Shown here: positions 1 to 52,936 of the stretch, one piece after another
How the letters are laid out: every line of letters begins with the position of its first letter
Position numbering within the stretch: position 1 is the stretch's first letter
Sequence record: OM313461
Direction: 5' to 3' (one strand)
DNA: 52,936 nt
From: Escherichia phage vB_EcoM_PiR
Made by a program: the position numbers and the translations under genes
The notes under the pieces: model-generated
What the model was told of the DNA's origin: nothing
What the model saw: the letters and a program-made list of their open reading frames with translations, nothing else
Databases searched by the model: none

Positions 1-1449
1 ATGAATCTTGACTTTCACCTGCATGACAGACAAGGTGCCGCTCTGCGGTCTCAGGCAACTGAGATTCTGTACGGTGGTGCTGCTGGTGGTGGTAAGTCTC
101 ACCTTATGCGTGTAATGTCAATTATCATGTGTTGCATGATACCTGACTTGCAGATTTACCTTTTCCGCCGAAACTATAACGACCTTACGGCTAACCACAT
201 GGTTGGCCCCACAAGTTATCCTGCCTTGCTGGATGGTATGTGCAAAGCTGGCAAGTGCAAGATTAACTACTCGAGCAACACTATCAAATTCTGGAACGGT
301 GCAAACATCAAGCTCTGTCACCTCCAGTATGAAAAAGATATTTATACCTACCAGGGTGCGGAGATTCACGTTCTGCTGATGGATGAGCTTACTCACTTCA
401 CAGAAACGATGTACCGCTTCTTGCGTAACCGTGTCCGACTCGGTGCTCTCAAAGTCCCTGAGAACTTTTTCCGGCCTCTGCCACTCATCTTTTGTGGGTC
501 AAACCCCGGTGGTGTAGGTCACAACTGGGTTAAGCGTACTTTCGTAACTGCTGCTCCTCCGATGAAAATCGTTAAGCAGGAAAAACGCGAAGGTGGTATG
601 GCGCGTCAGTACATACCAGCTAAGATGACTGATAACCCTACGTTGATGGAAAACGACCCTGATTACGGCGACCGTCTTGAAGGTCTTGGTGACCCGGCGC
701 TTGTTGCCGCGATGAAAGAAGGCGACTGGGATATTGTTGCAGGTGGTGCACTCGACGATGTATGGTCAACCAAGTGTATTCTGCCTCGTATGCGTATTCC
801 AAAAGGCTGGACTATCGAACGTTCTCTTGACTGGGGTTCTACTCACCCGTTCTCTGTTGGTATCTGGGCTATTGCAAATGGCGCTTCGCTTACAGACGAC
901 GAAGGCAATGAGTACTTTATTCCACGTGGTTCCATTATACGTATAGCTGAATGGTATGGGTGCTCTGAAAAAGAAGCTAACAGGGGTATTAAACTTTCTG
1001 CTGCCGAAGTTGCTCAAGGTGTTCTCCGCTTACAGGAAAATCTGCAAGCTGGTGGCTGGATTCAAAGCAACGTTAATCCTGGTCCGGCTGATAGTCAAAT
1101 TTATGCGTGCAAGGAAAAAGACGTTGAGACTATCGCGAAGAAAATGGAAGACGAAGGCGTAACCTGGGTCAAGGCCGACAAGTCACAAGGTTCGAGAATA
1201 AATGGCTTAGAGCTATTCCGTCAGCTTCTGAAAAATGTTAAGATGGACGAAACGGAAAAGCCGGGCATTTATTTTATGGAAAACTGTCCAGCAGCCATAA
1301 ACACGTTGCCGGTTCTGCCGCGTGACAAGAACAACACGGAAGATGTCGACACGAACTCTGAAGACCACGTATACGATGATTGTCGTTACATGGTGTTGCG
1401 TGGCATCAACCGTTATACTACCAAGCTCAAAATAAATATGGGACGGTAA
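1..1449 (+). CDS. terminase large subunit
   Basis: ATG at position 1; Walker A GGAAGGGKS near N-terminus, Walker B-like LLMDE; directly followed by portal-sized ORF. Confidence 0.85.
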   Translation: MNLDFHLHDRQGAALRSQATEILYGGAAGGGKSHLMRVMSIIMCCMIPDLQIYLFRRNYNDLTANHMVGPTSYPALLDGMCKAGKCKINYSSNTIKFWNGANIKLCHLQYEKDIYTYQGAEIHVLLMDELTHFTETMYRFLRNRVRLGALKVPENFFRPLPLIFCGSNPGGVGHNWVKRTFVTAAPPMKIVKQEKREGGMARQYIPAKMTDNPTLMENDPDYGDRLEGLGDPALVAAMKEGDWDIVAGGALDDVWSTKCILPRMRIPKGWTIERSLDWGSTHPFSVGIWAIANGASLTDDEGNEYFIPRGSIIRIAEWYGCSEKEANRGIKLSAAEVAQGVLRLQENLQAGGWIQSNVNPGPADSQIYACKEKDVETIAKKMEDEGVTWVKADKSQGSRINGLELFRQLLKNVKMDETEKPGIYFMENCPAAINTLPVLPRDKNNTEDVDTNSEDHVYDDCRYMVLRGINRYTTKLKINMGR

Positions 1450-1450
1450 A

Positions 1451-3013
1451 ATGTCGATAACCCCAAGCAGCACGCCTAACGTCGGATACCAGCGTCCTGA
1501 GCTGACTAAGAACGCTGGTAAGTACCGAATGATTAAGGACTGCATCGAGGGTCAGGAAGCTGTTAAAGCACGCGGTGATTTTTATCTGCCTCGTCCTGAC
1601 CCTACGAACTGCACAGAAGAAAACCTGATGCGGTACAACTCGTACCTGCGTCGCGCTGTGTTCTATAACGTACTACAGCGAACTCTTTCGGGTATGACTG
1701 GTCTGGTATTCCAGCAGCAACCTGAAATGCTGATGCCTGATGATATGGAAGTGCTGAAAGTAAATATCGACGGTGCAGGTATCGGTGCTATTCAGCAAAT
1801 GCGTAAGTGCTTTAAATCAGTGCTTGCGTTTGGACGGGCAGGATTGCTGACTGACTTTCCAAAAGCACGTATCGGTGAGTTTGGTGAATCCATTGGTTTT
1901 ACACGTAAAGAACTAATGGATGGAGAAGTGCAGCCGACAGTAACGCTGTACATGCCATGGCAGATTATAAACTGGCGAGAAGAGTATCGCAACGGTAAAG
2001 TGATGCTCACTCAAGTTGTCATTTGCGAGCAAATACCGGGGGTTACTGATGGCTTTCAGCAAGACTACACACCCGTGTGGCGTCACCTTTACCTGGATGA
2101 AGAAGGCAATTGCAACCAGTCTTTGTGGGTCAATAAGGGCGACAAGAATGCGCAGAACGTCTCCGGTGGTGCGTTGTATGTCACGCAAGAAAATGTTGTC
2201 TTACGCGACTCCAACGGCTTACCGCTGAAGTTTATTCCGTTCCAGTTTATTGGTTCTGAAACAAACAGCGCTGAGATTGACCCTCCGCCGATGTACGACT
2301 TAGCTGTGCTTAATATCGCACACTACCGTAACTCTGCTGACTACGAAGAATCATGCTTCGTAACAGGTCAACCCACAGTATGGGCGTCTGGACTTACTGA
2401 AGCATGGGTTGAAGATGTTCTGAAGGGTGAACTGCGACTCGGTTCGTTTGGTGGTATTCCGCTGCCGGCTAACGCCGCTGTAGGTATTATTCAGACCAAC
2501 CCTAACACCCAGCCGTTTGAAGCGATGAAGCAAAAAGAAGCGCAGATGATTGCAATCGGTGCTCGACTGATTCGCGAGAATGGTAAGGTAGAACGACGCG
2601 AAGTTGAGATTAAGAATGAAGCTGCATCTGAGGCATCGCTTATCGTAACTGTTGCGCAGAACGTTGAAGCTGCTTATCGTAAAGCAATCGAATGGTGTGG
2701 CCTGTTCTACGGACACCCTAAAGAAGAAATTACGATTAACCTCAGCTACAACTTCATCTATAGCCAGTTGACTTATCAAGAACGTCAGCAGCTGGTTAAC
2801 GAATGGATTGCTGGTGCTATCACGTTTAGTGAGATGCGTAGCAATCTTAAACAGGCTGGCATTGCTAAGCTCACCGACGAAGAAGCTAAGAAGCTAATTG
2901 ATGAAGAGCTGGCTGAACGCGATGCGCGTGAGGTAGCAAAAGAAGCAGAAAAGAACGCTCAAGCAGCTAAGAACAGTGATGGGCAGGAAAATAATCCAGA
3001 AAAAACTGAATAA
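1451..3013 (+). CDS. portal protein (probable)
   Basis: 520-aa ORF starting 2 nt after terminase stop; position and size typical of portal; charged C-terminal tail. Confidence 0.65.
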   Translation: MSITPSSTPNVGYQRPELTKNAGKYRMIKDCIEGQEAVKARGDFYLPRPDPTNCTEENLMRYNSYLRRAVFYNVLQRTLSGMTGLVFQQQPEMLMPDDMEVLKVNIDGAGIGAIQQMRKCFKSVLAFGRAGLLTDFPKARIGEFGESIGFTRKELMDGEVQPTVTLYMPWQIINWREEYRNGKVMLTQVVICEQIPGVTDGFQQDYTPVWRHLYLDEEGNCNQSLWVNKGDKNAQNVSGGALYVTQENVVLRDSNGLPLKFIPFQFIGSETNSAEIDPPPMYDLAVLNIAHYRNSADYEESCFVTGQPTVWASGLTEAWVEDVLKGELRLGSFGGIPLPANAAVGIIQTNPNTQPFEAMKQKEAQMIAIGARLIRENGKVERREVEIKNEAASEASLIVTVAQNVEAAYRKAIEWCGLFYGHPKEEITINLSYNFIYSQLTYQERQQLVNEWIAGAITFSEMRSNLKQAGIAKLTDEEAKKLIDEELAERDAREVAKEAEKNAQAAKNSDGQENNPEKTE

Positions 3014-3018
3014 AGCTA

Positions 3019-3047
3019 TTTACTTTCGGTTTACCTGGCTATATAAT
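3019..3047 (+). promoter_or_regulatory. sigma70-like promoter TTTACT-N17-TATAAT
   Basis: -35 TTTACT at 3019-3024, 17-bp spacer, -10 TATAAT at 3042-3047; leaves a ~143-nt GC-rich leader before 3191. Confidence 0.5.
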
Positions 3048-3190
3048 CCTTCATGTCAACCGCGCAACAGCCGGCCACGAGAGTCTGCAGGGCTCAGTGG
3101 ATTTCGGATGGCTGGCTGCGCGGTTCGACCCAAACCTGTTCGGAGCCCACTTGAGTGGATTGAGCCCCTCTCATATAGGATTGTAAAATT

Positions 3191-3904
3191 ATGGCACTTA
3201 AAACAGTTGTAACTGACCTTACCGAAGTTGATGAAGGCTTCCGTGGCCTGTATATCAAAGACGAAGCATCTGGCGCATTCCGTTTGGACGTTGAACCAGA
3301 CGAAAAAACGCTGAAAGAATTAGAAGACCTGCGCAAAGAAAAACAGCGTATGGAACAGCACACCAAAAAGCTTCTCGAAGAAAAGAAAAAAGAAGCTGAA
3401 CGTGCTCGCCTGGCTGAAGAAGAACGCGCACGTCGTGAGCGTGATGTTGAATCTCTTGAGCGCTCTATCAAAGAGAAACATCAGGCTGAACTGGAACAGT
3501 ATACTAATCGTCAGGCACAGCTGCAAGCTCAGCTGGAAGCGCAAATGGTTGATAACCTGGCGCTGAACCTGGCTAACCAACTCTCTGACACCCCGGCACT
3601 TATTATGCCACACATCAAGGCCCGACTGCGCGCTCAGGAAATTGATGGTAAGTGGCGTACTACTGTCGTGGATGTTATGGGTAACCCGACTGCTACAACG
3701 CCAGATGAGCTAGTGGAACATATGCGCGCTGATAAGCAGTTTGCACCTCTTGTGCGTGGAACCAAGGCTGGCGGTGGCGGTGCCAACGGCGGCGGAGCTA
3801 ATCCTGGTGGGAACGGCGGTGGCGAACAGCACACTTTCGGAGGCGGGGACGACCGCATAGCACGTGCTCGTGCTAAAATCCAAAACACACAATGGGGCAA
3901 ATAA
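3191..3904 (+). CDS. scaffolding protein (probable)
   Basis: 237-aa highly charged E/K/R-rich coiled-coil-like protein with Gly-rich C-terminus, immediately upstream of capsid gene. Confidence 0.55.
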   Translation: MALKTVVTDLTEVDEGFRGLYIKDEASGAFRLDVEPDEKTLKELEDLRKEKQRMEQHTKKLLEEKKKEAERARLAEEERARRERDVESLERSIKEKHQAELEQYTNRQAQLQAQLEAQMVDNLALNLANQLSDTPALIMPHIKARLRAQEIDGKWRTTVVDVMGNPTATTPDELVEHMRADKQFAPLVRGTKAGGGGANGGGANPGGNGGGEQHTFGGGDDRIARARAKIQNTQWGK

Positions 3905-3907
3905 TTT

Positions 3908-4885
3908 ATGTCACTGTATATTTTTAACGAACAAGTACGTTCTACCGCCACCGAACTGGTCGACCAGGACGTACAGAAGTTTAACGAAGCTTCTGCTGGT
4001 ACCCTTATCCTGGGTAACCAGTACGTAATCGGTGATTACGTTGAGCAGGCAATGTGGCAGCTGGTTGACGGTATCGCTACTCGTCGTAACGCTTACGCAG
4101 GCACCAACAAAGTTGATGCGCAGACTCTGGGCCAGATTCTGGACCGTTCTGTTAAGATCGACGGCCGTGTTGGTCCTCTGAACATTACCGGTACTATGAT
4201 GCGTCGCATCGGTGCAGGTGATACTGAACCAGCAGCTGTTGTTGCTGCACAGGCTTCTGCTGCGATGTTCCAGGACTACCTGAACACCACTGCTGCATGT
4301 CTGGTAGCTGCTATCGGCGCAAACGCTGATGTTGTTCTGGACGTAACTGCAGGTTCCGGTGCTGCTGCAAACATCACTATGCAGAACCTGAACAAAGTAA
4401 ACGCTAAGATGGGTGACCGTTCTCAGCAGATTCGTGCATACATCATGCATTCTACTGCGTTCCACTCTCTCATCGACCAGGCCATCAACAACACGGAACA
4501 CCTGTTCCAGATTGGTGACCTGAACGTATACAAAGACTTCCTGGGTCGTCGTTATGTCGTTTCCGACATCCCGGCTCTGGTTGATGGCGCCGGTGCTTCC
4601 GCTAAGTACCGCACTCTGGGTCTAACCCCGTCTGCTGCAATCGTTCAGGTCGGCGGCCTGTACGATATGGTTACCTCCGAGCAAACCGGTGGTGAAAACA
4701 TCCTGCGTCAGATGCAGGGTGAATACGACTTCAACGTGTCGCTGAAAGGCTACAGCTGGGTCGGTCACAAAGCTGGTCAGTCTCCGACTGATGAAGACCT
4801 GGCTGCTCAAGCGTCCTGGTCTAAAGTTGCGACTTCCAACAAAGACACCGCTGGTGTTATGCTGCTGGCTAAGTCTGCAATCTAA
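3908..4885 (+). CDS. major capsid protein (probable)
   Basis: 325-aa ORF after scaffold gene; followed by strong intrinsic terminator and promoter. Confidence 0.6.
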   Translation: MSLYIFNEQVRSTATELVDQDVQKFNEASAGTLILGNQYVIGDYVEQAMWQLVDGIATRRNAYAGTNKVDAQTLGQILDRSVKIDGRVGPLNITGTMMRRIGAGDTEPAAVVAAQASAAMFQDYLNTTAACLVAAIGANADVVLDVTAGSGAAANITMQNLNKVNAKMGDRSQQIRAYIMHSTAFHSLIDQAINNTEHLFQIGDLNVYKDFLGRRYVVSDIPALVDGAGASAKYRTLGLTPSAAIVQVGGLYDMVTSEQTGGENILRQMQGEYDFNVSLKGYSWVGHKAGQSPTDEDLAAQASWSKVATSNKDTAGVMLLAKSAI

Positions 4886-4907
4886 CCCACAAACGGGACT
4901 AACAAAA

Positions 4908-4933
4908 GGCGAGCTGACGAGCTCGCCTTTTTT
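4908..4933 (+). terminator. rho-independent terminator
   Basis: perfect 8-bp stem GGCGAGCT/AGCTCGCC with 4-nt loop followed by TTTTTT. Confidence 0.8.
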
Positions 4934-4934
4934 A

Positions 4935-4963
4935 TTTACACGTATAAAGTTCTGGTATATAAT
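4935..4963 (+). promoter_or_regulatory. sigma70-like promoter TTTACA-N17-TATAAT
   Basis: -35 TTTACA 4935-4940, 17-bp spacer, -10 TATAAT 4958-4963; GGAGG SD and ATG at 4990 downstream. Confidence 0.65.
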
Positions 4964-4989
4964 CGGACTAAACTTGCTGGAGGCTTTAT

Positions 4990-5490
4990 ATGGCATACAC
5001 ACTTGTTGTGGAAGACGGTTCAATCGTTCCGGGTGCTAACTCGTATGTTAGCGCTGCAGAAGTAGATGAGTTTATCACTAACGAAGGTCTTCTCATTCAG
5101 CCAGGAACTGACCCGTACTACCAGGCTGCCAAAGCAGCTATTCGACTTGATAACCAGTTTAACTGGCTAGGCCGTAAGGTCAGCAAAACACAGAACATGG
5201 CTTGGCCCCGTACTGGCCTCGGTGCATGCAATGTTGACATCGCGGAGTCTGTAATTCCGCGAGAAGTTAAGCTGGCACAGCTTTATATGATGGCCAGTGT
5301 ATTGAGCTATGACGGCGAAGAAGGTGTGCGTAGCGACCAGGCTTTGCGCCGTAAGAAAGTTGGTAACCTGGAGATTGAATACTTCGACTCCAAATCAGGC
5401 GTTACCGGCGCAACTGACCTTTGGACGTCAGACGTCAAGGCCATGCTCAAGCACCTTGTGGGTGCATCCCTGAGAACGCGGAGAGTATAA
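4990..5490 (+). CDS. virion structural protein (head completion/connector region), function unknown
   Basis: ATG with GGAGG SD; stop overlaps next start (TAATG). Confidence 0.6.
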   Translation: MAYTLVVEDGSIVPGANSYVSAAEVDEFITNEGLLIQPGTDPYYQAAKAAIRLDNQFNWLGRKVSKTQNMAWPRTGLGACNVDIAESVIPREVKLAQLYMMASVLSYDGEEGVRSDQALRRKKVGNLEIEYFDSKSGVTGATDLWTSDVKAMLKHLVGASLRTRRV

Positions 5491-5978
5491 TGATTCGCAT
5501 ACGCCTTGAACGTCGCGACAAACAAAAGTTCGAGTTCACCTACCGTGCCTTTAAGTCGTTTGAAGGTCAAGGCGTATCAGTAGGTGTTCATCCAGAACAC
5601 AACAGACGTGTAAACCCTAGAGATCGTATAACAAACGCTGAGCTTGCAATGGTGCATGAGTACGGTCTTAACGGTCTACCAGAACGAAGCTTTCTTCGTA
5701 GCGCTGTTGGTGGTAGGGGTAAAGGTCGACAGGCGATAAACAAAGCTTTCCGTGATAACGTGCCTGCCGTTCTTAGAGGAAGCATGACTGCCCATGAACT
5801 TAACGACAGAATAGGCCGTATGCTTGTCGATGCTGTTCACGACAGAATGGACAGTGATGTACCGCCTCCTAACACCGAGCTGACAGAAGAGCGCAAGCGC
5901 GGACCTGGTACGCTTAGAGAATCTATGCAGTTGTATGATTCGATAGGGTACAAGGTCGGCAGAAACTGGAGGCTATAA
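5490..5978 (+). CDS. hypothetical head-tail region protein
   Basis: start re-assigned to ATG 5490 (GGAGA SD, TAATG overlap with upstream stop) rather than track start 5421. Confidence 0.55.
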   Translation: MIRIRLERRDKQKFEFTYRAFKSFEGQGVSVGVHPEHNRRVNPRDRITNAELAMVHEYGLNGLPERSFLRSAVGGRGKGRQAINKAFRDNVPAVLRGSMTAHELNDRIGRMLVDAVHDRMDSDVPPPNTELTEERKRGPGTLRESMQLYDSIGYKVGRNWRL

Positions 5979-6355
5979 TGCTCAAGATAACTTCGCTAAT
6001 GAAGGATAAAACCTTTGTAGCATTAACGGATGTTCTTCTCCGAAACGATTCGCGCTTACCAAATGGCGACTTCGAAGACGAATATACAGCTGCAAAGTAT
6101 CTGTGTAACATTCAACCTGGTGCAGCTACCAACCAGCCTAACCTGTTGACTAAAGACGATGGCGAGCATGAGTTCCCACGTATTGCGATATACAGTGGAC
6201 AAGAGCTGAAGCTCGGAGACTTCGTTATATACGAAGACCAACCATACCGTGTATTCCGTATCGACCCATGGAGTCGTCATGGCCACTACTACGTTACAGC
6301 AATTCTCCATAAAGGACCTCAGGGAGCTCGTTCAGAAGCTTTTACCATTACCTGA
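5978..6355 (+). CDS. hypothetical head-tail region protein
   Basis: ATG 5978 with GGAGG SD. Confidence 0.5.
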   Translation: MLKITSLMKDKTFVALTDVLLRNDSRLPNGDFEDEYTAAKYLCNIQPGAATNQPNLLTKDDGEHEFPRIAIYSGQELKLGDFVIYEDQPYRVFRIDPWSRHGHYYVTAILHKGPQGARSEAFTIT

Positions 6356-6806
6356 CGGGACATGTATTATTGGTGAAGAGTCTGGTACAGTCGATGGTAG
6401 TCCGTATGTTTACATGCGCCCTGGCGACGCATATGACTTCGGACCTCCTCGAACCAAACAAGGCGCTGACGGCTTTGAGTACGTCAGTAAACCTATGATG
6501 ACATCTGTACGTATTACAGCTGTCGGTAAGAATGCTGCTGAGTTAATGCGTAAGCTACATATAGCACTGGGTAGCTCACCAGCTAAGCAGTTTAACCGTT
6601 TACGGCATTATGCAATAACCAAAATATCGAAGATTGATAATGTCGGTGGTGCTATTGGTGCAGGCTATGCGCAGAAATCAATGATGACTGTCGACATTAG
6701 CTATGTACATAAAGTTAAAATTGAGCAACCGTACATCTACAAGGTTGACATCACTTGTATGGATGATAACGGTAACAAAGCGACTGGTACAGTAGAGGAA
6801 CCGTAA
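6279..6806 (+). CDS. hypothetical head-tail region protein (start uncertain: 6279 or 6414)
   Basis: ATG 6279 preceded by GGAG; overlaps upstream ORF by 77 nt, alternative ATG 6414 in same frame. Confidence 0.45.
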   Translation: MATTTLQQFSIKDLRELVQKLLPLPDGTCIIGEESGTVDGSPYVYMRPGDAYDFGPPRTKQGADGFEYVSKPMMTSVRITAVGKNAAELMRKLHIALGSSPAKQFNRLRHYAITKISKIDNVGGAIGAGYAQKSMMTVDISYVHKVKIEQPYIYKVDITCMDDNGNKATGTVEEP

Positions 6807-7429
6807 TGGCAACTGAAGTAGACCCGGAACTGCAAGCGCAGCTGGATAAGCTAACAACTGCTGTCCAGCTTATTCATGACTTCGGTATGTCAGACGACTC
6901 AAGCATCCCTAACCCGGAAGGCGGTGTCATACGCACACTCGAAGGCATTAACGCTGCAATCAATGAAGCTATACCAAATTTTGAAAATGCTAACGAAGCT
7001 GCTATACAGGCGCGTGCTGCTCGTGATGCGGCTATTGCAGCCAAAGAAGCTGCAGAAACCGCAGCTGAACAGGCCACAGTATCTTCTACGTCAGCAATCT
7101 ATGAGTACGGCAACGTTGCAAGTGCAGCTACTGTAACTATACCTGCTGCATCTAAAACAATTGTCAGTCTTACTCTTAACCAGCCAAACACCGTAATTAA
7201 TATCGGTGGTGTATCTGACCCGTCTACTGTTGCGCGTCAGATTACTATTGCTATTAAGCAAGGCACTGGTTCTAACAAGGTGACTGCCTGGGATCCCAGA
7301 ATAAAATGGGCAAACAACAGAAAGCCCGTTCTGTCATTCCTTGTGGGTTACACAGATGTTGTTACGTTGCTTACATTTGACTCAGGAGCAACTTGGATGG
7401 GTTTCTTTAACGGTGGATGGATTAAATAA
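6806..7429 (+). CDS. hypothetical virion protein
   Basis: ATG 6806 overlapping upstream stop (TAATG); Ala-rich coiled N-terminal region. Confidence 0.5.
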   Translation: MATEVDPELQAQLDKLTTAVQLIHDFGMSDDSSIPNPEGGVIRTLEGINAAINEAIPNFENANEAAIQARAARDAAIAAKEAAETAAEQATVSSTSAIYEYGNVASAATVTIPAASKTIVSLTLNQPNTVINIGGVSDPSTVARQITIAIKQGTGSNKVTAWDPRIKWANNRKPVLSFLVGYTDVVTLLTFDSGATWMGFFNGGWIK

Positions 7430-10386
7430 TGCACACGATGTTGCTTAAAGACGGATCAGACCATCGAGCTAATGTCGAAAGCCTTATCGAAGGTCACCAC
7501 CACTTTCTTGAGCGCAATACTGGTAGAACTGACGACGCTACGCGTCAGCACTATATCTTCAACCCAGAAGGAGTAGTGTCGAACAACCGCCATTTTATTG
7601 CGCACACTATGATGGAGTACCAACCTAACGGTGATGCTCCGTCTGAAAGTCAGTCGCTGCTGATACTCGGCGAAATTCACGCGTACCTTGCTACTAAGGA
7701 ACAGCGGTATCTGGACAAAGCAATTGAGTACTTCAATGCTTACGTCAAATACTATTACGAGGGTGACCCAATCCCTGATACTCCTCGTCGCTGGATCGCT
7801 AACTGGCTTTGTAATGGCAAAGAGCCTGTGCTAGCCAGCTTCCCGATCAACCCTGATTCACCAACACAGGGTGGATATAAAAATGTGCCAGTTAAATTTG
7901 TTAACGGCAAAGCACAAATCCCTCATGGTTCTCCTTTCTGGGGCGAGTACCTGGATGTTGCTACTTGGGCCCACAGGGGACACATGGCATGGCCTGCTAT
8001 TAATGGCGGGGTGCGTGTTATTAAAAATGAAGTTAACTGGGATGATATTTACAACAATTATCGCATCACTACCATGCCAGCTGACCCATGGAATCAGTTA
8101 GCCTGGATTGACTGGCCGAGGTACCTCGGTGAGCCAAGCTACACTGTGGACTGGTCTGCTGCTGAACCTCCTATACATCTCATCGAGTATATTGTTGCGT
8201 GGACCAATAACAAGATTGGTGTTCTACCTGGCAAAAACGATGAGCTATGGGGAGGCGAGATTCTTGAGACTGGACTGCCTGACTCTCGCAGGGGTGAGAT
8301 TCAGCTTCGTGACCATACTATCAATGGTGTGTACCTGCTTAACTATGCTGTTAAGCTTCCTGTTGAACACGGTGGTTATTTGCTCAAGCGAAATGAAGTA
8401 TGGCACAACAGACCTGTGAACGTTCCACTGTACGGCGAGCTTCAGCGCGGTAATGCTGCTGATGCTGAGTTGTGGTTCTGTGACTGCTGCTATATGCTGT
8501 GGCGAATTACTAACGAGCAAAAGTATTACAACGCTTGGCAAGCTGTCCTGTTTACACTGGAGGAGTATATTGACATCGATAAACAAGACCAGTTCTTCCG
8601 ACAAGACACTCACGCGTCGTCTCCGTTTACTGATGGCATCTCTTATGATTGGTCTTATCCTGAACTGGCACAAGCTATATATTCACGTGATGAAAATGGT
8701 TATATAGTTCTACGTCAGAACGAAAAAGCTCAATCATCTCTGGAGCAGCAGGCTGTATGGTTTAAGTGTAAGCCAACAGCTAAGATACGTACAGAAGTTG
8801 GTGGCAAAGATGATGCTGGTCAGAATATCAGTGTCAAGGTGGAAATGTACATGAACCGTGAAAAGGTTGACGTCGAGCAAAACATCTATCGTTTTGTCAC
8901 ACAGCTACCTGCTCTTGGCGCTTCGCCTGCTAACTACGACATTCCGTTAAGCGATTTTGTCGCAGGTACTAAGCCAGACGGTTCTGAGTATATCTTAGCT
9001 GATATTCGTTCATCCACTGATTATGGTAATGCCACTATTGCAGTGTCTTACCGTACTGACATACTCGACAACAGACGTGGCAACACTGTTCGTATGACGA
9101 TACCGGATAGTTCGTCAGGTGCCATTATAGGCTTTTGGCTACTGGAATCTTCCCAGGCACCTTTAAACTCGCTGACGTATACTTCTACAGGTCCGTTGTA
9201 CATCAAAGTAACTGACGCGCAAGGCTGGAGCTGGGTACGTGATTTACCTGCCGCATCAGGCTGGGTAACTCAGCAGATTCGTACATGGGAGTTCAGGCTG
9301 GCGTCATACCAGGAAAACCCAGGTACACCACCAGCTAGCCCACAATTCGGCGAGATTAAGCAGTTCTCGTTTGTACTGCCTGACGGCGTTAATACGTCGA
9401 CAAGTATTAGCTGGTACTGTGTGAATGATGTTCCGCCTCGCTATAACTGGCCAATTGGTTATACGATTAAGTATCGTCTTACTTTCTCGGCTGATAACCC
9501 GTACACAGCTAAGCTTGGCGACTGTACTGTGCTGGACTATGAGAATGATAACCTTGCTTACACGCCAGGTGTTATTCCGTTCTCCAACATTTATAACCCT
9601 GATTCTAAGCAGTTCGATGGTTGGCACGGTATACCTTACCCTGGCTATCAGTATCCGTTTGTCTTTACGCATGACGATACTGCAGCAGGTACAATCAGGC
9701 TGAACAACATGGTTAACTTTTTGTACGATTCTCAGCAATGGTACTATAAGAAGTTTGGTCAGCTAGGTCCTGGTGCATCTGCTTTTATCTGGAACCGTTG
9801 GGATAACTTTAAATACGGTGTACCTGATACGTTTACCATGTATCACTGGGGTAATGGTAGTGCATGGTCAGGTTACCAGCCTCGTGCTTATTTCTCCGCA
9901 GCACGTGGATGGTATGAGCTAGTAAACCGTGGTAAGCCGGTTCCGAGTAAGCTTATTGCTTACGTGGATAACTGGTCAAAATGGTTGCTTGACTTCATGG
10001 AAAGGTCAGGAGGTGTGTCACCTTCTAACTTCCCGCAAGAAGGTGTTGCTCTGCCAGTCCCTTCAGACTTCACAGGCCACATGTGTGGACTATGGCTTGC
10101 TGGTGCAGCTATGTCAGCCCTTTGTGGGTCAACAGTATCAGGACTTGATAAGCTGATGGATATGCTTGTCAATGAGCTAGAAGACCACTATGACATAACT
10201 GGTATTCCGGGACATGTAATGGATGGTGGTTGGTCGCCAGCGTTACGCCTTGAAACTGGTACCGGACCTGAAAGCAACGCCATGTACTATGGTTTTTACT
10301 CTGGCGAAATATTACGAGGGCTGGGGTTATACTTACTGTACAAAAACAAAGGGGCTAAAGCAGATATTTATGATTTAGGCCCGTAA
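7429..10386 (+). CDS. large virion-associated protein (985 aa), function unknown; possibly carbohydrate-active
   Basis: long uninterrupted ORF, Trp/Tyr-rich, located between head-completion genes and Ig-like proteins; no catalytic motif confidently recognised. Confidence 0.5.
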   Translation: MHTMLLKDGSDHRANVESLIEGHHHFLERNTGRTDDATRQHYIFNPEGVVSNNRHFIAHTMMEYQPNGDAPSESQSLLILGEIHAYLATKEQRYLDKAIEYFNAYVKYYYEGDPIPDTPRRWIANWLCNGKEPVLASFPINPDSPTQGGYKNVPVKFVNGKAQIPHGSPFWGEYLDVATWAHRGHMAWPAINGGVRVIKNEVNWDDIYNNYRITTMPADPWNQLAWIDWPRYLGEPSYTVDWSAAEPPIHLIEYIVAWTNNKIGVLPGKNDELWGGEILETGLPDSRRGEIQLRDHTINGVYLLNYAVKLPVEHGGYLLKRNEVWHNRPVNVPLYGELQRGNAADAELWFCDCCYMLWRITNEQKYYNAWQAVLFTLEEYIDIDKQDQFFRQDTHASSPFTDGISYDWSYPELAQAIYSRDENGYIVLRQNEKAQSSLEQQAVWFKCKPTAKIRTEVGGKDDAGQNISVKVEMYMNREKVDVEQNIYRFVTQLPALGASPANYDIPLSDFVAGTKPDGSEYILADIRSSTDYGNATIAVSYRTDILDNRRGNTVRMTIPDSSSGAIIGFWLLESSQAPLNSLTYTSTGPLYIKVTDAQGWSWVRDLPAASGWVTQQIRTWEFRLASYQENPGTPPASPQFGEIKQFSFVLPDGVNTSTSISWYCVNDVPPRYNWPIGYTIKYRLTFSADNPYTAKLGDCTVLDYENDNLAYTPGVIPFSNIYNPDSKQFDGWHGIPYPGYQYPFVFTHDDTAAGTIRLNNMVNFLYDSQQWYYKKFGQLGPGASAFIWNRWDNFKYGVPDTFTMYHWGNGSAWSGYQPRAYFSAARGWYELVNRGKPVPSKLIAYVDNWSKWLLDFMERSGGVSPSNFPQEGVALPVPSDFTGHMCGLWLAGAAMSALCGSTVSGLDKLMDMLVNELEDHYDITGIPGHVMDGGWSPALRLETGTGPESNAMYYGFYSGEILRGLGLYLLYKNKGAKADIYDLGP

Positions 10387-10392
10387 CCACTA

Positions 10393-10421
10393 TTTACTTA
10401 ACCGAGGCGCCAGCCTATAAT
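10393..10421 (+). promoter_or_regulatory. sigma70-like promoter TTTACT-N17-TATAAT with embedded inverted repeat
   Basis: -35 10393-10398, -10 10416-10421; 8-bp perfect inverted repeat GCGCCAGC (10407-10414) / GCTGGCGC (10424-10431) flanks the -10. Confidence 0.55.
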
Positions 10422-10453
10422 AAGCTGGCGCACCCAATAAGAGGATTCTCCAG

Positions 10454-11092
10454 ATGGCAAATCGTACTACAGCCAACCGTCATATTGAAGACGCAGACCT
10501 GCGTCAAGAGTCGGTTACTCAGTTCCCGTTAGCCAAGCCGACCAAGCTTGATGAGAACGGAAAATTCATTCCAACCCCAGTTACCGGTGTAACTGTTACC
10601 CCTAAAACTAAGTCAATTGCTGTTGGTGAGTTTACTACTCTGACAGCAGCAGTAGCCCCGGCAGACGCAGATGACGTCACCGTATTGTGGGAAAGCGATA
10701 CACCTGCTAATGCCACTGTTGATGGTTCAGGTCGTGTTCAGGGTATCAAAGTAGGTTCAGCAACTATTACTGCTAAATCCAAGCTTGACCCTGCCAAAAC
10801 CGATACCGTAGCAATTACGGTAACTGCTCCGCCTGTAGCCGTCACTGGTGTTACGTTAGCGCCTAAGTCGCCCAGCGTTGTAGTAGGCTCTACTGTACAG
10901 CTGACTGCAACTGTGCTGCCTGCTGGCGCTACTAACAAAGCTGTTACCTACGAGTCCAATGACACGGCTAAAGCTACTGTTAGCGCTACCGGTCTGGTGA
11001 CTGGTAAAGCAGCTGGCGTCGTCACCATCACTGTCAAAACAGCTGATGGCAGCTTCACTGACACCGCGTCAGTAACTGTTACTGCCGAGTAA
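10454..11092 (+). CDS. Ig-like (Big_2-type) domain protein
   Basis: tandem repeats of motif VTGVxxxPKxxS..GxTxQLTATVxPxxATNKxVTYES.D..xATV...G.VTG...G..TIT.KT.DG. Confidence 0.75.
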   Translation: MANRTTANRHIEDADLRQESVTQFPLAKPTKLDENGKFIPTPVTGVTVTPKTKSIAVGEFTTLTAAVAPADADDVTVLWESDTPANATVDGSGRVQGIKVGSATITAKSKLDPAKTDTVAITVTAPPVAVTGVTLAPKSPSVVVGSTVQLTATVLPAGATNKAVTYESNDTAKATVSATGLVTGKAAGVVTITVKTADGSFTDTASVTVTAE

Positions 11093-11103
11093 GGAGCTGA
11101 TTG

Positions 11104-13233
11104 ATGTCGCTTCCACTTGATGAGGTTGTCGACGTCCAGTTCAGTAAGAGCAACGGGGGTAAAGGTTTTACCCCCAATGTTCCGCTGGAAGGCATAATGC
11201 TTTACAACTACGAGTACTCAATCGTTGCGGATGATGACCCTGTTCAGCTAGCTGTGCTCTACATTCCAACCAACGCTACGGAGCGTGGTATGGTATGGGA
11301 ATCTAGCGACTCAGACGTTATCACCGTTGATGAGCTCGGATTTGCAAAGCCGCTGGCGGAAGGTGTTGCATACGTGACTGGTACGTCTGTTGATGGCGGT
11401 TATACTGTACGAGCAAAGTTCAATGTTGCTCGAGCACCTATCCTTGTTGAATCTGTTACAGTGTCTCCCACAAGCGTGACACTTGAAGAGGGTAAGACTC
11501 AACGTCTGACATACACCTATTTACCTGCTAATGCAGACAAACCTGATTTTTACTGGATTTCAGATGACGAGGCTGTTGCTGTCGTTAGTGACAGCGGGCT
11601 TGTCACTGCCATTCTAGACGGTGAAACAACTGTAAGCGTACAGTACGGTATTGACAGTACTATATCTGATAGCTGTATCGTAACTGTTATTCCACCTATT
11701 GTACACGTTACAGGAGTTGAGTTTCTTACTCAGTCACCTCTTAACATTAATATCGGAAGCACAACTGAGACGAGTATTCGTGTATCGCCAGAAGACGCCA
11801 CTGACAAAACAGTGACGTACGAAAGCAGTGCGACTGATGTAGTAACTGTAGATACTGACGGAAATGTTACGGGTGTTATAGCTGGCAATGCCACTATTAC
11901 TGTTAAGACGAATGATGGTGATAAGACTGACACTCTTGATATTATAGTCAAGGAGGCTGTCGTAAATGTTACCGGTGTAAGTATTGATGAAGGCGCTACA
12001 GCTTCTATGGAGGTTGGTGACACGCTTCAGCTACATGCCACTGTGACTCCTGAAAATGCTACTGACCCGTCTGTTGTATGGAGTGCTCCTGTATCAGAAG
12101 TTGCGTCTGTGACTGAAGCTGGTTTGGTAACCGCTAACGCTGCAGGTTTAATTGATGTTACTGTTATCACTAATGATGGGAACTTTACTGATAGAATCGA
12201 GGTTAAAGTTACAGACCCCAGAATCGCAGTTACGGATGTTGCATGGGCTCCTGACTCTCCGACTAAAGTAAGACATGGCCATCAGGTGCAAACTAAAATT
12301 GTTATAACACCTGAAAAAGCAACCAATAAAAAAGTCAGTTACAACAGCTCAAACCCAGACGCTGTTACTGTTGACACTGATGGAGTTATATACGGTCAAT
12401 CTCCTGGAACTTCAACTATTACAGTTACAACAGACGACGGTGGACTTACTGCTTCGTTTATAGCTACTTGCACAGAAGTGGCTGTTATTACACCTGACGG
12501 TCTTGGCGGTATTCCAATCGGTGGCACCCAGCAGTTCACTTATACTGTTAGCCCGTCTGATGCTGAGCTAACTGATATTCGTTACGAATCTGCTAACCCA
12601 GCTATTGCAACTGTTGATTCGTCTGGCGTTGTAACTGGTGTTGCTAGCGGCGGATGTAATATCTGGATTTACGCAACTAGTAATGGTGCGGACATTAGCT
12701 CAGCTACTTGGGCACAAATTTCTGAGAGGGTTCAGGTATACCCGCAGTATGCTGAATGGCTTGTGGGTAACAACAAACAGCTTGATGTTGAGATTTATCC
12801 ATCGGACTCTAAGAGCGTTACCGTTACTTATAGCTCGTCAGATGATTCTGTAATTAGCATAGATGCAAATGGCTTGATGACTGCTAAGTCTGAAGGTTCA
12901 GCAACTATTACTGCTAACGTTGTAATGAACGGTGTTGCTGCTTCTGGTACAACATCTCCTTACGTGTCTGAGCTTTCTGTTACTACTGATTCGCTGCCTG
13001 CACTTACTGTTGGCAACACGCAGCAGCTGGTTGTAACTGTTAGACCTGAATACGCTAAGACAGACCCAGGCTATAACATTCAGTATACAACTACAGACGA
13101 TACTGTCGCTACTGTAAGTAATACCGGTGTTATTACTGGCGTTGGTAACGGTGGATGCCGTATTGGTGCCACAGTAACTGTGAGAAATGCTACAGCGTCG
13201 GACAGCTCTTATCAGTCCGTCGATGCAGCATAA
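11104..13233 (+). CDS. multi-repeat Ig-like (Big_2-type) domain protein
   Basis: about 7 repeats of the same Ig-like motif; track start 11101 is TTG, ATG at 11104. Confidence 0.75.
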   Translation: MSLPLDEVVDVQFSKSNGGKGFTPNVPLEGIMLYNYEYSIVADDDPVQLAVLYIPTNATERGMVWESSDSDVITVDELGFAKPLAEGVAYVTGTSVDGGYTVRAKFNVARAPILVESVTVSPTSVTLEEGKTQRLTYTYLPANADKPDFYWISDDEAVAVVSDSGLVTAILDGETTVSVQYGIDSTISDSCIVTVIPPIVHVTGVEFLTQSPLNINIGSTTETSIRVSPEDATDKTVTYESSATDVVTVDTDGNVTGVIAGNATITVKTNDGDKTDTLDIIVKEAVVNVTGVSIDEGATASMEVGDTLQLHATVTPENATDPSVVWSAPVSEVASVTEAGLVTANAAGLIDVTVITNDGNFTDRIEVKVTDPRIAVTDVAWAPDSPTKVRHGHQVQTKIVITPEKATNKKVSYNSSNPDAVTVDTDGVIYGQSPGTSTITVTTDDGGLTASFIATCTEVAVITPDGLGGIPIGGTQQFTYTVSPSDAELTDIRYESANPAIATVDSSGVVTGVASGGCNIWIYATSNGADISSATWAQISERVQVYPQYAEWLVGNNKQLDVEIYPSDSKSVTVTYSSSDDSVISIDANGLMTAKSEGSATITANVVMNGVAASGTTSPYVSELSVTTDSLPALTVGNTQQLVVTVRPEYAKTDPGYNIQYTTTDDTVATVSNTGVITGVGNGGCRIGATVTVRNATASDSSYQSVDAA

Positions 13234-13258
13234 AAATTAATTAACTTTGCCTCGGCCA

Positions 13259-13287
13259 TTTACTTGGTTAAACTTACTGAGTATAAT
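13259..13287 (+). promoter_or_regulatory. sigma70-like promoter TTTACT-N17-TATAAT
   Basis: -35 13259-13264, -10 13282-13287; inverted repeat CGGCCATT (13253-13260) / AATGGCCG (13285-13292) overlaps both hexamers; AAGAGG SD before ATG 13320. Confidence 0.6.
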
Positions 13288-13319
13288 GGCCGGAAAGTCC
13301 ACCCAAGAGGTAAACAAAA

Positions 13320-14459
13320 ATGCCGTTGAATGTAAACCAGATTGTAAACGTTCAACTGAACAACACTCCAACTGGTATCAGCAAAGGTGACTTCGGTAAG
13401 CTGGCTCTTTTAACTCAGGACCCTGGCACTGCTTTTCCTGACAGCGACAACGGACACTATGTTGAAATCGGCAGCTACTCTGAAGCCGAGTCTTATTGGG
13501 GTGCTGGTTCAGTTGTGCTTGGCGCGTTGAAGATTTTCTTTGCACAATCTCCGCGTCCTCGTTCAGTAGTTATCGCCTCATGGAACAACACCTCTACTCT
13601 GGATGCGGCTATTAAAGCATTCAACGATGTGTACCCTGACTGGTATGTTCTGCGTCCGCTTCCACCTACTGGTGAGCTGTCTGACGATGACATCAGTTTG
13701 CTGGCGTCAACTGTTGCTGCTTACGATAAAAAACGTTGCAGCTATACAACCACTAAAGCAACTCATATTGAAAACAGCGACTCCAACCCGATTAAAGTTC
13801 TGGCTGGTAAAGGCTACAACAATATGTGGCTTCAGTATGATAAGAACAACCAACACTATGCAGACATTTCTGCTATGGCGCGTGCTCTGTCCGTTAACTT
13901 CTCTGGTAACCGCACCACGATTACCATGAAGTTCAAACAAGAGCCTGGCATTACACCGAACAACACTTTAACGCTTACTGAAGCTAACAAGTGTAAAGCG
14001 CTGGGTATTAACTGGTACACCTACTACAGCACCTTTGCTATGCTTGCTGAGGGTACTGTTCTCGGTACGTCCAAACCGCCTCGCTTCTGGGATGAAGTAC
14101 ACGGCCTAGACTGGTTCTGTAATGCAGTTCAGACTTACGTCTTCAACTCAATCGCTACGTCACCCACGAAGGTGCCGCAGACGAACAAAGGTCACGAGCG
14201 CCTTACCGGTGCTGCAGCTGTTGCTTGTCAGCAGGCTGTCGACAACGGCTTGGTTGCACCTGGTATCTGGTACGGTGATGAGTTTGGTACACTGTCTTAT
14301 GGTGACCGACTCGAGACAGGTTTCTACATCTACATCCCTGACGTAGATGACCAGCCTCTGGATGAGCGTGAAGCTCGTCAGGCCGTTGTAATGCAAATCG
14401 CGATTAAGCTGGCAGGTGCAATCCATTCCAGCGACATCCTGATTAACTTCACTCGCTAA
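13320..14459 (+). CDS. tail sheath protein (probable)
   Basis: 379-aa ORF followed by 143-aa tube-sized ORF, chaperone with frameshift and tape measure, the order seen in P2/Mu-type contractile tails. Confidence 0.5.
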   Translation: MPLNVNQIVNVQLNNTPTGISKGDFGKLALLTQDPGTAFPDSDNGHYVEIGSYSEAESYWGAGSVVLGALKIFFAQSPRPRSVVIASWNNTSTLDAAIKAFNDVYPDWYVLRPLPPTGELSDDDISLLASTVAAYDKKRCSYTTTKATHIENSDSNPIKVLAGKGYNNMWLQYDKNNQHYADISAMARALSVNFSGNRTTITMKFKQEPGITPNNTLTLTEANKCKALGINWYTYYSTFAMLAEGTVLGTSKPPRFWDEVHGLDWFCNAVQTYVFNSIATSPTKVPQTNKGHERLTGAAAVACQQAVDNGLVAPGIWYGDEFGTLSYGDRLETGFYIYIPDVDDQPLDEREARQAVVMQIAIKLAGAIHSSDILINFTR

Positions 14460-14470
14460 GGAGCAGATCA

Positions 14471-14902
14471 ATGATCATCGATTCTTCTGAATGCGTGTTG
14501 AGCCTGAATGGTGTTCAGCTGTCCGACTGGGCAGACGGTGCCGATGTCATTGACGTGCAATGGGTGGACCCAGCTTCCACCTATCTTGCAGGTGCTGATG
14601 GCGGTGGTATCCAGATTATGAACCCGTCCAAAGCCATTAAGCTGACTATCAAAGTTAAGCAAAGTGGTCCGGACGCCAAATGGCTTAACGACCAGTACAA
14701 CCTGCAGCGTAACAACATTCGTGGATTCGTCCCGTTTGTGCTGCAAGCCAAAGACCTGCTAAACCAGGATTTGGCATGGGGTAAAAAAGGTTACTTTACC
14801 GATGGTTCCCCGTGGACTCGTGGTAACGGCCATAACCCGACTACCTTCTCTATTGTGTTCCACCAAGGTGGTATGCAGTTGACTGAAGGCTTTGACCAGT
14901 AA
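14471..14902 (+). CDS. tail tube protein (probable)
   Basis: 143-aa ORF between sheath candidate and chaperone. Confidence 0.5.
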   Translation: MIIDSSECVLSLNGVQLSDWADGADVIDVQWVDPASTYLAGADGGGIQIMNPSKAIKLTIKVKQSGPDAKWLNDQYNLQRNNIRGFVPFVLQAKDLLNQDLAWGKKGYFTDGSPWTRGNGHNPTTFSIVFHQGGMQLTEGFDQ

Positions 14903-14920
14903 CAATAGAGGAAAGCACAA

Positions 14921-15349
14921 ATGACTGAGCCCAAATCATTTGACATCGACGACGTAACGTACAACATGACACTCGCAAACGCGCTGCAAGCCTGGACAGT
15001 CCTGAAAAAAGCAGGTAAGCTGTTCAAAGGCATTGGTAACGCGGACATTGTGGGTAAAGACGGCAAAGTGGACGGTAAGAAAGCAATGCTGGTCCTGTTG
15101 GACGCTGTTCTGGAGAACGCAGGTTCTGACGAGATGACAGCTATTGAGGAACTAATCTTCCGCAATACTGTTGTTGTAGTTGATGGCAAACCGCGTAAGC
15201 TGTCTGACTGTAAAGACCAACACTTCAACGCACATCGTAGCCATATCTTCGGTGTGCTTAAGGAGGGATTGGTATATCAGTTCGCGGATTTTTTCAAAGG
15301 GAATGGCCTGTCAGGTCTAGCGGGTCTAGCCACGCCCTTGACGAAATAA
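14921..15349 (+). CDS. tail assembly chaperone (short form)
   Basis: 142-aa ORF immediately upstream of tape measure; contains slippery heptamer T_TTT_TTC in frame near its 3' end. Confidence 0.7.
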   Translation: MTEPKSFDIDDVTYNMTLANALQAWTVLKKAGKLFKGIGNADIVGKDGKVDGKKAMLVLLDAVLENAGSDEMTAIEELIFRNTVVVVDGKPRKLSDCKDQHFNAHRSHIFGVLKEGLVYQFADFFKGNGLSGLAGLATPLTK

Positions 15350-15531
15350 AACGCAAGCAACAGTCAGGGACGCAAGAAACTGACCGGTTTATTTGGCTTC
15401 CTATTCTCAAGGGTCATGTGACCCTTGCAGAATTAAAGTCGTCTTACAGCTTGTGTGATTTGTGCGACCTGCATATTGCTATTCTGGACTATGCCGAGTT
15501 AGAGGAAATCCATGGCGACCATAATCGATAG
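14921..15531 (+). CDS. tail assembly chaperone, -1 frameshift-extended form
   Basis: slippery site T TTT TTC at 15289-15295 in 0 frame; -1 frame open for 78 codons from 15295 to TAG 15529-15531, filling the apparent gap before the tape measure gene; length not a multiple of 3 by design. Confidence 0.6.
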
Positions 15532-17173
15532 CTTTCTGGTAACGCTTGAGAGTAAAGCCGATAGTGCAGGCTTTGACCTCTTCGACCAGCTGTCCCGCCG
15601 TTTTGTGATTACCCTCGGCGATGTAATCAATCTTGCTGAGCGTGCCGCTGGTGCGCTCGGTAGGATGTTTGCGCCTGCGTTAGAGGCTGACGTACTCGCC
15701 GCCAAGATTAAAGGCTTCGGCTACGACGTCGAATCGACGTGGAAAACGCTGATGGATATGTCTTTGCAAATGGGTACACCATTTCAAGAGGCACTCGACG
15801 GCTTTACTAAACTTAAAGCGTATGGCGTTGACCCGTTAAACGGTTCGCTACAAATGCTCAAAACAATCACTGCTGCAACAGGCGGTGATTTGGCACGTAC
15901 CATTGTTGCGTACGGCCAGGCAACTGCGATGGGTTCATTGCAGGGCCAGGAAAAGAACCAGTTCATTAACGCCGGTGTTGACATCTGGGGCGCATTGTCC
16001 CGTTACACTGGTAAGCAACTCGGCGAGCTTCAGGATATGATGCGGCAGAAGAAAATTACTGCCGACATACTGACTAGCGCGCTGAAACAAGAAGCCGAAC
16101 GGTTAAAACCAATTGCCCACGAAGTGTCACAGACACTCAAAGCGCAGTTAACTAACCTGAGCACAATTTGGTATGCTGCTCGTGCTAAGATTACCCAGAC
16201 CCGAGTATGGGACGAGGTAACTAAAGGCGCGATAAATATGGTTAAGTCACTTACCGCAGTGCTTAACGATACCACACTTACTGCAGCATTTAAAAAGTTT
16301 GATGAAATTGTATTCAATACAATTGAAAATATAAAACGACTTATCTACGTTATCGGGGATAACTTCCCGTTAATGGTTGCAATAACTTCGTACGCACTAT
16401 TGGCACTTATTCCCGTGCTGACTAAGGTCGGCAATGCCTTTGTGGGTTTAGCTGCCAAAATACTTATGAACCCGCTTACGTGGATTGTACTTGCTATCGG
16501 CGCAGTTATTGCTGTACTCGCTGACCTCGATGATGCTCTGGCAGGACGTGAGACAGTTGTTAAGTGGTCAAAAGACGTTGTTGCTGCATGGGGAATTGTC
16601 AAGCAGTATATCGTAGTTATTGCAGACTTTATTCTGTCAATATTTGACGGCCGCTTATGGAACCGGCTCGGTAACTGGTGGCAAGGTTTCCTTGGTGAAG
16701 TTAAGCAAGGCATAGAGCAGATAAAGCTGTGGTTGTCTGAAGCGCTTTACCAGTTGCCTGGTGGTAAGTTCCTAATGGCATTATTTGGTAAGCTCGATTC
16801 TACCCTGGGCTTTGCTGGTAACAAACTTGTGACAGGTGCGGAGGCTACTGTCAATGCTGTGTCGCCTACCACTGAACAGGGCGGAAGCTTCTGGAGTAAG
16901 GCGCTCAACTGGTCTATGCGTAACTTCAACCCTATTACAGGGGAGATGACAGCTGGAGGCCAGGCTATGCAGTCAGCTATAAATACAGCTAAGCAAAACC
17001 AACAACAGAACGCAACTGTTATCCATCAGGATAATAGCGTTAAAGTTGATGCTACTATTACCGGTGTACAAAACCCACAAGAAGTAGGTCGTGAGGTCAA
17101 TGACCAGGTCAAACAGGCGCAGAAAGAGAATGCTACTGTAAGGGCTAACAACAAAACGGCGGTAACACAATGA
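15512..17173 (+). CDS. tail tape measure protein
   Basis: 553-aa protein with central hydrophobic segments, downstream of chaperone/frameshift pair. Confidence 0.75.
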   Translation: MATIIDSFLVTLESKADSAGFDLFDQLSRRFVITLGDVINLAERAAGALGRMFAPALEADVLAAKIKGFGYDVESTWKTLMDMSLQMGTPFQEALDGFTKLKAYGVDPLNGSLQMLKTITAATGGDLARTIVAYGQATAMGSLQGQEKNQFINAGVDIWGALSRYTGKQLGELQDMMRQKKITADILTSALKQEAERLKPIAHEVSQTLKAQLTNLSTIWYAARAKITQTRVWDEVTKGAINMVKSLTAVLNDTTLTAAFKKFDEIVFNTIENIKRLIYVIGDNFPLMVAITSYALLALIPVLTKVGNAFVGLAAKILMNPLTWIVLAIGAVIAVLADLDDALAGRETVVKWSKDVVAAWGIVKQYIVVIADFILSIFDGRLWNRLGNWWQGFLGEVKQGIEQIKLWLSEALYQLPGGKFLMALFGKLDSTLGFAGNKLVTGAEATVNAVSPTTEQGGSFWSKALNWSMRNFNPITGEMTAGGQAMQSAINTAKQNQQQNATVIHQDNSVKVDATITGVQNPQEVGREVNDQVKQAQKENATVRANNKTAVTQ

Positions 17174-18066
17174 GTGACATCTTTGCTGGAATTACTGATG
17201 CTGCCAACGACTTGTACCAAGAAGCCCGCGACAGACTCATGGGCGACGGTACGACCACCTTACGCTTCCGCAACTGCGGAGGCATTAAGATGGATGCTGT
17301 CACTAACGAAGAGCATCAGTCTGACCTTGACATCGCTGATAACGAACTTGAGTCCGGGGCTAAGGCTTCGGACCATGCTGCTGTACAACCAAAAGTTATT
17401 ACTGTCACTGGCGTGGTGGTTGGTTATATCGACGAGTCAGTTCAAGAGTCAACAATTAAGGATGTAACAGGCCTACGGTCTATGGATTTCTTGGATGATA
17501 TTCAGCTTCCACAGGTAGTGTCTACTGCTCTCGAAGGAACAAGGGACTTTGCTGTTAACAAGCTAGCCTCATTCATAGACTGGGGCGGTTTAGACGCTAC
17601 CATCTCACGCTCTTTAGTTCCATGGCTTCCTGACTTTAGTATAGCTGAACAGCTTAAGTCTTCGGACAATATGAGGATTGAACAGGTATACCGTACCTTG
17701 CTGGATTTACAGAAAAACGTTATCTACTGTGACGTTGACACTGGTATCTTCAAGTATACGAATATGCTTTTGAAGTCTGTTCGTGTTGTACAGGAGAAAG
17801 ATGGTTCAGCGACGTTTACCCTTACGTTCCGTGAAGTCATCGAAGTGCCGATTGTAGTTACAAACGCTGTAGCGGCTAAGTCAACAGGTCGCCCGGCTAA
17901 CAACGGTACCAAGAAGAGCGGACGGGCGCAAGGTCAGGGTGATGCTGTCAGTAAGAAGGACATAAACACAACTACGTCGATTAGCGAGAAACGCGTAAAC
18001 GATAACCGTGGATTCGGCGTAACGCTTGGTGATATGTTCGGCTTTAACCTACGAGGTATTTTCTGA
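17170..18066 (+). CDS. tail/baseplate protein (Mu gpN-like position)
   Basis: ATGA overlap with tape measure stop; position in tail module. Confidence 0.45.
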   Translation: MSDIFAGITDAANDLYQEARDRLMGDGTTTLRFRNCGGIKMDAVTNEEHQSDLDIADNELESGAKASDHAAVQPKVITVTGVVVGYIDESVQESTIKDVTGLRSMDFLDDIQLPQVVSTALEGTRDFAVNKLASFIDWGGLDATISRSLVPWLPDFSIAEQLKSSDNMRIEQVYRTLLDLQKNVIYCDVDTGIFKYTNMLLKSVRVVQEKDGSATFTLTFREVIEVPIVVTNAVAAKSTGRPANNGTKKSGRAQGQGDAVSKKDINTTTSISEKRVNDNRGFGVTLGDMFGFNLRGIF

Positions 18067-18458
18067 TGATACTTACCACAACTGCTTTCCTCGACATTGT
18101 AGGTAACGATGGTTCTGGTATTTACGACTTGGAGCCTACCTCTGAAGGTAAGCAATCAATATCAATTTCTATCGCTGGATATACGTATAACATTGAGTTG
18201 TACTATAACACGGTAGGTCAGCTCTGGCAGGCTACAGTGACTGACCTATCAAGTAATGCTGTACTTTGTTCCAGTTATGCTTTACAATATGGGCGTATTG
18301 CTTTTGGTAACTGGGACACGCGTATAGCGTTGCTGGTAAGTGACAAATCCTCCAGCCGCATCGGTCCTATGACTACAGATGACATGGGAGGACGTTGCAA
18401 TGTCTACATCGTCGACAAAACAGCCTACCCGTCAGTTTGGCCGCGCGTTAAAGCTTGA
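18066..18458 (+). CDS. hypothetical tail protein
   Basis: ATG overlapping upstream TGA. Confidence 0.45.
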   Translation: MILTTTAFLDIVGNDGSGIYDLEPTSEGKQSISISIAGYTYNIELYYNTVGQLWQATVTDLSSNAVLCSSYALQYGRIAFGNWDTRIALLVSDKSSSRIGPMTTDDMGGRCNVYIVDKTAYPSVWPRVKA

Positions 18459-19359
18459 GGTCAGCAACGGTAAAGATGAAGGCATAATCATCTCAAATCT
18501 TCGTGTTACCTTTGACATTCAAAAGGGTAACACGAAGCATCCAAATAAAGCGACAATCACAGTGTTCAACTTGACTGAATCCAACCGTTATAAGTTGGCG
18601 GCAGGTACCTGGGATTACGTCCGTCTCTCTGTGGGTTACGGTCTTGACAACATAGTTTATCGTTTGATATTCGAAGGCGATATTACTCGTGCTAACGACC
18701 AACGAAACGGCCTTGACATTCAGACTGTTCTCGAATGTGGCGATGCCCGTAAATCTTACAACGATGGCTTTGTTAATACGACGCTGGCTGCTGGTTCTAC
18801 GTATGACAGTGTTGTTGACGTTTGCCTGGCTAGCATGCCAAACGTTGAAGAAGGGTACGTCTGCCTTGACAGCAACAAACCAGCTTTCCTGAGAGCACGT
18901 ACTCTGTTCGGACAAACGCACAGTGTACTGGACCAGGTTGCTGCTGCCAACAAGGCTACCTGGTCTATACAAGACAATAAGCTCAATATCATTCCTAACG
19001 ACTCTGTTACTGACTACGACGTTGTTGTGCTGTCAGAATCGTCTGGTATGATTGGTGCTCCTCGCGGCACAGACAAAGGTCTTGAGGTTACTTGCAACCT
19101 GAATCCTAGCCTGGCCATCGGTGGTCTTGTACAAGTAAATTCTATGTTTACACAGTACAACGGACAGTATAAAATCGACACTATAAGATTTCGGGGTGAC
19201 AATAAACCGAAAGGACCGTGGCGTGCTGACTTAACGGTTCTTGGCGGACAGTTCGCGAAGAAAGTTCGTCGACTCAAGAAGCCACGCAAACTGTCGAAGA
19301 TTGAGTACGACTACGTTACCGAACCCGGTGTTGACCATACAGTAGGCGGAGGTAGCTGA
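18400..19359 (+). CDS. baseplate hub / tail protein (probable)
   Basis: start re-assigned to ATG 18400 with GGGAGGA SD; position before spike and gp25-like genes. Confidence 0.45.
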   Translation: MSTSSTKQPTRQFGRALKLEVSNGKDEGIIISNLRVTFDIQKGNTKHPNKATITVFNLTESNRYKLAAGTWDYVRLSVGYGLDNIVYRLIFEGDITRANDQRNGLDIQTVLECGDARKSYNDGFVNTTLAAGSTYDSVVDVCLASMPNVEEGYVCLDSNKPAFLRARTLFGQTHSVLDQVAAANKATWSIQDNKLNIIPNDSVTDYDVVVLSESSGMIGAPRGTDKGLEVTCNLNPSLAIGGLVQVNSMFTQYNGQYKIDTIRFRGDNKPKGPWRADLTVLGGQFAKKVRRLKKPRKLSKIEYDYVTEPGVDHTVGGGS

Positions 19360-20006
19360 TGTCAGCTATTGACTATAATACAGCAACACTTGACGAGGCC
19401 ATTGAAGCTGCACTGTTTGCTGCAATGATTGGTAAACGCCACTGTTTACCTGGCCGTATAGTATCGTTTAACAGCGACCTACAGACTGTTGTTGTTGAAC
19501 CTATGGTTAGCGCCGAAAACGAAGATGGTTCGATGAGACAGTTACCGCCAGCGGCTGACGTTCCTTTATTCCAGCTAGGTGGCGGTGATTTTGTTATAAC
19601 ACTCGAACCAAAGAAAGGCGACCCGTGCTTACTTCTTGTTGCTGACAGATGTATTGACGTATGGTATGAGCTGGCTGAAAACGCTATACCAGGTGACTTC
19701 CGACAGAATGACCTGTCAGACTGCTTCTGTCTTGTGGGCTTCAGACCTAAACCTCTGAAGATAACAAACTGGATGGAAGGTGTAACTATCCGTAAGGTTG
19801 ATGGTAGCCACTATATCAATATTAATAATGCTGGCAAGGTATCGATAAAGGCTACAGCAGTAGACTTGCTTGATACACCAACACTTAATGCACCAAACAC
19901 AGAAGCCAAGTTTAAAGAAATTAATATTGGCGGCGTTAAGATGTCCAAACACAGACACCAAGAGAATGGTGACGGTGGCGGTATTACTAATGGCCCGCAA
20001 AACTAG
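19359..20006 (+). CDS. baseplate spike protein (gpV/Mu gp45-like, probable)
   Basis: 215 aa, position in baseplate module; ATGA overlap with upstream stop. Confidence 0.4.
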   Translation: MSAIDYNTATLDEAIEAALFAAMIGKRHCLPGRIVSFNSDLQTVVVEPMVSAENEDGSMRQLPPAADVPLFQLGGGDFVITLEPKKGDPCLLLVADRCIDVWYELAENAIPGDFRQNDLSDCFCLVGFRPKPLKITNWMEGVTIRKVDGSHYININNAGKVSIKATAVDLLDTPTLNAPNTEAKFKEINIGGVKMSKHRHQENGDGGGITNGPQN

Positions 20007-20016
20007 GTAACCCACA

Positions 20017-20388
20017 ATGCGAACTAGACGACTTGATTCAAACTGGGACTGGAATTTTGGGCGTGGACGACTTGACTACGCCGAGACATCTGAGTCCATT
20101 GAACAACGCATCGTGCAGATACTCCGCTGCTATACCATGGACTGGGTACATGACCTGGACTATGGCATTGATTGGTTCGGACTAATGGAGAAGCCTGTTC
20201 GATGGGCTGACCTGGAGGCTGCAATCAAAACAGCAATACTTGCGGAGTATGGAGTTAGTTCTATCGAGAGCTTTACCCTAAGCTTCGACCCTGACTCACG
20301 TCACGCTGTTTATTCGGTTGAGGTTAATGATATTTACCACAACACAACCTCTATTAACAGAAGTATTAATTTAACCGGAGAAAACTGA
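20017..20388 (+). CDS. baseplate wedge protein (gpW/gp25-like, probable)
   Basis: 123 aa, immediately upstream of J-like gene. Confidence 0.4.
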   Translation: MRTRRLDSNWDWNFGRGRLDYAETSESIEQRIVQILRCYTMDWVHDLDYGIDWFGLMEKPVRWADLEAAIKTAILAEYGVSSIESFTLSFDPDSRHAVYSVEVNDIYHNTTSINRSINLTGEN

Positions 20389-21560
20389 TGGGCTCTGTAA
20401 CTAGCACAGGCTATGTTCCCGTCAAGCTCGACGACTGGATCAGCAGATTCGAAACGCTCTTCCGTCGTGTGTATGGCGCGGAAATTGATTTGTCAGCTAA
20501 GTCTGCTGACGGACAAATGGTTGGTATTCTGGCGCAGATGTTTGCAGACCAGGACGAGCAAGTTGCAATTCTGTTTTCTATGCTTGACCCTAACCAGGCG
20601 TCTGGCGTATACGTCGACCAGTTTCTTGCCTACGTAGCGCTTCAGCGTAAAGGCGAGATGTCAACGCTGTTGACTAAGGTTAAGATTGAAGGCGACCGTA
20701 ACACTATTATACGTACGCCTTACTATGTAACTGACAGCTCGAATAACGTGTACCAGCTTAACTCCACTGTTGCGCTGGATGATAACGGTGTAGTAGAAAC
20801 AAGCTTCAGCTCTGTTAAGACTGGACGCTTTGTCGTACTTGCAAACGATGAGCTTAAACCACAGACTATTGTTTCTGGTGTACGTAAAGTTACCAACATG
20901 CAAGTGTCGTCTGGCGGTGCGTCCACTGAGCTCGACTCTGAGGCAATAGACCGGGCGTATGCTTCTTACGGCAAACCTGGCACTAACAGCATCGATGGTA
21001 TTGTTGCTGAGATTCGTCAGATGACTGATGTTATCGCATGTAACGGTTACGAGAACGAAGGAGACACACAGGACCCGTTAACTGGCTTACCTCCTCATAG
21101 TATGCAGATTGTTGTGGATGGCGGTTCACCTGCGGCTATTGCTGATTGCATCTTCCGTCGTAAGACTAATGGCTGTAAGCAGATTGGTACGGAGTCTTAT
21201 CAGATTACGGATAAGTCCGGTACACAGCGTACAATAAAATGGAGTCAGCCTACTTATGTTGAGGCATATGCTTCAATAGTTGTAGCTCGTAAAGAGCTGT
21301 TTACAGACGTTTCCGAGGACCTTATCAAGAATGCTATTCTGTCCAAGGTATACAATATCGGTGAAGAGGTATCGACTTACGAGCTGGGCCAGCTGATTCA
21401 AGAAGCTAACGGTGTAAGCCCGAACTTCTACATCAAGACGTTCTTTGTGGGTAAAACATCTAATCCGTCAACAGATACTATTCTGCGTATCACTGCTCTT
21501 GAGCGTGCAATATTCGCTGCAGACCGTATCACTATTGCAGTGGTGAATGCTGATGGCTGA
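20388..21560 (+). CDS. baseplate J-like protein (probable)
   Basis: 390 aa, between gp25-like and I-like genes, overlapping starts. Confidence 0.45.
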   Translation: MGSVTSTGYVPVKLDDWISRFETLFRRVYGAEIDLSAKSADGQMVGILAQMFADQDEQVAILFSMLDPNQASGVYVDQFLAYVALQRKGEMSTLLTKVKIEGDRNTIIRTPYYVTDSSNNVYQLNSTVALDDNGVVETSFSSVKTGRFVVLANDELKPQTIVSGVRKVTNMQVSSGGASTELDSEAIDRAYASYGKPGTNSIDGIVAEIRQMTDVIACNGYENEGDTQDPLTGLPPHSMQIVVDGGSPAAIADCIFRRKTNGCKQIGTESYQITDKSGTQRTIKWSQPTYVEAYASIVVARKELFTDVSEDLIKNAILSKVYNIGEEVSTYELGQLIQEANGVSPNFYIKTFFVGKTSNPSTDTILRITALERAIFAADRITIAVVNADG

Positions 21561-22206
21561 ATATCATAAACTACTTATTCAACAGTACGCTGATAAACCA
21601 AAAGCTGTTGCAACTATTAAGGGCTTCGATGATGCAATTCAAGGTATCTGGGACGGCGCCCAACAAGTTGTTGATAGCCTTAATATAGATAAAGCTTTTG
21701 GTAAAGGTCTTGATAATGTTGCAGCCCGCGTCGGTGCATCTCGTGTTCTCAAGAAAGGCGTAGACCGTAAGTTCTTCGGCTTTACCAACAAAGTACCAGA
21801 CGTGCTTGGCTTCGGTGGTTCGTCTGGTAATAAAGGTGGCCCGTTCTATCGCTACGGTGCATCAGTTTGGGACCCGGTAATTCTTGACGACATTGACCTG
21901 CGTACTTACATCAAGATGAAAATCTGGAAGAACATGCAAGACGGTACTATGCCGTATCTAATTGACTTCCTGATTGAATTCTTCGGAATGAATAACTTCG
22001 TTATAACTGACAACGAAGATATGACAATGACTCTGGAGATATACAGTACTCTGACTCCGCTTAAACAAGTGTTGATTCAGAACTATGATATTCTTCCGCG
22101 CCCCACAGGGGTGAAGATTGAACTTAACACGAGCGTTGACGTCACGGATAGTCTGTACCGTTACGCTACTGTAAACTTACCAGCACAGGTGAATGTATAT
22201 GGCTGA
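21547..22206 (+). CDS. baseplate protein (gpI-like, probable)
   Basis: 219 aa preceding fibre gene. Confidence 0.4.
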   Translation: MLMAEYHKLLIQQYADKPKAVATIKGFDDAIQGIWDGAQQVVDSLNIDKAFGKGLDNVAARVGASRVLKKGVDRKFFGFTNKVPDVLGFGGSSGNKGGPFYRYGASVWDPVILDDIDLRTYIKMKIWKNMQDGTMPYLIDFLIEFFGMNNFVITDNEDMTMTLEIYSTLTPLKQVLIQNYDILPRPTGVKIELNTSVDVTDSLYRYATVNLPAQVNVYG

Positions 22207-23533
22207 TGTACAAACAAGACCCGATAACGACATCTTCGCCAGCTCCGCGGGTACTGGTGAACTGCTGCCGTTCGGTGACCTTGCTCGTGGCTGGGGTGCA
22301 ACCCTTGGCTACTCAGAAGGTATTCCTCCGATGGAGTGGTTTAACTTTATCGGTAACCGTACTGACAAAGGTATCCACTACATCCTTCAGCAGGGTGTTG
22401 ATATATGGGTAGAAACTGAGACCTACCCGGTTGGTGCACTGGTTAAAGTTAACGCCGACAATATGCTGTACCGTTGTCTGGTGCAGAACATTAATATGCC
22501 ACCGTCTGCTAACCCTACACAGTGGCGTCCTGTACTTGACCTGACAGCTGCATCTGCTGCAGCACGACAGGTTGGTAAAGCCTCTGGTAACGTAATCCAG
22601 GTCGGTGCATTTGGCTTAGGCGGCAACGCTGAGGTAGTTACTAATGCTAACAGCATTGTAAACGACGGTATCTACCAGCTTCCAGCGTCAGGTACGGGCG
22701 GACCTACTAACGGCGTTGAGACTGAGATTCTGCACATCAACTGGGATGCTAATAACGCTTCACAGTGGGCACGAACCAAAGGTAAGCGCGTAATTGCTAT
22801 GCGTGAGAAGGTTAACAATACCTGGGGTGGCTGGTCATACTCTTACGGGCCTGACAATAAACCTACGGCTGCTGAGCTGGGTATTAACCAGGACTTCATC
22901 CCTATGGATGGTTCTGACTCAATCCGTGGTAACTTAGGTACTATTGGCTGGTTGCATATTGCACGTACTACTTCCGACTTGCTACGTGCTGCTAACTCCG
23001 CTGGTGTAGGTACTGTCGAGTATTCTGGTAACATCGCAGGTGGTACTGCTGTTCAGGAGTTGCTGACTTCAGTTTCTGTCGCGGCTAACAGTAATGTTGT
23101 CACTGCTGCTCGCTGGGGATCTGTACCTATGTCGCACATCCAGCACATCCTTGTGGCTGGCGGTGCTACACAGATTAACATGGCGGTATGTCGCCCTGGT
23201 GGTATTGCCGACCGCCGTACAGTAGCTTTGCAGGTGGATGGTCTTAACAGCCGAGTAACTACCACAAATAGCTTTATTTTATGTGAGAATGGTGTTAGAG
23301 TATATTCACCTAACAACCCGCAGCCTATCGATACTTCAGCCGGTAACGTTCGGGGTATTCGACTCGGCGCTCGTATTGCTGCTGGTGTATCCGAGTCAAC
23401 ATTCTACCCGGGCCATGTAATGACTGGCTGGCGCTTCGGTAATAAGAAAGAGCTGCGCGGTGGTACATACTGGTCAGCGCCGTTACAGTATTATATCAAC
23501 GGCACTTGGATTAACGTAAGCAACGTATCGTAA
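22193..23533 (+). CDS. tail fibre protein (probable)
   Basis: 446 aa, Gly/Ala/Thr-rich, followed by two tail-fibre-assembly-like paralogs. Confidence 0.5.
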   Translation: MYMADVQTRPDNDIFASSAGTGELLPFGDLARGWGATLGYSEGIPPMEWFNFIGNRTDKGIHYILQQGVDIWVETETYPVGALVKVNADNMLYRCLVQNINMPPSANPTQWRPVLDLTAASAAARQVGKASGNVIQVGAFGLGGNAEVVTNANSIVNDGIYQLPASGTGGPTNGVETEILHINWDANNASQWARTKGKRVIAMREKVNNTWGGWSYSYGPDNKPTAAELGINQDFIPMDGSDSIRGNLGTIGWLHIARTTSDLLRAANSAGVGTVEYSGNIAGGTAVQELLTSVSVAANSNVVTAARWGSVPMSHIQHILVAGGATQINMAVCRPGGIADRRTVALQVDGLNSRVTTTNSFILCENGVRVYSPNNPQPIDTSAGNVRGIRLGARIAAGVSESTFYPGHVMTGWRFGNKKELRGGTYWSAPLQYYINGTWINVSNVS

Positions 23534-23542
23534 AGGTTTATT

Positions 23543-24085
23543 ATGACTAAGCATAAGGTGTTCCGTAACTTTACCATGTACCATCCCGAGGTAACAGAAG
23601 AGAACGAGAACATTGTAAATGCTGGTGCAATCTTCCTCAAGGATGAGGAAGGTCGCGACTGGTACAATCTCGCAAAAGAGTTCGCTGTCAAATACGAAGG
23701 CGCAACGTTCTTGCAGGTAGATAAGAACGGAGTTGTAATTGCGGCACATACCGACCCAACTATGTTCCATCCTGTGGGTTGCGATATGGTAGTAACATAC
23801 GACCCGCCTTTCAACATCTTCGAGACTGTTGGCGAATGGCTGTTCGACGGTAAAGAGTTTACGCTTAACGCACCAATGATGAAGGAGATTGCTCGTGAGC
23901 GTAAAGAACAAGCTCTGTCCATCGCTTCGACCAAGGTCAGTGTTTTACGTGACACAGTTGATAGTGGCAATGCTACCGATGAAGAAAAAGAGCTATTTGC
24001 TAAATGGCGTGATTACAGGATTGCTGTCAATCGTCTTGACATTAACCTTGGTTCCGCTATGGTTGTTCCACCTATGCCGGAGTAA
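23543..24085 (+). CDS. tail fibre assembly protein (paralog 1)
   Basis: paralogous to 24089-24592 (shared N-terminal region NFTxYxPxxTxE...DW..LAKE); position after fibre gene. Confidence 0.5.
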   Translation: MTKHKVFRNFTMYHPEVTEENENIVNAGAIFLKDEEGRDWYNLAKEFAVKYEGATFLQVDKNGVVIAAHTDPTMFHPVGCDMVVTYDPPFNIFETVGEWLFDGKEFTLNAPMMKEIARERKEQALSIASTKVSVLRDTVDSGNATDEEKELFAKWRDYRIAVNRLDINLGSAMVVPPMPE

Positions 24086-24088
24086 ACC

Positions 24089-24592
24089 ATGCAACTGTCA
24101 TTTTTCAACTTTACAGAATACAACCCACAAAGGACGGCGGAGACACTTCCGCTGATTAAGCAAGGCGTTGTATTCATCAAAGATAACAATGGTAATGACT
24201 GGCGTAAGCTGGCTAAAGAGCTGGCTAAGAATAAAGAGCTGGTTCATTATATTGTTGTGGACAAGTACAATGCTGTTGCCGCGTATGCTAACGATCCTAC
24301 GCTACTGTTTCCTGTTAATTGCGATTTGCATATTGTTGAGTCTGTCCCTGCTGCTAAGTTTGCGGATTGCTATTACGAATGGTCATACGTTAATGGCAAG
24401 TTTGTTAAGCACTCGGAACTGCAGAAGGTGATTGCAGAAGAGCGCCTGCATGAAGAACAGGCTTGGGTTGAAGAGCAACTCGATACTGAAGAGGATGAAG
24501 AACGTATCATCGCTTTGCATAAATTCCGTGCTGATTTGATGTTGCTTGTAATGTCAGATGTGCCGCATATTGACTGGCCTGTACGACCGTAA
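24089..24592 (+). CDS. tail fibre assembly protein (paralog 2)
   Basis: paralog of preceding ORF. Confidence 0.5.
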   Translation: MQLSFFNFTEYNPQRTAETLPLIKQGVVFIKDNNGNDWRKLAKELAKNKELVHYIVVDKYNAVAAYANDPTLLFPVNCDLHIVESVPAAKFADCYYEWSYVNGKFVKHSELQKVIAEERLHEEQAWVEEQLDTEEDEERIIALHKFRADLMLLVMSDVPHIDWPVRP

Positions 24593-24599
24593 CTAATTG

Positions 24600-24640
24600 C
24601 TACCAGCAAGCTTGTGCAGTTGCTGGTAGCGTTTCTTTTA
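24600..24640 (+). terminator. rho-independent terminator
   Basis: perfect 10-bp stem CTACCAGCAA/TTGCTGGTAG, 10-nt loop, then T-rich GTTTCTTTT. Confidence 0.65.
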
Positions 24641-24651
24641 CGCTTGAGTCG

Positions 24652-24660
24652 TGCTATAAT
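24652..24660 (+). promoter_or_regulatory. extended -10 promoter element TGCTATAAT
   Basis: TGnTATAAT at 24652-24660 upstream of lysis cassette; no good -35. Confidence 0.4.
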
Positions 24661-24694
24661 CCACTCTGGGTATACAATAAACCGGAGATATGGG

Positions 24695-24955
24695 ATGTTT
24701 GACTACAACGACAAGTCTTCCCTTATTGGCCAGTTTGTGGCTTGGGTAACAATAACAGTAAGTACTTTATCACTAAGTGATTGGGGTACTCTTATCGGTA
24801 TACTCAGTTCCTTGGTGATGCTGATTGTTGTTACATATAACCAAACACGGCGAACCAAAATTATGTCGGATTATTACAATCGTAAGAAGCCGATAGAGGA
24901 TGAAGTCGCGTCGAAAGAAGAGGTGTTACGTGAGTCTGAAATCAGCAGCGACTAA
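24695..24955 (+). CDS. holin (two-TMD, pinholin-like)
   Basis: 86 aa with two hydrophobic segments and charged C-terminus; ATG 24695 with GGAGA SD; track start 24614 is GTG inside the terminator stem. Confidence 0.6.
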   Translation: MFDYNDKSSLIGQFVAWVTITVSTLSLSDWGTLIGILSSLVMLIVVTYNQTRRTKIMSDYYNRKKPIEDEVASKEEVLRESEISSD

Positions 24956-24968
24956 AGGAGGTTGTAGC

Positions 24969-25475
24969 GTGCTCGCTATCATCGGGCTTGTATTGTCGAT
25001 GACAAGTACGCATGTACGTACTAATAAAGAAGGTCTTGAAATAATCGGTAATGCAGAAGGTTGTATGCGCAACCCGTATGTATGCCCTACTGGTTATTTA
25101 ACAGTTGGCATTGGTAGCCGCATCTACAGCGATGAGCCCGCTGTACGGCGCGAAGGCCTGACAGACCAGGAGATTGCTGACCGCTGGGTCAAGAATATAC
25201 AAGAAGCAGAAAAGTGTGTTAACGACTGGTTCCACGGTAAAGATATGAACACTAACCAGTTCAGCGCTATGACTTCAATGGTATTCAACCATGGTTGCAC
25301 TAGACTCCGTAAGAACAAGGATGGTTCACCTACCAAAATATATACTGCTGCCCGTAAACAAAACTGGACTGAAATGTGTAACAGCATAACTGACTGGGAT
25401 ATGGGTGGTAAGTACAGGGGCTTGACAATACGTAAGCAAAAGGAAAAAGCGTTATGTCTAAAACCGGTGCAATAA
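24969..25475 (+). CDS. SAR endolysin (T4-lysozyme-like muramidase with N-terminal signal-anchor-release domain)
   Basis: GTG 24969 seven nt after AAGGAGG; N-terminal hydrophobic LAIIGLVLSMTS followed by EGLEIIGNAEGC...TGYLTVGIG and MVFNHG lysozyme-like motifs. Confidence 0.7.
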   Translation: MLAIIGLVLSMTSTHVRTNKEGLEIIGNAEGCMRNPYVCPTGYLTVGIGSRIYSDEPAVRREGLTDQEIADRWVKNIQEAEKCVNDWFHGKDMNTNQFSAMTSMVFNHGCTRLRKNKDGSPTKIYTAARKQNWTEMCNSITDWDMGGKYRGLTIRKQKEKALCLKPVQ

Positions 25476-25783
25476 TTGCAGTTATTCTCGGCCTCGCCAT
25501 TGTGTTCCTGGCTTTGTGGGTACGTGAGCTGAAAGGTGATATTATCGACCGTGACGGTATAATCAAACAGCTTAACAAGACTAATGGCGAGTTGTCCGCT
25601 ACTAATCAAACGCTGATTAACTCTGTAAAGGATGAACGTGAGGCTTCAGCCAAACGCGCTAGTAAGATAGCTGAACTTGAACAACAACTGCGTGATAAGA
25701 AGGGTAAATATGACGAAGCGACAAAATATGATTCGTGCGCTAATACTGTTGCTCCTTCTGCCGTTCTTGAACTCATGCGCTGA
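25454..25783 (+). CDS. i-spanin (Rz-like)
   Basis: N-terminal transmembrane segment then charged coiled-coil periplasmic domain; follows endolysin. Confidence 0.6.
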   Translation: MSKTGAIIAVILGLAIVFLALWVRELKGDIIDRDGIIKQLNKTNGELSATNQTLINSVKDEREASAKRASKIAELEQQLRDKKGKYDEATKYDSCANTVAPSAVLELMR

Positions 25784-25985
25784 TAAGCCTGAAGTTGTTT
25801 ATGTTGACAGGGTAGTCAAGGTTTATCCGCCTGGTGCGTACATGGTTAAATGCCATAAACCTGAATTAACAGGTAATACCTGGAAGGCAATAGGTCAGTT
25901 AGCTATTGAACGTGGAACAGCTCTTGATGATTGTGCAGACAAGATGGACAGCATAATTAACTGGAGTAACAAAGGGGCCGAGTGA
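25710..25985 (+). CDS. o-spanin (Rz1-like lipoprotein)
   Basis: ATG 25710 with AAGGG SD; signal peptide LILLLLLPFLNSC with lipobox-like Cys; overlaps i-spanin 3' end in another frame. Confidence 0.55.
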   Translation: MTKRQNMIRALILLLLLPFLNSCADKPEVVYVDRVVKVYPPGAYMVKCHKPELTGNTWKAIGQLAIERGTALDDCADKMDSIINWSNKGAE

Positions 25986-26002
25986 TGGCCCCTTTATTTA
26001 TT
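25971..26002. terminator. bidirectional terminator between convergent late (+) and replication (-) units
   Basis: stem GGGGCC/GGCCCC (25974-25979/25987-25992) with 7-nt loop, A-run upstream and TTTATTTATT downstream. Confidence 0.6.
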
Positions 26003-26225
26003 AGCGTTTTCCTTTCAGCTCGTTATACTGCGCACATGCAGCACACAGCACTGTACCGGGTAAAAGCTGACGTCGTTTTTCTTCAATGTCTTCCCCACAC
26101 TGGTAGCACGTCAGCGGGCTTACTCCTGTGTATCTTACTCGGTTCGATAGCGCTGCGTCCCGGGCAACTTGTTCAGCTTCAGAAGCCATATCATTAATGT
26201 CCGATGTGCGCGTAGTCTCAATCAT
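26001..26225 (-). CDS. TraR/DksA-family C4 zinc-finger protein
   Basis: CYQCGEDIEEKRRQLLPGTVLCAAC matches the C-x2-C-x3-I-x3-R-x4-P-x4-C-x2-C signature; GAGGG SD. Confidence 0.8.
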   Translation of the reverse strand: MIETTRTSDINDMASEAEQVARDAALSNRVRYTGVSPLTCYQCGEDIEEKRRQLLPGTVLCAACAQYNELKGKR

Positions 26226-26500
26226 TATTTTCCCTCTTCTTCACAATACAGGGTTTCTAATTCGTCGCATAGCTGTTGCGTCCAGCAATCATCCTCACCA
26301 CGTATCTGGAAGCACAGCACAGGAATATCCTGTCGTAAAATATCGCTCTTGTAAATCTTTTTGGCAACAGCTTCTGGTTCTTCCTGGAATATCTTCATAA
26401 ACCAGTCCAGGCCTGACGTGCAGCCTGAGGCGTCTAGTATCTCCTTCGCCCTTAACTTAAGCGTTTCATCTACTTCATACTCTAAACCTATCTTAGACAT
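26225..26500 (-). CDS. hypothetical protein
   Basis: ATG start, acidic 91-aa protein. Confidence 0.5.
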   Translation of the reverse strand: MSKIGLEYEVDETLKLRAKEILDASGCTSGLDWFMKIFQEEPEAVAKKIYKSDILRQDIPVLCFQIRGEDDCWTQQLCDELETLYCEEEGK

Positions 26501-26515
26501 ATTATAGACCTTTAA

Positions 26516-28483
26516 TTAGTGTGCCTCTGCCCAGTTACTTTCTATCTTAGCATCAGTAAGAACAGGTACACGAAGCGGTAGTACAGTTTCCATGACCCGT
26601 ACGAAATCATAGAACCCATCTTCTGCTTGCTTACCAGACGGTAGAGAGAAGTTAAGCTCATCGTGTACAGTCAGGCGAGGTACGCCAATCACGTCAAAGT
26701 AACCGTCTTCATACCCTTTCAGCATTGCAGACTTCATCTGGTCTGCTGACGACCCTTGCAGCACTCGGTTGATTGCCTTGTGGGTGTCTGCCAGTTTAAT
26801 GTTCGGGCCATACTCCTGACGTGCTTCTTCAAATGGCAAAGGCATCTTCCCGAATCCACCACGCTTTGGTACCCACTTATTGAACCACGTCTTCCGGCCC
26901 ATAAAGGTTTCTACGTACCCCTGGCTATAACATAAATCTTCATAATGCTTCATGGTAGCACCAATGAATGGTGCGCCCTGATGGTACGCCTTCAGAACAG
27001 GTTCTGCTTCTTCAGGCGTCATTGCTAACTTACGGGCAAGAGCATTAAGCATCATGCCATATAGCAAACCAAAGTTGATGGTCTTGGCTGGTTTACGCTC
27101 TATAACGTGACCTGAGGCTTCCTTGATAATATCGACCATAACATTGTGGTAATCTGCTTCCGGGTTAGCCGCGAAAATTGCTCGTAACTCATCAGCGCCC
27201 GGGCCGACTGCAAAATGCGCCATGAATCGATATTCAATTTGGGCGTAGTCTGCTGATCCCCATCTGTGTCCGACATCCGGTACGAAACAAGCACGAAGGA
27301 GTGGTCCCAGTATTTTGTGTCGAGACGGTATATTCTGCAGATTAGGGTCAGATGAGCTAAACCGACCACTAACGGTTCCACCGTCATCACCGCGCATTTG
27401 ATGGAATTGACCGTGAAGGAAGCCATTTGTATTCATCCCCAATATATAGCCACGAATAAACGTGGACTGGATTTTTTCATAAGACTTAATCTCAGACACC
27501 AGTTCCGCAAACGGATGGTGCAAGCCTGCTAAGAAGTCTGCCGTAAACGACGGATTACCCGCCGCTGTTTTGAAGTACTCCAGACCTAAATGGTCAAATG
27601 CAAGAGCTAAGTCCGGACCTGAGTTAACGTTAATGTTAAAGCCAATCTGGTCTTTAATCTGCTGGTGCATTTTCCTTATTTCAGCGCTAAGCGTATCATC
27701 CGCCTCTTTGGCTTTATCAAGGTCAACACGCACACCTGCAAAACGCATCTTAAGCATTAATGGAATAAGCTTGCACTCCATATAGAATACATCTGTTAAA
27801 CACCAGCGACTTAACAAAGGCCACTGGGCTTTGATAATGTGTATTGGTAAGTCGGCGTCAGATTCAGCATAGTAACCCACAAGACGAGGAGGCGTTTTGT
27901 AGATGTACTTTCTGGCTTCACCTGTTGGCTTACAGCCATAAGCATCTGAAATCCATTGGTACATCTCGGCTGAGTCTTTACCTTCGCCTACATACTTTCG
28001 TCCAAGTCCTTCAAGTGCAACACGCGCGCCTGGGTCAAGTAATGCTTCCGCGAATTGTACATCCATGCACAATCCTTTAACTTCCACGCCTTCTGCTGCA
28101 AGCCAGCCCAAGTCATATGTGATGTTAGCACCGACTTTAACTTGGTTAGGTCGCGAGAGTTCGAGCCGAAGCCAACCAAGTACTTCCTCAGCTGGAAGGT
28201 TATCCTCTTCGCCGAGCTCGTGTCTGATTGGGTAGTAAGCTTTGAAGCCGTTGTCCGTAGCGATACTAACTCCAACGATATGACCCTCCCTCCTGGCCCA
28301 ACCACTACCATTTGTATCCATCCCTGGGTCGTATGTTTCACAGTCAAGACCGATAATCTTTGCAGAAGACAAATCCGGGTAATGCGCGCGCGGCCGCCAT
28401 CCAGTATCCCTGACGTATGGTATAGGACGGTTGATAGGTTTAACATTCTTTGCACCTTCGAAGCTATCGAATAAAAAGCTCAT
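26516..28483 (-). CDS. DNA polymerase, family A, with 3'-5' exonuclease domain
   Basis: exo motif LDCET; pol motifs DYAQIEYR (A), KTINFGLLYG (B), VHDE (C); GAGGGGA SD. Confidence 0.9.
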   Translation of the reverse strand: MSFLFDSFEGAKNVKPINRPIPYVRDTGWRPRAHYPDLSSAKIIGLDCETYDPGMDTNGSGWARREGHIVGVSIATDNGFKAYYPIRHELGEEDNLPAEEVLGWLRLELSRPNQVKVGANITYDLGWLAAEGVEVKGLCMDVQFAEALLDPGARVALEGLGRKYVGEGKDSAEMYQWISDAYGCKPTGEARKYIYKTPPRLVGYYAESDADLPIHIIKAQWPLLSRWCLTDVFYMECKLIPLMLKMRFAGVRVDLDKAKEADDTLSAEIRKMHQQIKDQIGFNINVNSGPDLALAFDHLGLEYFKTAAGNPSFTADFLAGLHHPFAELVSEIKSYEKIQSTFIRGYILGMNTNGFLHGQFHQMRGDDGGTVSGRFSSSDPNLQNIPSRHKILGPLLRACFVPDVGHRWGSADYAQIEYRFMAHFAVGPGADELRAIFAANPEADYHNVMVDIIKEASGHVIERKPAKTINFGLLYGMMLNALARKLAMTPEEAEPVLKAYHQGAPFIGATMKHYEDLCYSQGYVETFMGRKTWFNKWVPKRGGFGKMPLPFEEARQEYGPNIKLADTHKAINRVLQGSSADQMKSAMLKGYEDGYFDVIGVPRLTVHDELNFSLPSGKQAEDGFYDFVRVMETVLPLRVPVLTDAKIESNWAEAH

Positions 28484-29478
28484 CAGTCCCCTCTCACATA
28501 CGCAATTACAACTGTACGAGTTGAGTTTTCCATTTTGAGCGCCTGACTACCAAGCCCTATTCTTTCCATGCCTTTAGCCAGTTTACTCATCTGACTAATA
28601 ACACAGTTGAACGGTTTACTAAACTTAGTCGACTGGAACTTAATGTCGACGGACATCTTAGGAATAATCTTGTCTGGTAAGTCTGCTTTTGCTGTTGACT
28701 CGCCAGTTATCTCCAGAATGGCTTGACCTTCGTCATACCCAGTAAGCTGGTCCATAACTTCCAGGAATTCAGGAGTGATGGCCTGCATATCCATTTCCAT
28801 ATTGAAGAACTTCGATACGTCTGGCCATTTGGCTGCGAGTACCGGAGCATCCATCTGTACGCCATCCGCAAAACCGAAGAACATCTGACCGCGGGTATAT
28901 CCTACGCTTGTGGGTTCCATCTTCAGCTTAACCAGAGCCTCAAGCATTGGTTTGGCTATGGCACATTCAAATTCAAAATCTACATTCAACTTCTCGCGTA
29001 TCATATACTTACCGTTAGTGGCGTAAGCATAACCATCGCGCAGAAGTAAAGATGTTGCCCATACCTGCGGTGCTTCGTTAGGTACCCATTTGGCTAAGGC
29101 AGTTAATACCGGGAGTAATTCGCCATGTGCTGAATACCAGTTGTTAACTGTAGCAAGCGGCGGTATTGGTTCATTAAGCGCTTGCATTCTTGTTTTAAGT
29201 ACACCTGCTGTGACCGTGAGGTTTCCAGCGGCTGTAATGTTAAAAGTAATCTGTTCAGTTCTTGCCGCATTAACGGCCTTACGAAATGATTCAGCATCCA
29301 CTTGCAGGTCTGGAAATCCTTTACATGGCGCTCGTAGTAATACGTTCTTGTAGTATGAATGGATTGTTCCGTCTGCAATCCATATTTTGCCCATAAGACC
29401 ACTATCAGTATACTTGATGGGACGAGCTTGTTGAACGGCAGTCTGTATTTGTTTGGTGTCATAGTTAAACTTGCTCAT
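28483..29478 (-). CDS. hypothetical protein, possibly sliding-clamp-like polymerase accessory factor
   Basis: 331 aa adjacent to polymerase; WPDVSKFF segment resembles the beta-clamp (F/W)PDYxxV motif; weak, by eye. Confidence 0.35.
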   Translation of the reverse strand: MSKFNYDTKQIQTAVQQARPIKYTDSGLMGKIWIADGTIHSYYKNVLLRAPCKGFPDLQVDAESFRKAVNAARTEQITFNITAAGNLTVTAGVLKTRMQALNEPIPPLATVNNWYSAHGELLPVLTALAKWVPNEAPQVWATSLLLRDGYAYATNGKYMIREKLNVDFEFECAIAKPMLEALVKLKMEPTSVGYTRGQMFFGFADGVQMDAPVLAAKWPDVSKFFNMEMDMQAITPEFLEVMDQLTGYDEGQAILEITGESTAKADLPDKIIPKMSVDIKFQSTKFSKPFNCVISQMSKLAKGMERIGLGSQALKMENSTRTVVIAYVRGD

Positions 29479-29485
29479 AGTATAA

Positions 29486-29501
29486 CGGGGCCGAAGCCCC
29501 G
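29486..29501 (-). other. GC hairpin with UUCG tetraloop (as RNA: CGGGGC-UUCG-GCCCCG) at gene junction
   Basis: perfect 6-bp stem; lies between TS-like stop and next start; same core as hairpin at 35927-35946. Confidence 0.6.
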
Positions 29502-29508
29502 CTCCATC

Positions 29509-30393
29509 TTATACGGCCATTTGTAGTTTGATGTTTGGCATTGGTTTGTACTTCTCAACCATTGGCGTAACATCGGCAGGAGTGAAGTCAAACACTGACA
29601 CGTCGTAAATTGCGTTAATGTCAGGACGACCTTCAAAGTTAGTGTCCAGTGTAGTATCAGAATTGCTTACGATACGTTGCAGGAAAATCTTTGCAGCATC
29701 GATATGATTCTGATAGATGTGATAGTCACCCAGCGTAACAGTCATATCACCTACCCCAGTACCCAGCTCAGCAGCAATGGTAATCTGCAGCATTTGATGC
29801 AACAGAATATCGTGAGGCAGACCCAGAATAACATCCGCGCTACGCATGTGGAACATCAGCTCTAATTCATTGCGGTTGTTAATGAACAGCTGAAAACCAT
29901 GGTAACAAGGCGGAAGGGCCATGGCGTCCATCTCTTGTGGGTTCCATGCCGTAATGTATGCCCGGCGGTCAGTAGGCTTAACCTTCAGCGTTTCAATAAC
30001 ATCTTTAAGCTGGTTAGTAAGAACACCATTCTTGTAGAATGGCTTAATCCATTGCACGCCGTACACAGGACCTAAGTCACGGTTGTCTGGCGTACCCCAG
30101 CGTTTGTTTGCGTCCTGCAGGTTACCTTCCCACCAGTTGCAGCCAAAGCCTTTGAGCGTGTCGACGTTTGAAATACCGTTGATAAAGCAGTAAAGCTCAG
30201 CAGCAACAGCTTTGATGTTAACAGGTTTAAACACCGGCACCATCAGTTTGTTGTCGTTAAAAGCCAGCTTAAATGCTGTACCAAAACAACGGCGTGTACC
30301 AACACCTGTACGGTCTACAACATCCTCGCCTTTACGCAGGATAAAAGAAATGATGTCGCTGTAAAGAGAATCGACAGTGCTATATGTTTTCAT
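29509..30393 (-). CDS. thymidylate-synthase-fold enzyme, predicted dCMP-specific (dCMP hydroxymethylase or methylase)
   Basis: aligns to ThyA: DRTGxGT, DLGPVYG, catalytic Cys in ALPPCYHGFQ, RSxD, GDYHIYQNH; specificity Asn replaced by Asp in GLPHD. Confidence 0.8.
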   Translation of the reverse strand: MKTYSTVDSLYSDIISFILRKGEDVVDRTGVGTRRCFGTAFKLAFNDNKLMVPVFKPVNIKAVAAELYCFINGISNVDTLKGFGCNWWEGNLQDANKRWGTPDNRDLGPVYGVQWIKPFYKNGVLTNQLKDVIETLKVKPTDRRAYITAWNPQEMDAMALPPCYHGFQLFINNRNELELMFHMRSADVILGLPHDILLHQMLQITIAAELGTGVGDMTVTLGDYHIYQNHIDAAKIFLQRIVSNSDTTLDTNFEGRPDINAIYDVSVFDFTPADVTPMVEKYKPMPNIKLQMAV

Positions 30394-30986
30394 TAAAACA
30401 GTTCCTTTTGAGCCGGGTTAACGTGTGCGTCGATGATGGCCTGGATGTCAGGTGCTTTCCATCCTTCAGGCTTAACAATATCCTGACCAGACTTATGCTT
30501 ACTGTTGCTTGCATCAGGCTTAGCACGTTCTTTCGCCATGTTAGCAACTTGTACCGCATCCCATGCTGCGTCGAGTGGCCAGTTGTTGTTTGCACACCAG
30601 GTAATCAGGTGGATAATTAACTGGGCCAGACGGTCGCAATGAGTGTCTTCAGTATCCTTAACGTATACAATAAGGCCGTCAGCATCGAAGCGGTCCATAA
30701 ATCCGCATGGCGTAGTTAACAGAATCGGATACTCAAATTCGTTGGTGAACCATGCAGTCTGGTCATACAGATATAACGTACCTGCAGCAATGTAAATTAA
30801 ATCTACAATACCGTCTAAGAATCCAGCTTTATCGCCGTCCTTCTTAGCTTGTTTAATTTCTTCCATCTCCTCAATAAGACGGTCATAGCGAAGCTTGAAC
30901 TCAGGTTTACCGCCTTGACTAACAGGCTTGAGGTCAAACTTCTCATGAAAAGCGGTAACGCCTGCAGCAATTTTACTGAATCGCAT
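30393..30986 (-). CDS. MazG-like nucleoside triphosphate pyrophosphohydrolase (probable)
   Basis: EEMEEI ... DGIVDLIYIA acidic helix motifs typical of all-alpha NTP pyrophosphatases; TAATG overlap with TS-like gene. Confidence 0.5.
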   Translation of the reverse strand: MRFSKIAAGVTAFHEKFDLKPVSQGGKPEFKLRYDRLIEEMEEIKQAKKDGDKAGFLDGIVDLIYIAAGTLYLYDQTAWFTNEFEYPILLTTPCGFMDRFDADGLIVYVKDTEDTHCDRLAQLIIHLITWCANNNWPLDAAWDAVQVANMAKERAKPDASNSKHKSGQDIVKPEGWKAPDIQAIIDAHVNPAQKELF

Positions 30987-31371
30987 TTCGTAACTCCTTA
31001 CAAACAGTTTCGATAAACTTACGCTTAATTTCTGTAGACCAGATAATATGACGAGCCTGTTCTAAAGTGTCCCAACGTTCTTTACCCACAGGAAAGGGAA
31101 CAATGAAAAGGCCGGTACGGGATATGCGCTTGATAAACGGGAATTTACAGCGCATGGTTGTTTCAAACTTGATAAAGTTGGTTTGCACTTCGCGTGTAAA
31201 CTTGACCTTATCAAATTCATGTTCAAGAGTTTGAGCAAGGTTGCATACTTCCTGGAAAGAAGATGTGGGTAAATAATCTTCGCGGCCGACGGTGTTCACG
31301 TAGTCGATTTGGCCTTCGAGTCGAAGTATCCAAATCCTGTAATAAGCTTCAGCAACACGTTGTAGGTTCAT
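30973..31371 (-). CDS. hypothetical protein
   Basis: ATG 31371 with GAGGAGAG SD. Confidence 0.55.
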   Translation of the reverse strand: MNLQRVAEAYYRIWILRLEGQIDYVNTVGREDYLPTSSFQEVCNLAQTLEHEFDKVKFTREVQTNFIKFETTMRCKFPFIKRISRTGLFIVPFPVGKERWDTLEQARHIIWSTEIKRKFIETVCKELRNAIQ

Positions 31372-31397
31372 TGTATCTCTCCTCTAAAAGATAACTT

Positions 31398-31426
31398 ATT
31401 ATACCACATCACTCTCTAGTGGTAAA
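31398..31426 (-). promoter_or_regulatory. sigma70-like promoter TTTACC-N17-TATAAT (minus strand)
   Basis: reverse complement of 31421-31426 is TTTACC and of 31398-31403 is TATAAT, 17-bp spacer. Confidence 0.55.
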
Positions 31427-31445
31427 GCACTTTTTATGCTTCGGG

Positions 31446-31477
31446 TAAAAATAAAAAGGACCAGCGTTAACTGGTCC
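31446..31477 (-). terminator. rho-independent terminator
   Basis: stem GGACCAG/CTGGTCC (31458-31464/31471-31477), 6-nt loop; on minus strand followed by UUUUUAUUUUU. Confidence 0.7.
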
Positions 31478-31739
31478 TTTTGGCAGGGTGGCGTAAGGAG
31501 ATACAAGGAATCGCAGTTATGCAACCAGGCAGCGCATATGAGATTGGCTAAAGGACTGACCGACTTAATCCCCGCGACGAGTCGAAAGGAGGTACCATCA
31601 AGTAGCCAATCACATATGCGTTACTTGCTGTGTGCTCTTACCACAGAAAGTATATAGCGTTACACTTATCACACAGTTGTAGTGGCAAAAGCACACAGCA
31701 AGTACAACCTTAGTTGTGGTGTCTTAGCACCTGAGTTAT

Positions 31740-31748
31740 TGTGGATAA
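31740..31748 (-). promoter_or_regulatory. perfect DnaA box TTATCCACA
   Basis: reverse complement of 31740-31748 is TTATCCACA; lies in 565-bp non-coding region between 12-bp inverted repeats TAGTTGTGGTGT (31711-31722 / 31784-31795). Confidence 0.5.
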
Positions 31749-32047
31749 CCTGCACCCGACGGGTGTCAAAAAGATACGCCAAAACACCACAACTAAAATT
31801 GTGACCGCCGTCTACACCAGGCGCCTGGGGTCAAGGTAGCGAGCCAATACCCTTTTCAGCGTCGGAGGAATCGAACCTCACACATCACGGCTTTTACCAA
31901 ATCTCGGTCAGCGAGCAGAATTGAACTGCATTCACTGGACACCCTCACTGTTTCAACACACCAGGCTTAATTGATTGTTGATAAGAAGAGAGATGTAAGG
32001 ATGTCCATTGAATGCACCTCCGTAGAGGTGCGTTCAGATCAGCGCTA

Positions 32048-32515
32048 TTATTCAGCAACTTCTTCGTTGTCGCCTTCGATCGCGCCAGCCAGTTTAGCAG
32101 CTTCAGCTTTAGCAGCTTCTGCTTTCTGGCGAGCTTTTTCAGCTTTCTCTTCAGCTTTGCGAATCTGCTCAGCAGCTTTCGCTTCGGCTTTTTCAGCTTT
32201 GATGCGAGCACGCTCTTCAGCTTTACGCTGTTTTTCAGCGGCTTTAGCAGCATCGCGTTCTGCTTTAGCGGTATCAACACGCTTAGCCAGAACTTTACCA
32301 GTGGCTTTACGCCAGTAGGTCAGCTGGGAAGAAACAGTACCACGGGACATTTCGGTAGTGGCAACAACTTCGTCCATAACGTCAGAGCTGGACTTGCCTT
32401 CTTCATGGGCTTTATCAGCCAGGTCCCATACGTAACGTGCGCCAGTACCAGCTGCCGGATACAGTACGCCGTTAACTTCTTCTTTACCAGTTACAAAAGT
32501 CAGTTTCTCGCTCAT
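32048..32515 (-). CDS. hypothetical protein with Ala/Lys/Glu-rich low-complexity C-terminal tail
   Basis: start re-assigned to ATG 32515 with GAGGAA SD; C-terminal KAEE/AKAA repeats. Confidence 0.6.
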   Translation of the reverse strand: MSEKLTFVTGKEEVNGVLYPAAGTGARYVWDLADKAHEEGKSSSDVMDEVVATTEMSRGTVSSQLTYWRKATGKVLAKRVDTAKAERDAAKAAEKQRKAEERARIKAEKAEAKAAEQIRKAEEKAEKARQKAEAAKAEAAKLAGAIEGDNEEVAE

Positions 32516-32563
32516 AATTTTTTCCTCGTCTACAGGGCTTAATGTTTGTTCGTTACGTGAGTT

Positions 32564-32592
32564 AATATACGTCATTTAAAAGAGAGTGTAAA
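32564..32592 (-). promoter_or_regulatory. sigma70-like promoter TTTACA-N17-TATATT (minus strand)
   Basis: reverse complement of 32587-32592 is TTTACA and of 32564-32569 is TATATT. Confidence 0.55.
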
Positions 32593-32621
32593 CACCTTTT
32601 TTAAACTTTTTTCATTAGTGT

Positions 32622-32849
32622 CTAGAAAGGCACATCATAGTCAAAAAGTTTACATCCGGAAGACAGGACTGCCGGCGGTGGTGTTTTGCCTCCGGATAAT
32701 AGACAACCTCCTGCCTGAAAGCTACGGCAGTTCGCACAGCTCATATCCTGCAGGTATATAATAAGCTGCCGGCGAACGTGCCGAGGCAAAGCTTTAGCCT
32801 GGGTTGCTACCCGTTCAAATAGTTCTCTGTCATCGAGCGCCATAGCCAT
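32622..32849 (-). CDS. small Cys-containing protein (hypothetical)
   Basis: 75 aa with CANC...GGC...GC cysteines; overlaps helicase 3' end by 20 nt. Confidence 0.4.
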   Translation of the reverse strand: MAMALDDRELFERVATQAKALPRHVRRQLIIYLQDMSCANCRSFQAGGCLLSGGKTPPPAVLSSGCKLFDYDVPF

Positions 32850-34500
32850 TCCCCCAGTCGTAGTTCATGATTTGTGGGTAGGGTCGTTTAATCCATACCT
32901 TGATGCGCTTAGGAATAGCCAGCTCACCCTTACGGCGAATAAACTCATCGCATGTTTCAGGCGGTTCGGTTCCTGCAGCATTACGCCACCAGGCATCTGC
33001 CATTTGCTTAGCATTACCATGGGCCTCAATATTTACCCAAGTTGTGTACACTTCCAGGTTTGAATAATACACAACCTTTATACTGTCAGGCCGTCCTTGC
33101 TTCTGGAATAAAGAATAGTTTACCAGCGTAACATCCTTATCCACAACACGAAGCTGACCGTTAGTCATTACCTCTTCTTCTGATGAAGTGAAGGCAATAG
33201 CAGGTCCGTTAACTGTAAATTCAAATTCATGTCCGCACATCGGATATACACCATTCTCGTCTGGCGTACTTCCTTTAGCCGGATGTTTACATGTACGAGC
33301 AGCATAACCACTTACCTGGTGGCAGATAGGGCACTCTTTACCGCCAGGTGTTTTCTCTGACCGTTTCTTTTTCTTCTTACCAAGACGTGGCGGAACAGCC
33401 GGGTCATCAATAGGACCAAGGTCAATGGTGTTAGATGTGAAGTCCATAACAAGACAGTCATGCTTACCAGGCGCTGTACGTAATCCTCGACCGAGTATCT
33501 GCACCCACAAGGCAACAGACGTGGACGGGCGCAAGATGCCGAGCATATCAATTTCAGGATAGTCAAAGCCTGTTGTCAATACGTTTACGTTTACGCATAC
33601 CCTGGCACGTCCGCTTGTAAACTCTTCCAGTGCGGCTTCACGTTCTTTCTTTGTAAGACCGCCATGCACAACTACAGTCTGCCACCCGCGCAGATTAAAT
33701 TCGTCTGCTATGTTGTGGGCGTGCTCAACACTTGTGGCAAATACAAGAACGTGGTTCCTGTCTTTACCGTAGTGCATCATCTCACGAATAGCCGCGACTG
33801 TTATACTATGCTGGTTGGCTACCTTCTCGAGCTCTGACGGGATATAGTCACCCATCCTTTCGCCAACATTACTGGTGTCAATCTTGGTTAACACTTTCTT
33901 GTTGACCAGGCGCGACAGGAAGCCTTCATTTACCAGTCGGGTGAATGCGTCAGGTGTTGTAAGGTCATAGCAGATGTCGGTAAATATACCACAGTCAAGC
34001 AAGTGACCACCTGCCAGTCGATACGGAGTTGCTGTAAGGCCTGTTACCTTTACCTTAGGATTAAGCTCTTTGAAATGAGCAATAACCTTACGGTATGTTG
34101 TTTCAGACTTCTCAGGAACGAGATGGGCTTCGTCAATGAATATAAGATTGAACTTACCTGCTTCTTCCAGGTTCTTAATAATCGACTGTACTGACGCTAC
34201 AACTATACGACCTGAAAAGTCTATGTGTCCTGCACCTGAAGAGTAGATTGATACTGGTGCTTGTGCCCAGTGGCGAACAATTGCTTTGGCGTCTTGTTCT
34301 ACCAGCTCCTTGACGTGTGTCAATATAAGAATGCGCTGACGTGGATAGCTGGTAAGAATATCCTTCATCAACATACCAAGCACAGGTGATTTACCTGAAC
34401 CTGTTGGCATGACAATAAGTGGGTTACCACTATAAGAATTGAAGTACGACCACCAAGCGGTCACAGCTTCTTGTTGATACCAGCGAGCTTCAAAAGCCAT
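32830..34500 (-). CDS. SF2 DEAD/DEAH-box DNA helicase
   Basis: motif I MPTGSGKS, motif II FIDEAH, SAT-like TATP, C-terminal Cys cluster CPICH...C; GAGGAGA SD. Confidence 0.75.
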   Translation of the reverse strand: MAFEARWYQQEAVTAWWSYFNSYSGNPLIVMPTGSGKSPVLGMLMKDILTSYPRQRILILTHVKELVEQDAKAIVRHWAQAPVSIYSSGAGHIDFSGRIVVASVQSIIKNLEEAGKFNLIFIDEAHLVPEKSETTYRKVIAHFKELNPKVKVTGLTATPYRLAGGHLLDCGIFTDICYDLTTPDAFTRLVNEGFLSRLVNKKVLTKIDTSNVGERMGDYIPSELEKVANQHSITVAAIREMMHYGKDRNHVLVFATSVEHAHNIADEFNLRGWQTVVVHGGLTKKEREAALEEFTSGRARVCVNVNVLTTGFDYPEIDMLGILRPSTSVALWVQILGRGLRTAPGKHDCLVMDFTSNTIDLGPIDDPAVPPRLGKKKKKRSEKTPGGKECPICHQVSGYAARTCKHPAKGSTPDENGVYPMCGHEFEFTVNGPAIAFTSSEEEVMTNGQLRVVDKDVTLVNYSLFQKQGRPDSIKVVYYSNLEVYTTWVNIEAHGNAKQMADAWWRNAAGTEPPETCDEFIRRKGELAIPKRIKVWIKRPYPQIMNYDWGNGYGAR

Positions 34501-34558
34501 TTAACGTCTCCTCATTAACTTCATATATTATACCACTTCCTTGTGGTGATGTATACTT

Positions 34559-35437
34559 TTATTTTAAGGAAAGTTTAACGGGCTTCTCATCCTGTGGGAA
34601 GACATCAGCAGGGCGATACTCATCGCAAGCCGCTAATTGCTCTTCGATTGTTTCGAGTTCTTTCTGGTGCTTGTTGCAGTACCACACTTTGCCCTGAAGC
34701 GGTTTACTGTAATGGCAGGTTCTGCAGTTCCTGTCTGGCATTGCTCCTTTGTGGCACAAGTGATGGTATTCGCACATCCCTGGTTTGCACTCCCACCAAA
34801 TAGGCGATTCAGAAATCTTCGGCATATCCAAACCAGATTCCGCATATACAACAGCCTCCGCTTTACTCAGTTGTATGTCGCTTTCCAGTAAGTCAATCTC
34901 GACCACTTCAAAATACATCTCGTCAGTGTTCTTGTTGATTGCAATATACACAGCTTGATTCAGCTTAAGCTTCCGCATGTACACCTGCATCTGGGCGTAG
35001 TGTACCGGCTTACTTGCTTTAACAGACTTGAGCTTGACTAACTCTTTAAACGACTTATCGCCATGCGTCTTGAATTCAGCAAGTGCCCATACGCCTTTGT
35101 ATTTAATTACACAGTCACAAGACCCAGAGAAGATGTCATTGAAGTCGTGTATGCGCCATTGCTTACCAGTCTTGGGATTGACGTCCAGCACTTCGTCACA
35201 TACGGAACGAAGCCACTTTACAATTCTGCTTTCTTCAAGGTTACCACGTTCAAACAGACGAAGTTGCTTAGCTGTAAACTTCTCCTTGAACGACCAGTGC
35301 AGAACGTGCCAAAGATAGCGATAGCAGTTGTGTCCTATCTGCGATGCTCCAAGATGCCCGCGTCGTTCTTCTCTTTCATGGGCTTCGACTATCTTGATGT
35401 CAATACGTTTCTGCAGGTCGTTAAACGGACTGGGCAT
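34559..35437 (-). CDS. Cas4/RecB-like PD-(D/E)xK nuclease with C-terminal Cys cluster
   Basis: D...EFK nuclease-like motif and CKPGMCEYHHLC Cys cluster; start re-assigned to ATG 35437 with GAGGAG SD. Confidence 0.55.
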   Translation of the reverse strand: MPSPFNDLQKRIDIKIVEAHEREERRGHLGASQIGHNCYRYLWHVLHWSFKEKFTAKQLRLFERGNLEESRIVKWLRSVCDEVLDVNPKTGKQWRIHDFNDIFSGSCDCVIKYKGVWALAEFKTHGDKSFKELVKLKSVKASKPVHYAQMQVYMRKLKLNQAVYIAINKNTDEMYFEVVEIDLLESDIQLSKAEAVVYAESGLDMPKISESPIWWECKPGMCEYHHLCHKGAMPDRNCRTCHYSKPLQGKVWYCNKHQKELETIEEQLAACDEYRPADVFPQDEKPVKLSLK

Positions 35438-35906
35438 TGTTAAACTCCTCAACGCTGAATTCATCATACACAATATTATGTGCCCACAAATGGGCGACGG
35501 CATTTGCCATGCTGTCCTTCCATTTGGATTGAGAAGCTGTGTGTGCCAATGCAACTACCCGAACCAGGTTAAGGTTGGCTATCAGCATATCTGCACAATG
35601 TTCGCACGGCGGGTAGGTTATGTAGATGGTAACCGGGCCTAATGAAGGAGTGTCTAACTCACTCCTTATATTAGCTAAGGTATTTATCTCGCTATGAATA
35701 GTTAGAGCGTTCTTGAGGCTATTAGGCACTATTCTTATAGAGTCTAGCTGCGTAGGTAAGCCGTTATATCCAGTGGAAATAATACGCTTGTTCTGGTCCA
35801 CAAGAACACTACCGACTTGACGTTTCGGGTCCTTTGACCAGCTTGCAACTTCACAAGCTATGCGCATAAACCGCTTGTCCCACTTGTCCATCTTCTTCTT
35901 TTGCAT
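35421..35906 (-). CDS. dCMP deaminase
   Basis: zinc-binding motifs HSEINTL (H-x-E) and PPCEHCADM (PCxxC). Confidence 0.85.
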   Translation of the reverse strand: MQKKKMDKWDKRFMRIACEVASWSKDPKRQVGSVLVDQNKRIISTGYNGLPTQLDSIRIVPNSLKNALTIHSEINTLANIRSELDTPSLGPVTIYITYPPCEHCADMLIANLNLVRVVALAHTASQSKWKDSMANAVAHLWAHNIVYDEFSVEEFNNAQSV

Positions 35907-35926
35907 GGTAGTCTCCGTATACGAAA

Positions 35927-35946
35927 ATAGGGGCCGAAGCCCCTAT
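35927..35946 (-). other. GC hairpin with UUCG tetraloop (as RNA: AUAGGGGC-UUCG-GCCCCUAU)
   Basis: perfect 8-bp stem, followed on minus strand by UUUUCGUAU; between SSB-like stop and deaminase start. Confidence 0.6.
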
Positions 35947-35967
35947 TGAATATCTACTCGGCAGGGA

Positions 35968-36513
35968 TTACTCTTCCCAAGGAGCTGCTTCACCACCATC
36001 AGTACCAGGTGCCGTTGCAGTAGCACTCCCCTTCATTGAAGTACCCGCACCTGCACCTACTTTCTTCGTCGTCGATGCAGTTGCTTGAGACTGACCGCCT
36101 ACTGCAGTAGTTGCTTCAGTTGACGCTTTGTATTCGCGAATATCGTTTTGTGGGTCGTATTCACCGGTCTTGTCGATACGAACACCAACTTTACCGGCTA
36201 CAATACGGTTTTCCAGTAAGTCGGTAGAAGTCAGTTCAACAATACCCAGCGCACGACACAACGCAGACAGTTTGCGATGACCGATTTCAACAGCTTGTGC
36301 ATTAGGGTTGGAGTAGGTAATCATGTCAAATACAACACGGTTAGCGAACTCACCTTCCTGCACTTTCAGACGCAGGGACAGGTAAGAACCAGTGCCTGCT
36401 TTAGTCGGCTTCAGCTCAACCTCTTCAATCATGAAGTTGTACCAGCCTTTCGGGATAGGGTCAAAAGACTGTTGCGGTTCGACGGTAGAGCTGTTGAAGT
36501 TTAATTCAGCCAT
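35968..36513 (-). CDS. ssDNA-binding protein (DUF669-like, probable)
   Basis: position next to AAA_24 ATPase and nuclease; Gly/Ala/Thr-rich flexible tail ending in acidic PWEE. Confidence 0.45.
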   Translation of the reverse strand: MAELNFNSSTVEPQQSFDPIPKGWYNFMIEEVELKPTKAGTGSYLSLRLKVQEGEFANRVVFDMITYSNPNAQAVEIGHRKLSALCRALGIVELTSTDLLENRIVAGKVGVRIDKTGEYDPQNDIREYKASTEATTAVGGQSQATASTTKKVGAGAGTSMKGSATATAPGTDGGEAAPWEE

Positions 36514-36585
36514 TGTTTGGTATCCTGTTTAAGTTTAGTTTAATTTCGTTTAACGCTTTACCGGCAGCGTTCGGCCGTGATGCTT

Positions 36586-36615
36586 ATTATACGCCACTTT
36601 TTATCATGGCGTAAA
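36586..36615 (-). promoter_or_regulatory. sigma70-like promoter TTTACG-N18-TATAAT (minus strand)
   Basis: reverse complement of 36610-36615 is TTTACG and of 36586-36591 is TATAAT. Confidence 0.5.
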
Positions 36616-36620
36616 CACTT

Positions 36621-37505
36621 TTATTTGCTGGTTTCTTTCTCAGCTTGAGCGGCTTTCTTCGCCATCCAGGCTTGGTGCTTCTCTTTCGATTCGTCCGAAC
36701 CGATTTTAGTGAGCTGCACGTTTGGGTCGTCGTTCTGCATCTGTTCTGCAGCTCGACCTGTCAGGAGCAGGTAGCTGTCTGACTCCGGATGATAATACCA
36801 CAGCTGGTAAGGATGATAGCCTTGTAGCTTATCATAAATCCAGCCCAGATCTGCAGGTTCACGTGCATCCAGTTCACGGCCTGGTGCGTTACGGCACTTA
36901 GCTTCCCATTGATAGTCAGGTTGTGTCTGAATATAGCGCTCGCTGTTACCATTGGCATCAGGTGCAGTCATACGTAAAGCAAGCACCGCATCCATAAGGT
37001 ACGGTAACTGTTTAGGTAACTGCTGACCAGGCATAAGAGGTGAGTACAACATTGCACCAGTAACCTCGTCCTTGTTCTTCTCAAGCTTGCACAGGTATGC
37101 AACGCTGAAAGGCAAGTCACGGAACTGACGCATGATATACATCATCTTGTCGTTGGTATTACCATACGCCTGTCGTTTGTCATTAACCTGTGACTTCTCG
37201 TAGTCCAGACAAACTTCAGCAACATCTGATAGTGAGTCGAAAATCAGATGCTCATACTTCTGCGCATCCTTACTTTCGGTAAGCCATTTGTACAGCGCCA
37301 GAATGTCGTTGAACGTATTGATTGGCGTAGAGTCGATGTCAGCGTCTGCAATTGACATCAAACCGCCTTCGGCATTAATGACAAGAACCTTGTCATGAGG
37401 CAAGGTCTTAGCCAGGGTGGTTTTACCAACACCTGATGCGCCGTAAATAGCGACCTTAGGTCGCTTATTTTCTACGGCTTGTTTAGTAGATACAATCTGA
37501 ACCAT
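36621..37505 (-). CDS. AAA_24 (Sak4-like) RecA-fold ATPase
   Basis: Walker A YGASGVGKTT followed by VLVINAEGG, typical of Sak4-type recombination ATPases. Confidence 0.65.
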   Translation of the reverse strand: MVQIVSTKQAVENKRPKVAIYGASGVGKTTLAKTLPHDKVLVINAEGGLMSIADADIDSTPINTFNDILALYKWLTESKDAQKYEHLIFDSLSDVAEVCLDYEKSQVNDKRQAYGNTNDKMMYIMRQFRDLPFSVAYLCKLEKNKDEVTGAMLYSPLMPGQQLPKQLPYLMDAVLALRMTAPDANGNSERYIQTQPDYQWEAKCRNAPGRELDAREPADLGWIYDKLQGYHPYQLWYYHPESDSYLLLTGRAAEQMQNDDPNVQLTKIGSDESKEKHQAWMAKKAAQAEKETSK

Positions 37506-37735
37506 TAATGATAGTCCTCGTAAAGTGATTCTTCATCGCAGTACATACGATAAAGAGCTTCTTCGGCTTCTTCCAGGGTGTCAAACTCCTCGCCACAGAC
37601 GGAGTATTTTGTGGGTTCATCGAATGACTCGACGATGTGCCAGTCATGATGAATACCGTATGTCCACAAGTCGCAGTCATCTTTTGCAACAAGCTTACGT
37701 GTGGAACGAAATTGTGCTAGAGTATTGATGCTCAT
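37505..37735 (-). CDS. hypothetical small acidic protein
   Basis: start re-assigned to ATG 37735 with GAGGAGAGAGAAT spacer; track start is GTG. Confidence 0.5.
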   Translation of the reverse strand: MSINTLAQFRSTRKLVAKDDCDLWTYGIHHDWHIVESFDEPTKYSVCGEEFDTLEEAEEALYRMYCDEESLYEDYH

Positions 37736-37795
37736 ATTCTCTCTCCTCATGTGTATAGAGGTATTATACACCACTTACATGGGGTAAGTACACTA

Positions 37796-38242
37796 TTATT
37801 TTACACTAACAGCTTGACACGATAGCCGCGACAAACCGAGGTTGGCTATAACGCCATCGAGCAATACTCCTGCATGTTCTTCATTGTATGCTTCTACCCA
37901 CAAAGGGATGGTGACGCCCTTCAGATGGTCGCTATACACGTTAAACCTATATACCTGTTTGTGTGCTTTGTCAACACGCACAACAGTAAGGTTACCATCC
38001 TCGTAAGGAGGAAGCTCAACGCCTTTCTTACTCCAGAAGTTACGGAACTCAGCACTATTAACAATGCCGTGTACAACACGTTCTGTAAGCTCTGTTTTGA
38101 GGTCAGCACGTGCCTTTGTACTGATAAAGAAACGACAAGAGAAGAAAGCATTGACGTTTAACACATCAACCGCGTACACAACGTTATGCTCTTCAGCAGT
38201 TGGTGCTTTATAAACAATATATTTAGTTTTGAACAGGTCCAT
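37796..38242 (-). CDS. hypothetical protein
   Basis: ATG 38242 with GGAGAG SD. Confidence 0.55.
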   Translation of the reverse strand: MDLFKTKYIVYKAPTAEEHNVVYAVDVLNVNAFFSCRFFISTKARADLKTELTERVVHGIVNSAEFRNFWSKKGVELPPYEDGNLTVVRVDKAHKQVYRFNVYSDHLKGVTIPLWVEAYNEEHAGVLLDGVIANLGLSRLSCQAVSVK

Positions 38243-38290
38243 AGTACTCTCCAGGGAGGAAGATAGGCGGGCTTGTACCCGCCGAAGTTA

Positions 38291-39196
38291 TTACAGCAGT
38301 TCTGCTTTCATGGCAGCGATACCATCAAGCAATGCTTTGATGTCCGGATTAGATGCTGCCAGGTCTGCAACAACTGACTGACGACGACGTTCCAGCTCTT
38401 TCTCAACTTCCAGGTCGAGGCGTGCTGATGCTTCACGCAATAAGGTTTCAACCTGCTGACGACGCTGGTACTTGTTAAAGTCAGGTACATCAACCAGCCA
38501 TTTGAGAGTTGCAGTATTATAGCCAGAAGTATTGGCTGCACTTACAGACACAACGTCAACCAGCTTAGTACCGTTTAAGTCCGGATAGTTAACATTGCGA
38601 ACGTCAACAACTGCTTTGTCGCCTACACTTACTTTGCCGATGTACTTGTATGTGTACACACGACCATTCGGTTCAAATTTAACACCGACGAACTTCAGTT
38701 TGTCGTCGGCAATAACTTCTTCCTCAACTTTGAAGTTGATTGCTGTGTTCTTGACAGGTGCAGCCGCTTTGAGCTTAGCAACCATGTACTGTTCGGAATG
38801 AGCAGGACGGCACAGACGGAATACGTCTTCATTGTACGTCAGCCAGTTACCAGTCTCATCCATGCATGCAATCTGATTAGTGCCATCCAGCGAACGAACA
38901 CCCGGACGATTCTTCTCAACACGATACAGCTTACCTTCTTTCAGGTTAGCATAAGAACGGCGGGCGATACCCCAGTTGTGTTTTTCAGATTCATACTTAG
39001 CGAAACGGTCAACACTGAAGTTCTGCTTCAGACCACGGTCGTCAATTACCCATAAGTTATCGTAAGCACCGCCGAAAGAACCCAGGTTGGCATACACTTT
39101 GCCCTGCGTCAACAGGGAAGTGTTTCCCTCGTCAACACAGATAACAAAACCCAGAGCTTCGTGTGCTTTACCGCTGCGGTCAAATACTGTAGTCAT
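38291..39196 (-). CDS. hypothetical protein
   Basis: 301-aa ORF, ATG start. Confidence 0.55.
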   Translation of the reverse strand: MTTVFDRSGKAHEALGFVICVDEGNTSLLTQGKVYANLGSFGGAYDNLWVIDDRGLKQNFSVDRFAKYESEKHNWGIARRSYANLKEGKLYRVEKNRPGVRSLDGTNQIACMDETGNWLTYNEDVFRLCRPAHSEQYMVAKLKAAAPVKNTAINFKVEEEVIADDKLKFVGVKFEPNGRVYTYKYIGKVSVGDKAVVDVRNVNYPDLNGTKLVDVVSVSAANTSGYNTATLKWLVDVPDFNKYQRRQQVETLLREASARLDLEVEKELERRRQSVVADLAASNPDIKALLDGIAAMKAELL

Positions 39197-39310
39197 TTCT
39201 TGTTTCCTTGTATACCAGTTTGATTGTATGCCAGAGACATTCCCTGCGCATGTGCTTTATTGCTTAACCGTTAAAGACATTATATCATTAGTGAGTGGTG
39301 ACGTACACAT

Positions 39311-39601
39311 TTATTTTAAGGCAGAAGTGCAAATAGCATCACACAAACAATAATGAGCACGGTCGTAGTCTTCAAACAAGAACACTTCGCCGTTGGCGAC
39401 TACTTCAATATCGTTAACTTGCATGCTGATACCAGAATGCAGGAGCACATCCATAGCCTGGTCCTTGTTCTTGTACGGGTCCCAAATAAGCTGGAAGCCT
39501 GACCCACAAAGGAGACATCCCTTGAGCTCCGGAAGAGTTGACTCCTTCACGGTCACATTACAAATCTTAGCCAGCTTAGCACGAGAATCGAGAGTACTCA
39601 T
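39311..39601 (-). CDS. hypothetical protein
   Basis: ATGA overlap with upstream gene stop. Confidence 0.5.
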   Translation of the reverse strand: MSTLDSRAKLAKICNVTVKESTLPELKGCLLCGSGFQLIWDPYKNKDQAMDVLLHSGISMQVNDIEVVANGEVFLFEDYDRAHYCLCDAICTSALK

Positions 39602-39876
39602 TTACGTTTGTGTGGAGGTGTATATGTTTTCTTCGGTACGCCGAACATGGCCGCATATGTACCGACTTCTTTCTTTGTTGGCTTATCCACAATCTCGTCA
39701 ATCACGATTAAGTCATGGTTGATATTGCGAAAGACTTCAGCCGCTCTTTTCTCAACAGGAGTAAAGTCAATAACCAGCTCTTTGCCTATCAGGCTTTCTT
39801 TGAACTTGTCAAATAGCCATTTGTCACGCGGACCAGGATTGCCCATAAACATAACACGCATCTGCTTATTGTCCAT
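39598..39876 (-). CDS. hypothetical protein
   Basis: 92-aa ORF with ATG start. Confidence 0.5.
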   Translation of the reverse strand: MDNKQMRVMFMGNPGPRDKWLFDKFKESLIGKELVIDFTPVEKRAAEVFRNINHDLIVIDEIVDKPTKKEVGTYAAMFGVPKKTYTPPHKRK

Positions 39877-39944
39877 GGATGATATACCCCGTTATTTGTG
39901 TTGCCAGGTACAAACCGTATACCACACACCCAACTAGTATGGCA

Positions 39945-40244
39945 TTAAGAATAAGATGGGCTATCCTCACGTTTTAACTGGACGTTACGGCTGTTAACCA
40001 CTTCCAGGCTGGTGCCATCATTTTTGTGGGTTACACGAATAAACGCAACACCCTCAGCCTGTGCCTGCTCAATAGCTTTATTCAGCACAACATTATCCTG
40101 TACCATATGACGTACGCGAGGAAGGATATTACAAAGAGGTTCCATCTCATCCATTCCTGCAGTACGCATGACTGACTTGAGAATGCCAAGATGATGCTTA
40201 TAACGGTCTTCAAGATTATACTTCTTGCTGTTATCTAATGCCAT
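39945..40244 (-). CDS. hypothetical protein
   Basis: start re-assigned to ATG 40244 (GGAGA SD); track start 40256 is TTG. Confidence 0.5.
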   Translation of the reverse strand: MALDNSKKYNLEDRYKHHLGILKSVMRTAGMDEMEPLCNILPRVRHMVQDNVVLNKAIEQAQAEGVAFIRVTHKNDGTSLEVVNSRNVQLKREDSPSYS

Positions 40245-40288
40245 GTAAGTCTCCAAAAGTCAAGGGGCTTGTGCTAAGCCCCGTCTAA

Positions 40289-40738
40289 TTACTCGGCTTC
40301 TTCCGTAGCTGCCGGGGTGAATGTTACAGTCGGAATACCAGGCGAGGTCTTCACAACAGGGTCGACGATAGCCAGTTGTTCTGGTGTCAGGTTACGGTAT
40401 GCAGTAACTGACATTTCATACTTGGTTTTAAACAGCTTGGCAACAACAGTCTTCGGTAACTTCTTCATTACGTCAGGCACAAGCTTCTGGTCTAGCGAGC
40501 GGTTAACCTTCTGCTCAACCTTGAGTTTACCAGGTACGCCATGCATGCTGAACTCAACCGTTTGTGTACCTTCTTTACCACGATTGATAATCATGTCGCG
40601 TTCAAGACGTGCTTTAATGGTCCGGCGCAATGTCTCCTGGTTAGCTTTCGCCTGTGCCATCCAGCGGTTCAGATTCGCCAGCTTGTCGTACAGCTGTTCC
40701 GTGTCCATCGATTCCAGTTCTTGTGGGTTCAGTGCCAT
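40289..40738 (-). CDS. hypothetical protein
   Basis: start re-assigned to ATG 40738 with GAGGAAA SD; track start is TTG. Confidence 0.5.
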   Translation of the reverse strand: MALNPQELESMDTEQLYDKLANLNRWMAQAKANQETLRRTIKARLERDMIINRGKEGTQTVEFSMHGVPGKLKVEQKVNRSLDQKLVPDVMKKLPKTVVAKLFKTKYEMSVTAYRNLTPEQLAIVDPVVKTSPGIPTVTFTPAATEEAE

Positions 40739-41009
40739 CAGTTGTTTCCTCAGGTTGCATGTGCATAGTTGCACCAATTAGTAGACAATAGTTATTGAAC
40801 ATTGTACGTAGTGCCTGGCCCGCAACAATATCCGTTATGTCTATTATACCACTTTTAGTGGTGACGCGTAAAGCTTTTTCTTTCTTTGTTTTTTCCACGA
40901 ATGCAATGCTGATGATTTCTTCCGCATGTATTACGTGGATAGTACCTGCAAACTCACCAGTCTTAGCTGGTGCCTGGTACACTAACGACATAGACGGTTG
41001 GTTACTCAC
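40641..41009 (-). CDS. hypothetical protein (GTG start)
   Basis: GTG 41009 preceded by AGGAG; 3' end overlaps start of next gene in another frame. Confidence 0.4.
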   Translation of the reverse strand: MSNQPSMSLVYQAPAKTGEFAGTIHVIHAEEIISIAFVEKTKKEKALRVTTKSGIIDITDIVAGQALRTMFNNYCLLIGATMHMQPEETTDGTEPTRTGIDGHGTAVRQAGESEPLDGTGES

Positions 41010-41019
41010 TTAATTACTC

Positions 41020-41457
41020 CTATTTGTATAAGTCCATCCAGTTACGATACTCGTCATAAAACCGGTCAAACTCGTTTTTGGTGAGTGCAATAGCAACACC
41101 ATTTACCAGATGCATGGTTCGTGTTTTGATGTTGACATACATGACATTGCTGTACGGGAATAAGCTACCGTCATTGTCAGTAAAATAAGTAGGTGTAATA
41201 TGAAGCGCATCACGCAATGCAACCAGTGATTCAACAGCTTCAGCGTGCCATTCACGTTTGAAGGTCATGCAAGGCGGTGCACCGTCTTCGTCCTGGGTAC
41301 CGCGCAAAGTAAGGTATACAATTTCGGCAGTATCATTGTGTACAATTACGCTAATGTCAACGATGTCGCTGGTACGGAAGGTAACAAAGTGCTCTTCAAT
41401 TACTTGTTCGTCGGTATTAGGGCTGACGCCCTGAAAGGTCTTGAGTGTGTGAAACAT
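41020..41457 (-). CDS. hypothetical protein, first gene of minus-strand replication operon
   Basis: start re-assigned to ATG 41457 with AAGGAGA SD. Confidence 0.55.
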   Translation of the reverse strand: MFHTLKTFQGVSPNTDEQVIEEHFVTFRTSDIVDISVIVHNDTAEIVYLTLRGTQDEDGAPPCMTFKREWHAEAVESLVALRDALHITPTYFTDNDGSLFPYSNVMYVNIKTRTMHLVNGVAIALTKNEFDRFYDEYRNWMDLYK

Positions 41458-41488
41458 TGGTTGTATCTCCTTAGCAGAATGTACGTCT

Positions 41489-41517
41489 ATTATGTATATA
41501 AAGGAGGGGAAAGTAAA
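41489..41517 (-). promoter_or_regulatory. sigma70-like promoter TTTACT-N17-CATAAT (minus strand)
   Basis: reverse complement of 41512-41517 is TTTACT and of 41489-41494 is CATAAT; divergent from plus promoter at 41551. Confidence 0.5.
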
Positions 41518-41550
41518 TAGATATAAATGTATAAAATACATAAAAGTCTA

Positions 41551-41580
41551 TTTACTCTGGTTTAATAACGTGTATATAAT
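41551..41580 (+). promoter_or_regulatory. sigma70-like promoter TTTACT-N18-TATAAT
   Basis: -35 41551-41556, -10 41575-41580; AAGAGGAGAGA SD before ATG 41611. Confidence 0.55.
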
Positions 41581-41610
41581 GAGAGCCTCACAAACAAGAG
41601 GAGAGACTCA

Positions 41611-41943
41611 ATGATAAAGCCAAAGCTGTTGCGGCATATTCGCAACGGTATTAAGCTACTCGCCGAAGGCAATGAATATGCCTGCAAGCAACGCGGTATT
41701 ACAAAAGTCGGCCTGTTCAATAAAGAGTTACCGACTCGCTACTTTACCAAATCACCACTAACACTCGTACCTGCAGCGGAGTATTATAAAGACCCCGAAG
41801 CAGCTCGGGCTAAAATCAAGGAAGGTCTTGACCGACTTGTAGAGGAAGGCTATTTGACAGTACGTCAACACACTGAATCATCTTATTACTACAAGCCAAC
41901 TTCTAAGGTAACCAGCAATGACAATGACGAGTCAGCCGAGTGA
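41611..41943 (+). CDS. hypothetical protein
   Basis: 110 aa, strong SD; first gene of primase operon. Confidence 0.55.
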   Translation: MIKPKLLRHIRNGIKLLAEGNEYACKQRGITKVGLFNKELPTRYFTKSPLTLVPAAEYYKDPEAARAKIKEGLDRLVEEGYLTVRQHTESSYYYKPTSKVTSNDNDESAE

Positions 41944-44452
41944 TATTCTCGGTCTGAAATACTTTAAGCCAGAAGGGATTCCCCAAGTCTTCAAAGATAT
42001 GAAGCGCTGGGCTATCTTTGAGCTGACGTACGAAGACGAGACTCTCGAAGTTCAATCCAAACCTAAGAAACCTGCAAGAGCGCCATCAGGCCGTTCCTTC
42101 AGCACAACTGTGCCTGAAGAGTGGATGACTTTCGACGACGCCCTGTCACGTTGTATTCGCAATCGTGAAATGAAGATTAAAGCTGTACAGGGGAATATCA
42201 CCTTTGTGCCGGCTTTGGTTGTTCCTCGCCAGTGGTACTTTGTTGACCTGGACAACCATGAAGATAACCCAGACATTGAAGCTACCCACAAAGCGATAAT
42301 TGAAGGGACTCGTGGTGCTTATGCCGAGACGTCAATCTCTGGCAAAGGGCAACACATTGCAATCCCTTTACCCTGGACTGCAGCAACATCTAAAGAGAAA
42401 GACGAACAACTGGACATCAAAATCCAGAAGGCTGAGATGTTCCTGGTAATGACAGGCAATGTATTGAGTGAGTTCAATGCTAATCCTGTTTCAGCCCGTG
42501 AATGGCATGCAGCAATTGAGAAGTTCTTTCTTGAATCAAGCGCACCTGATATTGATGTTGAGTTTGAGCAAGACGAAGACCGTGGCGAAGAGTATGACAA
42601 AGAGCTGTACGAACAGCTAGCCGACAATACTCGCTGGGCGCTTGAGCACTATCTTAGCGACTACGCACCAGACGGTGTTGGTGTGAGTAATGACGGTTCT
42701 GAACGTTTAAGCCGTATCTTAAAAGACTTGCTTCGTGTAACCCGTAACTATGAAGTTACACAACGCATCTTCATGGCCAGCAAAGCTGCAGCATACGAAG
42801 GTCGTCGTGCAAGTCGACATAGTTTGTCTGTTGACAAGTACCATCAGTGGTTCAGTCGTGTTGGTAAGACTGTGCTGAAAGAGATGCAACGTGATGGCTT
42901 ATTCGTCAAGACCAAGTTTGCTCTTGACATCAACAAAGAGTTAACCAAGAATTCTGGGGTGTCACTGGCTGAGAACGTTGAGTTCAAAGTCAACGACGAT
43001 ATTCTGCCATCTGACGTATTTGTCAGAACGGCCCCGTCCGGGTTTAAACGGCTTATTGCTGAGATACAGGATAACATATCTCCGGCTAACAGGGTTAACG
43101 ACTATGCAATTGGCACAGCTCTTAACATCCTGAGCAACTGCGCCGGTCGTAAGTATGTTTGTCCAGTAGGCGGTCATGCTAACTTCCTGGTAACCAACAT
43201 CATTCTTGTGGGTGGTTCATCAATCGGTAAATCGTTGTATACCGAGATGTTCCCACAAATCCAGGCAAGTTTACCTGACACATCGCCTATCAGCCTTAAT
43301 CGGATTCCAAGGGAACAGACTTTTGCAACCAGGACGTTCGCTGAACTGATGGCTAACCCGTCATACCATTCAGTCCAGTTGTTCTACCCTGAATTTGGTC
43401 TGGCTTTAGGTTCTGGCTTACGCATGAATCCTAACAACCCTGACAACTTTCAGAAAGCTCTGATGGACGCTTCAACCAAGCGTAAGGTTGGCGGTATACT
43501 GACAGGTATCAAACGTGCTAATGCTGACAATGATGTCAAGACAGTAAGCGAACCATGCTACTCTATCCTGGGGGACTCAACTCAAGAGCTTATCCTTGAC
43601 AACACCCGGAAGCAAGACTTCTCAAGTGGCTTTTTGCCCCGCTTCCTGTTCATCCCGAACTATGAGCGAGCGGAGTTTGCCAAACCTGAGAAGGTAGGAC
43701 GTCGCCAGCAGATTCGCCGTACTCAATTCTCCAAAGAGCTGATTGAGAAACTGGAAGCAATCGCTTATGTGAATGCTATCCCGCCTAACGGTAAACTAAG
43801 GCACGACCCGATTCCTATTTACGACGAATCGGATGATGATGACTTCCTGTACGAATACCAGTGCAATATTAATGATATGCGCCAGTATTACAGGGATAAC
43901 GAAGTAGCATCTGCCTTTGTGGGCCGAATGGGCGAGTATGTATTCAATATAGCAGCACTGATTGGACTACTCGATAACTGGGATGCTCCTGTTATGACCA
44001 GGGACAACATCGAATGGGCTTACAAATATGTTCTTCGTTGTATAACCGCCTGGGTCAATAACACAAGCAGGATAGTCGCACCACCAACTACCAACGCCGA
44101 AGTAGTGGACGGCTTCCTAAAAGTCTACAGGGACATTTTGGCCCTTTACACCAAAAGAGGATGGTCTGGCATTGTCAAGCATTATCCCGAAGGTGTTGTA
44201 AGAAGTATCCGGGAAGAACACCTCCAGATGAATGGTTTAAGCATATATGCTATTCGTCAGTCTTTGAGCTGGTTTAAATCGAATTACGGTTTTAACATCA
44301 CAGCTAATAACAAAGTCATTGACGGTATGCTCCAGGATATGATTGACCAGGACTATTTAGCAGTACAAGTATATAAGCCCACAAGAGGCCGATCTGCTAA
44401 CATTTACTGCCTGACGGAGCGAGGATATGACACTGCTAAGAAGTTAAAATAA
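41918..44452 (+). CDS. DNA primase (primase-polymerase-type) fused to SF3/D5-like helicase
   Basis: N-terminal WYFVDLDNHED acidic motif (DxD-type); central Walker A VGGSSIGKS; 844 aa. Confidence 0.6.
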   Translation: MTMTSQPSDILGLKYFKPEGIPQVFKDMKRWAIFELTYEDETLEVQSKPKKPARAPSGRSFSTTVPEEWMTFDDALSRCIRNREMKIKAVQGNITFVPALVVPRQWYFVDLDNHEDNPDIEATHKAIIEGTRGAYAETSISGKGQHIAIPLPWTAATSKEKDEQLDIKIQKAEMFLVMTGNVLSEFNANPVSAREWHAAIEKFFLESSAPDIDVEFEQDEDRGEEYDKELYEQLADNTRWALEHYLSDYAPDGVGVSNDGSERLSRILKDLLRVTRNYEVTQRIFMASKAAAYEGRRASRHSLSVDKYHQWFSRVGKTVLKEMQRDGLFVKTKFALDINKELTKNSGVSLAENVEFKVNDDILPSDVFVRTAPSGFKRLIAEIQDNISPANRVNDYAIGTALNILSNCAGRKYVCPVGGHANFLVTNIILVGGSSIGKSLYTEMFPQIQASLPDTSPISLNRIPREQTFATRTFAELMANPSYHSVQLFYPEFGLALGSGLRMNPNNPDNFQKALMDASTKRKVGGILTGIKRANADNDVKTVSEPCYSILGDSTQELILDNTRKQDFSSGFLPRFLFIPNYERAEFAKPEKVGRRQQIRRTQFSKELIEKLEAIAYVNAIPPNGKLRHDPIPIYDESDDDDFLYEYQCNINDMRQYYRDNEVASAFVGRMGEYVFNIAALIGLLDNWDAPVMTRDNIEWAYKYVLRCITAWVNNTSRIVAPPTTNAEVVDGFLKVYRDILALYTKRGWSGIVKHYPEGVVRSIREEHLQMNGLSIYAIRQSLSWFKSNYGFNITANNKVIDGMLQDMIDQDYLAVQVYKPTRGRSANIYCLTERGYDTAKKLK

Positions 44453-44463
44453 GTAAGTAAATC

Positions 44464-44505
44464 AAGGGCTTGGGTAATTGTAAAAATCCTAAGCCCTTAT
44501 TTTTT
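44464..44505 (+). terminator. rho-independent terminator
   Basis: 11-bp stem AAGGGCTTGGG/CCTAAGCCCTT (one G-U), 13-nt loop, then ATTTTTT. Confidence 0.65.
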
Positions 44506-44619
44506 AAGCTTATTTTACAAACTGATTAATATTTAAACTATAATTAAATATATGGGCTCTAAGAGTATGATTTTATTACTCTTTTACAAATCATAATATA
44601 TGAGCTCCTTATAAAAGAT

Positions 44620-44835
44620 TAAGGGGGTAAAAAAGGGGGATACAAGAACCGGATAAAGGGGGTATATATTTATTTATTATTATTATTATTATTATATATT
44701 ATTAATTATATTAGAAGTAATAAAAACAGCTACTTAGAGGCGTCTATATGTATGATCCGGTTTATCTCTTTATTAATATCAGAACCGGATGAAAAAAATT
44801 TACGCTGGTGAAAAAAATAAAAAAGCCGGATTGAT
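44620..44835. repeat. AT-rich iteron cluster (putative replication origin)
   Basis: three AAGGGGG(T/A) copies (44620-44665), ACCGGAT-type motif four times in both orientations (44647, 44753, 44782, 44825), (ATT)n microsatellite 44671-44695. Confidence 0.5.
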
Positions 44836-44852
44836 AAATAAATCTGTAGACG

Positions 44853-44881
44853 TTTACACTGTAAAAAAGATGTGCTACAAT
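44853..44881 (+). promoter_or_regulatory. sigma70-like promoter TTTACA-N17-TACAAT with extended -10 TG
   Basis: -35 44853-44858, TGCTACAAT at 44873-44881. Confidence 0.6.
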
Positions 44882-44935
44882 ATTTATCAATGTTGCTGAT
44901 TACCAAAACTTTGAATTGTATACGAGGCTGAATAA

Positions 44936-45367
44936 ATGGTTAATATAAGACAGAAAGGACAGAACTTTGAGCGTAAAATGGCTAAGAAGTTTAATAGCTC
45001 GTTCGGATTAACTGTTGAGCGCAATCTTCAACAGTCTATTAATGGCGGGGATGACTTGTTGGGTGTGCCGTTTTTCAGCGTTGAACTGAAGAAGCACAAG
45101 ACCAAGTCTATCGGAACATGGTGGAGACAGTGTGCGGCATCGGCAAAGGCTCAGAACAAGATGCCAGTGCTTATATACGAACTACCAAGAAAACAGCCTA
45201 CCGTGGTGATGAATAAGGCTGATGTGATTGACTGTTTTCCAAGTGGCACGACTTTTAACGAGGCATCGAACCGCCTCTTTGTGGGTTTAGTAGAATTAAC
45301 ATGGGAACAATTTTGCCGGGTCTACAACTATTACGTTGCGCCCGGCACTCAATATCACGTCAATTAA
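44936..45367 (+). CDS. hypothetical protein, possibly a small nuclease/resolvase-like protein
   Basis: 143 aa basic protein with GAGG SD; function guess is weak. Confidence 0.5.
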   Translation: MVNIRQKGQNFERKMAKKFNSSFGLTVERNLQQSINGGDDLLGVPFFSVELKKHKTKSIGTWWRQCAASAKAQNKMPVLIYELPRKQPTVVMNKADVIDCFPSGTTFNEASNRLFVGLVELTWEQFCRVYNYYVAPGTQYHVN

Positions 45368-45549
45368 TCTTGTTTCAGCTCGTCACAAATGACATGCTGA
45401 TTTTTGGCAGGGATAATACCAAGATTTAGTAAGGTGTATGGACTATCGGCGACACATTGTTCAACGGTAGTCCATTCAGGTTTGGATTCAACAATTTTGT
45501 AACTACAATCATGAGTAGCCACACATGTTGCCAGGATTAAGCCAATCAC
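45364..45549 (-). CDS. small protein with hydrophobic N-terminus (GTG start)
   Basis: GTG 45549 preceded by AAGGTGA and overlapping upstream TGA (GTGA). Confidence 0.45.
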   Translation of the reverse strand: MIGLILATCVATHDCSYKIVESKPEWTTVEQCVADSPYTLLNLGIIPAKNQHVICDELKQD

Positions 45550-45686
45550 AAGTAATCACCTTCAACCAGGAACTCAAACAATTGGTTGTAAACGTTGCAA
45601 CCTTTAGCGAAAGAGCTTTCAGCAGGTTTACCATCGCGGACGATCATCATATACTCACCGCCATGGATGTCCACCCAGTATTGCAT
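45546..45686 (-). CDS. small ORF (46 aa), not in track
   Basis: ATG 45686 just after AGGTGG; stop overlaps GTG start of next gene; fills gap in tightly packed early operon. Confidence 0.35.
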   Translation of the reverse strand: MQYWVDIHGGEYMMIVRDGKPAESSFAKGCNVYNQLFEFLVEGDYL

Positions 45687-45724
45687 GCCACCTTTGACCG
45701 GATTACGTTGTAAGAATTTAAACA

Positions 45725-45970
45725 TTATTTGCTCCTGATTCCAAGTTTATTCAATAGCCACACTGTCATGTCAACCCAGGTTAACGGTACAGTTTTCGGG
45801 GGTTGATAATCCCAGCAGCTTGCAGTTCTTTGTATTTCTGCTTGGCGCCGCTCCGCTTCGCGTAATACCGCATCGTCAGAAGTGCCGGCAGAAAAAAGAT
45901 CGGTAACACCAGATAAATCGCGTTGATTAACACGTCGAGCAATGTCATATAAATCTTCCTTAGAAAGCAT
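45725..45970 (-). CDS. hypothetical protein
   Basis: 81-aa ORF with ATG start. Confidence 0.5.
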   Translation of the reverse strand: MLSKEDLYDIARRVNQRDLSGVTDLFSAGTSDDAVLREAERRQAEIQRTASCWDYQPPKTVPLTWVDMTVWLLNKLGIRSK

Positions 45971-46085
45971 AAGTTAATACCATAATAATTACCAGAAAAA
46001 CCGCTACCAGTTTACTCATGTACCGGCCTTCAGCATATGCAGGATTCACAACAGAATACTCAACAACATGTTTACGGCGGACCAT
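45960..46085 (-). CDS. small hydrophobic peptide ORF (41 aa), not in track
   Basis: ATG 46085 preceded by GGAGG; C-terminal LVAVFLVIIMVLTYAF transmembrane-like segment. Confidence 0.35.
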   Translation of the reverse strand: MVRRKHVVEYSVVNPAYAEGRYMSKLVAVFLVIIMVLTYAF

Positions 46086-46197
46086 AAGGCCTCCACTTGT
46101 GGGTTAATTCAAGCATGAGGACTTTCATCAAATCCTCAGGATTGAATTAATTACCAGCTTTTAATCAAGCCCTGTCAGCGCCAGGACTTGAAAAAGA

Positions 46198-46398
46198 TCA
46201 CTCAATCATTATCTGTACTACTATTATACACTCTTTATTGAAGCGGGTAAACACCTTTCCTCCATTTGTGCGTTTAGCCCCAGATTTTAGAGCTGACTGG
46301 CACCAGACATTCCATTCCTCAACTGTCAAGAATTTTTGCTCAGCTTTGGGTGGTAGTCCATTGGCAAGGTCTACCGTAGTAAATTTGACTAGTGGCAT
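46198..46398 (-). CDS. hypothetical protein
   Basis: TAATG overlap with upstream gene. Confidence 0.5.
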   Translation of the reverse strand: MPLVKFTTVDLANGLPPKAEQKFLTVEEWNVWCQSALKSGAKRTNGGKVFTRFNKECIIVVQIMIE

Positions 46399-46787
46399 TA
46401 CTTGACCTCAAATTTTGACTCGTCATATTCCGGATCAGTCACGTCCCGGGTAGCACAATTTTTGATTGCCTCCCAGTAACGTTGGGCATCATCGCCATCG
46501 ACATAAACTGTCCAGTGGCCGTAACCACCTTCAAATCTGTCCCAGGCTTGTTCCCAGACTTTGCCATCTTCCAGCTTGTACCAAGTTGGACGACTGTCAA
46601 ACTCGCGGATTGGATGGTACCCCAATAAAGGATTCATGATGTCAATAATGTCTGCCCTGCCAATCTCCTGGTTTTCCCACAAGATTGTCATGAATTGCTC
46701 AAACTTAAAAGCGTTTGGCAGAACTTTGATGACTTCACCATCACAATATACGGTATAGGTGCCATCTTCGCATTTTGCACTGTACAT
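46398..46787 (-). CDS. hypothetical early protein
   Basis: start re-assigned to ATG 46787 with AGGAGAGAGAAAC spacer. Confidence 0.55.
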   Translation of the reverse strand: MYSAKCEDGTYTVYCDGEVIKVLPNAFKFEQFMTILWENQEIGRADIIDIMNPLLGYHPIREFDSRPTWYKLEDGKVWEQAWDRFEGGYGHWTVYVDGDDAQRYWEAIKNCATRDVTDPEYDESKFEVK

Positions 46788-46855
46788 GTTTCTCTCTCCT
46801 ATTGATATAATTTCAATCATGAACTATCACAACTTTGGATAGTTCATTGTTGAAA

Positions 46856-47029
46856 TTATACTAACTTTGTTACAATCTGAATTGTCAGCCGGAAGTCTTC
46901 CATCAAGTTATCAAACTCTTTGGAACCACCAACCGCATCAGCTATTTGATCTTTCACAATTTGGGCATTTGATTCCAGTAATTCAATCAGGTGCGCCAAT
47001 TCGTCTTCAGTCAATTTCAGGTCTTTCAT
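46856..47029 (-). CDS. small early protein, paralog family member 1
   Basis: ATG 47029 (GGTGGA SD, ATGA overlap); N-terminus MKDLKLTEDELAHLIELLE resembles 47289-47447 and 48144-48317. Confidence 0.55.
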   Translation of the reverse strand: MKDLKLTEDELAHLIELLESNAQIVKDQIADAVGGSKEFDNLMEDFRLTIQIVTKLV

Positions 47030-47283
47030 AATGTATCCACCCAAGCCATAACTTTTGCCAGTCTTACAACGTCTTCATGGTCCCGCTCGCCATCAGAAAA
47101 TTCGCTGGCGATGATACCCATAATTGACGCCAGATTCATGTTGATGATGTAGGCGTGTTGGCGCACTTCATCAATTCCTGAATCTATCACCAGTTCCGCA
47201 AATTCCTGCGAACCTTCATCCCATTCAGCCCAATACTGCTCGGCATAAAAGTCCAGTTCTTTTTTCATCTCAATGTCAGTCAT
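47026..47283 (-). CDS. small highly acidic protein
   Basis: GAGGAG SD; strongly acidic composition. Confidence 0.55.
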   Translation of the reverse strand: MTDIEMKKELDFYAEQYWAEWDEGSQEFAELVIDSGIDEVRQHAYIINMNLASIMGIIASEFSDGERDHEDVVRLAKVMAWVDTL

Positions 47284-47288
47284 TTTGA

Positions 47289-47447
47289 TTACTCCTCAGA
47301 ACTTGAAAATTTGTCATCAATGGACTCAACAATATAATCAAGAGTTGAAGTGTGAGAACTATCAGAAAAAGTGCCCATCTTCTCCAGCTCAATCATCATA
47401 TCCCGTAAAGCCATTGCCTGGTCTTTGGTCAGTTTAATTTTAAGCAT
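47289..47447 (-). CDS. small early protein, paralog family member 2
   Basis: ATG 47447 after CAGGAGAGAAAC; N-terminus MLKIKLTKDQAMALRDMMIELE. Confidence 0.55.
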   Translation of the reverse strand: MLKIKLTKDQAMALRDMMIELEKMGTFSDSSHTSTLDYIVESIDDKFSSSEE

Positions 47448-47511
47448 GTTTCTCTCCTGTTGATTGTGAATAATTTCAATTGATGGCACTACTTGAGTGC
47501 CATCTCAAAAA

Positions 47512-48048
47512 TTACTCTTCAGTTTCTTGGGTTTCAGGTTTTTGACCAGTTACTGACTTGCCATCAGTCACTTTACCAGATTTTACATCATTCCGGTAGT
47601 ATGACATATATGACTGGATAACTCTTTTGGCTTTGATGTCATCCGCCTCCATCCCACAGGCTTTCATGGCATCAACTAGGGCCAGTTTGGAATCTTCTTT
47701 ATCCATCAGGTTGTAATCTTTGAACACCAGATAACAAGTATCTTTTGTTGATGGACCAGATGACTTCCGGGCCCCACCATTGGAAGATCTTGATGCCACA
47801 ACTTTGACCTCTTCAACTTCCAGTTGGTTCAGTTCATCAAACAATGCCTTGACCAACACTTCTTTGGAGTCCTTGACACTTACAGTACTTTCATCATTAA
47901 GGGACTTAATCATCTTAATGATCTGGTTGTTGGCAAAGTACTGAAGACTATCCATCTGCACTACAATAGTCCCAAGACTTTCAGTAGTCAGACCAGATTT
48001 TACAGACTCAACAGAAAAGGCGGAAGTCAGGTAAACATAGTTAGTCAT
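47512..48048 (-). CDS. hypothetical early protein
   Basis: start re-assigned to ATG 48048 with GAGGA SD. Confidence 0.55.
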   Translation of the reverse strand: MTNYVYLTSAFSVESVKSGLTTESLGTIVVQMDSLQYFANNQIIKMIKSLNDESTVSVKDSKEVLVKALFDELNQLEVEEVKVVASRSSNGGARKSSGPSTKDTCYLVFKDYNLMDKEDSKLALVDAMKACGMEADDIKAKRVIQSYMSYYRNDVKSGKVTDGKSVTGQKPETQETEE

Positions 48049-48143
48049 TGATGTATCCTCATTGATAGAATTTTTGATAAGTGTCAATCCTTGACAAGTA
48101 AGTCCAATCATGAGGACTTTTACCAAGTCCCCATTGTTGGAAA

Positions 48144-48317
48144 TTACTTCAACTTATCCAGAATTGATTGGAGTAACTTGACCCTCACTTCCTGGTCTTT
48201 GACATCCCTTCCACTCTCCCTGTCATATTCCAACAGGTCACTTTCCATAAATAAAGTAGTGTCCAATTGGTCAACCAATAATTCCAGTTCTTCTTGGGAC
48301 AATTCTAAAACTTTCAT
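48144..48317 (-). CDS. small early protein, paralog family member 3
   Basis: ATG 48317 after CAGGAG; N-terminus MKVLELSQEELELLVDQLD. Confidence 0.55.
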   Translation of the reverse strand: MKVLELSQEELELLVDQLDTTLFMESDLLEYDRESGRDVKDQEVRVKLLQSILDKLK

Positions 48318-48321
48318 CTTA

Positions 48322-48468
48322 TTACTCCTGATATTTAATAACTTGGGATTGGATAAAGTCAACACAATCTTCCACATCCATTGACTCAAAGTCTGGAACT
48401 GGACCATTGTTTATATTGACACACCAAAGCCCTTCATTGGTATCATACCAAAGTGTGTAGTTGTCCAT
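48322..48468 (-). CDS. small early protein (first gene of AT-rich block)
   Basis: ATG 48468 after AGAGGTG; track start 48525 is GTG. Confidence 0.5.
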   Translation of the reverse strand: MDNYTLWYDTNEGLWCVNINNGPVPDFESMDVEDCVDFIQSQVIKYQE

Positions 48469-48834
48469 CTTAATAGTCACCTCTTGTACTAGTTTCCAGT
48501 TGTGACTACTGTTACCAATAGTCACTGGTTGAAACTATTACTAGTGTTACTATCAACAAGAAACATGTTACCAGATTGTTAAAGAGCAAAAGGTACCATT
48601 GACATCTACCAGATGTACCTGTTGACTGGTTAAGTACTACCTACCCAAATTAAACCATACTAATACCCTCCAGACCAGTTGACTGGTCACTTGGTCATCA
48701 CATTCAATAAATATATAATAGTCCAATCCCTCTTGATTGTACACCTTATATTTGTAAGTTTATGCAAGTTTTTAGAAATGATAATCACTTGCGATTGAGA
48801 GTGGTTCTCGTATGCTATTGATATAGTTTCGCAT

Positions 48835-49098
48835 GTAATTACTCAACTCAAAATGGTCGGCAGGGGTTATAATCACATAGGGGTGCCACTTAAAGGAGCC
48901 GGCGAAATTATTTATAAAAATATAATTTCAATCTGAAGTATAGACGCTTTGTGTTATAACGGCCGAAGTAGTTCATACGGTAATTGTATCAATCACAATA
49001 GTTACCAGCGTAATCATTTCAATCGAAATAGGTGCGGCGGGGGTAATTTCGCAAGGGTGCTACCCACCAGGAGTCAGCGGAATTTTTTTATTTTTTGG
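48835..49098. repeat. duplicated ~85-bp non-coding element (two full copies plus a partial copy)
   Basis: copy 1 48835-48915 and copy 2 49010-49098 share GTAAT...CAA..AAAT.GGT.CGGC.GGGG...AGGGTGC.AC...AGGAG.C.GCG.AATT-T-run; partial copy at 48979-49006. Confidence 0.5.
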
Positions 49099-49307
49099 TA
49101 TTTTTGCCTTATCAGGACCAATCATCATCAGATTGATACAATAGGAGCTAACCTTTTGCCTAACACAATAATAAGTGAAGCCCCTCTAAAATTTTTTTTT
49201 ATATTTTTCGGAAATTGTGTAGACACTCACTAAAAAGTGGTGTACTTTCTCTCCTCCACGCGCTATCATTAATGTGAATCATCAAACGGCCTCACGGTCT
49301 CCTACTT

Positions 49308-49805
49308 ATGGGTAACATTATGAAAATTGTTCAATTAGAGCCATATCCGCCTCAATTGGCTATCGTTTGCAGCGAAAAAGAGCACCAGGAGCTCCAAAAG
49401 CTGATGGATTTGCCTGATTTTGGCAACTGGAATGACCGGGAAACGCGTAATGCGTCTACTTTTACGTTCACTCGCGTTAACTATCCGTACCTGTTAATCG
49501 TCGTCGAACTGTACCACCCGGACGACCTGAAGTACAACACCATTTCCCACGAAGGCATTCACGTAATGTCGTCGCTGATGAACTATGTAGGGCTTAAATA
49601 CGACCCAGAAAACGATGAATGGTACGCATATCAGCACGATTTCATCGTAAATGCCATTTGTAAGGCCCATGATGAGTACCTGGAGCGCAAAAAAGCGCCA
49701 AAACATAAGCCAAAAATCGAAACAGGCAATCATCCTGTGATACTGCCACAAGACGTTATGAACTCGCTTTTGACTGACACTACTGGGGACTTTTTAGGTG
49801 ATTGA
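49308..49805 (+). CDS. HExxH-motif protein (putative metallopeptidase-like)
   Basis: 165 aa containing SHEGIHV. Confidence 0.45.
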   Translation: MGNIMKIVQLEPYPPQLAIVCSEKEHQELQKLMDLPDFGNWNDRETRNASTFTFTRVNYPYLLIVVELYHPDDLKYNTISHEGIHVMSSLMNYVGLKYDPENDEWYAYQHDFIVNAICKAHDEYLERKKAPKHKPKIETGNHPVILPQDVMNSLLTDTTGDFLGD

Positions 49806-50307
49806 AATACTCCGTAAGTATTTTCGCTATGAGCCAGACACAGGCTTATTGTACAGAATACGACAGGCTAAAACAGGTAAACGAGTCGATATGAGCCAGC
49901 CTGTAGGCACGGAACATAGCGGTTATCTGTTTTGCAGTGTACCAGAAGGCATTCGTACAAAGCCTGTGCACGTAATCTGCTATGCTTTACAAACTGGCGA
50001 ACTACCTGAAGTAGTTGACCATAAAGATGGTAACGGGCTTAACAACAAATGGTACAACCTTCGTAACGGTACTCAAACGCAGAACCGGTATAACTCAAAA
50101 GTCAAATCAAGTAACACAACAGGCGTAAAAGGCTTGTTTGAGTACGCACCAAAAGGTCGTAAACCTCTTTGGAAAGCCAGCATTAAAGTAGATGGAGTCA
50201 ATCATCAGAAGTATTTCCCTTATACTGATAACGGTAGGCTGGAAGCTATTGAGTGGCTTGACGAACAAAGACATCAACATGGCGAATTCGCCAACAAAGG
50301 AAATTAA
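49798..50307 (+). CDS. HNH homing endonuclease with AP2-like DNA-binding domain
   Basis: VDHKDGNGLNNKWYNLR...TQTQNRYN HNH motif; C-terminal AP2-like region; GTG start with weak RBS. Confidence 0.7.
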   Translation: MIEILRKYFRYEPDTGLLYRIRQAKTGKRVDMSQPVGTEHSGYLFCSVPEGIRTKPVHVICYALQTGELPEVVDHKDGNGLNNKWYNLRNGTQTQNRYNSKVKSSNTTGVKGLFEYAPKGRKPLWKASIKVDGVNHQKYFPYTDNGRLEAIEWLDEQRHQHGEFANKGN

Positions 50308-50308
50308 T

Positions 50309-50983
50309 ATGATAAACCTAATCTTTGCAATGGGCCAAAATGGGGAATTCGGGTTGTCCCCGGAGTTTATGAAGCATCAGGTGGACTCGTGTAAGACTAT
50401 GGAAGAGGTCCGTGCGCTTCCTAAGTCTGGTTTACCATGGAAGTGTCCGTCAGATATGCTCTTTTTCAGGACTATGACTAATTCAATTGCGTCAGAACCA
50501 GGCTATAATGCGTATCAGCAACTACGGGGACAGTTCCCAAGTGACCAGTTGCGAAACATGATAGCTGATGTAACGGTAAAAATGGTTGGGCATAGCGTAT
50601 TGTTAGCCGGTCGTAAAACGTTTATGACTATGAGTCTGCCTATGTCAGCCCACCGAATACTGCTGCCGGTATCTCGTCAGATTATGGCTTCAGAAGGCTA
50701 CAACAATATAGGTGAGTTGGCAGCAGCACTTGAAGACCGTGGTTCAGATGTTTGGATTGTTGGCGGTGCACAGTTAATACTTGCGGCTCTTGAAGAGCAT
50801 GCCAAAGGTACACTCCGTGTTGACAACATGTTTATCAGCACAATCAAAGAAGCAGGTCCAAGTGATATATTAATGGACCGTAGCAAATTAATGATGTACA
50901 TTGATAGCGACTTCACTTATAATGATGAATATGTTGATAACAAATCTGTGCTGATACAGCGTTACCGGAGTGTACAGCAATGA
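50309..50983 (+). CDS. dihydrofolate reductase (with internal insertion)
   Basis: start ATG 50309 (AAGGA SD); DHFR-like motifs MINLIFAMGQNGEFG, LPW, VGHSVLLAGRKTF, VWIVGGAQL. Confidence 0.65.
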   Translation: MINLIFAMGQNGEFGLSPEFMKHQVDSCKTMEEVRALPKSGLPWKCPSDMLFFRTMTNSIASEPGYNAYQQLRGQFPSDQLRNMIADVTVKMVGHSVLLAGRKTFMTMSLPMSAHRILLPVSRQIMASEGYNNIGELAAALEDRGSDVWIVGGAQLILAALEEHAKGTLRVDNMFISTIKEAGPSDILMDRSKLMMYIDSDFTYNDEYVDNKSVLIQRYRSVQQ

Positions 50984-51486
50984 ATATCATAGTTGAGGGA
51001 CCTGACAATGCTCGTAAATCTACACTTATTAAGTTCCTTGAACCTCATCTTGGCCGCAGCATTATTCATAATACTGTTGACAAAGATGCCGAATCGGTCA
51101 TGGCTAAACAGGCCAAAGAAAACGCGCTCGAAGGCAATAGTATTTACGACCGTAGCGCTGTTATATCTGAGTATATCTATTGCATGGTTCTTCAACGTAC
51201 GCCTGTCATCAATATTAATGTATCACATGTAGCAGATATGTGTGACAACGCCATCGTTATCTTTTGTATGCCGCCTATTGAAAAGGTACTGGCGACTACA
51301 AAAGAAGAGATGCCTGGTGTTGTGGAAAATCTTGAGGCGTTATACAACCAGTATGACAACCTCATTGACGAACTGGTTATGATGGGCAAGCAGTTCTTTA
51401 TTTACGACTGGACTGCTGAAGAAAATGGCCCAGAAGCAGTTCTCGAATACATCAACGAACGTATTAATAAGGAGTGGAACAAATGA
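50980..51486 (+). CDS. P-loop-like nucleotide kinase with degenerate Walker A (possible dNMP kinase)
   Basis: IVEGPDNARKSTL resembles thymidylate-kinase P-loop but second Gly replaced by Arg; ATGA overlap with DHFR stop. Confidence 0.35.
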   Translation: MNIIVEGPDNARKSTLIKFLEPHLGRSIIHNTVDKDAESVMAKQAKENALEGNSIYDRSAVISEYIYCMVLQRTPVININVSHVADMCDNAIVIFCMPPIEKVLATTKEEMPGVVENLEALYNQYDNLIDELVMMGKQFFIYDWTAEENGPEAVLEYINERINKEWNK

Positions 51487-52175
51487 GCCCAGTATACAAT
51501 ACCTCAGTCACGCTGTCAGCAACCGTAGGGGACGTCAACAAGACTGTTACTGTGGGTTCAACTAACCCGAACCTGTCAGGCGAAGACCTGCTACGCCTGG
51601 CCAAACGTGCTCTTGAAGATAACGAAGTGACTGGTACTGAAGGCGTTAACATTGAAATTAACGTCGAAGGGTGTCCACACAGCATCAGCATTGCGACTTC
51701 TGGCGATGAAATTGAAAAGTTCAACGACGAGCTGGAATATCGTACCGGTGAGATGTTCAGCAGTGCGCTAAACTGGTACTTGTGCAAGGCTTCAAACTAC
51801 GCTGGCGCTCCTATGTCAGACCGTATGTTAGCTGATATGTCTGCACGTGAAATTGCTAAAGGCTGGGCGCATGTACAGATGCTGCAGGAGCATATCTGCA
51901 AGCTGGAAAGCTGCAATAAAGACGCGTCTGAGCTTATTACTGCCTATAAGCGACAGATTAACGACCTGCAGCAACTGATGGGCAAACGCGCTGAAGAATA
52001 TGAGGCTGAGATTCGTAGTCTTAACGGTACGGCTGTTGCTAACAACCGTGCTTTCAGCGAAGAGCGTAAAGCGCTTATTGCCCAGCGTGACGCTGAAAAA
52101 CGTCGTGCAGACGACCTAGCAAACCGTCTTAATTTTATCCGTAAACACATGGAACACATGGATGGAGTAATCTGA
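51483..52175 (+). CDS. hypothetical protein with C-terminal coiled coil
   Basis: ATG 51483 with AAGGAG SD; track start 51474 is GTG. Confidence 0.5.
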   Translation: MSPVYNTSVTLSATVGDVNKTVTVGSTNPNLSGEDLLRLAKRALEDNEVTGTEGVNIEINVEGCPHSISIATSGDEIEKFNDELEYRTGEMFSSALNWYLCKASNYAGAPMSDRMLADMSAREIAKGWAHVQMLQEHICKLESCNKDASELITAYKRQINDLQQLMGKRAEEYEAEIRSLNGTAVANNRAFSEERKALIAQRDAEKRRADDLANRLNFIRKHMEHMDGVI

Positions 52176-52465
52176 TGGACTTGTTCGATATGGTCGAACA
52201 TCCTGAAGTAAACGGCTTGGCGGAAGCTAAGCCATTTAACTGGGATGAATTCGTAGCAGGCAAACCTGCTGTAACCCACAATGGGCAGATTGCATATTAC
52301 GGAGGCCATAGCGAACATCCGATGTGCACTCACCTGTACAACGCTATCACAACCATAGCCGACGAAAACGTTATTAAATACGGAAAAGATGTAATGCCTT
52401 TTCTTGTAGATGAGCGCGGTTACTTCGAAGGTAAATGGTTCCCGTTTCTGGTAGAAATGGCCTAA
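52175..52465 (+). CDS. hypothetical protein
   Basis: ATGA overlap with upstream stop. Confidence 0.5.
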   Translation: MDLFDMVEHPEVNGLAEAKPFNWDEFVAGKPAVTHNGQIAYYGGHSEHPMCTHLYNAITTIADENVIKYGKDVMPFLVDERGYFEGKWFPFLVEMA

Positions 52466-52581
52466 AAACCGGATAAATATAAAGGCGTCTAAGTTAGTTC
52501 TTCATCTATATAAGCTACTTATTCGCCTTTCTACTGTAGACTTTCTCATCATCTCTCTAGACACTTCATTTTTATATTCTG

Positions 52582-52610
52582 TTTACTTACTTCGCGTAAC
52601 TCGTTATAAT
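52582..52610 (+). promoter_or_regulatory. sigma70-like promoter TTTACT-N17-TATAAT
   Basis: -35 52582-52587, -10 52605-52610; ACCGGAT-type motifs at 52469-52475 and 52617-52623 nearby. Confidence 0.6.
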
Positions 52611-52642
52611 CCCGACTATCCGGATTAACGAGGACGACACCC

Positions 52643-52933
52643 ATGGCAAAACCGAAAAAAACCCGTGAGGCAACAGAAGAACTGTTGGCCACGATGCGAC
52701 GTATCCAGCTGGACCCGTTGGAAGTTATGCAACGGGCTATCATACTTGCTGAACGTGAAGACGACTACAAAGCAATGATGGATGGTGCACTGGGCGTTAT
52801 GCCGTACATGTATCCTAAGCTGAAAGAATCCGTTGTCAAAGCAGACATCGACCAGAACCTGTCTGGTAATGGTGTCAACCTGAACATTACAATAGGCGAC
52901 CAGAAAGTGGTAGATACTACTGGGGAAGAGTAA
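52643..52933 (+). CDS. terminase small subunit (candidate)
   Basis: 96-aa ORF with GAGGA SD whose stop is 3 nt before window end, which would abut the large terminase ATG at position 1 in a circularly permuted genome. Confidence 0.35.
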   Translation: MAKPKKTREATEELLATMRRIQLDPLEVMQRAIILAEREDDYKAMMDGALGVMPYMYPKLKESVVKADIDQNLSGNGVNLNITIGDQKVVDTTGEE

Positions 52934-52936
52934 TAA

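Follow-up and report, generated by a model that had tools for sequence, protein, structure and literature searches.

What is the role of an intergenic spacer that holds two copies of the same element of about 85 bp? The question is raised by a region of the window, as we call the whole stretch of 52,936 nucleotides that was analysed, in which about 840 bp separate two divergent transcription units, from the last small gene of the minus strand (ATG at 48468) to a gene of the plus strand starting at 49308. Comparison of this spacer with its homologues in related phages indicates that the duplicated element is real and functional, and that its main meaning differs from those proposed in an earlier note on the same DNA: judging from the aligned genomes, it marks the right-hand boundary of a terminal repeat.

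BLAST against GenBank phages placed the window in Rosemountvirus (BP63-like myoviruses). Escherichia phage JEP7 (MT764207, 52,936 bp) is co-linear with the window and equal to it in length; in the three stretches that were compared, the coordinates were identical and the differences consisted of substitutions only. The homologue of the gene at 49308 is annotated as 'putative Ku protein' in phage S144, and the virions of fHy-Eco03 contain the product of the homologous Ku-like gene. The spacer was aligned for 15 genomes belonging to three clades, namely Rosemountvirus, Loughboroughvirus, and the group formed by fHy-Eco03, KM, and SOI901. The sole long ORF of the spacer (48949-49233, TTG start) is interrupted in the relatives by indels of 1, 5, 7, and 14 nt. 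Since these lengths are not multiples of three, no ORF is conserved across the spacer, in agreement with the earlier observation that no ORF explains the region. Among the Rosemountvirus relatives, identity in the non-coding segment 48780-49310 was always at least about 92%, versus values down to about 85% when the coding flanks were added (48300-49500).

The elements of the duplication are the following, a vertical bar marking a junction or a cut.

48835-48915, plus strand: copy A, consisting of a 31-nt box (48835-48865), a GC-rich core (48866-48900), the junction GGAGCC|GGCG (48900|48901), and an A/T run.
48979-49009, plus strand: an extra 31-nt box, forming a tandem with that of copy B.
49010-49098, plus strand: copy B, consisting of a 31-nt box, a GC-rich core, and GGAGTC|AGCGGAATTTTTTTATTTTTTGG, with the predicted right boundary of the terminal repeat at 49075|49076.
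49177-49211, plus strand: site C, GAAGCCCCTCTAAAATTTTTTTTTATATTTTTCGG, a third and degenerate GC-then-T-run junction detected by repeat search and located outside the terminal repeat.

Copies A and B were identical at 62 of the 93 columns of their alignment. The score of the local alignment was 29, as compared to 8.6 +/- 1.6 (maximum 15) for 2000 dinucleotide shuffles, and the best match to copy A on both strands of the whole 52.9-kb window was copy B. The duplication described in the earlier note is therefore far above chance, and all of its features lie where the note had placed them. The partial third copy that had also been reported proved to be a true copy of the 31-nt 5' box (48979-49009), whose pattern is GTAAT-n-TCAAtC-n-AAT-G. 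Thus, copy B has two tandem boxes and copy A a single one, the latter lying 144 bp away from the tandem pair in this set of three. The duplication was found in 15 of the 15 genomes compared, with an A-to-B spacing of 175-177 bp throughout the three clades. Within the spacer, conservation is highest at 48901-48935, a block that comprises the junction of copy A and its A/T run and is 100% identical in the window and S144, while the core of copy B displays only 40-60% identity between clades. Site C is conserved in all clades (73-92% identity) and resembles the copy-B junction of fHy-Eco03.

The meaning of copy B emerges from relatives whose genome ends have been determined. In Sz, fHy-Eco03, and AEV23, the direct terminal repeat (DTR) has its right edge within the homologue of the spacer, at a homologous base located where the GC-rich core of copy B gives way to the T-run. 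The close relative vB_SalM_Sz is available as a linear record of 57,020 bp with a 4263-bp repeat, its ends being taken as deposited. The right end of this record reads ...CCAGGAGCC (GGAGCC|AGCGG), and the left copy of the DTR continues with AGCGGAATTTTTTT. The linear record of fHy-Eco03 has an annotated left terminal repeat, 1-3699, and position 3699 falls within the homologue of the spacer. The repeat ends at ...AAGCCCC|GGCAAATTTTTT in copy B of this phage, again between the GC-rich core and the T-run; the longer form of the sequence across this end is ...AAGCCCC|GGCAAATTTTTTATTTTTTT. The termini of fHy-Eco03, and with them its 3699-bp repeat, were obtained with PhageTerm and confirmed by restriction digestion (PMC8145870). 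For AEV23, a Loughboroughvirus, PhageTerm gave a DTR of 3,915 bp (PMC12918118). In the AEV23 record, the left cut is predicted at |GGCGGAAAATTT and the copy-B cut at AAGCGCC|GACGG, and exactly 3915 bp separate the two. In phage S144, restriction mapping placed a physical end within the homologous gap and excluded cohesive ends. The wet-lab mapping of the physical DNA end is thus that of the literature, and concerns the relatives fHy-Eco03 and S144 only.

The left boundary is defined in the same manner. The genomes of Sz and fHy-Eco03 both begin at the homologous GGCG, corresponding to position 44807 of the window, and homology between AEV23 and ZCSE2 is lost exactly at the left cut. Three GenBank records are opened within approximately 7-11 nt of the predicted cuts, at copy B for LPSEYT (7 nt rightward of the cut) and at the left boundary for PEA2-3 and AEV23. 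The boundaries of the window were transferred by homology from these relatives, base for base from Sz and fHy-Eco03, leading to the following predictions.

44807-49075, no strand assigned: predicted DTR of 4269 bp, containing a RusA-like gene (plus strand) and about 13 small genes of the minus strand.
44787-44812, plus strand: left boundary site L, GGATGAAAAAAATTTACGCT|GGTGAA, with the predicted cut at 44806|44807.

Site L has as its core, in most relatives, the palindrome CGCC|GGCG. The small minus-strand genes located within the DTR are probably early genes. With the boundary bases of Sz, fHy-Eco03, and AEV23 applied to the window, 607 bp of the spacer would lie inside the DTR and 232 bp outside. 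These comparisons indicate that copy B is the site of the right DTR boundary, i.e. of a physical genome end, with 49075|49076 as the predicted equivalent in the window. We estimate at roughly 0.7 the probability that copy B is the cis-acting site at which cutting defines the end of the repeat, and hence of the packaged DNA on its right side, the spacer then being the inner end of a 4.27-kb DTR. Two components of the array stay unexplained by a boundary signal, namely copy A and site C. The core of copy A (GCC|GGCGAAA; GGAGCC|GGCGAAA) is equal to that of copy B or more canonical, and none of the three phages whose ends are known (Sz, fHy-Eco03, and AEV23) has its mapped boundary in copy A.

Alignment of the sites from all genomes revealed that the two boundaries have a motif in common. 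On the top strand, site L follows the pattern A-run, TT, 2-3 nt, GCY|GGCG, as in AAAAAAATTTACGCC|GGCG. Copy B follows the same pattern on the bottom strand, as in AAAAAAATTCCGCT|GGCT and AAAAAATTTTGCC|GGCG. This likeness was evaluated by a leave-clade-out procedure, in which the PWM was built from the top-strand L sites of the other clades only. In each genome, its own L site ranked first. In eight genomes, the bottom strand of copy B ranked 2nd to 10th of about 21,000 positions (14,446 in KM), ranks that support the common motif, which is short and A/T-rich, and are not a proof of recognition. Read on the top strand, copy B ranked 7th in ZCSE2 and 30th in KM, and in the six other genomes its rank lay between 572nd and about 5,500th. 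The inverted orientation thus fits better than the direct one, clearly so in six of the eight genomes. In the window, the bottom strand of copy B ranked 12th of 105,822 positions despite a substitution in the core relative to JEP7. A likeness of L and B in direct orientation (GCC|RGCGRAA) was also considered and was discarded, as the short core was not specific in a genome-wide count.

The accepted model for ends of the T7 type is '3' extension at staggered nicks' (PMC5557969), and this general scheme may be applied to the DTR. A single sequence-specific nuclease, most likely terminase, would recognize A-run-TT-nn-GCY|GGC, reading the top strand at the left boundary and the bottom strand at copy B. 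Two nicks in opposite strands, 4.27 kb apart, would result in the replicative concatemer. The top-strand nick at L and the bottom-strand nick at B would generate 5'-GGC ends facing into the repeat, and the 3'-OH ends located outside the repeat would be extended with strand displacement, thereby duplicating the repeat and separating neighbouring genomes. The boundaries reported by PhageTerm are 5' ends of opposite strands. The presence of inverted copies of the motif at the two edges fits the requirement of a single nicking enzyme, and it is this orientation that suggests strand-specific nicking rather than a double-strand cut. Neither the 31-nt boxes nor the GC-rich core recur at the left boundary, indicating that these parts are specific to the right-hand side. 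They are candidate protein-binding DNA that would mark the right end, much as a pac site or a signal for termination does, and the A/T runs may double as UP elements of rightward promoters.

Regarding the enzyme, TerL resembles Pfam models of terminases only weakly (E 7e-4, which does not reach the curated cut-off), and searches of the neighbouring proteins against PHROGs and Pfam recognized no small terminase subunit or nuclease. Matches of TerL to PDB sequences were spurious, owing to low complexity, and were set aside. The complete scheme combines one nicking activity acting on a motif of about 18 nt, inverted at the two edges, with an A-B(-C) array whose 175-177-bp spacing would provide a nucleoprotein landmark of the true right end. 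We regard this combination as a tentative proposal that is rather doubtful in its entirety. If true, it would provide the first sequence-level definition of how a long DTR is delimited and duplicated.

Other readings of the spacer have to be weighed against a boundary signal. The earlier note had suggested small RNA genes ending in terminators, repeated operators, or promoter arrays. If they were small RNA genes, each copy would give rise to an RNA of about 80 nt transcribed from an upstream promoter and ending at the T-run. The extended -10-like motif located about 8 nt upstream of copy A, the T-rich run terminating each copy, and the common orientation of A and B would suit such genes, but the sequences do not behave as structured RNAs. 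A search of Rfam at E<=10 over 48000-49800 returned chance-level miRNA and snoRNA matches only, none of them on A or B. The folding energies were similar to those of shuffled sequences on both strands (z +0.6, -0.35, -0.59, and +0.19), and RNAalifold found 0 consensus pairs for 28 A and B copies from the three clades. In copy A, a long-range GUCGGC/GCCGGC pairing is lost without compensation in the copies of fHy-Eco03 and SOI901. The terminator scan detected no hairpin followed by a T-run at either copy and, in the right-hand repeat, the genome end truncates copy B ahead of its T-run. The homology and covariance searches advocated in the note thus yielded no Rfam match and no consensus fold, and the search for tRNA and tmRNA returned nothing relevant. 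Small RNA genes were rejected on account of this lack of structure on both strands and in 28 copies, and we consider them highly improbable. Because copy B contains the exact stop of a 4.3-kb terminal repeat, which is a physical DNA end, the element is most likely a DNA-maturation signal. A replication origin, in which the three 31-nt boxes would be iterons and DNA unwinding would take place at the A/T runs, is very unlikely. Apart from the three copies of the box and the several A/T runs, this proposal has in its favour the location of the spacer at a local minimum of the cumulative GC skew, where gene orientation switches; however, the skew follows gene orientation and is for this reason uninformative. 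The spacer contains no DnaA box (one single-mismatch match, at 49273) and no IHF consensus site, the search for TTWTNCACA in 48400-49350 having given 0 exact and 1 one-mismatch match versus about 1.7 expected. An origin does not account for the mapped ends either, and a better candidate is present at 44500-44750, beside the primase gene, in DNA that is much more A/T-rich (GC 23%). Even less credence can be given to an injection stop or pause of the T5 type, in which repeat-rich untranslated DNA would halt entry until the early genes of the repeat are expressed. The layout is like that of T5 Repeat Region 3, here with 607 bp inside the repeat and 232 bp outside, and the repeat holds many small genes of unknown function, but the paired DnaA boxes of the T5 region and homologues of its large IRC/IRD inverted repeats are absent, and there is no evidence of two-step injection in this phage group.

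The most serious alternative to a boundary signal is an array of promoters, which we consider possible while leaning against it. The A/T runs that follow A, B, and C would be UP elements, and the nearby TAGAC and -10-like hexamers would form tandem rightward early promoters. Promoter and operator functions would then account for the conserved blocks, and the DTR edge would be where it is by coincidence, an explanation that could coexist with the boundary function. Two blocks are relevant.

48780-48830, plus strand: candidate rightward promoter block upstream of copy A, with the extended -10-like TGaTATAGT at 48819-48827 and 84-96% identity to the three clades.
49216-49275, plus strand: candidate promoter of the Ku-like operon (49308), with TAGACA (49219-49224), an 18-nt spacer, and TACTTT (49243-49248).

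The position of the spacer between divergent transcription units is in keeping with such an array, and both blocks are near-invariant and carry -10- and -35-like hexamers. The 17-mer AAAAAGTGGTGTACTTT, within 49216-49275, is invariant in the 15 genomes. Several PhagePromoter predictions are present in the S144 record at homologous positions, including one at the place homologous to 48780-48830. The A/T runs of B and C lie approximately 35-45 nt upstream of pairs of -35- and -10-like hexamers, and the left genome end has a similar arrangement, with an A-run, TAGAC, and TTTACA-17-TGcTACAAT, the promoter following the left end being much better than those following B and C. This placement of the A/T runs at B, C, and the left end makes a dual role as UP elements plausible. 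Against an array, the scan for sigma-70 consensus promoters revealed no enrichment (3 found versus 4.2 expected in shuffles), so that conservation alone carries the promoter proposals. In addition, the TAGACG following copy A is not accompanied by a properly spaced -10 hexamer, and the use of one and the same base of copy B as the physical end in three clades is left unaccounted for by promoters. The literature search found no transcriptome of this phage group. A perfect 12-nt inverted repeat, GATTGATACAAT (48983-48994 / 49131-49142), was also considered as a divergent pair of extended -10 motifs flanking copy B; it was dropped for lack of conservation in JEP7, Sz, birk, and other clades. Scanning IMG/VR with the 17-mer AAAAAGTGGTGTACTTT brought no new diversity, as it retrieved only copies of the GenBank genomes and eight unrelated contigs. 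The latter have nothing in common beyond the 17-mer, and their number is, by our own estimate, roughly compatible with chance.

The left part of the spacer contains repeats of another kind. The two TTGACTGGT repeats reported in the earlier note were recovered by the repeat search, each within a 14-nt repeat, and the 7-bp inverted repeat GTGACTA/TAGTCAC of the same note turned out to be the apex of an inverted repeat with 29-nt arms (48483-48544).

48617-48630 and 48674-48687, no strand assigned: 14-mers containing TTGACTGGT, ACCTGTTGACTGGT at 48617 and ACCAGTTGACTGGT at 48674.
48470-48556, minus strand: long hairpin in the presumed 5' leader of the leftward operon, with GTGACTA/TAGTCAC at its apex.

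The two 14-mers match at 13 of 14 positions. The second one is a 6+2+6 palindrome (ACCAGT-TG-ACTGGT) and is found only in JEP7, Sz, and birk; the first (CTGTTGACTGG) is kept in almost every genome from the three clades. The Shine-Dalgarno sequence of the first leftward gene (ATG at 48468) forms part of the base of the hairpin. The fold has a minimum free energy of -32.7 kcal/mol on the minus strand (z -4.98) and of -24.3 kcal/mol on the plus strand. In an alignment of 14 genomes, RNAalifold predicted 20 pairs, 6 of which displayed compensatory double changes, as exemplified at the apex by GTGACTA/TAGTCAC, GAGACTA/TAGTCTC, and GTGGCTA/TAGCCAC. Paired cells amounted to 98.2%, and slid controls gave at most one compensatory pair, five of the six offsets giving none. 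Another hairpin, comparable in size (48084-48167, z -3.9), was observed between two minus-strand genes. Both hairpins look like sites of mRNA processing or translational control of the leftward operon, which is probably early. The early mRNAs of T7 carry RNase III processing hairpins. The hairpins at 48470-48556 and 48084-48167 are similar in form to these sites, as long irregular stems of about 25-30 bp in leader and intercistronic positions, here conserved with covariation. They differ from the T7 sites by the absence of sequence similarity and, for 48470-48556, by a stem that also sequesters the Shine-Dalgarno sequence.

Returning to the boundary signal, the existence of a DTR in a relative has already been published. 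No description of the boundary element, its duplication, its conservation, or the inverted motif was found in the searchable literature on these phages. In contrast to cos and pac sites, little is established at the sequence level about what sets the limits of long DTRs and how they are duplicated. In the present phages, boundaries are base-exact in three clades, a short inverted motif is common to both boundaries, and a conserved duplicated flank is open to mutation and to transfer into plasmids. There is also a practical side. Most of the approximately 60 GenBank records of these Salmonella and E. coli phages, which are therapeutic candidates, are arbitrarily opened circles that lack the repeat of about 4 kb. 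The motifs of L and B allow the true ends and the genome length to be predicted from sequence alone; for the phage studied here, the predicted true length is about 57.2 kb, not 52.9 kb. True ends matter for genome rebooting, for engineering, and for annotation of the early genes located in the repeat.

The closest architectural analogue of the spacer is Repeat Region 3 of T5, which consists of about 1.2 kb of untranslated, repeat-rich DNA located mostly in the left repeat, with a 270-bp overrun into unique DNA. Both regions overrun the repeat in this way and both are better conserved than the neighbouring small genes, whereas their repeat content differs. The concatemer junction of T7 and T3 provides another parallel, with fixed ends and an exact direct terminal repeat, ends that fall in non-coding DNA beside promoters, and extra cis sequences on one side only. 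In T7, the packaging signal pacB adjoins the boundary of the terminal repeat characteristic of T7 and T3. We know of no description, in T7, of an inverted left-boundary motif at the right boundary. Plasmids that combine a T7 origin with the concatemer junction are reported to be packageable. The T7 repeat is 160 bp long and contains no genes, in contrast to the 4.27 kb and about 14 genes of the repeat predicted here. Further differences from T7 and T3 are the duplication of the element (A and B), the presence of a third, degenerate junction (C), and a very divergent terminase. In the cos site of lambda (cosQ-cosN-cosB), the nicking site is flanked by accessory repeats that bind proteins. The boundaries described here have in common with cos a short and partly symmetric core, CGCC|GGCG or GCC|RGC, beside repeated accessory sequences, the latter being, by analogy, candidate binding sites for terminase or a host factor. 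Lambda nicks are 12 nt apart and produce cohesive ends, which are excluded for S144, whereas the nicks proposed here would be 4.27 kb apart and would produce a terminal repeat.

Several elements were noted in the non-coding spacer upstream of the leftward operon and around the left end of the inferred direct terminal repeat (DTR), among them the following.

48470-48556, minus strand: long, conserved leader hairpin of the first leftward gene.
44754-44790 and 44825-44832: 8-bp inverted repeat ATCCGGTT/AACCGGAT and CCGGAT motif, around the left cut.
44847-44881: sigma-70-like promoter, strong by sequence, ~45 nt inward from the left end of the genome.

The leader hairpin had a z-score of -4.98 and displayed covariation at 6 of its 20 pairs across the three clades compared (Rosemountvirus, Loughboroughvirus, and the fHy-Eco03 group). 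The Shine-Dalgarno sequence of the first leftward gene is sequestered in the predicted structure, which may act in RNase III processing or in translational control. Next to it in the spacer, the block AACATGTTACCAGATTGTTAAAGAGC (48560-48590) retained 81-97% identity in all three clades within otherwise divergent DNA. The leftward operon may have its promoter or an operator here. A second minus-strand hairpin, of ~85 nt (48084-48167; -37.8 kcal/mol, z -3.9), falls between two minus-strand genes, 47512-48048 and 48144-48317, and a chance-level match to the Rfam family 'mir-1002' was traced to it.

At the left end of the DTR, the two arms of the inverted repeat are separated by a loop of 21 nt and lie immediately outside the cut, with a fold z-score of just -1.85. 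The CCGGAT motif is present on both sides of the cut, ~22 nt away in each case. The promoter-like sequence inside the genome end comprises TAGACG and, after it, TTTACA separated by 17 nt from TGcTACAAT. This arrangement is kept across clades and reads into the downstream gene encoding a RusA-like resolvase (44936-45367). On the outer side, the interval from the end of the primase/helicase gene (44452) to the DTR boundary contains an extremely A/T-rich stretch (44500-44750; GC 23-31%) in which (TTA)n-like repeats occur. Its counterpart is annotated as a repeat_region in the relatives birk and rivia, and the stretch may act in DNA unwinding, as an origin, or as a terminator region.

The RusA-like gene flanks the left boundary of the DTR and gene 49308-49805 flanks the right one; the products of both have been reported as virion-associated in fHy-Eco03. 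Gene 49308-49805 is annotated in S144 as encoding a 'putative Ku protein', and a Pfam search with its product returned no match. In the record of the Loughboroughvirus AEV23 (OR810919, locus 1-1381), ~1.7 kb of DNA is joined exactly at the cut site of the left terminus. This DNA encodes an IS5 transposase and a methyltransferase and has no homology to the phage relatives. The join looks like an assembly chimera formed at a physical end of the DNA.

Comparison of the window with JEP7 over 46280-51810 revealed co-linear sequences differing at 233 positions in 5.5 kb, all of them substitutions, with 0 indels. Among the substituted positions were the initial bases of three annotated CDSs (49308, 49891, and 50309) and one cut-site base (49074) in the second copy of the duplicated element, which holds the right DTR boundary. 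The window is therefore distinct from the deposited JEP7 sequence. Since none of the relatives examined has an annotated counterpart at the position of the homing endonuclease gene annotated in JEP7 (window 49891-50307), this gene looks like a mobile insertion.

Follow-up and report, generated by a model that had tools for sequence, protein, structure and literature searches.

A probable free-standing homing endonuclease gene of the HNH(HNN)-AP2 family between an HExxH-protein gene and DHFR in a Rosemountvirus nucleotide-metabolism operon

In the window (the whole 52,936-nucleotide stretch of DNA analysed here, from Escherichia phage vB_EcoM_PiR, record OM313461), the junction between the genes for an HExxH protein and dihydrofolate reductase (DHFR), within a Rosemountvirus operon for nucleotide metabolism, is occupied by what is very probably a free-standing gene for a homing endonuclease of the phage HNH(HNN)-AP2 family. 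A homing mechanism is proposed for it below. The original prediction of a homing endonuclease is supported by the domains of the protein, by the distribution of the gene and by a sign of recent transfer, with cleavage predicted from the sequence. The gene is an ordinary selfish element of a well-known kind, already labelled as a homing endonuclease in GenBank. The coordinates of the gene, its domains and its flanks are given in Table 1.

Table 1. Features of the endonuclease locus in window coordinates.
Feature	Position	Strand	Details and evidence
Upstream flank: conserved 165-aa protein	49308..49805	+	HEGIH at aa 81-85, PHROG 1365; ORF list, PHROG
Initiation context taken over from DHFR	49785..49805	+	Weak SD GGGGA, GTG start, overlapping upstream TGA
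Probable free-standing HNH-AP2 homing endonuclease gene	49798..50307	+	169 aa, GTG start, TAA stop; ORF list, Pfam HNH_3, PHROG 99
511-bp insert, missing at empty junctions	49798..50308	+	Junction alignments of 16 genomes
N-terminal region, aa 1-55	49798..49962	+	Conserved YxPxTGxLxW-type beta-hairpin; homologue alignment, PHROG 99, I-HmuI alignment, pLDDT
HNH_3 (HNN-type beta-beta-alpha-metal) core, aa 56-97	49963..50088	+	D74, H75, N87, N96; Pfam
Divergent AP2-like DNA-binding domain (predicted), ~aa 108-165	50119..50292	+	Strands 113-116, 124-131, 134-141; helix 144-164; HGEFA end
New DHFR ribosome-binding site in insert 3' end	50297..50311	+	AAGGAAA 50297-50303, TAA 50305-50307, DHFR ATG 50309-50311
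Downstream flank: dihydrofolate reductase gene	50309..50983	+	Pfam DHFR_1 E 3.9e-8; PHROG 316 E 8e-27
Carrier-linked substitutions, DHFR codons 2-4	50312..50320	+	Column-by-column association test, junction listing

The ORF at 49798-50307 is a real gene. The GTG that it uses is its first possible start codon in the ORF list, and this GTG (49798-49800) overlaps the TGA stop (49803-49805) of the upstream gene. Both the GTG start and the poor ribosome-binding site of the original prediction held; the latter is a fair description because GGGGA (49785-49789), 8 nt upstream, is the sole Shine-Dalgarno-like element before the GTG. The start is supported by the conserved N-terminal region, in which the PHROG 99 match begins at aa 3. 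At the other end, where the stop had been said to abut the DHFR Shine-Dalgarno and start, the TAA indeed lies one base 5' of the DHFR ATG, and the AAGGAAA of DHFR falls within the endonuclease coding sequence. The JEP7 and PiR records in GenBank label the gene ‘homing endonuclease’ from an internal start at 49891, which gives a 138-aa form; in the triss record, the annotation covers all 510 nt of the ORF. The GC content of the gene (42.5% vs 45.8% for the genome, 10th percentile) represents a mild AT shift that is not diagnostic.

The predicted HNH motif was confirmed by a Pfam HNH_3 match over aa 56-97 (E 1.2e-9, 38.1 bits vs a gathering score of 24.8 bits) and by a match to PHROG 99, ‘HNH endonuclease’, over aa 3-168 (E 1.3e-37), and is strictly of the HNN variant (D74-H75 ... 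N87 ... N96), of which D74, H75 and N87 are invariant across the 18 aligned homologues. The VVDHKDGN...NLR...N core matches I-HmuI (PDB 1U3E) residue for residue, with D74, H75, N87 and N96 all aligned. The family profile matches the same structure over aa 20-109 (E 1e-9), and 1U3E is also the top Foldseek PDB match of the AlphaFold model, with a probability of 0.97 and a modest E of 4.7e-3. In that model (whole-model pLDDT 82.6), strands 72-75 and 88-91 lead into helix 93-98 to form the core, and aa 1-20 have pLDDT values of 88-89. The N-terminal aa 1-55 align with the N-terminal DNA-contacting region of I-HmuI, the alignment beginning at aa 14. The paper describing 1U3E reportedly assigns to I-HmuI an Asp-His general-base pair, a structural Asn and a metal-ligand Asn. 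Judged from its sequence, the protein is a member of the HNH_3 / I-HmuI-like His-Me finger nucleases with predicted activity.

The C-terminus, which had been considered clearly AP2-like, required more than the single sequence: Pfam AP2 (PF00847) gave no match to the window protein alone even at E<=1, whereas family-level comparisons and the predicted fold argue for an AP2-like domain. Pfam AP2 is matched by 14 of the 18 aligned homologues (best E 7.3e-12), and the same 14 carry both HNH_3 and AP2. Plant AP2/ERF structures (WRI1, TEM1, ERF096 and AtERF1) are matched by the family profile over aa 112-165 with E values of 1.8e-12 to 4e-6, the C-terminal 65 aa of the window protein score 30.5 bits (E 1.6e-11) against a leave-out profile of the C-termini of the other homologues, and the AlphaFold model displays the AP2 topology of three strands and a helix with a pLDDT of 85-97. 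The combined HNH and AP2 architecture is confirmed at the family level, and the C-terminal domain is supported, from these profiles and the modelled fold, as a divergent AP2-like domain. Its subtype, FPYT..G...A..WL.E.R..HGEFA, is common to a gene of Salmonella phage vB_SEnST11_KE24. Foldseek matches to AP2 and integrase-arm domains were weak (E 0.07-1.2) and were dropped as stand-alone evidence, only I-HmuI being convincing in the PDB.

The proposed insertion between an HExxH-protein gene and DHFR was verified in the flanking genes, which encode the HEGIH and DHFR_1 proteins, and in the precise 511-bp insert between them. The ends of the insert are ambiguous by ~5 nt owing to GTGAT/(A/G)TGAT microhomology at 49798-49802 and 50309-50313. 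In PiR, an empty junction would have TTTTTAG, or ...GGGGACTTTTTAG, joined directly to ATGATAAACC; the empty-junction sequence is GTGATTAATATAATC in the yarpen/BP63 type and ATGATAAACCTAATC in the IntR type. In genomes without the insert, the DHFR GTG occupies the exact position of the endonuclease GTG, and the junction listing contains no AAGGAAA-type DHFR ribosome-binding element in these genomes. The last codons of the endonuclease gene give DHFR a new Shine-Dalgarno sequence, so that both neighbouring genes remain intact, and both are full length beside the insert. The gene reads in the same direction as the rest of the operon. An Rfam search around the gene revealed no intron or other relevant RNA, with one chance snoRNA match (E 0.76), and a group I intron or other RNA setting was rejected on this basis. 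A promoter and terminator scan of 48400-50700 yielded sites no more frequent than in shuffled sequence and showed no promoter inside the gene itself. A repeat search of 49600-50500 returned short matches only; a 16-nt pair, CAA(C/A)ATGG(C/G)GAATTCG, at 50275 and 50336 was judged to be due to chance.

Related phages were compared for presence or absence of the ORF at this junction, as had been proposed together with the original prediction. Besides the window record, only JEP7 and triss carry the gene among ~60 Rosemountvirus-like phage records in GenBank, and one de novo SRA-derived contig has it at the same junction. The junction is empty in ~40 close relatives whose flanks are 90-99% identical, and the gene is thus not universally present. 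No other phage record exceeded 60% identity in tblastn. Among 1.84 billion representatives, this lineage makes up one 50%-identity cluster, with an identity of at most ~46% to any other 50% cluster, and no close relative of the protein was found in IMG/VR and JGI metagenomes, in which matches reach 31-39% identity only. The exact junction haplotype of the window has 0 matches in IMG/VR, and the exact 169-aa protein is not on record in public assemblies.

This distribution bears on the idea that the protein is not a selfish element but a housekeeping HNH endonuclease, such as a terminase-associated packaging enzyme or a nuclease degrading host DNA. Some phage HNH proteins are generally known to assist the terminase, and the gene does lie within an operon of nucleotide-metabolism genes. 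However, it is missing from ~40 viable close relatives, the terminase gene is not adjacent (window 1-1449 according to the JEP7 annotation), and the protein is of the homing class that combines I-HmuI/HNH_3 with AP2, as opposed to the short HNH proteins associated with terminases, making a housekeeping role highly improbable.

A recent mobile insertion had also been suggested, and the sporadic distribution and one pair of carriers bear this out. Across the gene, JEP7 and triss do not differ at any position for 598 bp (49758-50355), with flanks differing by 3-4%; this is the longest identical run in 6.8 kb of their alignment at 94.6% identity, and points to a recent transfer of the gene. The pair of JEP7 and the SRA contig lacks this sign, since the gene (97.8%) and its flanks (96-97.6%) are about equally diverged, which fits plain vertical descent inside a carrier subclade. 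Between the window and JEP7, the gene is 99.8% identical (510/511) and DHFR 89.8%. This discordance could be read as homing ‘caught in the act’ but was set aside as untrustworthy because the window record resembles a consensus built in the frame of JEP7.

A rival reading is that the gene is a decaying or domesticated remnant, which arrived by homing in the past, no longer cleaves, and persists passively or as an AP2-based DNA-binding or regulatory protein. In its favour, the divergence of the AP2 domain is unusual and leaves it without a Pfam match, its start codon and ribosome-binding site are weak, degeneration after fixation is known for HNN-AP2 genes of Xanthomonas phages (PMC2248197), and AP2 domains have been co-opted as regulators (bioRxiv 10.64898/2026.02.23.707548). 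Nevertheless, the ORF is full length in 4/4 carrier genomes with D74, H75, N87 and N96 intact, the gene is rare in the genus and not fixed, and the 598-bp identity of the otherwise diverged JEP7 and triss suggests recent movement, so that a remnant appears unlikely.

For the favoured reading, an active homing endonuclease, the following cycle is proposed. The protein would act as a monomeric I-HmuI-like beta-beta-alpha-metal nuclease, with H75 as the putative general base and D74 and N96 as putative metal ligands; positioning on DNA would fall to its N-terminal beta region and to the AP2-like domain at its C-terminus. In a co-infecting phage without the gene, the DNA would be nicked or cut at or near the conserved junction, and recombinational repair off the carrier genome would copy in the 511-bp gene together with a few tens of bases of flank. 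Carriers may be protected because the insert splits the site, through linked substitutions in DHFR codons 2-4, or by both.

These codons read ATA AAC CTA in carriers versus ATT AAT (A/C)T(A/T) in 11 genomes without the gene. The changes are candidates, from sequence comparison, for target-site immunity changes or for co-converted donor markers, and could be hitch-hiking markers rather than immunity changes. We tentatively suggest, with considerable doubt, that the locus may hold a complete cycle of gain, immunity and loss of a homing endonuclease gene within a genus of lytic phages, in which DHFR codons 2-4 (ATT AAT ATA -> ATA AAC CTA) would be the immunity determinant and IntR-type genomes the footprints of precise loss. 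In such a cycle, the synonymous and conservative DHFR changes would pinpoint the recognition site of the enzyme, and the loss in IntR-type genomes would occur through recombination between the GTGAT and ATGAT repeats. In this reading, the insert would also have been drawn into the expression of the operon, with the upstream stop codon and the DHFR ribosome-binding site both coming from it.

Whether vB_EcoM_PiR itself carries the gene is a separate matter. It is quite possible, if short of probable, that the gene is real in JEP7-like phages and that its presence in OM313461 was inherited from the JEP7 reference, in which case PiR may lack the gene, as its sibling IntR does. The window matches JEP7 in length and differs from it by 1549 substitutions without a single indel. 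At 52/52 JEP7/IntR indels it has the JEP7 state, even with IntR-state SNPs 2-30 nt away, and over 47930-48809, a segment in which no alignment of the two references is possible, it is 100% JEP7. The gene is identical to that of JEP7 at 510 of 511 positions, and IntR displays the same pattern against swi3, with zero indels in 50 kb and 100% swi3 sequence over 3351-3971. PiR and IntR came from one soil sample, with swi3 and JEP7 named as closest references and Genome Detective and Geneious cited (PMC9343928), which is consistent with such an origin. On the other hand, the window differs from JEP7 at 49891 (T>A, inside the insert) and at 50309 (G>A, the first base after it), differences that pure reference fill-in would not create. 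IntR moreover has the carrier-type DHFR 5' end, ATGATAAACCTA, otherwise found in 4/4 carriers and 0/11 non-carriers, so that the gene is, or once was, present in this lineage. In neither case does this change what kind of gene it is. From the comparison of these genomes, the PiR record resembles a SNP-only consensus that keeps the coordinates of JEP7, and the presence of the gene in the PiR phage is therefore not independently established; as PiR and IntR look like such consensuses on two reference frames, presence or absence of the insertion is unreadable from either.

The biological value of the locus is modest, being that of a clean and well-delimited free-standing HNH-AP2 example with an insertion site defined to the base. 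With the site known to the base, empty alleles from more than 40 genomes and a short list of candidate immunity changes, experiments on homing or on the cleavage site could be designed with little effort. In biocontrol, for which Rosemountvirus phages are under development, genes of this kind can drive marker exchange among cocktail phages. Of more practical value is the data-quality warning on the vB_EcoM_PiR and IntR records.

Among known systems, I-HmuI, the HNH nicking homing endonuclease of Bacillus phage SPO1, is the best solved-structure match by profile and fold. The likeness comprises the VVDHKDGN...NLR...N core, the equivalents of D74, H75 and N96, and the N-terminal beta region, which is kept. 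Unlike the I-HmuI gene, which resides inside a group I intron, the gene in the window is free-standing between genes. The C-terminal DNA-binding part of I-HmuI is a helix-turn-helix and not an AP2 domain, and the profile likeness to I-HmuI ends at ~aa 109, with AP2/ERF structures taking over at aa 112-165. Free-standing seg and mob genes of T4-like phages are intergenic between nucleotide-metabolism genes (e.g. mobE between nrdA and nrdB), sporadic and accompanied by short co-converted flanks. The lifestyle is alike, namely an intergenic insert with sporadic presence among close relatives, but no close sequence relationship to the present gene is detectable; Seg enzymes are of the GIY-YIG type and Mob enzymes are HNH proteins without AP2.

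The HNH-AP2 homing endonuclease family has been described previously (PMC2248197, PMC10448857, both citing Magnani et al. 2004), and its members are reported to lie in clusters close to essential genes (PMC10448857). HNH(HNN)-AP2 genes of phages, cyanobacteria and protists, such as the ‘HNN-AP2’ genes of Xp10, OP1 and Xop411, the ‘IPA-HNH’ of ICP1 and those of T5-like phages, share the same architecture at ~160-175 aa, from which the present lineage differs in its divergent AP2 subtype that falls below the Pfam AP2 threshold. T5-like phages (Shivani, ‘contains HNH and Ap2/ERF’) and the Seuratvirus Skure contain relatives at 37-39% identity; these bear a homing endonuclease annotation and adjoin replication or nucleotide-metabolism genes. 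The HNH-AP2 gene of KE24 (XCH40767.1) belongs to the same genus and operon and has the same architecture and AP2 subtype, but shares 37% identity over its full length and lies at the next junction downstream, where DHFR is followed by the thymidylate kinase gene; it stems from a separate invasion by a different lineage.

The ORF of the original prediction was recovered in the ORF list with identical coordinates, strand and GTG start. In the GenBank records of PiR and of Escherichia phage JEP7 (MT764207.1), the start is placed at an internal codon, which removes 31 conserved N-terminal residues of the endonuclease; the record of Salmonella phage triss has the full ORF annotated, from the GTG equivalent to 49798. 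As these residues are conserved in the family, can be aligned to the homing endonuclease I-HmuI and are confidently modelled by AlphaFold2, the GTG start is supported. The downstream gene encodes a dihydrofolate reductase (DHFR; Pfam DHFR_1, E 3.9e-8; PHROG 316, E 8e-27) and is followed by a thymidylate-kinase-like gene (PHROG 761). The endonuclease ORF ends in AAC AAA GGA AAT TAA, which contains the ribosome-binding site of DHFR, so that its stop abuts the DHFR Shine-Dalgarno (SD) element and start as originally described. A 16-nt near-repeat between the endonuclease 3' end and the DHFR 5' end is probably due to chance.

Features of the endonuclease gene and its borders (window coordinates)
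Feature	Coordinates	Strand	Description
Endonuclease ORF	49798..50307	+	169 aa; no other possible start lies between the preceding in-frame stop and this GTG
ORF start codon	49798-49800		GTG; overlap with the upstream gene's stop
Stop of upstream gene	49803-49805		TGA; 165-aa product with HEGIH at aa 81-85
SD-like element	49785-49789		GGGGA, the sole one 5' of the GTG; spacing 8 nt
GenBank start in JEP7 and PiR	49891		TTG in JEP7, ATG in the window; gives 138 aa
DHFR ribosome-binding site	50297-50303		AAGGAAA
DHFR start codon	50309		ATG, one base past the endonuclease stop
Near-repeat, endonuclease 3' end	50275-50290		CAACATGGCGAATTCG; codes QHGEFA
Near-repeat, DHFR 5' end	50336-50351		CAAAATGGGGAATTCG; codes QNGEFG

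Homology searches bear out the assignment as an HNH nuclease. The protein matches Pfam HNH_3 (aa 56-97, 38.1 bits with a cut-off of 24.8) and PHROG 99 'HNH endonuclease' (aa 3-168, E 1.3e-37), and a family profile, made by aligning 18 homologues from a 5.8-billion-protein collection and searched against PDB sequences, matched I-HmuI of SPO1 (1U3E) over aa 20-109 (E 1e-9). I-HmuI was also top-ranked by Foldseek for the AlphaFold2 model (E 4.7e-3, probability 0.97). In the single-sequence alignment, VVDHKDGNGLNNKWYNLRNGTQTQN of the window protein pairs with VVDHKDGNKDNNLSTNLRWVTQKIN of I-HmuI, which puts D74, H75, N87 and N96 all in place, and the motif is, judged by this alignment, the 'HNN' variant of HNH. 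Beside this intact active site, it appears improbable that the gene is an inactive or domesticated remnant.

The predicted AP2-like C-terminal domain stood at the level of the family but not of the single sequence. Pfam AP2 left the window protein alone unmatched even at E<=1, but matched 14 of the 18 aligned homologues. The family profile recovered the plant AP2/ERF domains of WRI1, TEM1, ERF096 and AtERF1 (aa 112-165, E 1.8e-12 to 4e-6), and the C-terminal 65 residues of the window protein scored 30.5 bits (E 1.6e-11) with a profile made only from the C-termini of the other homologues. The AlphaFold2 model (mean pLDDT 82.6) has strands at 113-116, 124-131 and 134-141, then a long helix at 144-164, a predicted fold with AP2 topology; its Foldseek matches to apicomplexan AP2 and integrase arm-binding domains were weak.

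Alignment of 16 genomes defined a base-precise insert of 511 bp between the intact genes of the HExxH protein and DHFR, where the original prediction had placed it, with GTGAT-type microhomology at each end. Empty alleles read ...GGGGACTTTTTAG directly followed by GTGATTAATATAATCTTCGCAATGGGCC, and carriers read ...TTTTTAG, then the insert from GTGATTGAAATA through the gene to AAAGGAAATTAAT, then (G/A)TGATAAACCTAATCTT. The GTG that starts DHFR in empty alleles has the same position as the endonuclease GTG in carriers, so the insert has taken over the DHFR initiation context with its coupling to the upstream stop, and it provides DHFR with a new SD. No intron or other RNA family was found around the gene.

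A megablast search with 48900-51500 gave 60 Rosemountvirus-like phage records, of which only JEP7 and triss covered the query at 100%. About 40 others covered 80-81% in two pieces, indicating that the ORF is absent from these, and tblastn detected copies of >60% identity in no phage record besides JEP7 and triss. At the same junction, a copy with 97% identity lies on a Logan contig assembled de novo from SRR19500609, another copy is on a 950-nt Logan contig, and no close relative was found in the IMG/VR and JGI metagenomes. The original observation is confirmed and its interpretation as a homing endonuclease supported; that the product is a housekeeping nuclease is hardly credible beside such a distribution. 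Some matching records carry odd labels: KY608966.1 (Escherichia phage CF2, 'UNVERIFIED') is filed as a Tequatrovirus (T4-like), which seems wrong because its 53-kb genome is ~92% identical to the window, and several others bear implausible host names, e.g. Listeria.

JEP7 and triss are 94.6% identical across 6.8 kb, and the longest identical run in this comparison (598 bp, 49758-50355) takes in the gene with 40 nt of flank on one side and 47 nt on the other, with an SNP density of 3-4% just outside. Between JEP7 and the SRR19500609 contig, the gene (97.8%) and its flanks (96-97.6%) diverge similarly, which fits older vertical descent. Within the flanks, 11 non-carriers are told apart from every carrier at positions of DHFR codons 2-4 only, ATA AAC CTA in carriers and ATT AAT (A/C)T(A/T) in non-carriers; these differences may be markers co-converted from the donor or changes that shield carriers from self-cleavage. 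The sole exception is IntR (OM313460), the sibling of PiR, which lacks the gene yet has carrier-type codons. Its junction (3880-3920 of the junction piece; window 49790/50309-50325) has the carrier-type DHFR 5' end ATGATAAACCTAATC without the insert, leaving the upstream gene without a stop, so that it would read on into DHFR for ~27 codons. Either a precise loss between GTGAT/ATGAT repeats left this footprint, or it is an assembly artefact.

The manner in which the two sibling records were built calls for a warning. A note in Data in Brief, which reports PiR (OM313461) together with IntR, gives PiR as 97.07% identical to JEP7, and our own comparison gave 97.1%, with equal length (52,936 bp), 1549 substitutions and 0 indels. 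At 1978 JEP7/IntR SNP positions, the window has the IntR state at 1388 and the JEP7 state at 579, and at 52 of 52 JEP7/IntR indels it has the JEP7 state, despite IntR-state SNPs a few bases off; 47930-48809 is 100% JEP7 where JEP7 and the other lineage are unalignable. IntR matches swi3 (MT768059) in length (52,782) and in gene coordinates, with 2051 substitutions and 0 indels in 50 kb (1-50000), and the corresponding 621 bp (IntR 3351-3971) are 100% swi3. This pattern is most simply explained if each record is a SNP-only consensus sequence built on a different reference frame, in which case finding the gene in PiR but not in IntR does not amount to two independent observations. The contrast with JEP7 between the gene (99.8% identical) and DHFR (89.8%) was for this reason discounted as evidence of recent homing. 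With the JEP7 state kept so uniformly at the indels, it is quite possible, if on balance doubtful, that the gene's presence in this particular genome is a record artefact; against this, two differences from JEP7 specific to the window, 49891 T>A inside the insert and 50309 G>A on its border, suggest that genuine reads covered the insert, and the carrier-type DHFR codons of IntR point in the same direction.

The operon appears to have been invaded at least twice. In Salmonella phage KE24, the site of the window's insert is empty, and a different HNH-AP2 gene (4569-5084 of its piece, 37% identical) occupies the next junction downstream, that of DHFR with the thymidylate kinase gene, which points to a second HNH-AP2 invasion independent of the first. 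At the HExxH-protein/DHFR junction, more distant IMG/VR relatives carry an unrelated ORF of 80-89 aa (2735-3004 and 2759-3001 of two sequences); the junction is a hot spot for small inserts in general. Elsewhere, at 47930-48809, JEP7 and the window are 55-84% identical to triss, IntR and KE24 and have different small minus-strand ORFs, apparently a replaced early-gene cassette. The gene past the kinase gene encodes a protein with a length-variable stretch: at 51697-51714, a deletion common to JEP7 and the window sets them apart from the four other aligned genomes (27 nt vs IntR, 9 nt vs triss and KE24).

Taken as a homing endonuclease gene, it would be read as part of an operon transcript that starts in the divergent intergenic region 5' of 49308, and would be weakly translated from its GTG through coupling to the gene before it. 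The putative enzyme would grip the conserved empty junction with the beta region at its N-terminus and with the AP2-like domain and, by analogy with I-HmuI, most probably nick one strand near the insertion point; repair off a co-infecting carrier genome would then copy in the gene and, with it, a few tens of flanking bases. Carriers would be immune through a site that is split, altered, or both.

The analysis adds the exact insertion anatomy and candidate immunity positions to a gene already labelled 'homing endonuclease' in GenBank. An exhaustive HMMER search gave 30,655 cluster representatives at E<=1e-3, of which only its own cluster reached E<=1e-30, the next best relatives being ~35-46% identical. 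Homing endonucleases with the HNH/HNN-AP2 architecture have long been described as a class (PMC2248197; PMC10448857, both citing Magnani et al. 2004), named 'IPA-HNH' in PMC10448857, and the gene is a new representative of this well-known kind. Its nearest relatives beyond the genus are already annotated as homing endonucleases, such as those of Seuratvirus Skure, where the gene adjoins dUTPase, and of T5-like phage Shivani, whose annotation reads 'contains HNH and Ap2/ERF'.

Follow-up and report, generated by a model that had tools for sequence, protein, structure and literature searches.

Genes of the Kinase Locus

The window discussed here is the whole 52,936-nucleotide stretch of DNA from Escherichia phage vB_EcoM_PiR (OM313461). 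In it, a short kinase-family open reading frame directly follows a dihydrofolate-reductase-like (DHFR) gene, and the immediate locus holds the following features.

49798..50307, plus strand: HNH homing endonuclease, just 5′ of the DHFR–kinase pair (Pfam HNH_3, 38 bits; phrog_99)
50309..50983, plus strand: divergent dihydrofolate-reductase-like gene of 224 amino acids (Pfam DHFR_1, 33.6 bits against a cutoff of 25; phrog_316 dihydrofolate reductase, 8e-27)
50967..50970, plus strand: GGAG Shine–Dalgarno-like site within the DHFR gene, 9 nt 5′ of the kinase ATG
50980..50983, plus strand: ATGA in which the stop codon of DHFR and the start codon of the kinase overlap, read from the sequence (ATG 50980-50982, TGA 50981-50983)
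50980..51486, plus strand: kinase-family open reading frame, the equivalent of JEP7_69, 168 amino acids; the protein begins MNIIVEGPDNARKSTL
51483..51486, plus strand: ATGA in which the stop codon of the kinase and the start codon of the following gene overlap, read from the sequence (phrog_37540, function unknown)

The preliminary description of this DNA, made from the letters alone, had named the upstream gene as DHFR and had noted that its stop codon overlaps the kinase start; both observations hold. Annotations of ZCSE2, SE4, AEV23, KE26, S144, S1, and PK3 show this overlap as well, and that of S144 also places a ribosome-binding site at the position equivalent to the GGAG before the kinase ATG. 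The second ATGA overlap, at the 3′ end of the kinase gene, was absent from that description. The homing endonuclease is a mobile insertion missing from most relatives, and those without it reach a query coverage of only 86%.

Conserved copies of the kinase gene occur in some 60 related phage genomes, with dN/dS values of 0.04–0.38, and its family numbers 3,375 cluster representatives at E ≤ 1e-3. Given this conservation, family size, and selection, the open reading frame is a real gene rather than a chance occurrence. When the single window protein was used to scan IMG/VR, only four loci were returned, all of them duplicates of GenBank phages.

Fold, Family, and Conserved Motifs

The AlphaFold2 (AF2) model of the kinase has a pLDDT of 88.6, and structure comparison identifies its fold as that of a thymidylate-kinase/deoxynucleoside-kinase-like P-loop kinase, with the fold shared by nucleoside-monophosphate (NMP) kinases and thymidylate kinases. 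Its best structural matches are small-molecule nucleotide and nucleoside kinases, not Pnk or Clp1. In PHROG, the only hits are phrog_761 (1.3e-23) and phrog_4121, both labelled thymidylate kinase. The Pfam thymidylate kinase model PF02223 gave no hit even at E ≤ 1; the sole Pfam hit is PF01712 (dNK), which scores 14.4 bits, below its cutoff of 27, and covers residues 3–36, the P-loop only, and the NCBIfam scan returned no family at E ≤ 0.1. Structure prediction and profile searches had both been proposed in the preliminary description. The former yielded the P-loop kinase fold, and the latter yielded kinase homology in PHROG but no match in PF02223 or NCBIfam.

The family is mostly viral, has a YorR-like structure, and lacks a matching Pfam model, its PHROG 761 label being “thymidylate kinase”. 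A BFVD fold search with the window kinase added only uncharacterised proteins carrying the same label. In each of the 10 long members tested, the kinase is fused to a MazG-like or dUTPase_2 pyrophosphatase, and one fused member gives a weak PF02223 hit (1.2e-4). The conserved segments of the window protein are listed below.

50995..51024, plus strand: Walker A motif (P-loop), E6-G-P-D-N-A-R-K-S-T15, read from the sequence; the family motif in 149 representatives is EG[PM]DN[ST]GK[ST]T
51013..51015, plus strand: codon 12, CGT for Arg, where the family has GGT for Gly, from comparison of the window with relatives
51148..51153, plus strand: Asp57-Arg58 “DR” motif after strand 3, invariant in a 70-sequence family alignment (22–90% identity)
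51265..51273, plus strand: Cys96-x-Pro98 at the end of strand 4, invariant in the same 70-sequence family alignment
51301..51330, plus strand: LID-like segment, K108-E-E-M-P-G-V-V-E-N117; family consensus R.QM.GV.EN

In the AF2 model, Asp57 and Arg58 stand at the end of the strand formed by residues 54–57, as does the DR(Y/H/F) feature of thymidylate kinases. We take them to be the counterpart of the thymidylate-kinase DRY/DRH motif and to bind the acceptor phosphate, a role assigned from established knowledge of those enzymes. Residues E6, G7, D9, N10, K13, and S14 of the P-loop are invariant among close relatives, as are K108, E110, M111, G113, V114, E116, and N117 of the LID-like segment, where the pLDDT falls to its lowest value (74), as expected of a mobile lid. 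Type I thymidylate kinases carry a P-loop arginine at G-x-x-R-x-G-K, and type II enzymes an arginine in the LID. The window protein has Lys108 in its LID-like segment where the family consensus is Arg, and the type I P-loop position is held by Asn10; Arg12 lies two residues further on and differs in place from the type I arginine.

Candidate Cytosine-Modification Genes of the Window

Apart from DHFR, the window encodes several enzymes of a putative cytosine-modification pathway.

29509..30393, minus strand: thymidylate-synthase homologue, predicted 5-methyl-dCMP synthase (Pfam, 211 bits; Asp at the position of E. coli N177; L143, C146, and D169 kept)
30393..30986, minus strand: MazG-like (PRA-PH) nucleotide pyrophosphohydrolase, candidate dCTPase (Pfam PRA-PH, 30.6 bits; phrog_671)
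35421..35906, minus strand: dCMP-deaminase-family gene (Pfam dCMP_cyt_deam_1, 76 bits)
26516-28483: family-A DNA polymerase (PolA)

The synthase is the only such homologue of the phage. Its residues were read from alignments to M. tuberculosis ThyA, E. coli ThyA, and the Xp12 enzyme, and interpreted by the residue rules given in PMC13326640, PMC8670742, and bioRxiv 10.1101/2024.12.05.627091. Because D177 occurs together with a retained L143, the predicted product is 5-methyl-dCMP. An Asp177 synthase, a deaminase, a PRA-PH enzyme, and PolA, which together define a cytosine-replacement cassette, are all present in the one genome, and this gene set matches the cassette described in bioRxiv 10.1101/2024.12.05.627091. 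The kinase lies 21 kb from the synthase, and DHFR is the only pathway gene that adjoins it.

The DNA of the related phage S144, which has both the Arg12 kinase and a D177 synthase, was cut in restriction digestions only by SspI and PacI, whose sites are AT-only, and resisted seven enzymes with GC-containing sites (PMC7432712). A literature search found no mass spectrometry of virion DNA for any Rosemountvirus or Loughboroughvirus.

Linkage to Synthase Homologues of the dCMP Type

Of 69 IMG/VR loci with the kinase family, a thymidylate-synthase homologue lies within 10 kb in 49, typically about 1.4 kb downstream and on the same strand. Every one of these 49 synthases has Asp at the N177 position, with no locus holding the Asn type only, although the loci are phylogenetically related and the counts overstate their independence. 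The same pairing occurs in 7/7 cultured phages, namely PMBT14, GTE2, Serbin, CPD4, JacoRen57, HTVC200P, and, through the distant relative gp45, RB69. A partnership of the kind known from T4 gp1, with an Asp177 synthase and a dCTP/dUTP pyrophosphatase, is seen in the synthases of the 49 loci and the seven phages, in the pyrophosphatase fusions of the 10 long members, and in the D177 synthase and PRA-PH gene of the window itself.

As a control, 80 synthase-anchored loci, comprising 47 Asn177 and 33 Asp177 synthases, were searched for the kinase within 10 kb. The family was found beside none of the 47 genuine Asn177 thymidylate synthases and likewise within 10 kb of none of the 33 D177/L143-type synthases. 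The latter result indicates that the 5-methyl-dCMP pathway does not generally need the kinase, and the claim is narrowed accordingly: presence of the kinase family implies a dCMP-type synthase, and the reverse is not claimed. The tight partner synthases of the family mostly have Arg or Asp at position 143. A conserved hypothetical open reading frame of the cassettes, aligned to the synthase profile with hhalign, gave only a weak match (probability 11%).

The preliminary description had suggested a dedicated kinase for a modified deoxynucleoside monophosphate, analogous to T4 gp1. The linkage in 49/49 loci and 7/7 phages, set against 0/47 controls, gives this suggestion strong comparative support, with modified dCMP as the putative substrate.

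Comparison with Known Kinases and Cassettes

T4 gp1 phosphorylates hydroxymethyl-dCMP, dTMP, and dGMP. Like it, the window protein is a phage-encoded P-loop kinase with a predicted role after a dCMP-modifying synthase homologue and a dCTP pyrophosphatase in cytosine replacement. The two are analogous rather than homologous, and no sequence or structural similarity of the window kinase to gp1 (PDB 1DEK/1DEL) was found. Relative to the thymidylate kinases of PF02223, the window kinase lacks about 40 residues of length and has a smaller NMP-binding segment, and its family is linked to dCMP-type instead of dUMP-type synthases.

The closest fold match, nearly full length and of similar size, is YorR of the B. 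subtilis SPbeta prophage (PDB 2AXP, 3KB2). YorR is also the best PDB profile hit (E 0.0024, residues 3–78), and a YorR fragment scores 38 bits against a broader family profile. It differs in having only about 19% identity and a Phe (GPDCCFKST) where the window has Arg. The YorR structures come from structural genomics, without an activity assigned to the protein; according to the 3KB2 title, the crystal contained a guanine nucleotide. Literature searches on YorR function, a 5-methyl-dCMP kinase gene, and Rosemountvirus DNA modification returned no biochemical characterisation and no enzymatic or genetic test of a family member.

More distant relatives may lie in the 5-hydroxycytosine arabinosylation clusters, where genes called “nucleotide kinase” occur as RB69 gp45, DLP3 gp78, and RL38J1 gp214, and where published structure searches of these proteins matched YorR or thymidylate kinases (PMC13326640). 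RB69 gp45, a distant relative of the window kinase, matches the family profile at 31 bits over its N-terminal 100 residues, carries DGPDNAGKTT and LLDR..IS..VYG, and shares a strand with the D177 synthase gp48, which lies three genes away. RB69, DLP3, and RL38J1 have a gp1-type kinase besides, and it was this enzyme that the authors took for their pathway (PMC13326640).

The 5-methylcytosine (5mC) cassettes of Xp12 and PaMx74 consist of a D177 synthase, a deaminase, DHFR, a pyrophosphohydrolase, and PolA. All of these genes are present in the window, split between two regions 21 kb apart, unlike in those cassettes. The window synthase has D177, D169, C146, W80, and Y94 in common with the verified 5mdCMP synthase of Xp12. 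A family profile search found no kinase family member in Xp12 or PaMx74, both fully 5mC-substituted, whose 5mC clusters contain DHFR; an order of DHFR followed by kinase was therefore dropped as a universal 5mC signature. PaMx74 gp49, just 3′ of DHFR, and its Xp12 counterpart were considered as hidden family members and rejected, having neither a P-loop nor a profile hit. A phage-induced 5-methyl-dCMP kinase activity was reportedly observed for Xp12 in 1982.

The Arg12 Allele of the Walker A Motif

The window Walker A motif reads G7-P-D-N-A-R12-K13-S-T, with Arg in place of the usual Gly before Lys, as the preliminary description had seen. The EGPDNARKST of the window departs from the canonical GxxxxGK[ST] (EGxDGxGK[ST]T), to which the family consensus EGPDNSGKST conforms. 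Gly stands at position 12 in 149/149 diverse family representatives; a further count of 69/69 in the IMG/VR loci was discarded, since the scan pattern itself required GK and says nothing of the frequency of Arg. The earlier term “kinase-like protein with degenerate P-loop” is apt as to the kinase, whereas the degeneracy belongs to one allele. The Arg codon CGT occurs in the window, in Rosemountvirus IntR, and in 8/8 Loughboroughvirus genomes from different countries, and the Gly codon GGT occurs in GenBank JEP7, KE24, KE26, yarpen, and SE13. The deposited JEP7 record (MT764207.1), colinear with the window, encodes GPDNAGKST.

The gene itself is a mosaic.

50980..51194, plus strand: Loughboroughvirus-like 5′ segment of the kinase gene, a recombination tract with Arg12 (from mismatch counts against AEV23, JEP7, and yarpen)

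Nucleotides 1–210 of the gene show three mismatches to AEV23 and 27 to JEP7; nucleotides 211–450 show about 88 to AEV23 and about eight to yarpen. The Loughboroughvirus-like character of the first ~215 nt points to recombination. Arg12 is no family trait: it results from one GGT>CGT substitution, restricted to a lineage and spread by recombination. All of Loughboroughvirus carries it in fixed form, and it entered the Rosemountvirus of the window with the first ~72 codons.

Genes with Arg12 are still under purifying selection. Among the eight Loughboroughvirus genes, the segregating changes are 26 synonymous against 11 non-synonymous (binomial P = 1.2e-10), and pairwise dN/dS is 0.04–0.21, with Gly-type genes in the same range; the window–IntR pair gives about 1.3, a value that rests on four changes only. 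K13, S14, D57, R58, and the LID segment are intact in every Arg12 allele. This selection means that some function persists, and is not proof of catalysis. A change from Gly to Arg directly before the Walker lysine would normally be expected to harm nucleotide binding. Even so, the Arg12 protein is probably still functional and may be catalytically active; by analogy, Arg12 might contact phosphate much as the P-loop arginine of type I thymidylate kinases does. The inactive or non-kinase alternative raised in the preliminary description is made unlikely by the continued selection.

Proposed Pathway and Alternative Explanations

We favor the view, with a probability of roughly 0.55, that the gene encodes a compact P-loop nucleoside-monophosphate kinase in its Arg12 variant, which most likely converts a C5-modified dCMP to the diphosphate and is an analogue of T4 gp1 in role. 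Its step would fall between the dCMP-modifying synthase homologue of the phage and the nucleoside-diphosphate kinase of the host. In the proposed order, the MazG-like pyrophosphatase would hydrolyze dCTP to dCMP; the D177/L143 synthase homologue would form 5-methyl-dCMP and dihydrofolate; the co-translated DHFR would regenerate tetrahydrofolate; the window kinase would make 5-methyl-dCDP; and the resulting triphosphate would be used by the family-A DNA polymerase of the phage. Several points weigh against this view: Xp12, PaMx74, and the 33 D177/L143-type control loci do without the family, the tight partner synthases mostly differ from the window enzyme at position 143, the kinase and synthase of the window stand 21 kb apart, its LID-like segment has Lys for Arg, and the S144 result comes from restriction digestion only. 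A bolder and more tentative proposal is that this Pfam-invisible family supplies the dedicated kinase so far missing from a widespread cytosine-replacement cassette, comprising kinase, dNTP pyrophosphatase, Asp177 synthase homologue, deaminase, and PolA in phages of Proteobacteria, Actinobacteria, Clostridia, and SAR11, and that the Arg12 form is catalytically competent without the Walker glycine.

Restriction evasion and the search for biotechnology enzymes draw attention to phages in which 5-methyl-, 5-hydroxymethyl-, or 5-hydroxycytosine takes the place of cytosine. In the published pathways, a synthase, a pyrophosphatase, and a deaminase are specified and the monophosphate-kinase step is ascribed to “viral and host kinases”, with T4 gp1 borrowed for heterologous assays. 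A family without a Pfam model would escape the Pfam-based association screens used so far. A cognate kinase, if that is what the family provides, would complete the cytosine-replacement cassette, serve as a sequence marker for modified-cytosine phages (GTE2, JacoRen57, Serbin, CPD4, PMBT14, and HTVC200P being cultured examples), and offer a small enzyme for the production of modified dNTPs. The Arg12 allele is a natural experiment on the strictness of the Walker A glycine requirement, and for the phage-therapy candidates among Rosemountvirus and Loughboroughvirus, the finding lends support to cytosine modification of their DNA.

The S144 authors proposed an ordinary thymidylate (dTMP) kinase that, with DHFR and thymidylate synthase, boosts the supply of dTTP (PMC7432712). 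The label in both PHROG and GenBank, the coupling to DHFR, and the weak PF02223 hit in a fused family member agree with exactly this pathway, which we nevertheless consider unlikely. The window protein matches neither PF02223 nor an NCBIfam family, the Asp177 of the phage’s only synthase homologue leads one to expect dCMP rather than dUMP, and pairing with an Asn177 synthase was seen at 0/49 kinase-anchored and 0/47 synthase-anchored loci. The thymine-binding residues of thymidylate kinases sit between strands 2 and 3, a segment that is much shorter in the window kinase (one helix, residues 37–47, in the AF2 model). There is a similarly small chance that the Arg12 allele is catalytically dead and kept as a scaffold of a nucleotide-synthesis complex, as a nucleotide binder, or because a host enzyme takes over the phosphorylation. 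Gly at this site is universal in the family (149/149) and is the rule in P-loop NTPases generally; Xp12 and PaMx74 reach full 5mC substitution in the absence of the family, so that host or other kinases can suffice; and the dN/dS of the window–IntR pair, for all its few changes, is high. A dead enzyme fits poorly with the purifying selection in the Arg clade, the intact catalytic-type motifs, the fixation of the allele across one genus and its spread into a second, the Phe tolerated at the same site in YorR, and the restriction-resistant DNA of the Arg12-bearing S144.

A kinase acting on nucleic acid, whether a polynucleotide kinase or an enzyme that phosphorylates hydroxymethylated bases in DNA, as the 5-hmdU DNA kinases of hypermodifying phages do, is far less probable than a kinase of free modified dCMP. 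Gordonia phage homologues are annotated “polynucleotide kinase”, P-loop kinases phosphorylating 5-hmdU in DNA are known (cited in PMC7653180), and many partner synthases lack a hydrophobic residue at 143 and may make hydroxymethyl products. Against this, the best structural matches are small-molecule kinases, the recurrent dNTP-pyrophosphatase fusions point to the free-nucleotide pool, L143 of the window synthase predicts a methyl product, which would offer no hydroxyl for phosphorylation, and no downstream hypermodification genes were recognised near the window kinase. That Arg12 is a sequencing or assembly error, a suspicion to which the unusual pattern of 1,549 differences and zero indels between the window and the deposited JEP7 lends itself, is effectively refuted: the identical CGT stands in an identical 81-nt context in nine independently sequenced phage genomes (11 database records) and in metagenomic clusters P0001 and P0010.

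Fold and Family of the Kinase

The ORF at 50980–51486 (+) of the window, a complete Rosemountvirus genome, encodes a 168-aa product that begins MNIIVEGPDNARKSTL. We favor, with a probability of roughly 0.55, a kinase of C5-modified dCMP that is a functional analogue of T4 gp1 and carries a selected variant of its P-loop, Arg12, that is probably compatible with function. A Pfam scan returns a single sub-threshold, N-terminal match to deoxynucleoside kinase and NCBIfam returns none, but PHROG 761 ("thymidylate kinase") matches at 1.3e-23. An AlphaFold2 model from an alignment of 21 homologues (pLDDT 88.6, pTM 0.86) alternates strands and helices as P-loop nucleotide kinases do. Both fold and homology, as supposed in the preliminary description, are thus detectable, the family match coming from PHROG.

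The top match in a profile search of PDB sequences is the SPbeta prophage protein YorR (E 0.0024), and T4 gp1 is absent among the matches returned or listed in this and two other searches. The window kinase would share the predicted role of T4 gp1 while belonging to a different, YorR/thymidylate-kinase-like family. Its layout resembles that of thymidylate kinases, with a shorter NMP-binding region. An exhaustive profile search collects 3,375 cluster representatives (E ≤ 1e-3), mostly of 160–195 aa. Across a 70-sequence alignment (22–90% identity), G7, D9, K13, D57, R58, C96, P98, and Y125 are invariant, and the consensus reads EGPDNSGKST ... DR..ISE.VYG ... YCRPP ... R.QM.GV.EN ... YD. Each of the 10 long members examined is fused to a MazG-like or dUTPase_2 pyrophosphatase. 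RB69 gp45, a distant member, is described as a "nucleotide kinase" in a 5-hydroxycytosine cluster (PMC13326640); the literature yielded no assay of any family member.

Gene Neighborhood

The direct neighbors of the kinase gene are as follows.

49798–50307 (+), HNH homing endonuclease gene, between the phrog_1365 gene and the DHFR-like gene; also in JEP7 and triss
50309–50983 (+), DHFR-like gene, with Pfam DHFR_1 above threshold and a PHROG dihydrofolate-reductase family match
51483–52175 (+), phrog_37540 gene, coiled-coil in its C-terminal half, translationally coupled 3' of the kinase, no known function
52175–52465 (+), phrog_29999 gene, translationally coupled 3' of the kinase, no known function

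The kinase ATG shares bases with the TGA of the DHFR-like ORF (ATGA), GGAG lies 9 nt 5' of it, and the kinase stop overlaps the ATG of the next gene in the same manner (51483–51486). The matches of the upstream ORF, the ATGA overlap, and the GGAG therefore bear out the earlier picture of a P-loop kinase-like ORF starting over a DHFR stop, and the kinase would be co-translated with DHFR. The order phrog_37540 then phrog_29999 after the kinase is kept in Rosemountvirus and Loughboroughvirus genomes. The DHFR-like protein has 224 aa, of which the Pfam match covers residues 94–189 only; on visual comparison with E. coli DHFR, it seems to carry two insertions, one of ~20 aa preceding the LPW motif and one of ~35 aa following the TMTN segment, and may be a structurally unusual DHFR.

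Linkage to dCMP-Type Synthases

Scanning IMG/VR with the family alignment gave 69 kinase loci with up to 10 kb of flank per side. Because the scan pattern demanded GK, these loci do not inform on the frequency of Arg, and because they are interrelated, the following counts are not independent events. A thymidylate-synthase homologue is present in 49 loci, typically on the strand of the kinase and ~1.4 kb downstream. All 49 have at least one homologue with Asp177 (E. coli numbering), the dCMP type, and none has an Asn-type synthase alone. Three other loci hold only synthase fragments cut by contig ends, and 17 lack a synthase, including three Rosemountvirus-like loci (synthase 21 kb off) and seven with <2 kb of downstream DNA. 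At residue 143 the partner synthases have Arg (38 loci), Asp (10), or Leu (one). Deaminase-family genes occur in 47 loci and MazG-like genes in at least 30. Among cultured phages, spanning six host genera, the kinase adjoins a D177 synthase in Pseudomonas PMBT14, Gordonia GTE2, Serratia Serbin, Clostridium CPD4, Mycobacterium JacoRen57, and Pelagibacter HTVC200P. Their usual order is kinase, pyrophosphatase, (hypothetical), synthase, deaminase, PolA.

As a control, 80 loci anchored on synthases were sampled for closest similarity to the window enzyme; 47 have Asn177 and 33 Asp177. No kinase of this family lies within 10 kb of the genuine thymidylate synthases (0/47), unlike a true thymidylate kinase, which would be expected there at least sometimes. 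An ordinary thymidylate kinase, as the PHROG 761 label would have it, is unlikely, and a nucleic-acid kinase is less likely still. The kinase is also missing near the D177/L143 synthases (0/33) and from the sequence examined of the archetypal 5-methylcytosine (5mC) phages Xp12 and PaMx74. The linkage is therefore one-way: the kinase family implies a dCMP-type synthase, and the converse fails. This kinase is thus dispensable for a 5-methyl-dCMP pathway. The synthases in tight linkage mostly have Arg143 or Asp143, and some of them presumably yield hydroxymethyl products. The proposal of a dedicated modified-dNMP kinase like T4 gp1 gains support from the Asp177 linkage.

Probable Cytosine Modification in the Window

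The kinase of the window adjoins DHFR rather than the synthase, which is 21 kb away. The relevant genes are as follows.

29509–30393 (−), thymidylate-synthase homologue, annotated "thymidylate synthase", the only one in the window, aligned to M. tuberculosis and E. coli ThyA
30393–30986 (−), PRA-PH (MazG-like) pyrophosphohydrolase gene, adjoining the synthase
35421–35906 (−), dCMP-deaminase-family gene, in the same genome as the D177 synthase

N177D switches the substrate from dUMP to dCMP, a methyl rather than hydroxymethyl product accompanies a hydrophobic residue at 143, and D169N marks 5-hydroxy-dCMP synthases (PMC13326640, PMC8670742, bioRxiv 10.1101/2024.12.05.627091). As an alignment check, RB69 gp48 gives its published N177D/L143E/D169N pattern. 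The window synthase has Asp at the Asn177 position (RSADVILGLPHD) and keeps L143, C146, D169, W80, and Y94; the Xp12 enzyme, experimentally confirmed as a 5-methyl-dCMP synthase, has the same D177/D169. With a family-A polymerase also encoded, the window matches the gene set reported for 5mC-replacing phages (synthase, PRA-PH, deaminase, family-A polymerase), in which the deaminase converts 5-methyl-dCTP to dTTP. The Xp12 and PaMx74 clusters include DHFR, which fits a methyl-transfer reaction yielding dihydrofolate. In the related phage S144, the D177 synthase and the Arg12 kinase occur together; its DNA was cut by SspI and PacI only, resisting seven enzymes with GC-containing sites, and its authors concluded that the cytosines are modified but could not say by which genes (PMC7432712). 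The genus Rosemountvirus probably replaces cytosine with 5mC, and the most likely substrate of the window kinase is 5-methyl-dCMP. The synthases of JEP7 and S144 also have D177, L143, and D169.

The Arg12 Variant

The residue preceding the Walker Lys is Gly in 149/149 of the best 149 of the 3,375 representatives. JEP7 (MT764207.1) is colinear with the window base for base (52,936 bp both, identical gene coordinates), and its GenBank record encodes GPDNAGKST. The two differ by 1,549 substitutions (2.9%), patchily distributed (0–80 per kb), and no indels, a pattern suggestive of another isolate or of a consensus built on a reference; it is relevant here since Gly12 is the residue in the deposited JEP7 kinase. 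The kinase region of the window matches Rosemountvirus vB_EcoM_IntR at 98–99% and JEP7 at ~95%. CGT (Arg) replaces GGT in the window, IntR, two metagenomic/NCBI clusters, and all Loughboroughvirus genomes in the collection (ZCSE2, S144, S1, PK3, SE4, AEV23, SA173, ES2-BCU-3). The 81-nt context of this codon is 100% identical across all Arg carriers, which excludes sequencing error and leaves an artefact of any kind a negligible prospect. Arg12 thus marks an allele rather than the family; the P-loop is degenerate in the window, as had been noticed, but not in the family.

Bin-by-bin comparison reveals mosaicism in the window kinase gene: up to nucleotide ~215 it resembles Loughboroughvirus (3 mismatches per 210 nt to AEV23 versus 27 to JEP7) and beyond that Rosemountvirus, so that the Arg-bearing 5' part moved between genera by recombination. 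Homing endonuclease genes vary in position around the DHFR-kinase module. The HNH gene at the window position is missing from IntR and most Rosemountviruses, and in KE24 an HNH gene lies between DHFR and kinase instead (L002 8484–8999). Gene conversion by a homing endonuclease is a plausible candidate driver of the ~215-nt tract.

Pairwise dN/dS is 0.04–0.21 among Arg-bearing Loughboroughvirus kinase genes and 0.09–0.24 among Gly-bearing Rosemountvirus genes, ranges we regard as the same. Changes segregating among the eight Loughboroughvirus genes are 26 synonymous versus 11 non-synonymous (binomial P=1.2e-10 against a neutral expectation of ~79% non-synonymous), and every Arg allele preserves the remaining conserved motifs. 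YorR, the nearest solved structure, has Phe at this position (GPDCCFKST), and its entry 3KB2 is a nucleotide complex. The selection data, the intact motifs, and the Phe of YorR speak for a selected function in the Arg12 protein, not necessarily catalysis. A catalytically dead yet retained protein is improbable given the synonymous excess and the motifs. The best-supported account of Arg12 is a lineage variant carried by recombination, kept by purifying selection, and probably compatible with function.

Other Features of the Kinase Loci

A conserved ORF of 250–300 aa without a Pfam match lies between pyrophosphatase and synthase in 46 of the 69 IMG/VR loci and belongs to cassettes with an Arg143 synthase; the window has no counterpart. 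Examples from individual loci are as follows.

L019, 35091–35879 (−)
L093, 9246–10139
L094, 6637–7446
L096, 9007–9897
L095, 9215–9964

Compared profile to profile with the synthase family, the conserved ORF scores weakly (probability 11%), yet the alignment sets one of its Cys opposite C146 and YRSTE..ADL opposite RSxD..D177, a hint of a degenerate synthase paralogue. Some viral contigs have two synthase homologues near the kinase (L042 11891–12607; L059 11961–12860; L072 4717–5565), the Asp177 type together with a second one that is a canonical Asn177 ThyA or lacks the catalytic Cys. Such phages may make both thymidylate and modified cytidylate.
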